Below are positions 1 through 14,794 of a DNA stretch of 14,794 nt, piece after piece. Position numbers and translations under genes: made by a program. The notes under the pieces were generated by a model that ran no database searches, was not told the origin of the DNA, and saw only the letters and a list, made by a program, of their open reading frames with translations. The stretch is from Candidatus Diapherotrites archaeon CG08_land_8_20_14_0_20_30_16. GTDB taxonomy: Archaea > Iainarchaeota > Iainarchaeia > Iainarchaeales > 0-14-0-20-30-16. How positions within the stretch are numbered: position 1 is the first letter of the stretch; each line of letters opens with the position of its first letter. The stretch covers positions 1 to 14,794 of the forward strand of contig PEXK01000044.1 of assembly GCA_002779075.1 (NCBI GenBank), given 5' to 3'.

Positions 1-27
1 TGATGCAGTTTGGTGGAGGGTGATTTC

Positions 28-762
28 ATGATTAAAGCAATAGTTTTTGATTTGGATAACACATTAATGGATTTCTTGGCAAGAAAAGAAAAATCAATTG
101 ATGCAGCAATTAATGCAATGCATGATGCTGGACTAAATATTTCTTTTAAGAAAATAAAAAAAGAAATTTACAAAATATATGATACTGGATTTAATGTTGA
201 AGATCAACTGGTATTTCAAAAATTCTTGAAGAAATACAAAAAAGAAGACGATTTGAAGTTGATTGCAAAAGCAGTATTTGCATATAGGCGAATTAAACAA
301 GCAGAAACACACACTTATCCACAAGTAAGAAATGTTTTATTGCAAATAATTAAGAGAAAAATACCTATTGGTATAGTTAGTGATGGCCCAAAACTGTCTG
401 TTTGGATAAGGTTAACAGAATTAGGCATTGATGATTTTTTTGATTTTGTTATTGCTTTTGATGATACTGGTGCAAATAAATCGACAGATGTTCCATTTAC
501 AAAAGTAAAAACTCTTTTAAAGTATAGACCTGAAGATGTTTTGTTTGTTGGAGATTGGCCTGAGAGAGATATTTTTGGGGCTAAAAGAAATGGTTTTAAA
601 AGTTGTTTTGCAGCATATGGTTATTATGGCAGATCTCTTCCTAGGAGAGTTACACAAAAAGAAATCTCAGCAATAATTAAAAAATACAAACCAGATTATG
701 TTCTAAATAAATTTAGTGATATTTTGAATGTATTAGGAAAAGAAAATAAATGGAGGAATTAA
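28..762 (+). CDS. HAD-superfamily hydrolase (phosphatase-like)
   Basis: ORF 10..762. It has FDLDNTL (HAD motif I, DxDxT), VSDG (motif II) and K...GDWPERD (motifs III/IV). GGAGG at 15-19 precedes the ATG at 28, so I prefer 28 over the TTG at 10. Confidence 0.8.
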   Translation: MIKAIVFDLDNTLMDFLARKEKSIDAAINAMHDAGLNISFKKIKKEIYKIYDTGFNVEDQLVFQKFLKKYKKEDDLKLIAKAVFAYRRIKQAETHTYPQVRNVLLQIIKRKIPIGIVSDGPKLSVWIRLTELGIDDFFDFVIAFDDTGANKSTDVPFTKVKTLLKYRPEDVLFVGDWPERDIFGAKRNGFKSCFAAYGYYGRSLPRRVTQKEISAIIKKYKPDYVLNKFSDILNVLGKENKWRN

Positions 763-763
763 T

Positions 764-2305
764 ATGTCAAAAGAAAAAGAAACTAACACCAAAATAACAA
801 AATCAAAAAAAGGTGTTAGTAAAATGATGTATTTTACTACTCCAATTTATTATGTAAATGATGCTCCACATATTGGGCATGTGTTTACAACAGTTAATGC
901 TGATTTTCTAACCCGTTTTTACAAATCTCTGGGTTATGACACTTATTTTTTAACAGGAACAGATGAACACGGTCAAAAAATTGCAAAAGCTGCTCAACAA
1001 GCAAATAAAACGCCAAGAGAATTTACTGATACTATTGTTCCTAAGTTTTTTGATGTTCTAAATAAAATGCATATAGAAATAAATCACTTTATTAGAACAA
1101 CAGATCCTGAACATGAAGCTTTAGTTCAAAAATGGTTCCAAAAATTTTATGATAATGGCGACATTTATAAGGGAAAGTATAAAGGTAAATATTGTGTTGA
1201 TTGTGAAGGTTATTATGGTGATGATGAATTATTGCCTGGAGATTTATGTCCAAATCATAAAAAACCAGTTTCAGTAATGGAAGAAGAAACATATTTCTTC
1301 AAATTGTCTAAATATGAATTCTACGTAAAAGAATTGTTTGCAAAAAAAGATTTTATTCTGCCAGAAAAATATAAAGGCGAGGCACATCAAAGATTATCTC
1401 AAGGATTGAAAGATGTTAGTATTTCGAGAAAAAGCACTGACTGGGGCGTTAAAGTTCCTTTTGATAAAGAACATGTTGTCTGGGTATGGTTTGATGCATT
1501 AATAAATTATATTTCTGGTTTGCAGGGCAAAGAGCAGTATTGGCCAGCAACACATATATTGGGCAAGGATATTTTTTGGTTTCATGCAGTTTTATGGCCC
1601 GCAATGTTAAAAGCAATGAATTATGAGCCACCAAGATTTTTTGTTCATGGCTGGTGGACAACAAATGGAACAAAGATGTCCAAATCTTTGAATAATTTTA
1701 TTCCACCAGAAACATTGACAAAGTATGGTGTTGATGAAGCAAGATATTTTCTTTTGAGGCAGATGCCTTGTGGTGAAGATTCAGATTTTAATTCTAAATT
1801 TTTTGAAGAAAGATATTTGGAATTATCAAATACTGTAGGTAATTTAATTAACAGAGTTGCAATTATTGCACAAAAGAATTACATAGATCTGACAAAAGAC
1901 TATCCTATAGAAAAATCAATACAGATTGAGATTGATAAAACAATTAAAGAAGTAAAAGATGATTTAGACAGTTTTAAAGTGCAGGGTGCAATTATGAAAA
2001 TAATGTCTTTGGGTCAATTCTTAAATAAGTATACAAACGACACTGAACCTTGGAAATTGGTTAAGACTAATAAAGAAAAAGCAAGTGTTGTTGTTTATAA
2101 TTTAGTTTTAGGAATAAATCTTCTAACATTATTATTGGAGCCCTGTATGCCTGAAAAAATGAAAGAAGCACGCAAAATATTTCGTTTTAAAGCAGAGAAA
2201 ATAACAGATATTTACATTTTGAGCACAAAAAAGATAAAACCAGAAAAAGTATTGGAGATAGAACCAAAGATTTTATTTCCAATGATAATGAAGTTTGAGT
2301 TTTAA
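764..2305 (+). CDS. metG: Methionyl-tRNA synthetase, short form without a C-terminal tRNA-binding appendix
   Basis: Class I aaRS motifs are present: PHIGH (HIGH) near the N-terminus and KMSKS (..GTKMSKSLNN..). There is a CxxC...C knuckle (CVDCEGYY..LCPNH) and the overall MetRS pattern (YFLTGTDEHGQKI). GGAGG at 751-755 precedes the ATG at 764. Confidence 0.9.
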   Translation: MSKEKETNTKITKSKKGVSKMMYFTTPIYYVNDAPHIGHVFTTVNADFLTRFYKSLGYDTYFLTGTDEHGQKIAKAAQQANKTPREFTDTIVPKFFDVLNKMHIEINHFIRTTDPEHEALVQKWFQKFYDNGDIYKGKYKGKYCVDCEGYYGDDELLPGDLCPNHKKPVSVMEEETYFFKLSKYEFYVKELFAKKDFILPEKYKGEAHQRLSQGLKDVSISRKSTDWGVKVPFDKEHVVWVWFDALINYISGLQGKEQYWPATHILGKDIFWFHAVLWPAMLKAMNYEPPRFFVHGWWTTNGTKMSKSLNNFIPPETLTKYGVDEARYFLLRQMPCGEDSDFNSKFFEERYLELSNTVGNLINRVAIIAQKNYIDLTKDYPIEKSIQIEIDKTIKEVKDDLDSFKVQGAIMKIMSLGQFLNKYTNDTEPWKLVKTNKEKASVVVYNLVLGINLLTLLLEPCMPEKMKEARKIFRFKAEKITDIYILSTKKIKPEKVLEIEPKILFPMIMKFEF

Positions 2306-2747
2306 AGGTGATATTTTGTTTGTAAGAGTAACTATAGTAGACAAATCGTTGCCTATGCCAAAATATCATACAGAAGGCAGTGTAGGTTTTGATTTTTATT
2401 GTAGAGAATCCTGTGAGATACCCCCCAAAGAATTTAAATTAATACCCCAAAATCTTATTGTCGAAACTCCTAAAACTCATGCATTATTAATTTTTGCAAG
2501 AAGTTCTTTACACAAAAAAGGTTTGTTATTATTAAATGGTGTTGGTGTTGTAGATCAAGATTTTTGTGGCCCTGAAAATGAGATAAAAGCAATACTTTAT
2601 AATTATACAGATACTATAGTTAAAGTAGAGAAAGGCGACAGATTAGTCCAAGGATTATTTTTAGATGTTTTGATTCCTGAATTTGAAGACTGTCCACAAA
2701 TAAAGGAAGTAAGCAGAGGTGAAATAGGTTCAACAGGGCATAGGTGA
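2295..2747 (+). CDS. dut: dUTP diphosphatase (trimeric dUTPase family)
   Basis: All five dUTPase motifs are recognisable: GSVGFDF, ARSSL, GVVDQDFCG, DRLVQ and C-terminal SRGEIGSTG. The start is uncertain. TTG 2295 overlaps the metG stop by 11 nt. TTG 2316 lies just after AGGTGA (2306-2311) and is an equally plausible start. Confidence 0.8.
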   Translation: MSFKGDILFVRVTIVDKSLPMPKYHTEGSVGFDFYCRESCEIPPKEFKLIPQNLIVETPKTHALLIFARSSLHKKGLLLLNGVGVVDQDFCGPENEIKAILYNYTDTIVKVEKGDRLVQGLFLDVLIPEFEDCPQIKEVSRGEIGSTGHR

Positions 2748-2751
2748 TTAA

Positions 2752-3720
2752 ATGAAATTTTCAATTTATGCATTGATAATTTGTTTTCTTTTATTTTTTG
2801 GGGTATATCTTGTGAACTTGTGTATTGAAAAAGTAACTTATGAGCAAGTTATTTTAGAAGATACTGGCATAAAGCAAACTAATTTGTATCCTACAGGTTA
2901 TATGTTTTTAGCAGACAAACAAAGAGATTCTTATGATATTGAGAGCTTTGTATATCTGCTACAAAACTCAAACTACGATGAATTAAAATCATTGCAAACA
3001 TCTTTGTTAGTAATTGATCCTGAGAATGGTGATGGTGAATTACAATTTACAAATGAGCAAATAAAAGACTTGCACAGTAACAAGAAATATGTAATTGCAT
3101 ACATTGACATTGGTGAAGCAGAGAATTGGCGAAGTTATTACAAAAATATGCCTAAAGATATAATAGGAATAGAAAATCCAGATTGGGAAGATTGTTTTTA
3201 TGTTGCTTTCTGGCAACCTTATTGGAAACAATTAACCTATTCTCGTATAGCAAATTATTTGGATAATGGTTATGATGGTGTTTATTTAGATCTGATTGAT
3301 GTTTATGAATATTGGCAAGAACAAGGTGTAAAAGACGCAAAGCAGAAAGCAATTGATTTTGTTAAAGATATTTCTGTGAAAGTAAAAGCAAAGAACTCCA
3401 ATTTATTAGTTATTCCACAGAATGCATTAGAATTATTAAAAGAAAATGATTATATTAATTACATTGATGGTATTGGTGCTGAAAGCACATTTTATGATAC
3501 TGATAAATCAGCATCTTGGTCTAAATGGGATTTAGAATATTTAGATTATGCCATATCTAAGGGACGGTTTGTTTTAAGTATAGATTATTCAAAGAAGTTA
3601 AACAATAGGTGCAATTTTGTTAATAAAGCAAAAGCACACAAGTTTGTTCCTTTTGTAGGCCCTAAAGATTTAGATTTATTTGTCCACTTTTCCTGTCCAG
3701 AAATAGGATACAGTCAATGA
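2752..3720 (+). CDS. Membrane-anchored TM1410/MJ1477-family putative glycoside hydrolase (GH114-like TIM barrel)
   Basis: N-terminal hydrophobic segment (IYALIICFLLFFGVYLVNL). The motifs LLVIDPENGDGE..., VIAYIDIGEAENWRSYY and GYDGVYLDLIDVYEYW match my recollection of the PF03537/TIGR01370 family signatures. No search was run. Confidence 0.6.
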   Translation: MKFSIYALIICFLLFFGVYLVNLCIEKVTYEQVILEDTGIKQTNLYPTGYMFLADKQRDSYDIESFVYLLQNSNYDELKSLQTSLLVIDPENGDGELQFTNEQIKDLHSNKKYVIAYIDIGEAENWRSYYKNMPKDIIGIENPDWEDCFYVAFWQPYWKQLTYSRIANYLDNGYDGVYLDLIDVYEYWQEQGVKDAKQKAIDFVKDISVKVKAKNSNLLVIPQNALELLKENDYINYIDGIGAESTFYDTDKSASWSKWDLEYLDYAISKGRFVLSIDYSKKLNNRCNFVNKAKAHKFVPFVGPKDLDLFVHFSCPEIGYSQ

Positions 3721-4796
3721 TATTTATGGAAAATAATTTAGTCTTAAAAAAAATATTAAACAAAAGCTGGTTTGGTGGTGTTCGCGATGATAGTAATCTT
3801 TTCTTTTTTGATTTGCGGGCATTAGGAGAAGCAAAATATATCCCCAAAGAATATTGTGTGATGCCAAAATTATTATTGCCAAAAGACAACAAAATGATTA
3901 GATGTTTTTCTAAAGAAGATGCTAAGAAATTCCATTTAACAACTTATAAACGGTTGAAACAAAACCCAAAAGTATTTGCTAATTTGTTTGAGTCTGATTT
4001 TGAACTTTGGAAAAATGCAAAATTACTAAAGGTTGTAGATTCTAAGACTTTTCTTAAAGCAGTAGAAATATATCAGAAACACTGTGCTAATTTTATGTTG
4101 GGTATTTCTTTTGGCATGGTCTGTGGTGATCACAAAGATTTGTTAAATGCAAAATTAGTTGCAAGACTATATAAACAACACGACAAATGGCGCAACACAA
4201 TAACTTTTTATGAAGAACAATTGCTTAAGAAAATAGAGGATTATTTAATTGCGAATGATTTGAAAACTTTTAACACAATTTCTTTTACTGAGTTTAAAAA
4301 ATTTTGCAAGGACAAAACTGCTTTGACAGATTTAATTAAGAAACGACATAATAAGAAATTAGTTTATGTTTTTTATGGTAAACATTCTTCTGTGATTACC
4401 AATCTTGTTGTAATAAATGCTATTGTGAATCATGTATTTCTGCAACAAATTTCAAAATCAAAAGAACTAAGCGGTAGAGTCGCATTTCAAACAAAAGAGT
4501 TTGTAGAAGGTAAAGCTGTTCTTATTCCTACACAAAAAGAATTAGATAAATATACTGCAAAAGATTTGGAAGGAAAAATTGTAGTTGCATTGCAAACAAC
4601 TCCGCATTATACCCCCTACATACATAAGGTTAAAGGAATTATCACTGATGAAGGGGGAATAACATCTCACGCAGCAATAGTGTCTAGAGAATTAGAAATA
4701 CCCTGTATTGTTGGAACACAAAATGCTACAAAACAGATTAAGACTGGCGATAAAATAAGAATGAATTTAAAAACAGGAAAAGTAATTATATTATAA
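3717..4796 (+). CDS. Protein with a PEP-utilising-enzyme mobile (swivel phospho-histidine) domain and an uncharacterised helical N-terminal region
   Basis: The C-terminal ~90 aa (GIITDEGGITSHAAIVSRELEIPCIVGT) is the classic PF00391 swivel domain with the TSH phospho-His site. I recognise no ATP-grasp or PEP/pyruvate-binding TIM domain in the first ~270 aa. The ATG overlaps the upstream stop (ATGA). Confidence 0.75.
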   Translation: MIFMENNLVLKKILNKSWFGGVRDDSNLFFFDLRALGEAKYIPKEYCVMPKLLLPKDNKMIRCFSKEDAKKFHLTTYKRLKQNPKVFANLFESDFELWKNAKLLKVVDSKTFLKAVEIYQKHCANFMLGISFGMVCGDHKDLLNAKLVARLYKQHDKWRNTITFYEEQLLKKIEDYLIANDLKTFNTISFTEFKKFCKDKTALTDLIKKRHNKKLVYVFYGKHSSVITNLVVINAIVNHVFLQQISKSKELSGRVAFQTKEFVEGKAVLIPTQKELDKYTAKDLEGKIVVALQTTPHYTPYIHKVKGIITDEGGITSHAAIVSRELEIPCIVGTQNATKQIKTGDKIRMNLKTGKVIIL

Positions 4797-4804
4797 GTGA
4801 AATT

Positions 4805-5530
4805 ATGGTCACAAGATACAAACCAAAACAGATTTATTTGAAACATGGTAATTTGGTTAAACAATCAAGAGCTATGGCAATAGTTGCAAGGCATAGTATT
4901 AATGCTGGTTTTAATCTAGATTTAAATGGAAGACGACAAGCTTTTTGGGCAGGATCTAAATTGCCTTCTGGTTTTGAGATAATTTCCGCAGGCTCAAAAT
5001 TTGATAGAACACTAGAAACAATAGATTATGCAACACAAGGTTATGATTCAGCAAAAACTGGGAGAACAACAAAAGGAATTGCAGATGAAAGATTGAAAAA
5101 AGGGCAGTTAACAGATGCAGAAAAAGCTGAACTTCAGACAAGAAATAGAATTAATGAAATTTTAAGTGCTTTAGATGCAAGAAAACCAATTCAAGAATTA
5201 AAAAAATTGGGACAACAACTTTTAAAATTTATGATTACAGAAATTGCTAAGTCAGTAAAACAACAAAGAAAACCTTTGGGTTTATATGTTACCCACGAAG
5301 GTGCAGAAATAGCAATATTTTCTGCATTAGGAATTATAAAAGAGAAAGAAGACATTGAAAAGATATTTGGAAAGCGAAAACCTACAAAATTAGTTAAAGA
5401 TGCTGGCCCAAATTTAACACATACAGAAGGCATTTTATTTTACTTTTTGCAAAATGGTAGAATTATAATGTCATTTAGAAAAAAGAAATTTGATATTACA
5501 CGATTTATAGAAAATAACATAAACTATTAA
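4805..5530 (+). CDS. Hypothetical protein, possible divergent histidine-phosphatase superfamily member
   Basis: IVARHS..N (RHG-like motif with S for G), L.GRRQA...G.KL...EIISAGSKFDRTLET (resembles LTxxGxxQA...SSPLxRAxQT) and YVTHEGAEIAIFSALG (resembles VSHGGxIRALL). Motif-level resemblance only. Confidence 0.45.
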   Translation: MVTRYKPKQIYLKHGNLVKQSRAMAIVARHSINAGFNLDLNGRRQAFWAGSKLPSGFEIISAGSKFDRTLETIDYATQGYDSAKTGRTTKGIADERLKKGQLTDAEKAELQTRNRINEILSALDARKPIQELKKLGQQLLKFMITEIAKSVKQQRKPLGLYVTHEGAEIAIFSALGIIKEKEDIEKIFGKRKPTKLVKDAGPNLTHTEGILFYFLQNGRIIMSFRKKKFDITRFIENNINY

Positions 5531-5558
5531 TAAAAAAAAGAAAAAAGAATGGCAGAAT

Positions 5559-7394
5559 TTATTTACTGCCACCAGTTCCAAACAGTCTTGAGAAGTTAAA
5601 GAAGTTTCCGAACTTGTTTGCTTCATTATTTAGTTCTTTTGTTTGTTCTTCCAACACTTTTATTGTTTCTGGATCATTAATATTTCTATCTACTATTCTT
5701 TGTTTAATTGCTTTTAACTTATCTGCTTTTTCTTGCATTTTATTTGCATAATCATCATTGCCGAATAAATAGCTGAAGAAACCTAATTCTTTTTGGTCTT
5801 CAAGGGTATTATCTATTGTGTCACCAAGTTCATAAGCAAGTGCAGGATCAATAGATAACCATTTATCTGCTAATTTATATAAATCATGATCTACTAGTTT
5901 CACTCCAAATTGCCTGCATAAATTATTAACCATAAATTTAGCTACAGTTTCTGGGTTTGACTTAGCTGTATTGCAGTTTTCGACCATTTTTTGTTTAGAA
6001 GCACAATCTAATGCTGCATTTGCTAAACATTTAGCGCCTTCAAGTTTCATCATGTTTACGCCACTCATCATATTAGATGATTCTATTTTACACTTATAAT
6101 TTGCTTTTTCTTTCATGTCTTCAATATTAATCATCTCTTGTGGTAAATACATTTCAATAATTTCATCATCAGTTAAGTCGCACATCATTTCTGGACTGCC
6201 TTGAGGTCCACCACCCATACCGGGTTGCTGGGGGCCTATTACTGAAGATTTATAAAAATCGTTTTTTGTACAATCATCATGACAGTTCTCAGGATTTTCT
6301 CCTAAATCAGGTTCACAATAATTGTTGCCACAAATTGCTTTTTTTGGTTGTTCTGATGCTAAACCAAATAAGCCAACAGGATTTTTTGGAATAATTGTAA
6401 TTGCTGTTTTTGTAGAAACTGGTTCAGAATCAGATTCCTTTTGTTCTGGCTCTGATTCAACAGGTTGAGTTGTTGTCTCGTCAGGTTGTGTTGGTTCACT
6501 AGGTTGTGTTATTTCATCAGATTGGGTGGTAGTGGTAGGAAGCTTCTCAGTCTGGTCTTCTGAATTTTGTTGGTTTATTTCATCTTGCTTTGGTTCTTTT
6601 ATATCTTCTTTATATTCTGGTTCTTTCCACTCTTCTTTATATTTGGATTCTTTTATTTCTTGTTTTACTTCTTGCATTTTAGGTATATAGAAATCAGGCA
6701 ATTTTATTTCTGGGCCAGTGGTATCTTTAAATTTCTTTAATTCATTACACTTTGCTCTAAAATTTGAAAGTTGTGATTTTATTGATGTTTTTGCTTTTTC
6801 TGCATAAGCTTTTTTATTTTCAATTTCTTTGTTGAATTGTGCTTTGCAAATATCTATCATAAGATCTTCTGTCAAATCATTAGATGTTAATTTAGAGGGG
6901 TCTTTTCCCATTTTCTTTAAAATTATTTTTGCTTCTGGTGGCAAAGGAAGGTTTCCTTTCTGAAAGTTTTTACAAAATGATTCAGGATTGCATTCTTGCA
7001 CCTGAGACTCAAATTTTTTGCAGACATCTGATGTTTCTTCTGCATCTTTTATAATGTCTACTACTTTAGAAACAAGTTCTTCTTTATTTTTATCGCATTT
7101 TGTAATAACATCATTGCTATTAGAATAAATCCACATGTACACTGCAGTCATCCCTTCCATAAATTTCTGCTGAGCTACATATTCTGGATCAGCAAAACTT
7201 GAAAAAGGTAAACCGAAATCTAAATTAGAACCATTGTTCATTGGTGGTTGGCCTCCTGGCCCAAAACCTTTAGCAGGCTCACCAATTGGTGGTATTTCAT
7301 CAGGACCTTGTGAGCTAGTTTCAGCAAACACACCCCCAACAAGTAATGACAACATAAACAAAGTAAAAAATACTGATAAAATTTTCAATTGCAT
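5559..7394 (-). CDS. Secreted or surface Cys-rich protein with an acidic Pro/Thr/Glu-rich linker (hypothetical)
   Basis: ORF 5559..7409. I prefer the ATG at 7394 (MQLKILSVFFTLFMLSLLVGGVFA-ETS, signal-peptide-like) because GGAGGG sits 7 nt upstream of it. I count 16 Cys. A low-complexity KE/PT/QP linker spans about 6377-6662. No C-terminal TM segment and no recognisable domain. Confidence 0.7.
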   Translation of the reverse strand: MQLKILSVFFTLFMLSLLVGGVFAETSSQGPDEIPPIGEPAKGFGPGGQPPMNNGSNLDFGLPFSSFADPEYVAQQKFMEGMTAVYMWIYSNSNDVITKCDKNKEELVSKVVDIIKDAEETSDVCKKFESQVQECNPESFCKNFQKGNLPLPPEAKIILKKMGKDPSKLTSNDLTEDLMIDICKAQFNKEIENKKAYAEKAKTSIKSQLSNFRAKCNELKKFKDTTGPEIKLPDFYIPKMQEVKQEIKESKYKEEWKEPEYKEDIKEPKQDEINQQNSEDQTEKLPTTTTQSDEITQPSEPTQPDETTTQPVESEPEQKESDSEPVSTKTAITIIPKNPVGLFGLASEQPKKAICGNNYCEPDLGENPENCHDDCTKNDFYKSSVIGPQQPGMGGGPQGSPEMMCDLTDDEIIEMYLPQEMINIEDMKEKANYKCKIESSNMMSGVNMMKLEGAKCLANAALDCASKQKMVENCNTAKSNPETVAKFMVNNLCRQFGVKLVDHDLYKLADKWLSIDPALAYELGDTIDNTLEDQKELGFFSYLFGNDDYANKMQEKADKLKAIKQRIVDRNINDPETIKVLEEQTKELNNEANKFGNFFNFSRLFGTGGSK

Positions 7395-7557
7395 TTTAGT
7401 TCCCTCCAAAATATAATATTCCGTATCCTTTTATATTAGAAATTAGAAAAGAATAGTTCATACAAGTATATATACTTTTTGAATTTCTTATTATCAACAG
7501 TTTTTTATTCAACAGCATTTTAATAATACACGAAATTATACTGTTTAGTGTGATAAA

Positions 7558-8211
7558 ATGGAATCCATTAGTAACTTGCAAGACTTAAAAAAAGAGTTTC
7601 AACAAATATCTGATAATAACCTAGCAATGGATAAAAATAGTCTGTCTAGTGTGGGGTATATGGATATTGAAACAACTGGCTTGAGTTCTGAGCACAATCA
7701 TATAACTCTAATTGGTTTGCATTCTAGTGATGCAACAAGTGTTTACATTGACACACAGAATCACAAAAAAGCTTGTCAAGACATTGATAAGTGTAGGTAT
7801 TTGGTTACTTTTAATGGCAATAGATTTGATTTGCCCTTTATTAATAAACATTATGGCCTTCAATGTAACTTCAAATCAATAGACTTGATGTATTTATTTT
7901 GGCAAATGGGTTATTATGGCGGATTAAAGAAGGTTGAACAGCAATTGGGATTAAGCAGAATGTCAGAAGTTGAAGGCATGAAAGGTTCAGAGGCAGTTAC
8001 ACTTTGGCATAAGTACAAGGCCGGAAATCAAGAGGCTCTTAACAAATTAGTTAATTATAATATAGAAGATATTGTTAATCTTGAGGTTCTTTTTAATTTT
8101 GCTTTGCAAAGAGCACAAAACAATACTATTTCAAGCGATGAGTTGAAGCAAAACAAGAAAAACATTATGAATAGAATTAAGAATAATGAAAGTCTTTATA
8201 TTTGGGATTAA
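7558..8211 (+). CDS. RNase-H-like (DEDD) 3'-5' exonuclease domain protein, YprB/COG3359-like
   Basis: MDIETTGL (Exo I), VTFNGNRFDLPFI (Exo II) and YNIEDIVNLEVLF (Exo III). A TTTAATAATA TATA-like box lies ~30 nt upstream and there is no SD, so the transcript may be leaderless. Confidence 0.7.
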   Translation: MESISNLQDLKKEFQQISDNNLAMDKNSLSSVGYMDIETTGLSSEHNHITLIGLHSSDATSVYIDTQNHKKACQDIDKCRYLVTFNGNRFDLPFINKHYGLQCNFKSIDLMYLFWQMGYYGGLKKVEQQLGLSRMSEVEGMKGSEAVTLWHKYKAGNQEALNKLVNYNIEDIVNLEVLFNFALQRAQNNTISSDELKQNKKNIMNRIKNNESLYIWD

Positions 8212-8222
8212 GAGGTGTATTT

Positions 8223-10241
8223 ATGAGTGGTTTATCTTTTAAAGAAGAAATTTTACAAGGTATTCCTGAGGTTTTACCAGAATTAAAACCTTATGATCTC
8301 AAAATAAATCACGCTCCAAAAAGAAAAGATATTTTAACACATAAAGAAAAGGAATTAGCTTTACACAATGCCTTAAGATATTTTAAAGAGAAACATCATG
8401 CAATTCTTGCTCCTGAGTTTGCAAAAGAATTGGAAACATATGGTAGAATTTATATGTATAGATTCAAACCAGAATATGAAATTTATGCTCGACCAATTAA
8501 TGATTATCCTCACAAATCAATACAAGCAGCAGCAATTATGCACATGTATTTTAATAATTTAGATCCAAAAGTTGCTCAACATCCAGATGAATTAATTATA
8601 TATGGTGGAAATGGTGCAGCATTTCAGAATTGGGCTCAATTTAGATTAACAATGCAGTATTTAGCAACAATGACTGATGAACAAACTTTAGTTATGAATT
8701 CAGGTTTGCCTTTAGGATTATTTCCATCACATAAAGATGCACCAAGAGTTGTTATATCAAATGGAATGGTTATTCCAAATCATTCAAGTTTAGATGATTA
8801 TGAGAGAATGAATGTACTAGGGGTTTCACAATATGGACAAATGACTGCTGGTTCTGCAATGTATATTGGCCCACAAGGAATTGTTCATGGAACAACAATA
8901 ACTTTATTGAATGCAAGTAGAAAAATTGATAAAGATGCAAATGATTTAAAAGGAAAAGTATTTGTAAGTTCTGGTTTAGGTGGTATGTCTGGTGCTCAAG
9001 CAAAAGCAAGTGTAATTGCAGGTGGCATTGGTGTTATTGCAGAAATAAACCCAAAAGCAATTGAAAAAAGACATGAACAGAAATGGTTGGATGAAATTCA
9101 TTCCGATTTAACTAAATTATTGGAAAGAATAAATTTAGCAAAAGAAAAAAAAGAATCTGTATCTTTAGGATATCTAGGAAATATTGTTGATCTGTGGGAA
9201 TTTTTAGCAAAAGAGAATATTAATATTGATATAGGTTCGGATCAAACATCATTGCATAATCCTTTTGCTGGTGGTTATTATCCTGTAGGATTATCTTTTG
9301 AAGATTCTAAAAAAATGATGACTGAAAACCCAGAAAAATTTAAAGAGCTAGTACAAAAATCTTTAATTAGACAAGTTATTGCAATTAATAAATTAACATC
9401 AAGAGGAATGTATTTCTTTGATTATGGTAATGCATTTTTATTGCAAACAAGTAAAGCTGGTGCAGATATAATGAATGATGATAAAACTAAATTTAGGTAT
9501 CCATCATATGTTGAAGATATTATGGGACCGATATGTTTTGATTATGGTTTTGGTCCATTTAGATGGGTTTGTACATCAGCAGACAAAAAGGATTTAGAAG
9601 TAACTGATAAATTAGCTGCTGATGTTTTAGAAGAGCAAGCAAAAAATGCATCAAAAGAAATTAAACAACAAATATTAGATAATTTAAAATGGATAATTGA
9701 AGCACAAAAAAATAATTTAGTTGTTGGTTCACAAGCAAGAATACTATATTCTAATTGTGAAGGTCGAACTAAAATTGCAAAAGCATTTAATGATGCAGTA
9801 AACTCGAGAAAGATTTCTGGTCCAGTTGTTATTGGAAGAGATCATCATGATGTTTCTGGAACTGATTCCCCATATAGAGAAACATCAAATATCTATGATG
9901 GTTCGAGTTTTACTGCAGATATGGCAATACAAAATGTAATTGGTGATTCTTTTAGAGGTGCAACTTGGGTCAGTATTCACAATGGTGGCGGAGTTGGCTG
10001 GGGTGAAGTTATAAATGGCGGATTTGGAATGGTTTTAGATGGTTCTCAAGATTCAGATAGGAGATTAAATAGTATGATTCACTTTGATGTTAATAATGGT
10101 TTGGCAAGAAGAAGTTGGGCCGGTAATTCAGGTGCTCAATATTCAATAAAGAATGCAATGCAAAATGAGCCAAAGTTAAAGATTACTGTTCCATATAATG
10201 CACATAAAGAGCTAATTAAAAAGGCTTTGACTAAAAACTAA
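8223..10241 (+). CDS. hutU: Urocanate hydratase (urocanase), long ~670-aa form
   Basis: Diagnostic urocanase blocks: IYGGNGAAFQNW, GQMTAGS.MYIGPQGIVHGT, GLGGMSGAQ (NAD site), DQTSLHNP, GRDHHDVSGTDSPYRETSN and HNGGGVGWG. GAGGTG (8211-8216) precedes the ATG at 8223, so I prefer that to the TTG at 8202. Confidence 0.9.
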   Translation: MSGLSFKEEILQGIPEVLPELKPYDLKINHAPKRKDILTHKEKELALHNALRYFKEKHHAILAPEFAKELETYGRIYMYRFKPEYEIYARPINDYPHKSIQAAAIMHMYFNNLDPKVAQHPDELIIYGGNGAAFQNWAQFRLTMQYLATMTDEQTLVMNSGLPLGLFPSHKDAPRVVISNGMVIPNHSSLDDYERMNVLGVSQYGQMTAGSAMYIGPQGIVHGTTITLLNASRKIDKDANDLKGKVFVSSGLGGMSGAQAKASVIAGGIGVIAEINPKAIEKRHEQKWLDEIHSDLTKLLERINLAKEKKESVSLGYLGNIVDLWEFLAKENINIDIGSDQTSLHNPFAGGYYPVGLSFEDSKKMMTENPEKFKELVQKSLIRQVIAINKLTSRGMYFFDYGNAFLLQTSKAGADIMNDDKTKFRYPSYVEDIMGPICFDYGFGPFRWVCTSADKKDLEVTDKLAADVLEEQAKNASKEIKQQILDNLKWIIEAQKNNLVVGSQARILYSNCEGRTKIAKAFNDAVNSRKISGPVVIGRDHHDVSGTDSPYRETSNIYDGSSFTADMAIQNVIGDSFRGATWVSIHNGGGVGWGEVINGGFGMVLDGSQDSDRRLNSMIHFDVNNGLARRSWAGNSGAQYSIKNAMQNEPKLKITVPYNAHKELIKKALTKN

Positions 10242-10254
10242 ATATATTAGAGAT

Positions 10255-10494
10255 TTAGAGTTCTTCTAATTCTTTTTTTATTGTTTGTTTGTCAATACCT
10301 GTTTGATCTAAAAGAATATTAATTATGTTATTTAGTGTTCCTTGTGCGATTGGGTTGTGATTAGGTACAATTATAGTTTTGTTAATAGTTTCATTTTTTA
10401 ATTTAATGTGACTTCCAATTTGACTAATGATAAAATAGTTCTTTGTTTTAAGGTATTTAATTATATCTTGTGCAGACAAAATTAATTTAGGCAT
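10255..10494 (-). CDS. hicA: HicA-family toxin (mRNA interferase)
   Basis: 79 aa. GSHIKLKN...IVPNHNPIAQGTLNNIIN..GI matches the HicA/YcfA pattern (GSH...P.H....GTL..I). It overlaps the hicB stop by 8 nt. Confidence 0.8.
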   Translation of the reverse strand: MPKLILSAQDIIKYLKTKNYFIISQIGSHIKLKNETINKTIIVPNHNPIAQGTLNNIINILLDQTGIDKQTIKKELEEL

Positions 10495-10693
10495 AAATAG
10501 TCTCTGTTGTAGGCATATCTAATAATAATTCTATTTTTGGATCATTGTTATCAAAATGGAGTCTTACTGCATCTAATATATTTTTGAATAGTTCGTCCAA
10601 TGTATTGCCCTGTGTTGTAATTCCGGCTTCTAATGCAACAGCAACCCAAACACCATCTTCATCTTTTTCTATTTTAAAAACTAAACGATCCAT
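10487..10693 (-). CDS. hicB: HicB-like antitoxin, short form (UPF0150 N-terminal domain only)
   Basis: MDRLVFKIEKDEDGVWVAVALEAGITTQGNTLDELFKNILDAVRLHF is a typical HicB N-domain. The track ORF 10487..10840 extends upstream into the tRNA-Lys flank and repeat, so I truncate it to the internal ATG at 10693. Confidence 0.75.
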   Translation of the reverse strand: MDRLVFKIEKDEDGVWVAVALEAGITTQGNTLDELFKNILDAVRLHFDNNDPKIELLLDMPTTETIYA

Positions 10694-10743
10694 AAAACCA
10701 CAATATATGTTATTGTAAGGAACTATAAAAATCTGTTGTTTGT

Positions 10744-10759
10744 ATGACCCGGACGGGAT
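10744..10759 (-). repeat. Orphan copy of the tRNA-Lys 3' end (direct repeat of 10841-10856)
   Basis: ATGACCCGGACGGGAT occurs exactly at 10744-10759 and 10841-10856. The proximal copy is the last 15 nt of tRNA-Lys plus 1 flanking nt. Confidence 0.9.
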
Positions 10760-10840
10760 CCTCAAAACCCTTTTTAGAAAAGCGTTTATGGAAAACCCCA
10801 ATCCACATTTGTGTATTGAGTGGAATTTGCAATTCCACAA
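10760..10840 (-). mobile_element. 81-bp non-coding segment bracketed by the tRNA-Lys 3'-end repeats; possible integrative-element scar or miniature element
   Basis: Flanked by perfect 16-nt direct repeats. It contains the hairpin GTGGAATT-TGC-AATTCCAC (10820-10838), which ends 3 nt from the tRNA discriminator. No credible ORF. Confidence 0.35.
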
Positions 10841-10841
10841 A

Positions 10842-10915
10842 TGACCCGGACGGGATTCGAACCCGCGACACTTGGATTAAGAGTCCAATGCTCTACCAGA
10901 CTGAGCTACCAGGCC
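10842..10915 (-). tRNA. tRNA-Lys (anticodon CUU)
   Basis: Hand-folded cloverleaf on the - strand: GGCCTGG TA GCTC AGTCTGGTA GAGC A TTGGA CTCTTAA TCCAA GTGTC GCGGG TTCGAAT CCCGT CCGGGTC A. 74 nt, no encoded CCA, two G-U pairs in the acceptor stem. Confidence 0.9.
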
Positions 10916-10917
10916 CT

Positions 10918-10949
10918 ACACCCCTTTTTCTTTGGAAAGAAAAAGGTGT
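10918..10949. other. Long A/T-tract palindrome directly 5' of tRNA-Lys
   Basis: ACACC(CC)TTTTTCTTT GG AAAGAAAAAGGTGT gives a 14-bp stem with a 2-nt bulge. It starts 3 nt upstream of the tRNA-Lys 5' end. Confidence 0.6.
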
Positions 10950-11018
10950 AAAGTTTATCCCAAAAAGAAACTGTGGCATAGCCACTATTTTTCTTTCTTT
11001 TAACATACCGTGTGTTTG

Positions 11019-11046
11019 CTTTCTTTTTCTAAAAGAAAGAAAAAAC
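11019..11046 (-). terminator. T-run plus hairpin immediately 3' of tRNA-Ser
   Basis: On the - strand the tRNA-Ser end is followed by TCCAG TTTTTT CTTTCTTT TAGAA AAAGAAAG. This is an oligo-T (archaeal-type termination signal) plus an 8-bp hairpin. Confidence 0.45.
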
Positions 11047-11050
11047 TGGA

Positions 11051-11133
11051 CGCAGGAAGAGGGATTCGAACCCTCGCCTCCTTTCGGAGTTTAGATTAGC
11101 AGTCTAACGCGTTAACCACTCCGCCATCCCTGC
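11051..11133 (-). tRNA. tRNA-Ser (anticodon GCU), class II with long variable arm
   Basis: GCAGGGA TG GCG GAGTGGTTAA CGC G TTAGA CTGCTAA TCTAA ACTCCGAAAGGAGGC GAGGG TTCGAAT CCCTC TTCCTGC G. 83 nt, no CCA. Confidence 0.9.
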
Positions 11134-11137
11134 TTAG

Positions 11138-11153
11138 CCTTTTTCTAAAAAGG
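11138..11153. other. Perfect palindrome CCTTTTT-CT-AAAAAGG in the 23-nt Val-Ser spacer
   Basis: Read directly. It lies 5 nt upstream of the tRNA-Ser 5' end. It resembles the palindromes at 10918-10949, 11019-11039 and 10768-10783. Confidence 0.6.
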
Positions 11154-11156
11154 ATA

Positions 11157-11229
11157 TGACCCTGGCCGGAGTTGGACCGGCGATCTTCGCCACGTCAAGG
11201 CGACATCATAACCACTAGACCACAGGGTC
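11157..11229 (-). tRNA. tRNA-Val (anticodon GAC)
   Basis: GACCCTG TG GTCTAGTGGTTATGAT G TCGCC TTGACGT GGCGA AGATC GCCGG TCCAACT CCGGC CAGGGTC A. 73 nt. The T-loop reads TCCAACT, with C at the normally U55 position. Confidence 0.85.
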
Positions 11230-11287
11230 CATGTATTTTAAAAAAAGTTATTTTGTCAAAATACTTTGTTTTGATACAAAGCAAAAA

Positions 11288-11304
11288 CGTCCCGTGCAGG
11301 ATTC
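11288..11304 (-). repeat. Orphan copy of the tRNA-Asn 3' end (direct repeat of 11394-11410)
   Basis: CGTCCCGTGCAGGATTC occurs exactly at 11288-11304 and 11394-11410. The proximal copy is the last 17 nt of tRNA-Asn, from the T-loop GAAT through the discriminator. Confidence 0.9.
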
Positions 11305-11393
11305 TAAGAACCTTTTGCATGATGTTTAAAAGCAAAATGTTCATGAAAAAACAAAGCCGTACACGGCTTTAGTGGAATGCAAGATTCCACAAG
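11305..11393 (-). mobile_element. 89-bp non-coding segment bracketed by the tRNA-Asn 3'-end repeats; possible integrative-element scar or miniature element
   Basis: Flanked by perfect 17-nt direct repeats. It contains the hairpin GTGGAAT-GCAAG-ATTCCAC (11372-11390), which ends 3 nt from the tRNA discriminator, plus a second hairpin with a T-run. Confidence 0.35.
11346..11370 (-). terminator. Stem-loop plus T6, terminator-like, downstream of tRNA-Asn
   Basis: The - strand reads AAAGCCGT GT ACGGCTTT G TTTTTT, an 8-bp GC-containing stem followed by an oligo-T. Confidence 0.5.
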
Positions 11394-11465
11394 CGTCCCG
11401 TGCAGGATTCGAACCTGCGACCTCTCGATTAACAGTCGAACGCACCACCGCTGTGCTAACGGGAC
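11394..11465 (-). tRNA. tRNA-Asn (anticodon GUU)
   Basis: GTCCCGT TA GCAC AGCGGTG GTGC G TTCGA CTGTTAA TCGAG AGGTC GCAGG TTCGAAT CCTGC ACGGGAC G. 72 nt, no CCA. Confidence 0.9.
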
Positions 11466-11570
11466 AAATTTCTTTGCAAAAAAACTAACAAAAAGATTGA
11501 ATTTAGAAATAAATTCTTTTATATATAGGTTATATAATCAGAAGAGATAATATTTTAAATCTGAGTTATA

Positions 11571-11579
11571 TTTATAAAT
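11571..11579 (+). promoter_or_regulatory. TATA box (TTTATAAAT) for the SRP RNA gene
   Basis: It lies ~25-30 nt upstream of the first paired nucleotide of the RNA (11601). The same ATTTATAAAT sequence is found upstream of ftsZ. Confidence 0.55.
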
Positions 11580-11600
11580 GAATCTTAATACAAAATATAT

Positions 11601-11869
11601 GCAAGGAACTAGATCGGGGGGTTAGTGGTCCCCTACCCAGAGAATCCACTTTACTCTGGATCGAAAAGCATTGAGGCGGCCCAAAGGTAATTATTGCATC
11701 AAAAATTTTGCCTTGAGGATCAGACTGCAAATGCTTTCTATTTAGAAACCCGCTAGGACAGGAATGGAGCAACGGTAACTATTTAGAAGGTAGTTTGTGG
11801 CCACCTGGTCTGAGTAAAATTTTGATTAACAATAGTTGTCCTGTAAGTCCACTCAATGAAGTTCCTTGC
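11601..11869 (+). ncRNA. Signal recognition particle RNA (archaeal 7S/SRP RNA) candidate
   Basis: A terminal helix forms between GCAAGGAAC (11601-11609) and GTTCCTTGC (11861-11869). Two 5' hairpins have complementary loops (GTGG 11625-11628, CCAC 11646-11649), as in the Alu-domain loop-loop contact. A long imperfect helix 5 includes CATTGAG 11669-11675 paired with CTCAATG 11852-11858 and AUCAGAC paired with GUCUGA. AGGACA-GGAA-TGGAGCAAC (11755-11773) closely resembles the conserved helix-8 motif (E. coli 4.5S AGGUCC-GGAA-GGAAGCAGC). A T5 run follows at 11874-11878. Hand fold only. Confidence 0.7.
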
Positions 11870-12068
11870 GCTCTTTTTGATACTATTTTTATTAATATTT
11901 TTTATTGAAACTGATTTTTTATTTATTAAGTCAAATAGGGATGCAATTTTAACACATCTTAAAGATTTACCTCACATTAAACATAACACCCCTTTTTCAT
12001 CAAATCATAAAGCTACATAAAATACAAAAAATTACGACTTAAACATAATGATAAAAATATGCAAAAGA

Positions 12069-12078
12069 TTTATAAATA
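12069..12078 (+). promoter_or_regulatory. TATA box (TTTATAAATA) upstream of ftsZ
   Basis: It lies ~55-64 nt upstream of the ftsZ ATG, consistent with a ~30-nt leader carrying the GGGAGGGAG SD at 12120-12128. Confidence 0.5.
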
Positions 12079-12132
12079 CTGCGAAGATATTGTATATAAT
12101 TTTTCTTGTTATTTAAGTTGGGAGGGAGAAAT

Positions 12133-13194
12133 ATGAAGTCAATGATAAAAGACGCTACTGAAACCAAGACTAAAATGGTTGGTGACGAGGGCGTTTCAGA
12201 ATTTGGCACACCAAAAATTATGGTATTAGGTGTGGGTGGTGGAGGTTGTAACAGTATATCCAGAATTGCAGAAATGGGAGTATCTGGTGCTCAATTAGTT
12301 GCTGTTAACACAGATAAGCAACAGTTAGCTGTTTTAAGTGATGATATTGTAAAGATTTTGATTGGTAAAAGTGTAACTAGAGGATTAGGTGCTGGAGGTT
12401 ATCCAGAAGTTGGTGCAAAAGCTGCGGAAGTAAGTAAATCTGCTTTGGAAGAGGTTTTGCGCGGTGTTGATATGTTGTTCCTAACTTTAGGTTTAGGTGG
12501 TGGAACAGGAACAGGTGCTGGTCCAATTATTGCAGATATTGCTAAACAACAAGGTGCAATTGTAATTTCTATTGTAACTTATCCATTTAAAATGGAAAGA
12601 GCAAGAATAATTAAAGGTGAAGAAGGATTAGGAAAATTGAAGCAATACTCAGACACTGTTGTTGTTATTGATAACAATAGATTAGTTGAGTTAGTGCCTA
12701 ACTTGCCAATTCAGGATGCTTTCAGAGTTGCTGATGAAGTAATCTCAAGAACAGTTTCTGGAATAACTGAAACTATTACTCAGCCATCTTTGATTAACTT
12801 GGATTATGCTGATGTAAGAGCAATTATGACAAACAAGGGATTGTCTGTTATAGCTGTTGGTGAAGGTAAAGGTGTTGACAGAGTTAAAGAAGTTGTTGGT
12901 GACACTTTGAAGAACTCATTGTTAGATGTTGATATCTCTGGTGCAAATGGTGTATTGATCCACATTACTGGTGGCCAAGATTTGACTTTAGGTGAAGCAA
13001 ACTCAATTGGTGAGTTGTTGACTGAAAACTTAGATCCTAAAGCTGCAGTAATTTGGGGTGCAAGAGTTGACCCAACTTTCGAGAACAAGATTGAAGTTAT
13101 TGCTATTTTCACAGGTGTTCACAGTCCATTCATAAAAACAGATGATGACAGAAGACCAAGTAGCAAAGATGATCTAGACTTAGACTATCTTTAA
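12133..13194 (+). CDS. ftsZ: Cell division GTPase FtsZ (archaeal type)
   Basis: GVGGGGCN, the tubulin signature GLGGGTGTGAGP, NTD.Q.L, VIDNNRL and ADEVISR. A strong SD (GGGAGGGAG) precedes the ATG at 12133, so the TTG at 12106 is rejected. Confidence 0.95.
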   Translation: MKSMIKDATETKTKMVGDEGVSEFGTPKIMVLGVGGGGCNSISRIAEMGVSGAQLVAVNTDKQQLAVLSDDIVKILIGKSVTRGLGAGGYPEVGAKAAEVSKSALEEVLRGVDMLFLTLGLGGGTGTGAGPIIADIAKQQGAIVISIVTYPFKMERARIIKGEEGLGKLKQYSDTVVVIDNNRLVELVPNLPIQDAFRVADEVISRTVSGITETITQPSLINLDYADVRAIMTNKGLSVIAVGEGKGVDRVKEVVGDTLKNSLLDVDISGANGVLIHITGGQDLTLGEANSIGELLTENLDPKAAVIWGARVDPTFENKIEVIAIFTGVHSPFIKTDDDRRPSSKDDLDLDYL

Positions 13195-13206
13195 GTAAAT
13201 CAAGTG

Positions 13207-13250
13207 AAAGGGATTTTTCCCTTTTTTCTTTTCTTTTTTTATTTTTTTAA
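13207..13250. terminator. Hairpin plus extended T-tracts between convergent ftsZ and hicA-2
   Basis: AAAGGGA TTTT TCCCTTT (13207-13224) is followed by TTTCTTTTCTTTTTTTATTTTTTT. Confidence 0.55.
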
Positions 13251-13252
13251 AA

Positions 13253-13480
13253 TTATATTTTTTCTAAAAACTCATCTCTTGTAATTCCCAAGTCTTTTTT
13301 AATTATTTTGTTAAGTAGTCCAGAACCTATTTCTTCTCCAGAATGGCAAGGAATAGTGGTTATTCTTCCATTTGGGTGTTTGTATACAATGTGACTTCCA
13401 GTAGTATGACTATAAAAAAATCCGAATTTCTCAACTATCTTTGCAACTTCTTTTCCAGTTAGTCTTGGAAGGTGTGACAA
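13253..13480 (-). CDS. hicA: HicA-family toxin (second copy)
   Basis: 75 aa. LTGKEVAKIVEKFGF...TGSHIVYKHPNGRITTIPCHSGEEIGSGLLNKIIKKDLGI is the HicA pattern. Confidence 0.85.
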   Translation of the reverse strand: MSHLPRLTGKEVAKIVEKFGFFYSHTTGSHIVYKHPNGRITTIPCHSGEEIGSGLLNKIIKKDLGITRDEFLEKI

Positions 13481-13482
13481 AA

Positions 13483-13692
13483 TTACACCTCTATTTGTTG
13501 TACTCCCACAAATTGTTGAAAAACATCTATTTTGCTACTGTTTGTTTCAAGGTACGCTTGAATTGCCTCTTTTGTTCTTTCTATTAATTCATTCATAGTT
13601 TTTGCCTGTGTATGACAACCAGGTAATCCTAAGACTTCAGAAACTAACCAGCCATCTTCATCTTTTTCTATAATTAGAGTATATTTTGCCAT
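13483..13692 (-). CDS. hicB: HicB-like antitoxin, short form (second copy)
   Basis: MAKYTLIIEKDEDGWLVSEVLGLPGCHTQAKTMNELIERTKEAIQAYLE is a HicB/UPF0150 N-domain. It ends 2 nt upstream of hicA-2. Confidence 0.8.
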   Translation of the reverse strand: MAKYTLIIEKDEDGWLVSEVLGLPGCHTQAKTMNELIERTKEAIQAYLETNSSKIDVFQQFVGVQQIEV

Positions 13693-13887
13693 ATATTAAT
13701 ATTCTTTTTAGAATATATAAATATATCTAATATTGTAGTTCAGTAAAAATTAACTTTAAATACTCTCTGATTTTATTTATTTCTTTTAATTTTGTCAAAG
13801 TAAAAGTAGATCTCTTTTTATATTTGTACTGATTTTATATTCAAATGGAATAAATTTGTATCGAAAAAAGTTTCTTTGAGTTGTAAT

Positions 13888-14262
13888 ATGGTAAGCACAG
13901 GAGAATTTCCAATATCTGCTAATGCATATTTGTCAGGAGAAAAATATAGAATGGACAATTTTGAGAATAATGAATTAGTAAACCGGAAGATTATAAAAGG
14001 ACCGGTTATTTACGATTATTATGCAATGCTTCCCGAAGAAGAAAGACTTCCAGAGTATGAAGAATGTGCATGGTTGAAATCAATAGATGATTATTATAAT
14101 GATCCTGATACATCATCAGATTCATATCTTGATTTTTTTAATTTGTTTGATTCTTTTTTGGATCATAAAGAAGCAGGTCTTGCAACAATAAGTTGTAATT
14201 GTGATAGCATCAATGAGAATTCCTTTGATACTTCTGGAACAATTTGCAATGTGTCTTCTTAA
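13888..14262 (+). CDS. Hypothetical small acidic protein
   Basis: ORF 13876..14262. The first ATG is at 13888. No SD and no recognisable motif. It is D/E/Y-rich and may not be expressed. Confidence 0.35.
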   Translation: MVSTGEFPISANAYLSGEKYRMDNFENNELVNRKIIKGPVIYDYYAMLPEEERLPEYEECAWLKSIDDYYNDPDTSSDSYLDFFNLFDSFLDHKEAGLATISCNCDSINENSFDTSGTICNVSS

Positions 14263-14297
14263 GCTGTTTTTTAATTTAGATATCTTTTTAAACTTTT

Positions 14298-14333
14298 CTA
14301 TAGGGTATTATATTTGACTATAGTTAACTATAG
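14298..14333. promoter_or_regulatory. CTATAG repeats and a 16-bp perfect palindrome; candidate operator/promoter of the relBE-like operon
   Basis: CTATAG occurs at 14298-14303. CTATAGTTAACTATAG at 14318-14333 is its own reverse complement. These lie 29-64 nt upstream of the antitoxin ATG. The SD GAGGTGA is at 14350-14356. Confidence 0.45.
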
Positions 14334-14361
14334 CGAGATACAGATACCGAGGTGAATCATA

Positions 14362-14583
14362 ATGGCTACTACTATTATGATAAGTAATGATTTGAAAGCA
14401 GAATTAATTGCGTTAAAATTATTTTCTAGCGAAACATATGAAGATATAATAAAAGATTTAATAGATGATAGAAAAGCATTAAGTAAAGAAACATTAAAAG
14501 ATATAGAAGAAGCTAAAAAAGACATTAAAGCAGGAAGATATTACACTTTAGATCAACTAAAAAAAGAGTATGGTATTAAATGA
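14362..14583 (+). CDS. Putative antitoxin (RHH-like N-terminus) paired with the RelE/ParE toxin
   Basis: 73 aa. N-terminal strand-helix pattern (TIMISNDLKAELIALK...YEDIIKDLI). The C-terminal IEEAKKDIKAGRYYTLDQLKKEYG is typical of small type II antitoxins. The stop overlaps the toxin ATG (ATGA). Confidence 0.6.
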   Translation: MATTIMISNDLKAELIALKLFSSETYEDIIKDLIDDRKALSKETLKDIEEAKKDIKAGRYYTLDQLKKEYGIK

Positions 14584-14794
14584 TTTACGAATTAATAATT
14601 CCTCCCAAAGTTAAAAAAATATTGGATAAATTGAATTATAACATGAAAGAAAAAATATTGAAATCCTTAGAAAGAATAAGAATAAGGCCGTATGACTACT
14701 TAGAAAGATCAACTAATTCACCATACTACAAATTAAGAACTGGAGATTACAGAGCAATTATTGATATTCAAGACAATAAACTTATAATATATGT
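14580..14794 (+). CDS. relE: RelE/ParE-family toxin, 3'-truncated by the window end
   Basis: My own translation, as this ORF is not in the track because no stop is reached: MIYELIIPPKVKKILDKLNYNMKEKILKSLERIRIRPYDYLERSTNSPYYKLRTGDYRAIIDIQDNKLIIY. The YKLR.GDYR.I..I motif is the RelE/ParE hallmark. Confidence 0.75.
   Translation, partial: MIYELIIPPKVKKILDKLNYNMKEKILKSLERIRIRPYDYLERSTNSPYYKLRTGDYRAIIDIQDNKLIIY

Follow-up and report, generated by a model that had tools for sequence, protein, structure and literature searches.

Genomic context of the tRNA-Lys repeat

The window, by which we mean the whole stretch of 14,794 nt (14.8 kb) that was analysed, belongs to an AT-rich archaeon whose tRNA genes lack an encoded CCA. 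Its genes include those for an archaeal-type FtsZ, MetRS and urocanase, two HicAB pairs and the SRP RNA. A minus-strand tRNA cluster, Asn-Val-Ser-Lys, is bordered by the SRP RNA gene and ftsZ on one side and by a HicBA pair on the other. The closest relatives of the window's FtsZ come from archaeal metagenome-assembled genomes (MAGs); those further removed bear the labels Diapherotrites, Micrarchaeota or simply 'archaeon'.

The tRNA-Lys(CUU) gene, on whose position ARAGORN and Rfam agree, ends in 15 nt that together with one trailer nucleotide make up the sequence ATGACCCGGACGGGAT (the proximal copy). An exact second copy (the distal copy) lies downstream in the direction of the tRNA, 97 nt away from start to start and separated from the first by 81 nt (Table 1). 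These are the sole two occurrences in the window, also when two mismatches are allowed, and a match was obtained in 0/200 dinucleotide-preserving shuffles of the window (chance expectation 0), ruling out the repeat as a chance event. The 81 nt in between are non-coding. Two overlapping open reading frames (ORFs) were rejected as genes: the one on the minus strand (10487-10840) results from artefactually extending, to a TTG, the 68-aa HicB-like gene that starts at 10693, which is the gene call in 10/10 matching contigs, and the one on the plus strand (10744-11094) runs antisense across two tRNAs. The HicB-like gene, followed by HicA, is the actual neighbour beyond the distal copy. The same arrangement is present at tRNA-Asn, where the 17-nt 3'-end sequence CGTCCCGTGCAGGATTC recurs exactly at a distance of 106 nt, while tRNA-Val and tRNA-Ser of the same operon are without such a module. 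The original prediction, made from the DNA letters alone, had described a perfect 16-nt copy of the tRNA-Lys-CUU 3' end (last 15 nt plus 1 nt) 97 bp downstream, a non-coding 81-bp spacer and a recurrence of this architecture at tRNA-Asn, and it proved correct on each of these points.

Table 1. Coordinates of the tRNA-Lys and tRNA-Asn modules and their parts
Feature	Position	Strand	Remarks
tRNA-Lys(CUU), intact, no encoded CCA	10842..10915	-	ARAGORN; Rfam RF00005, 69.5 bits
Lys proximal repeat, attL-like	10841..10856	-	Exact copy; comprises T-loop last 2 nt, T-stem 3' strand, acceptor 3' strand, discriminator and 1 trailer nt
Lys h1, GTGGAATT-GCA-AATTCCAC, begins 3 nt past tRNA end	10820..10838	-	Sequence conserved across genomes; pairs covary
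Lys h2, CAATACAC..GTGGATTG, one mismatch	10799..10818	-	Stem sequence varies among modules, pairing kept
Lys T-run (T4), 3' of h2	10792..10795	-	Candidate archaeal terminator of the tRNA transcript
Lys h3, GCTTTT-CTAAA-AAGGGT, AT-rich	10767..10783	-	h3 present in all long modules
Lys degenerate T-loop, distal GGGTTTTGAGG+ATCCC vs tRNA GGGTTCGA+ATCCC	10760..10768	-	
Lys distal repeat, attR-like	10744..10759	-	Exact 16-nt tRNA-Lys 3' end; followed by flank and HicB-like gene
tRNA-Asn(GUU)	11394..11465	-	ARAGORN; Rfam, 68.9 bits
Asn proximal repeat, 17 nt	11394..11410	-	T-loop last 4 nt through discriminator
Asn h1, GTGGAAT-CTTGC-ATTCCAC	11372..11390	-	
Asn h2, TAAAGCCG-TGTA-CGGCTTTG	11352..11371	-	Followed by T6 at 11346-11351
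Asn h3, TTTTGC-(13 nt)-GCAAAA	11313..11337	-	
Asn distal repeat, exact 17 nt	11288..11304	-	Degenerate T-loop GGTTCTTA before, T5 run after

A family of modules behind different tRNA genes

Alignment in the direction of the tRNA shows the trailers of Lys and Asn to be homologous. Both follow the order tRNA end plus 1 nt, hairpin h1, hairpin h2, T-run, hairpin h3, a degenerate T-loop and an exact copy of the tRNA's own 3' end. Hairpin h1 is conserved in sequence between the two (TTGTGGAAT-N5-ATTCCAC; GTGGAAT-N5-ATTCCAC), and h3 is AT-rich and ends in AAAGG.

Genomes were scanned with a pattern consisting of a T-loop, a spacer of tRNA length and h1, and further loci were collected via FtsZ homologues and synteny. 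Five additional archaeal assemblies yielded modules, which stand behind tRNA-His, tRNA-Glu, a tRNA with anticodon UAU and further tRNA-Lys genes. The tRNA-Glu module stems from a Ca. Woesearchaeota MAG (L044 and L048, identical in sequence), the tRNA(UAU) module from L043/L045, the tRNA-His module from an uncultured archaeon (L049), and the additional tRNA-Lys modules from L054/L057, L051 and L064/L065. The tally is eight sites at five tRNA types in six genomes, none with a gene fragment. At each real pattern match, the 3' end of the respective tRNA is repeated within 62-133 nt downstream; two of the four genome-scan matches, in the bacteria Mariniphaga and Pelagibius, were set aside as chance, with no tRNA ending at the match site. 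Across 10 modules the exact copy measures 11-25 nt, the period 62-133 nt and the body 50-115 nt, and no body contains an ORF. The module-bearing tRNAs score 60-70 bits with Rfam.

Hairpin h1 is kept in all type-1 modules. The short tRNA-Glu module is the one exception to the conservation of h2, h3 and their order, and also to the presence of a T4-T6 run after h2 in all other type-1 modules. The tRNA-Lys module of L054/L057 has a compensated h1 variant, GTGGATTT-GTA-AAATCCAC, and that of L064/L065 (FtsZ 77%) has the same architecture with other hairpin sequences. Bodies are alike across tRNAs: the Lys module of the window (K_win) resembles its Asn module (N_win), and the right half of the tRNA-Lys module K_L054 is nearly identical to that of the tRNA-His module H_L049. 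This likeness behind different tRNAs indicates one element family rather than decayed tRNA copies. In all archaeal loci examined, h1-like hairpins are confined to tRNA ends, and in none of them was a third, far copy of the tRNA end found that would bound a larger island. The 81-bp segment, for which a search in related genomes had been suggested together with the original prediction, belongs to a homologous family whose members follow at least five tRNA species in several genomes. Judged from these comparisons, gene-less insertion modules occupy tRNA gene 3' ends in DPANN-type (Woesearchaeota-like) archaea.

Filled and empty sites

The syntenic loci share the order MetRS, dUTPase, RNase H-like gene and, further on, tRNA cluster, SRP RNA and ftsZ. 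One of them, L050 (FtsZ 91% identical, same gene order; on the same contig as L049), is devoid of modules at both tRNA-Lys and tRNA-Asn. The flank that follows its tRNA-Lys matches the L054 flank after the distal copy at 120/153 positions, compared with 78/164 for the control alignment of the same flank with the L054 sequence after the proximal copy. On alignment, L050 and L054 form a clean filled/empty pair that differs by the gain or loss of a body together with one copy of the repeat (106 nt in L054). Empty sites had been anticipated for an insertion at an att-type site within a tRNA gene, and these alleles, along with the recurring family of homologous modules, uphold that part of the prediction. 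The FtsZ relatives at 94-95% identity fall outside the filled/empty comparison, their contigs ending short of the tRNA-Lys site.

Within the window's own population, the module is present in 9/9 contigs that cover it, all 100% identical to the window there, so there is no sign of ongoing excision in this population. One contig, L010, departs from the window only upstream of tRNA-Ser.

Stacked modules

The tRNA-Lys trailer of L051 is composite. It begins with body 1 (h1, h2, T-run, h3), continues with GTTCGAATCC and TGCACGGGACG, which are the T-loop and 3' end of tRNA-Asn, then with body 2, which contains a covarying h1-type hairpin (GTATCATT-GCA-AATGATAC), and terminates in GTTCGGAGCC and CGTCCGGGTCAT, the T-loop and 3' end of tRNA-Lys. 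Body 2 is homologous to a short insert behind the real tRNA-Asn of L051, and the second unit measures ~97 nt. This order would result from an Asn-type unit integrating into the T-loop of the resident distal copy. A target-site duplication, on the other hand, would be expected to leave a Lys end in the middle of the trailer, where an Asn end is seen instead. Unequal crossing-over between neighbouring modules could be an alternative origin of the composite. In L049, a second, truncated h1 follows the distal His copy.

Boundaries of the repeat

In H_L049, K_L051_M1 and K_L064, the first position of the exact repeat is G53 of the T-loop or a nucleotide adjacent to it (25, 22 and 20 nt, respectively), and in H_L049 the identity extends into the second h1 (44 nt counting that h1). 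In the remaining modules exact identity is confined to the last 11-17 nt, the portion from the T-loop being degenerate. The distal copy reads GGAT, versus GAAT in the tRNA, in K_win, I_L043, K_L054, K_L065 and E_L048, and GGAG in K_L051_M2. L064 and L065 contain the same module, and at this point their sole difference is TTCGAAT vs TTCGGAT. This boundary pattern places the junction between element and target at the T-loop, with the distal T-loop as the part that decays or is altered.

Structure of the module body

The pairing of h1 is supported by covariation: 92.9% of cells are paired, 8/8 pairs have changed on both sides, and 0/500 shuffles were as good (n=7 modules, in which K_L064 is only assumed to be homologous). 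The sequences of h2 and h3 differ among modules, with their stems kept. Nine module sequences gave folding z-scores of -1.1 to -4.1. Folding is slightly more favourable for the sense than for the antisense strand (summed minimum free energy -221 vs -205 kcal/mol), and the sense strand has more G-U pairs, which hints weakly at an RNA or single-strand role. The T-run after h2 may act as an archaeal terminator for the rebuilt tRNA gene.

The short tRNA-Glu module prompted the idea of a 'minihelix', in which the body is complementary to its own distal copy. This was rejected as not general: the pairing energy of body and 3'-end copy was -11.3 kcal/mol for cognate and -10.8 kcal/mol for non-cognate combinations, within shuffle ranges. 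In a search of Rfam 15, only the tRNAs and the SRP RNA reached the gathering score, and trailer matches had E-values of 0.5 or worse, including those at a permissive threshold.

Searches for a recombinase, a parent element and transposon signatures

No integrase or recombinase gene was found in ~20 archaeal loci (Pfam gene lists; no PF00589-type match). With no integrase gene inside, the modules could belong to the tRNA-att integrative elements only as a non-autonomous derivative. Neither an autonomous parent nor a free attP junction, as expected of a circular form, was detected in IMG/VR, the INPHARED phages or the PLSDB plasmids. A hairpin-only search of viral contigs gave 32 matches, none beside a tRNA-like sequence, which we attribute to chance. 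Viral scans with the right-arm motifs TTTTGGTAGGRCGGCAAC and AAAGGNYTYGTTCGAATCC and with the type-2 body motif TTTCGTAAACATTTTTGT returned nothing, or unrelated AT-rich sequence devoid of module features, and blastn of the 81-nt body against plasmids and phages yielded nothing meaningful.

Terminal inverted repeats were absent from 6/6 modules: alignment of the left 30 nt with the reverse complement of the right 30 nt gave scores of 4-6, equal to the shuffle mean. A transposon with inverted termini (MITE or DDE type) was rejected on this ground, the similarity of the ends being no better than in shuffles. The repeat does not have the fixed length of a short target-site duplication; it ranges between 11 and 25 nt, its extent being tied to the structure of the tRNA. 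None of the loci examined had a gene for Cas1, a transposase or a reverse transcriptase. Palindrome-associated elements of the IS200/IS605 type have subterminal hairpins, insert 3' of a 4-5 nt target, leave no direct repeat and depend on a TnpA gene in the genome. The modules do contain hairpins, but their long direct repeat argues against membership.

Comparison with known elements

Literature searches returned no published description of this module. The classification of tRNA-integrating elements by Williams (2002) reportedly includes a class with crossover in the T-loop. Elements that integrate into tRNA genes by means of tyrosine integrases include genomic islands (Islander database, PMC4383910), proviruses and plasmids. 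Like islands of the T-loop class, which together with their non-autonomous, att-flanked derivatives come closest to them among known systems, the modules show a tRNA 3' repeat bracketing the insert, an intact tRNA, empty and filled alleles, and stacking. Unlike them, they have inserts of 50-115 nt, contain no genes and belong to one body family that serves at least five tRNA species.

Archaeal att remnants have been described in Thermococcaceae, where integrated elements have left partial tRNA genes (PMC9897764), and at the tRNA-Thr locus of Caldiarchaeum, as a displaced tRNA fragment (PMC3293823). There, as here, integration has left its footprint downstream of an intact tRNA in the form of a partial 3' copy. 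However, those remnants mark large elements or single recombinase-bearing events, whereas the modules are a recurring, conserved and gene-less unit.

Among elements that rely on a recombinase from elsewhere, the CIMEs of Streptococcus thermophilus are cis-mobilizable and attL/attR-flanked, lack a recombination module of their own and accrete in tandem; they are bacterial, kilobases long and derived from ICEs. IMEX elements borrow XerCD. The modules would share with both the att-type flanks, a recombinase supplied by another element or the host, and tandem accretion. They differ from CIMEs in being ~100 nt long, archaeal and tRNA-linked, with hairpins as their only content.

Casposons are archaeal elements that use tRNA 3' ends, with a target duplication of ~14-15 bp adjoined by the T-loop; they are bounded by terminal inverted repeats, with Cas1 and PolB among their genes. 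The modules are not casposons, since they have neither genes nor inverted termini, their repeat varies in length, and a non-cognate Asn end is found in the L051 Lys trailer. With MITEs and PATEs they have in common that they are short, non-coding, hairpin-rich and non-autonomous, with several copies per genome. MITEs differ in having terminal inverted repeats and short fixed duplications, and PATEs in having no long direct repeat. Neither is tied to the segment from the T-loop to the 3' end of a tRNA, as the modules are. A gene-less unit of ~100 nt with three hairpins, behind many tRNA species in DPANN archaea, therefore differs from all the systems compared here. It looks like the smallest form of a tRNA-targeting integrative element.

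Proposed mechanism and alternatives

The comparisons establish that a gene-less unit, polymorphic among relatives, has been inserted and that its ends are set by the T-loop and 3' end of the tRNA. We hypothesize that the modules are non-autonomous, att-flanked mini-elements and that a recombinase whose gene lies elsewhere recombines them at the T-loop of the tRNA, a reading to which we give about an even chance. The 97-nt Lys unit (81-nt body plus one repeat) and the 106-nt Asn unit both belong to the family of gene-less insertion modules. The direct repeat that brackets each module spans the segment from the T-loop to the tRNA end, the proximal copy completing the working tRNA and the distal copy representing the displaced 3' end. 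The module itself would be a circularly permuted, minimal attP unit with the order tRNA 3' end, h1, h2, T-run, h3, T-loop. Integration and excision of such a minicircle would proceed by site-specific recombination in or beside the near-universal T-loop sequence GTTCGAAT, with the recombinase, most likely a tyrosine integrase, acting in trans. With its left part (h1, h2, T-run), the body would supply the rebuilt tRNA gene with a new trailer and terminator, and a mutated distal T-loop would block recombination and lock the module in place.

A unit consisting of tRNA 3' end, body and T-loop accounts for the T-loop-like sequence upstream of the distal copy, the variable repeat length and the Asn end in a Lys site. 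Recombination at the T-loop further accounts for tandem accretion and for mutated distal T-loops as locks, and a mismatched 3' end would be harmless in a distal copy. Since one body family is found behind five tRNA types and a cognate end is needed at each, body swapping by homologous recombination has to be invoked, and the mosaic similarity between bodies is compatible with such body-to-body recombination. A weak point is the size of the circle: 62-133 bp of double-stranded DNA is at or below what simple tyrosine recombinases are known to handle.

A target-duplicating transposition, which we consider unlikely, could be catalysed by a casposase of the Cas1 type, or the read-through trailer RNA could be copied by target-primed reverse transcription. 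The target would be cut in a staggered manner, once in the T-loop and once where the tRNA ends, the body would be inserted, and gap repair would duplicate the intervening 13-22 nt. One body family behind five tRNAs, each with its own 3' end, would follow automatically, and the exact repeat of most modules (11-17 nt) lies within the duplication range of casposons, which use tRNA 3' ends with the T-loop region as recognition element. The better folding and additional G-U pairs of the sense strand are compatible with an RNA intermediate. However, neither the inverted termini nor any of the enzymes that such a process would involve were found in the modules and loci searched, and the repeat length is not constant (up to 44 nt with the second h1 in L049). 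The Asn end within the L051 Lys site cannot come from duplicating a Lys target, and the T-loop-like sequence 5' of the perfect copy suggests that the element itself carries tRNA-like sequence.

Equally small is the probability we assign to fixed scars, in which a larger integrated virus or plasmid lost its cargo, the att arms were joined and the remainder is no longer mobile. The original prediction had left open a deletion scar or a miniature element; every copy found is short, which favours the miniature element and makes the scar the less favoured of the two. The B-O-P'-P-O-B' layout is the expected product of an internal deletion, and immobility agrees with the unchanged module throughout the window population and with the mutation of most distal T-loops. 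Large elements in this position are conceivable in view of a conjugation-like gene cluster in one relative (L067, see below). Against this, the insertions at all sites, tRNA types and genomes of the tally are 62-133 nt long and free of gene fragments, the type-1 modules retain h1 and, save for the short tRNA-Glu one, also h2, h3 and the hairpin order, and independent deletions would not converge on one short architecture. The second unit of the L051 stack is just as short, and the combined tRNA and h1 pattern, which is able to catch full-length elements, found none.

A bolder version of the mini-element reading, which we regard as unlikely, is that the modules are the smallest integrative mobile elements known: gene-less tRNA parasites of ~60-130 nt that share the T-loop site and are moved by a host housekeeping recombinase or by way of a read-through transcript. 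In the transcript route, the 5' end would be released by RNase Z and the T-loop-like 3' end would pair with a T-loop that had been nicked, which would amount to a SINE-like retro-element in archaea. Mutated distal T-loops would then be locks, or decoys that guard the tRNA site from viruses and plasmids.

It is also improbable, and in our estimate slightly more so, that the trailer is a non-selfish, host-useful sequence (a cassette for termination or processing, or a small RNA that is cut out of the precursor of the tRNA) that was spread by recombination. Compensatory changes that keep the three hairpins, the T-run after h2 in the long type-1 modules, the folding z-scores and the sense-strand preference would all fit such a role, and tRNA genes without an encoded CCA require 3' processing. 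However, L050 does without the module at the same tRNAs, as do tRNA-Val and tRNA-Ser of the window's operon. A function of the trailer would leave the copy of the tRNA 3' end unexplained, given that cognate and non-cognate pairing energies are so similar, and no Rfam family matches.

That the gene is instead an unusual tRNA, with a bulge-helix-bulge intron in the T-loop or a split or permuted layout with its true 3' exon in the distal copy, can practically be dismissed: archaeal tRNA introns do occur at non-canonical positions, the T-loop included (compare PMC3293823), and in its minimum-energy fold the Asn precursor has the distal copy paired with the 5' end of the tRNA, but the proximal copies already yield complete tRNAs (69.5 and 68.9 bits), the central 4-nt helix in the T-arm register would require pairing between GAAT and GAAT or GGAT, which cannot occur (in this register only), and the same tRNAs of relatives lack the insert.

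Implications and the tRNA cluster as an integration site

DPANN archaea have tiny, streamlined genomes, and their mobile DNA is little known. If the module enters and leaves tRNA 3' ends, it would mark a lower size limit for att-type integrative elements. In that case, the conserved hairpin together with the T-loop junction would offer a sequence handle for finding the recombinase and autonomous partners, and the module would explain the partial tRNA copies that can confuse tRNA annotation and genomic-island callers in these genomes.

Gene content downstream of the Asn-(Val)-Ser-Lys tRNA cluster varies between close relatives. The more distantly related L067 has a cluster of conjugation-like genes downstream of its syntenic tRNA-Asn, which suggests that the tRNA cluster is used by large elements too. 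The recurring unit also marks the Asn-(Val)-Ser-Lys cluster by ftsZ as a recombination hotspot.

A module behind tRNA-Asn

A second module, homologous to the one behind tRNA-Lys, lies behind tRNA-Asn in the window. It takes up most of the 163-nt Asn-Val spacer, which measures 66-74 nt in the relatives lacking the Asn module. The genuine tRNA-Asn of L051, the relative with a composite tRNA-Lys trailer, is followed by a shorter insert, homologous to the second body in that trailer; this insert looks like either a degraded type-2 module or the scar of an imprecise excision.

Location of the features discussed
Feature	Coordinates	Strand	Details
HicB-like/HicA toxin-antitoxin pairs	window 10255-10693 and 13253-13692		two pairs
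Second module	window 11288-11392		behind tRNA-Asn; 17-nt repeat, 106 nt apart
Insert after the real tRNA-Asn	L051 9190-9254	minus	only 38 nt, then 9-nt copy CACGGGACG
Divergent part of L010	L010 1-210		upstream of tRNA-Ser
Module-bearing tRNA(UAU)	L043/L045 1-180		5' side incomplete
AT-rich palindromes in tRNA spacers	window 10920-10949, 10988-11046, 11139-11155		type CCTTTTT..AAAAAGG
Spacer element TTTTTGTGTTGGTACACAAACACAATATAAGTTTTGGGG...	L050 ~9222-9295 and ~9040-9136	minus	~50 nt; repeated after tRNA-Asn and tRNA-Ser
tRNA-Asn within gene cluster	L067 1-9133		upstream of ftsZ
SRP RNA	window 11604-11866	+	Rfam RF01854, 79 bits

Gene content around the tRNA cluster

The SRP RNA of the window is placed between the tRNA cluster and ftsZ, and comparison of these two elements showed that their arrangement is retained in the relatives. 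The stretch downstream of tRNA-Lys is a variable region: from the RNase H-like gene to tRNA-Lys (window 7558-10693, L050 6465-8851, L054 5492-8878), gene content varies among relatives whose FtsZ is ~91% identical to that of the window. The window encodes urocanase and HicAB in this interval, and both L050 and L054, which share its gene order, encode a sulfatase, accompanied in L054 by a nucleotidyltransferase. In the window, four additional genes also separate the RNase H-like gene from the dUTPase.

One HicB-like/HicA pair of the window is located directly past the distal tRNA-Lys repeat, and a putative MazEF-like pair, assigned by reading the sequence, is found just past the tRNA-His module in L049. 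The occurrence of toxin-antitoxin pairs beside modules may be a coincidence.

In the more distant relative L067 (FtsZ identity 74%), the cluster surrounding the syntenic tRNA-Asn includes PrgI/TraC-like and TraG/DUF87-like ATPase genes and numerous small ORFs, with the conjugation-like genes downstream of the tRNA-Asn 3' end. No repeat of the tRNA-Asn end was found within positions 1-9133 of L067. A large integrated conjugative element is one possible reading of this cluster.

Contigs rearranged or broken at tRNA genes

The contig L010, which belongs to the same sample series, agrees with the window over 534 nt beginning at tRNA-Ser, with a single mismatch (99.8%). Upstream of tRNA-Ser it carries a different tRNA-Val, with a spacer of 85 nt compared to 23 nt in the window, so that L010 is a strain variant or else was assembled chimerically at the tRNA cluster. 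Several further contigs end within the tRNA cluster. In L043 and L045, which begin at the identical base, the module-bearing tRNA(UAU) is joined to the start of a purA-like ORF (its first ~35 codons); this fusion may have been introduced during assembly or may be a true rearrangement at a module-bearing tRNA.

Palindromes and repeats in the tRNA spacers

The CCTTTTT..AAAAAGG-type palindromes occur upstream of tRNA-Lys, after tRNA-Ser, and between tRNA-Val and tRNA-Ser, and are perhaps general signals for processing or termination. They are similar to h3, the AT-rich third hairpin of the module. The ~50-nt spacer element of L050, also present in L054, contains a TATA-like ATATAAG and may provide the tRNA that follows with a promoter cassette.

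What the first reader, a model, noticed from the sequence alone, without database searches (positions are those of the whole stretch)
10820..11392. Conserved GTGGAAT...ATTCCAC hairpin at identical spacing from the 3' ends of tRNA-Lys and tRNA-Asn
On the - strand both tRNAs continue as discriminator, N, TTGTGGAAT(T)-loop-(A)ATTCCACT. The + strand coordinates are 10820-10838 and 11372-11390. In both cases the stem ends exactly 3 nt from the discriminator base and is preceded by the same AA dinucleotide. The rest of the two bracketed segments is not obviously similar. I found the motif nowhere else in the window. A shared terminal structure abutting the att-like core fits one family of elements, for example a recombinase or arm-binding site or a terminal hairpin. 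Alternatively it could be a lineage-specific tRNA 3'-trailer processing or termination signal. Neither possibility is a feature I can name from known families.
Basis: seen in the sequence. Interest (0 to 1): 0.7.

Follow-up and report, generated by a model that had tools for sequence, protein, structure and literature searches.

The report
Hairpin-ended mini-insertions behind archaeal tRNA genes
The shared hairpin is real: it is the first structure of a family of tiny (about 85-175 base), gene-less DNA insertions that sit directly behind tRNA genes in a group of small uncultured archaea and carry a second copy of the tRNA's last 20 bases, and I found no published description of such an element.

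Summary
GTGGAAT-N5-ATTCCAC occurs only at 10820-10838 and 11372-11390 (0 expected by chance). In both cases it lies 3 nt after the discriminator, of tRNA-Lys and of tRNA-Asn.

The window comes from a DPANN-type archaeon. Each hairpin (H1) opens a 97- or 106-nt insert. The insert consists of H1, a covarying second hairpin with a T-run, a spacer and an A/T palindrome. It ends with a copy of tRNA positions 54-73/74.

Homologous units, always in the same orientation, follow tRNA-Lys, Asn, His, Ile and Leu in related metagenomic contigs. Sister genomes have clean empty sites. A profile of the unit hits nothing except tRNA 3' flanks in 1.73 Mb of held sequence. tRNAs without H1 have no repeat. H1 shows compensatory changes in 5 of its 7 pairs.

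So H1 is the tRNA-proximal terminal stem-loop of a miniature element with no integrase, not a general tRNA trailer signal.

The mechanism is inferred, not shown. I favour att-type recombination at the T-loop/acceptor region by an enzyme supplied in trans. A transposition that duplicates its target is a serious rival, because the same unit backbone sits at five different tRNAs. No viral, plasmid, Rfam or literature match was found.

The parts
10842..10915 (-). tRNA-Lys(CTT), the target gene; discriminator A at 10842
   Evidence: ARAGORN; Rfam tRNA, 69.5 bits
10841..10861 (-). First copy of the repeat: tRNA-Lys positions T54-A73 plus T74 (TTCGAATCCCGTCCGGGTCAT)
10820..10838 (-). H1 hairpin of the Lys unit: GTGGAATT-GCA-AATTCCAC, 3 nt after the discriminator; the left terminal structure of the insert
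   Evidence: covariation
10798..10819 (-). H2 hairpin of the Lys unit (TCAATACAC-AAAT-GTGGATTGG). The sequence varies between units but the pairing is kept. It has a T.G wobble on the tRNA strand.
10783..10797 (-). T-run plus the conserved CATAAAC motif (GGTTTTCCATAAACG)
10770..10782 (-). H3 A/T palindrome of the Lys unit (CTTTTCTAAAAAG)
10744..10764 (-). Second copy of the repeat: a degenerate T-loop (TGAGGAT) followed by an exact copy of tRNA-Lys 61-74. It marks the end of the 97-nt insert (10744-10840).
11394..11465 (-). tRNA-Asn(GTT), the target gene; discriminator G at 11394
11394..11413 (-). First copy of the repeat: tRNA-Asn T54-G73 (TTCGAATCCTGCACGGGACG)
11372..11390 (-). H1 hairpin of the Asn unit: GTGGAAT-CTTGC-ATTCCAC, 3 nt after the discriminator
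11353..11370 (-). H2 hairpin of the Asn unit (AAAGCCGT-GT-ACGGCTTT), followed by the run GTTTTTT at 11346-11352; terminator-like
11308..11342 (-). H3 of the Asn unit (GAACATTTTGC-13 nt-GCAAAAGGTTC)
11288..11307 (-). Second copy of the repeat: TTAGAATCCTGCACGGGACG, 19/20 identical to tRNA-Asn 54-73. It marks the end of the 106-nt insert (11288-11393).

Best explanation
What it is. H1 is the tRNA-proximal terminal stem-loop of a family of miniature, non-coding insertion elements of about 85-175 nt. They live only at the 3' ends of tRNA genes in a clade of DPANN-type archaea.

Shown by the data.
- An element consists of H1, then H2 with a T-run, a spacer, and an A/T palindrome (H3).
- It is followed by a second copy of tRNA positions 54 to 73/74.
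- It is a true insertion: sister genomes have empty sites.
- It is always in the same orientation.
- It occurs behind at least five tRNA species.
- It can be stacked in tandem.

Inferred mechanism. The elements move, or moved, by conservative site-specific (att-type) recombination within the segment from the T-loop to the T/acceptor junction of the tRNA gene. The recombinase would be supplied in trans, since the elements encode nothing. In that sense they relate to tRNA-integrating islands as MITEs relate to transposons. H1 sits 2-3 bp from the end of the identity block. It keeps perfect Watson-Crick pairing through compensatory changes and an invariant T-GT...AC foot. It is most likely the recognition structure of that element end, as a DNA palindrome or hairpin.

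Side effect on the tRNA. The insert replaces the native tRNA trailer, so H1 is also transcribed as the first part of the new trailer. H2 plus the T-run would provide a terminator for the tRNA.
For: Homology. The units behind Lys and Asn in the window, and behind Lys, His, Ile and Leu in relatives, are homologous over their whole length.

Specificity. A profile of the unit finds 9 hits in 1.73 Mb (213 loci). All 9 lie directly 3' of tRNA genes and all have H1 on the tRNA side.

Empty versus occupied sites. At tRNA-Lys, L004 lacks the unit and L005 and the window have it. The difference is exactly the unit plus one repeat copy, and the flanks align. tRNA-Asn is unoccupied in L004, L005 and L203.

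Coupling. H1 and the downstream tRNA-end copy always occur together. tRNAs without a repeat never have H1.

The repeat block. In the freshest copies (L208, L136, L001-Asn) it runs from T54 (or G53) to 73/74. That matches the T-loop or T/acceptor-junction crossover subsites, with the regenerated gene and the displaced 3' fragment described for tyrosine-integrase islands (PMC4383910).

Uneven decay. The second copy decays faster in its T-loop part (13 events in 77 nt) than in positions 61-73 (7 events in 143 nt); Fisher p = 0.006, or 0.058 in a conservative count. This is expected if identity is needed only around the crossover.

L001. A unit preceded by an Asn 3' end sits inside the Lys locus. 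One integration of an Asn-type element into the T-loop-like site of a resident Lys unit explains this.

H1 structure. 98% of cells are paired. 5 of 7 pairs carry changes on both sides and none varies on one side only. 0 of 500 shuffles reach the observed values.

H2. It scores as terminator-like and covaries, with T.G wobbles on the tRNA strand.
Against: No recombinase. No integrase or other recombinase gene lies in or next to any unit, or anywhere in the window.

No free form. No circular junction or attP form was found in viral contigs, phage records or plasmid records.

Target switching. Nearly the same unit backbone is joined to different tRNA 3' ends: the window Asn unit resembles the L141 Ile unit, the window Lys unit resembles the L165 His unit, and L005 Lys and L136 His share their right half. 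If the tRNA 3' segment were carried by the element, as in att-type recombination, such switching would be hard to explain.

Size. A circle of about 100 bp is a sterically awkward recombination intermediate.

Another family. A unit of unrelated sequence (L208) shows the same T54-73 duplication. That could point to a mechanism that copies the target.

H1 loop length. It varies (3, 4 or 5 nt), which is unusual for a binding site of a dimeric protein on double-stranded DNA.
Confidence: 0.5

Rival explanations
1. Transposition that duplicates its target. The unit alone (H1 to H3) is the mobile DNA. An unknown enzyme recognises tRNA genes through the T-loop and makes staggered cuts at about 53/54 and 73/74. 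Gap repair then duplicates about 20-21 bp of whichever tRNA was hit. H1 and H3 would be subterminal hairpins recognised by that enzyme.
For: The same unit backbone is found at five different tRNA species, each time with the matching 3' end. This follows automatically if the duplication is copied from the target.

Fresh copies have a block of nearly constant extent: T54 to 73/74, or 20-22 nt, in L208, L001-Asn and the window Asn unit.

A family of unrelated sequence (L208/L209) shows the same block.

There is a precedent in archaea. The A. boonei casposase recognises the T-loop motif TCAAATC of tRNA-Pro and duplicates 14-15 bp at the tRNA 3' end (PMC6614799).

Orientation is strict in 9 of 9 unit hits, as with casposons or Tn7.
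Against: The unit ends carry no terminal inverted repeats.

No transposase or cas1 gene was seen in the window or the neighbouring loci examined.

The length of the identity block is not constant: 13 to 43 nt.

The T-loop part of the second copy is more diverged than the rest. Neutral decay of a simple duplication does not predict this.

The L001 arrangement needs a composite element to have moved.
Confidence: 0.3
2. Host trailer module, not a mobile element. H1 plus H2 and the T-run would be a clade-specific tRNA 3'-trailer, processing or termination cassette. It would have spread between tRNA flanks by gene conversion or unequal recombination, and H1 would act at the RNA level.
For: H1 lies upstream of the first T-run, so it must be transcribed with the tRNA.

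H2 plus the T-run looks like a terminator.

Other tRNA flanks in the clade also carry hairpins, and the unit resembles ordinary spacers between tRNA genes: A/T palindromes 5-9 nt before tRNA genes, and a TTTGTGT..ACACAAA hairpin 3 nt after tRNA-Asn in L004.

The units fold better than shuffled sequence, with z-scores of -2 to -4.
Against: H1 is found only together with a duplicated tRNA 3' end and never alone. The one partial exception is the truncated second H1 in L136.

Most tRNAs lack it.

Empty and occupied sites differ by exactly the unit plus one repeat copy. That is an insertion signature, not a conversion tract.

H1 shows no G.U intermediates among its 7 cells with a change on both sides. 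This fits a DNA palindrome better than an RNA helix.
Confidence: 0.1
3. Decayed tandem duplications of tRNA genes. Each tRNA would once have been duplicated together with its spacer, and the second copy then lost positions 1-53.
For: The right half of the unit looks like a tRNA 5' flank (palindrome, then a few nt), fused to T54-73.
Against: The same deletion end point would have to arise independently at five tRNAs. Units at different tRNAs are homologous to each other, not to the upstream flank of their own tRNA.
Confidence: 0.04

Closest known systems
tRNA-gene-integrating genomic islands and proviruses (tyrosine integrase; attL/attR with a displaced 3' tDNA fragment; T-loop or T/acceptor-junction subsite)
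   Same: The insert lies in the 3' part of a tRNA gene and the gene stays intact. A direct copy of the tRNA 3' segment, starting at the T-loop, marks the far end. Orientation is fixed. Tandem stacking occurs. Related genomes differ in presence or absence.
   Different: The insert is only about 85-175 nt rather than kilobases. It has no integrase or any other gene. One unit backbone occurs at five or more different tRNA species. No free attP form is known.
Integrase-less att-flanked elements (CIMEs, cis-mobilizable elements of streptococci); comparison from my own knowledge, not tested here
   Same: They are flanked by att repeats, lack a recombinase, sit in tandem with related elements, and are presumed to depend on an enzyme supplied by another element.
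   Different: CIMEs are bacterial, kilobases long, and visibly deletion derivatives of ICEs at a single site. Here the units are about 100 nt, archaeal and multi-target.
MITEs (miniature inverted-repeat transposable elements)
   Same: They are tiny, non-coding, rich in structure and non-autonomous, present in several copies that differ between strains, and flanked by direct repeats.
   Different: These units have no terminal inverted repeats. The direct repeat is about 20 nt of tRNA rather than 2-10 bp. They sit strictly at tRNA 3' ends and in one orientation.
Casposons (Cas1-solo transposons of archaea)
   Same: They are archaeal and target the 3' end of a tRNA gene. Their enzyme reads the T-loop motif, and integration makes an unusually long duplication (PMC6614799).
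   Different: Casposons are 8-20 kb, carry cas1 and polB, and have TIRs. Their 14-15 bp duplication starts downstream of the T-loop. Here there are no genes and no TIRs, and the duplication includes the T-loop.
Hairpins in tRNA 3' trailers and intrinsic terminators
   Same: The position is immediately 3' of the tRNA. H2 plus the T-run has terminator form.
   Different: H1 has no T-run behind it. It is conserved in sequence across different tRNAs. It is absent from most tRNAs and is tied to the duplicated tRNA end.

Membership tests
tRNA-integrating island (Islander definition, PMC4383910) | The target tRNA gene is regenerated, and a displaced tDNA fragment marks the other end of the insert | tested here: met
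   Both tRNAs are intact. A 3' fragment lies 97 nt (Lys) and 106 nt (Asn) downstream.
tRNA-integrating island (Islander definition, PMC4383910) | The fragment starts at a known crossover subsite (anticodon loop, T loop, or T/acceptor junction) | tested here: met
   The block starts at G53/T54 in fresh copies. Perfect identity runs from about 57-62 to 73/74 in the others.
tRNA-integrating island (Islander definition, PMC4383910) | The element encodes its own tyrosine integrase | tested here: not met
   The units are 85-175 nt and too short to hold a gene. The 19 window ORFs scanned against Pfam (the longer ones) gave no integrase family.
tRNA-integrating island (Islander definition, PMC4383910) | Empty attB sites exist in related genomes | tested here: met
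   L004 and L213 have an empty Lys site. L004, L005 and L203 have an empty Asn site.
tRNA-integrating island (Islander definition, PMC4383910) | The element can excise to a circle carrying attP | not testable with these tools
   This needs raw reads. Pattern scans of viral contigs for the junction found nothing.
MITE | Terminal inverted repeats at the two ends | tested here: not met
   The only inverted repeats are internal hairpins. None joins the left and right ends.
MITE | A short target-site duplication of fixed length (2-10 bp) | tested here: not met
   The repeats are 13-43 nt, typically 20-21.
Casposon | Genes for a Cas1 casposase and a family B polymerase | tested here: not met
   The unit has no ORFs. 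The 19 window ORFs scanned against Pfam gave no Cas1 or PolB family.
Casposon | TIRs, and a 14-15 bp TSD that starts downstream of the recognised T-loop motif | tested here: not met
   There are no TIRs. The duplication includes the T-loop. Compare PMC6614799.
Intrinsic terminator or general tRNA trailer signal | A hairpin directly followed by a T-run | tested here: not met
   H1 is followed by TCAA or TAAA. The terminator scan reports H2 of the Asn unit, not H1.
Intrinsic terminator or general tRNA trailer signal | Present behind most tRNA genes of the lineage | tested here: not met
   It is absent behind Ser, Val, Glu and Leu(L208), and behind the unoccupied Lys and Asn genes.
Any Rfam RNA family | A match to a curated covariance model | tested here: not met
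   In 10000-12200, at E up to 1, the only real matches are the four tRNAs and the archaeal SRP RNA; two weak sub-threshold plastid-family hits on the opposite strand of tRNA-Ser and tRNA-Asn are chance. Nothing covers the units.
REP/RAYT or IS200/IS605-type hairpin elements | An associated HUH (Y1) transposase, and hairpins dispersed in intergenic DNA | tested here: not met
   The 19 window ORFs scanned against Pfam gave no Y1 transposase family. The hairpin occurs only at tRNA ends. Whole genomes were not available.

The most novel reading that the evidence does not exclude
The units are a previously unknown class of mobile DNA. They would be hairpin-ended elements of about 100 nt that can enter the T-loop-to-3'-end segment of essentially any tRNA gene, copying about 20 bp of the target as they do so. 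The enzyme would be unidentified: either a new recombinase or transposase, or a host enzyme that reads tRNA-gene DNA. H1, with its invariant GT...AC foot, would be the DNA hairpin that this enzyme recognises.
Probability: 0.3. Interest if true: 0.8.

Novelty: new variant of a known kind. Interest (0 to 1): 0.58.

Why it matters
If these are active elements, they show that tRNA-gene integration can be exploited by parasites about one hundredth the size of the smallest known tRNA-integrating islands, and that this happens in the very reduced genomes of DPANN archaea.

Their ability to sit behind at least five tRNA species with one backbone points to an enzyme that reads generic tRNA-gene features. 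Such an enzyme would be of interest for archaeal mobile-element biology and as a possible targeting tool.

In practice, the units explain short tRNA fragments that confuse tRNA annotation. They also give strain-level markers in uncultured archaea.

Tried and rejected
Searches for a parent element.
- Scans of viral contigs for H1, for the attP-like junction T'-X3'-H1, and for a degenerate tRNA+H1 pattern gave only chance hits in phage coding sequence, or nothing.
- blastn of a unit against phage and plasmid records matched only the tRNA T-arm.

Genome and metagenome scans. The exact-H1 pattern gave 52 hits. Only 3 are real, and all 3 lie behind tRNAs. The rest are at chance level in unrelated taxa.

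RNA families. Rfam has no family for the unit. I looked by eye for box C/D and H/ACA motifs and for a bulge-helix-bulge splice motif. I found none.

A tRNA intron or split or permuted tRNA. Rejected: the first copy alone is a complete tRNA, and the T-loop of the second copy is damaged.

Casposon and MITE. Rejected on missing TIRs and genes.

Distal repeats. No copy of a tRNA end lies kilobases away in any locus held, so no full-length element was found.

Literature. Four full-text searches found kb-scale tRNA islands, casposons and tRNA fragments, but no element of about 100 nt at tRNA ends.

Target preference for the T-loop TTCGAAT. It occurs in 7 of 9 occupied genes against 6 of 17 unoccupied ones, counted by hand. 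This is only suggestive.

Limits. One contig (P0015) could not be fetched. The caps on genome and metagenome scans prevented a census of whole genomes.
Full report
**1. Observation**

The window carries four tRNA genes on the minus strand: Asn(GTT) at 11393/4-11465, Val(GAC) at 11157-11229, Ser(GCT) at 11051-11133 and Lys(CTT) at 10842-10915.

The pattern GTGGAATN{2,8}ATTCCAC occurs exactly twice, at 10820-10838 and 11372-11390. None of 200 dinucleotide-preserving shuffles gave a match.

Read on the tRNA strand, both genes continue as discriminator, one base, TT, GTGGAAT-loop-ATTCCAC, T. The stem therefore starts 3 nt after the discriminator in both.

Each hairpin is followed, 97 nt (Lys) or 106 nt (Asn) after the tRNA, by a direct copy of the tRNA's own 3' end:
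- Lys: 10744-10759 equals 10841-10856, 16 of 16.
- Asn: 11288-11307 against 11394-11413, 19 of 20.

The finding is confirmed as described.

**2. Context**

- FtsZ homologues are labelled archaeon, Diapherotrites or Micrarchaeota.
- An archaeal SRP RNA lies at 11602-11868.
- The remaining genes are chromosomal housekeeping genes and two hicAB pairs.
- No integrase, transposase or cas1 family matched any of the 19 window ORFs scanned against Pfam.

The host is therefore an uncultured DPANN-type archaeon.

**3. Anatomy of the bracketed segments**

The two segments are not unrelated. They align over their whole length with each other and with units from other contigs. Read 5' to 3' on the tRNA strand, the plan is:
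- the tRNA 3' end;
- 1-3 nt;
- H1;
- TCAA or TAAA;
- H2, whose sequence varies while the pairing is kept, with three double changes at one pair and T.G wobbles on the tRNA strand;
- a T-run;
- the motif CATRAAC;
- an A/T palindrome, H3 (CCTTTT..AAAAGG);
- 3-4 nt;
- a T-loop-like heptamer;
- the copy of tRNA positions 61-73/74.

The units fold better than shuffled sequence, with z-scores of -2 to -4. H2 of the Asn unit plus GTTTTTT is picked up as terminator-like. No inverted repeat joins the two ends of a unit.

**4. Relatives**

Syntenic loci were reached through FtsZ homologues. Exact-pattern scans were run on genome and metagenome collections.

| Locus | tRNA | What follows it |
|---|---|---|
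| L005 / L203 | Lys | Unit with H1 = GTGGATTT..AAATCCAC |
| L001 / L002 | Lys | Two stacked units |
| L136 | His | Unit; same MAG contig as L004 |
| L165 | His | Unit |
| L141 | Ile | Unit |
| L213 (FtsZ 78% identical) | Leu | Unit with H1 = GTGGGGC..GCCCCAC, and a second small element nested inside |
| L208 / L209 (FtsZ 77% identical) | Lys | 101-nt unit of unrelated sequence with the same plan: three hairpins, then an exact copy of T54-A73 |

Of 181 exact H1 pattern matches in all held loci, only five lie next to a tRNA end, all 1-3 nt after the tRNA end called by ARAGORN. The others are at chance level in unrelated organisms.

A profile of the unit finds 9 hits in 1.73 Mb. All are directly 3' of tRNA genes, and all have H1 towards the tRNA.

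**5. The units are insertions**

L004 has tRNA-Lys followed at once by the flank that in L005 comes after the second repeat copy. The alignment shows one gap equal to the unit plus one repeat.

L213 also has an unoccupied tRNA-Lys. tRNA-Asn is unoccupied in L004, L005 and L203.

H1 never occurs without the downstream tRNA-end copy. tRNAs without a repeat (Ser, Val, Glu, Leu in L208, and the unoccupied Lys and Asn genes) never have H1.

**6. The hairpin itself**

Across nine units, H1 keeps 98% of cells paired. Five of seven pairs carry changes on both sides, seven cells in all. No pair varies on one side only. None of 500 shuffles reaches the observed values, and slid partners pair in only 32-59% of cells.

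The T before the stem and the outer two pairs (GT...AC) are invariant. Loops are 3, 4 or 5 nt and not conserved.

The absence of G.U intermediates suggests selection on a DNA palindrome or hairpin rather than on an RNA helix. With nine sequences this is weak evidence. H2, in contrast, tolerates T.G on the tRNA strand, as an RNA terminator hairpin would.

The spacing from the discriminator is 3 nt in the window, 4 nt in L005, and 5 nt behind His and Ile. It is close to fixed, but not strictly so.

**7. How it probably works**

*What favours att-type recombination.* The repeat block starts at G53/T54 in the freshest copies and ends at 73/74. This is the signature of integration at the T-loop or T/acceptor-junction subsite of tRNA genes: the element restores the gene and the displaced 3' fragment marks its far end (PMC4383910).

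The second copy is more damaged in its T-loop part than in positions 61-73: 13 events in 77 nt against 7 in 143 nt, p = 0.006, or 0.058 in a conservative count. This is expected if identity matters only around the crossover.

In L001 the order is tRNA-Lys, unit 1, an Asn 3' end, unit 2 (whose H1 is GTATCATT..AATGATAC), then a Lys 3' end. One integration of an Asn-type element into the T-loop-like site of a resident Lys unit explains this.

I therefore favour conservative site-specific recombination by an enzyme supplied in trans, with H1 as the recognition structure of the element end next to the core. This is inference. No enzyme, circle or attP form was seen.

*What favours the main rival.* Almost the same backbone is joined to different tRNA ends: the window Asn unit resembles the L141 Ile unit, the window Lys unit resembles the L165 His unit, and L005 Lys and L136 His share their right half. 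This is easiest to explain if the repeat is copied from the target on insertion. That makes a transposition with a duplication of about 20 bp a serious alternative.

The A. boonei casposase shows that an archaeal enzyme can read a T-loop motif and duplicate the tRNA 3' end (PMC6614799). However, casposons have TIRs, genes, and a duplication placed differently.

*My estimates.*
- About 0.9 that H1 belongs to an inserted element family.
- About 0.5 for att-type recombination as the mechanism.
- About 0.3 for target-duplicating transposition.
- About 0.1 for a purely host RNA-level role.

**8. Consequence for the tRNA**

The insert replaces the native trailer, and no T-run lies between the tRNA and H1. 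The pre-tRNA must therefore now carry H1 and H2 and end at the T-run after H2. The unit thus brings its own terminator. This follows from the sequence, but no transcript data are available.

**9. Comparison and novelty**

The structure works like a tRNA-integrating island reduced to its two arms. It fails the membership test for such islands because it has no integrase. It fails the tests for MITEs and casposons because it has no TIRs, an unsuitable duplication and no genes. No Rfam family matches.

Four literature searches found no description of elements of about 100 nt at tRNA 3' ends.

I rate it a new variant of a known kind. There is a substantial chance (about 0.3) that it is a new kind of mobile element.

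Noticed in passing
window 11157-11229 (-): tRNA-Val(GAC) has the T-loop TCCAACT, lacking the usual TTC. The orthologue in L001 has TTCAAAT. It still scores 60.5 bits as a tRNA.
   Followed up: no
window 11602-11868 (+): An archaeal SRP RNA scores 86.5 bits, below the Rfam gathering score of 96.5. It lies between the tRNA cluster and ftsZ, and its position is conserved in relatives.
   Followed up: no
window 10255-10720 (-) and 13253-13692 (-): There are two hicA/hicB toxin-antitoxin pairs. The first lies directly behind the Lys unit. The two hicB genes share a 43-nt stretch at 74% identity (repeat D5).
   Followed up: no
window 10921-10950 and 11134-11156 (-); L004, L136, L141, L208: A/T palindromes of the H3 type (CCTTTTT-N-AAAAAGG) sit 5-9 nt upstream of real tRNA genes. 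The right half of a unit therefore resembles an ordinary tRNA 5' flank.
   Followed up: partly
window 10973-10985; L208 and L213 between tRNA-Asn/Ser and tRNA-Lys: A hairpin, GTGGC-TAT-GCCAC followed by a T-run (GTGGCATAAAGCCAC in relatives), has an H1-like GTGG..CCAC foot. It lies about 60 nt upstream of tRNA-Lys and was flagged as terminator-like on both strands.
   Followed up: no
L004 4275-4295, L004 about 4085, L136 4503-4522: A repeated hairpin, TTTGTGT-TGG(Y)-ACACAAA followed by AATATAAG, occurs 3 nt after tRNA-Asn and about 70 nt upstream of several tRNA genes. It may be a promoter or regulator site.
   Followed up: no
L209 about 2640-2725 and about 3375-3460, compared with L208; also nested in the L213 unit: A second family of hairpin-rich insertions of about 80 nt (CAAGAAGCCAATTTT..AAAATTGCTTCAGG...) is present in L209 behind tRNA-Leu and tRNA-Asn. 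It is absent from the near-identical L208. A copy lies inside the L213 tRNA-Leu unit.
   Followed up: partly
L136 4774-4793: The second tRNA-His end copy is itself followed by a truncated H1 (TTGTGGAATTGCAAATTCCAA) and a T-run. This gives a 43-nt repeat and is probably the remnant of an older, stacked unit.
   Followed up: partly
L001 4206-4254 (-): tRNA-Asn of L001 is followed by a shortened unit-2-type remnant, flanked by only CACGGGACGT repeats. It is a decayed copy of the element type that also sits inside the Lys locus.
   Followed up: partly
window 6591-6671: Three tandem 27-nt repeats lie inside the 616-aa ORF of unknown function (5559-7409, -). This ORF lies in a block of window genes (GH114, PEP-utilizers, 241-aa and 616-aa ORFs) between dUTPase and the RNase_H_2 gene that is missing from the syntenic loci L001 and L004.
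   Followed up: no
window 10806-10813 / 10836-10843: An 8-nt perfect inverted repeat, CATTTGTG / CACAAATG, encloses H1 of the Lys unit. It pairs the tRNA end with the loop of H2. It is not clearly conserved in L005.
   Followed up: no

Follow-up and report, generated by a model that had tools for sequence, protein, structure and literature searches.

The tRNA-Asn gene of Candidatus Diapherotrites archaeon CG08_land_8_20_14_0_20_30_16 is followed, within the 14,794-nucleotide stretch of DNA analysed here (the window), by an orphan copy of its own 3' end, and the two copies enclose a short, hairpin-rich segment that contains no ORF. With a probability of roughly 55%, the two copies are an attL/attR-like pair produced by recombination, with the crossover in the T-loop of tRNA-Asn. 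The original prediction had read the arrangement as recombination architecture, and both its anatomy and the comparative data from related archaea, from which the reading is drawn, lend support. The structure amounts to a well-known signature in miniature, without coding sequence, and belongs to a small family that is turning over between closely related Iainarchaeota. The class is known; its size, its family character and the existence of a mixed tandem array are unusual. To our knowledge, no class of cassettes this small, at about 90 bp, with att-like tRNA repeats on either side has been described.

Judging by its FtsZ relatives in the genome collection, which bear the names Candidatus Iainarchaeum, Diapherotrites or simply archaeon, the host is a DPANN archaeon of the Iainarchaeota; its G+C content is ~30%. 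The window encodes FtsZ, MetRS, a dUTPase, the SRP RNA and two hicAB modules, to which extended contigs add an XPG/FEN1-type nuclease; in all, 15-18 kb of host genome sequence are covered. Relatives at 91% FtsZ identity share a common order of MetRS, dUTPase, an RNase_H-like gene, a variable segment, the tRNA cluster, SRP RNA, FtsZ and FEN1. The cluster was called by ARAGORN and Rfam and lies on the minus strand of the window, as do the window's own repeats and hairpins described below. It comprises tRNA-Lys(CTT), which is intact (10842-10915), tRNA-Ser(GCT) (11051-11133), tRNA-Val(GAC) (11157-11229) and tRNA-Asn(GTT), which is also intact, has no encoded CCA and scores 68.9 bits against Rfam RF00005 (11394-11465; 11393-11465 according to ARAGORN). 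Independent contigs from ENA, JGI and Logan are 100% identical to the window over the parts of the tRNA region that they cover; thus the repeat structure is real and is no assembly artefact. Thirteen contigs of the same population, retrieved by FtsZ and HicB look-ups, are 100% or >99.9% identical over the regions covered, and over these regions none of them differs from the others in the presence or absence of the inserts; one of the 13, L132, does diverge upstream of tRNA-Ser.

An exact 17-mer search places CGTCCCGTGCAGGATTC at two sites in the window and no others, 11394-11410 and 11288-11304, so that the predicted coordinates and identity of the repeat proved to be exact. No further match is found in the window even when up to two mismatches are allowed, and 200 dinucleotide-preserving shuffles yielded no match at all, giving a chance expectation of 0. 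The 17-mer corresponds to G57-G73 of tRNA-Asn, spanning four nucleotides of the T-loop, the 3' strand of the T-stem, the 3' strand of the acceptor stem and the discriminator. The proximal copy (11394-11410) forms the end of the tRNA gene and would be the attL-like core, while the distal, orphan copy (11288-11304) lies outside any tRNA gene and would be the attR-like core. The copies are 106 bp apart from start to start, which leaves 89 bp between them (11305-11393), and this interval is, as had been claimed, non-coding.

The insert contains three hairpins. The first, hp1, has the sequence GTGGAATGCAAGATTCCAC (11372-11390; sequence and fold) and forms a 7-bp hairpin, GTGGAAT/ATTCCAC, 2 nt past the end of the tRNA; it is the hallmark of the cassette family. 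It is followed by hp2 (11346-11371; terminator scan and fold), in which an 8-bp, G+C-containing stem-loop (11352-11371) precedes a run of six T residues (11346-11351), a terminator-like arrangement. These two elements are the shared hairpin and the stem-loop with T6 that had been described for the insert. A third hairpin, GAACCTTTTGC...GCAAAATGTTC (11308-11342; repeat search and alignment), adjoins the right-end motif AAAAGGTTC and is equivalent to the hp3 of other cassettes.

The same layout is found at tRNA-Lys, where the second case that had been proposed was confirmed. Here the repeat, ATGACCCGGACGGGAT, is 16 nt long and runs from A59 of the T-loop to 1 nt past the discriminator. Its proximal copy lies at 10841-10856 and its distal copy, after which comes a hicB-hicA module, at 10744-10759. 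The hp1 of this cassette, GTGGAATTTGCAATTCCAC (10820-10838), has the stem GTGGAATT/AATTCCAC, and the 7 bp of this stem are identical in the Lys and Asn inserts of the window. Neither tRNA-Ser nor tRNA-Val has a copy of its own 3' end anywhere in the window, in agreement with the original prediction. The two instances had also been regarded as independent of one another. For the repeats this stands, as they are separate and each matches its own tRNA. It does not stand for the interiors, which by their sequence belong to one cassette family: they share the hp1 stem, and a hairpin of the Asn type is found beside the tRNA-Lys of the related locus L009, where it is 95% identical over 22 nt to the Asn hp1 of the window.

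Alignment of six such inserts, of 81-95 bp and without any ORF, reveals one ordered layout. The order of motifs is TT, hp1 (with the centre ATT-GCA-AAT), a variable hp2, a (T/G)AAC motif, hp3, the right end AAAAAGG(G)TTTG and a T-loop remnant, such that the arms of the cassette are TT-GTGG..CCAC beside the tRNA and AAAAAGGTTTG beside the orphan copy. Across the six cassettes 97.6% of the cells in hp1 are paired and four of its seven pairs display compensatory double changes; the covariation score was reached by none of 500 shuffles. Similarity is not confined to hp1, since the Lys cassettes of the window and of the relative L012 are 90% identical over 60 nt. The exact repeats around the inserts measure 14-22 nt, with a right boundary fixed at position 73/74 and a left boundary that varies between positions 53 and 59, which later decay could explain. 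Cassettes occur at three tRNA species, tRNA-Lys, tRNA-Asn and tRNA-Ser(CGA). A metagenome scan with a pattern joining hp1 to a tRNA end found the L009 population alone among the matches listed.

Hairpins are a more general feature of tRNA trailers in this clade. One immediately follows 16 of 84 tRNAs, even where there are no repeats, compared with 1.9% of random positions, and CCTTTTT..AAAAAGG palindromes also lie between other tRNAs of the window. Some of what makes up a cassette is therefore ordinary trailer or terminator sequence, and it is the hp1 of the GTGG..CCAC type that sets the repeat-flanked inserts apart.

The gain or loss of a cassette is seen in the sister lineages L011 and L012, which have 93.6% nucleotide identity in ftsZ. 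In L011 the flank directly adjoins tRNA-Lys and there is no insert, whereas L012 has the arrangement of L011 plus a clean insertion: beyond the distal copy, its alignment to the immediate tRNA flank of L011 resumes. An occupied and an empty site with preserved flanks can thus be compared at tRNA-Lys. The hp1 of the L012 insert (GTGGATT/AATCCAC) differs by compensatory changes; after it come another hairpin, a palindrome of the form CCTTTTT..AAAAGG and the copy of the tRNA-Lys 3' end. The repeat at tRNA-Asn is absent from both L011 and L012, and in L009, whose ftsZ is 85% identical to that of the window, all that is seen is a partial Asn copy of 10 nt at a distance of 47 nt from tRNA-Asn. The comparison of flanks at tRNA-Asn is not clean, the downstream gene being tRNA-Val in the window and L009 and tRNA-Ser in L011 and L012. 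This pattern of absence and partial retention, together with the empty Lys site of L011, also speaks against the notion, raised as a potential refutation, that the distal copy is part of a conserved functional element. At greater distance, a repeat of 17 nt brackets an interior of 95 nt at tRNA-Ser(CGA) of L018 (76% FtsZ protein identity) in the same arrangement; its sister L015 (89% ftsZ identity) has no such repeat.

L009 has a tandem array, in which tRNA-Lys is followed, in order, by cassette 1, a 22-nt copy of the Asn 3' end, cassette 2 and a copy of the Lys 3' end. Matching repeats bracket only the composite and neither of the single cassettes. It is the hp1 of cassette 1, beside tRNA-Lys, that resembles the Asn hairpin of the window. 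The same 16-nt stretch, made up of the right-end motif and the start of the T-loop (AAAAAGGTTTGTTCG plus one base), crosses the junction into each of the two orphan copies.

Further cases, the lack of which had been raised as part of a possible refutation, do occur in relatives, namely those in L012, L009 and L018 described above. Among 85 ARAGORN-called tRNAs from 88 Iainarchaeota loci (1.2 Mb), eight have a copy of at least 11 nt of their own 3' end downstream, and six of the eight belong to the cassettes of the window, of L009, of L012 and of L018. The remaining two have matches of 11-12 nt lying 0.7 and 5.3 kb away. Additional FtsZ relatives contributed no new lineages, as most of their contigs stop before or within the tRNA cluster. 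Two arrangements of another kind were seen at tRNA-Asn: in L091 a stretch of 21 nt at the 3' end is duplicated in tandem without a spacer, and in L056 a complete tRNA-Asn is succeeded, 12 nt on, by another 3' half whose acceptor strand differs.

To account for the cassettes by recombination, we infer that the crossover fell in the T-loop, that a site-specific recombinase acted in trans, and that one copy of the tRNA 3' end came in with the insert and the other is original. Incoming DNA would bring its own segment from T-loop to discriminator, along with ~89 bp of hairpin-rich, coding-free sequence. The 5' part of the tRNA would be joined to the incoming 3' end, keeping the gene intact, and the tRNA would then be trailed by the hp1 of the insert and its stem-loop and oligo-T terminator, while the original 3' end would be pushed 106 bp downstream to become the orphan copy. 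The DNA of the T-arm, an inverted repeat about a 7-nt loop, has the geometry of a tyrosine-recombinase core, the kind that integrases of the T-loop class use, such as that of mycobacteriophage Ms6. Because the orphan copy retains a T-loop, it may be usable as a secondary site, and such use would lead to a tandem array of the kind found in L009. There, an Asn-derived unit may have recombined at the T-loop of the distal Lys copy, with the shared AAAAAGGTTTG-TTCG junction as its point of entry. The circular or attP junction predicted for the Asn insert would read ...AAAAGGTTCTTA-GAATCCTGCACGGGACG-CTTGTGGAAT.... The insert itself would be one of two things: a non-autonomous element in miniature, or what aberrant excision or deletion left of a larger element. 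In the latter case, excision might have passed through a secondary site at a fixed distance from attP, from which a narrow size range would follow too.

Several points weigh against T-loop recombination. A circle of 106 bp is implausible as a recombination substrate, and identity carried in by attP does not easily explain how one cassette family comes to bear 3' ends from three tRNAs. On the left, the limit of the repeat shifts between positions 53 and 59. The flank comparison at tRNA-Asn, which is not clean, and the partly generic anatomy of the trailers count on the same side. Moreover, no integrase or other recombinase domain is encoded in the window or the extended contigs, the searches brought to light no autonomous element sharing these ends, and the predicted attP was not found on viral, phage or plasmid sequences. 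In scans of viral contigs there were no matches to the Asn core, nor to the right-end motif joined to the T-loop; for the Lys core there were 21 matches, all within high-GC coding sequence, and for the Ser core a single match, within a phage tRNA-Cys gene; these were dismissed as chance. Phage and plasmid searches with the 89-bp interior returned nothing meaningful.

Insertion of a miniature transposon-like element at tRNA 3' ends offers a different route to the same structure. Cuts staggered between the T-loop and a point just beyond the discriminator, followed by gap repair, would duplicate a target of 16-22 bp in the manner of casposases or Cas1, and a duplication derived from the target automatically accounts for the fact that each repeat matches its own tRNA, be it Lys, Asn or Ser. 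Casposons provide a precedent, as they insert at the 3'-distal part of tRNA genes, generate duplications of 14 bp (up to 35 bp) and build tandem arrays that share a duplication (PMC4779613), and the spacerless duplication in L091 resembles an excision footprint. Set against this, the ends of the cassettes have no inverted repeats in any instance, with only internal hairpins in the five element regions, and neither Cas1 nor a transposase is present in the window or the extended contigs. The exact repeats range from 14 to 22 nt where a staggered cut would give one fixed length, although decay may have blurred their left boundary, and the single cassettes of L009 lack matching flanking repeats, which only the composite has. 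In addition, an nhmmer profile of the six cassettes, run against the 1.2 Mb of related loci, detected no further members and none away from tRNA 3' ends. Such an origin is therefore judged unlikely. It is less plausible still that no dedicated mobile element was involved and that local illegitimate or homology-facilitated recombination, or template switching, at conserved tRNA sequence patched a foreign 3' end and trailer beside the resident 3' end. tRNA genes do act as breakpoints in this population: L132 matches the window at 99.9% identity as far as the 5' end of tRNA-Ser, where it passes into a different tRNA-Val and flank, the second Asn 3' half of L056 is of similar character, and the trailer hairpins and palindromes are generic intergenic motifs here. 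Yet events of this kind leave unexplained why each of the junctions is in the T-loop, why the size range is so narrow with hp1, hp2 and hp3 in the same order at three tRNAs, and why gain and loss between sister lineages is clean.

That the inserts are a selected functional module, such as a tRNA terminator or processing signal, a small RNA, or an attachment site that as a decoy lures integrases away from the functional gene, is very unlikely. The compensatory changes that maintain hp1 would fit a module of this sort, as would the folding of the trailers, which is better than that of shuffled sequence (z-scores from -2.6, the value at tRNA-Asn, to -3.4), and the placing of the stem-loop plus T6 23 nt past the tRNA. 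A conserved role is difficult to square, however, with absence at the same tRNA in sister lineages, with an interior that diverges quickly and with the decay of the orphan copy in L009 and L012; Rfam searches at permissive thresholds returned tRNAs plus noise only and no match for the cassette. A role in termination would, besides, cover the hairpins and leave the duplicated tRNA end unaccounted for. Distant Iainarchaeota have intron-rich tRNA genes, tRNA-Asn included, and the distal copy can in principle pair with the 5' strands of the tRNA, so that the 106 bp might be taken for a non-canonical T-loop intron and the distal copy for the true 3' exon. This is barely credible, as the proximal copy already completes a canonical tRNA at the Rfam score given above, and in a constrained fold enforced pairing with the distal copy gives no bulge-helix-bulge at the junction. 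Such an intron would also start with the same bases as exon 2, which would rule out a 4-bp central helix. Three other candidates were rejected. A tandem duplication of the tRNA end with its flank is ruled out by the unrelated sequences that lie past the two copies, and a retroviral-type primer-binding site by the orientation of the copy, which has the same sense as the tRNA and is not preceded by a CCA complement. Elements of the IS200/IS605 type, or others associated with palindromes, insert without target duplication; hairpins are present here, but every insert is flanked by a direct repeat of 14-22 nt.

Several known systems come close to the cassettes. The attP core of Ms6 is 26 nt long, extends from the T-loop to tRNA-Ala's 3' end and has the 7-nt T-loop as the likely site of strand exchange (PMC1762012). 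Like the T-loop sites of such tyrosine integrases, the cassettes have an intact tRNA at one junction and an orphan 3' fragment at the other, with the T-arm as a symmetric core and a 7-nt overlap. They differ in that the interval is 81-95 bp and contains no integrase or ORF, in that no attP-bearing replicon was found, and in that three tRNA 3' ends occur in one family. One complete tRNA copy together with a partial one is how integrated elements in archaea are normally marked (PMC9897764, PMC3293823). The known examples, from Thermococcales and Caldiarchaeum, carry viral genes or a recombinase between repeats of ~44 bp (PMC9897764, PMC3293823); their length is 9-23 kb (PMC9897764) or, in a case that has a recombinase, 1.8 kb (PMC3293823). 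The cassettes resemble them in having a partial tRNA copy at a hot-spot tRNA locus with variable neighbouring genes, whereas the insert is ~100-fold smaller and coding-free. With casposons they share the 3'-distal target in tRNA genes, the range of 14-35 bp into which the duplications fall, and tandem arrays with a common duplication; casposons have terminal inverted repeats as well as Cas1 and PolB, and the cassettes have neither (PMC4779613).

The cassettes may themselves be mobile, although the odds are against it. They would then be the smallest known integrative elements, in which a trailer hairpin or terminator accompanies the att arms and there is nothing else. Such cassettes would spread between the tRNA genes of Iainarchaeota by T-loop-centred recombination in trans, catalysed by the integrase of an unseen element or by a host recombinase, and would use orphan sites as the next landing pads, giving rise to arrays and making tRNA loci hot spots of gene turnover. 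Other miniature elements are familiar in general terms. CIMEs are non-autonomous derivatives of integrative elements that keep only their att sites, and are kilobase-sized and bacterial, while MITEs are miniature derivatives of transposons with terminal inverted repeats and short duplications. The cassettes are like these in concept, being coding-free miniatures with recombination ends only that would depend on an enzyme in trans.

Partial tRNA copies are the standard delimiters of integrated viruses and plasmids and normally stand around kilobases of DNA, whereas here they stand around ~90 bp of hairpins. The setting is a small-genome DPANN archaeon; the structure is found again at other tRNAs, three species in all, and comes and goes between sister lineages. 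Mobile cassettes would mean that nothing more than a tRNA attachment site is needed for parasitic behaviour, and would offer a way in to the recombinases and mobile elements that Iainarchaeota possess. Cassettes that are scars would be a record of elements integrating and being lost time and again at these tRNA genes, and this would be in keeping with the variable gene content beside tRNA-Lys. Either way, orphan fragments can mislead both the annotation of tRNAs and the prediction of prophage boundaries. In more distant loci, apparent orphan tRNA 3' ends are mostly intron-containing tRNA genes missed by ARAGORN and are not fragments.

The contig L132 derives from the same population as the window and shares 99.9% identity with it elsewhere, but upstream of tRNA-Ser the two diverge: L132:1-201, set against the window from position 11134 onward, has another tRNA-Val(GAC) with other flanking sequence. 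The switch coincides precisely with the tRNA-Ser 5' end, and thus tRNA genes serve as recombination breakpoints between strains. Assembly breaks inside or beside tRNA-Asn or the hairpin-rich cassettes that follow tRNA genes are also seen in several independent assemblies from related populations (L123, L124, L006, L116 and L121). Contigs L123 and L124 start inside tRNA-Asn, and L006 inside the cassette downstream of tRNA-Lys; these breaks are consistent with strain heterogeneity or with repeats at the locus.

Gene content beside the tRNA cluster differs among relatives, in the window at 8202-10693 and 2752-7409. The interval from the RNase_H-like gene to tRNA-Lys holds a urocanase-like gene and hicAB in the window and a sulfatase in the sister lineages L011 and L012, and measures some 240 bp in the related contig L009. 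The four genes at 2752-7409 encode GH114, a protein with a PEP-utilizer domain and two further proteins that match no family; of the window and its relatives, only the window has them in the interval from dUTPase to the RNase_H-like gene. The window (11157-11229) and L009 (9116-9188) have a tRNA-Val(GAC) gene that separates tRNA-Asn from tRNA-Ser; at this position L011 and L012 have none. The region containing the tRNA, SRP and FtsZ genes is flanked by two separate hicA/hicB toxin-antitoxin pairs (10255-10693 and 13253-13692), and a ParE toxin gene is present just outside the window in extended contigs. The SRP RNA itself (11604-11866, plus strand) obtains its best Rfam score, 79 bits, with 'Bacteria_large_SRP' and not with an archaeal SRP model.

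Downstream of tRNA-Lys, L009 carries a tandem array on the minus strand (8485-8767). It opens with cassette 1, which is followed by 22 nt copied from the 3' end of tRNA-Asn (8582-8604, minus), then by cassette 2 and a closing copy of the tRNA-Lys 3' end (8485-8507, minus). Cassette 2 and the short sequence trailing L009's own tRNA-Asn are homologous (common stretch ..TTTCGTAAACATTTTTGT..).

Parts of the tRNA-Asn 3' region are duplicated at two other loci. At L091:8887-8922 (minus), a direct tandem repeat without a spacer is formed by the final 21 nt (GTTCAAGTCCTACCGGGGGCG) of a tRNA-Asn gene that contains an intron; these nucleotides run from the T-loop to the discriminator, and their duplication could be the footprint of an excision or the result of replication slippage. 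At L056:127-251 (minus), a tRNA-Asn without an intron has a second 3' half 12 nt behind it, which begins in the anticodon loop. The two have 29 nt in common and differ in the acceptor strand, which in the second half matches tRNA-Asn of other lineages, and it looks as if the 5' part of the gene, or the whole tRNA-Asn gene, has been replaced.

In distant Iainarchaeota, some tRNA genes contain one or two long introns, sited in the D-loop region and downstream of the anticodon, and these genes are overlooked by ARAGORN in bacterial mode. Such introns occur in tRNA-Asn (L058, L067, L078, L082, L091), tRNA-Glu (L025, L065) and tRNA-Ser (L068, L082); tRNA-Asn in the window's clade is intron-less.

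A module of approximately 75 nt (CTAGCCTTTTA..AAAGGCTAAG.TTGCCAAAA.TGGG.CCATCTTCG...CTCGATA.CCCTTAC) occurs twice in the compared locus L015 (8438-8515 and 9081-9156), directly upstream of tRNA-Glu and tRNA-Lys, and is a tRNA-linked repeat family distinct from the cassettes.
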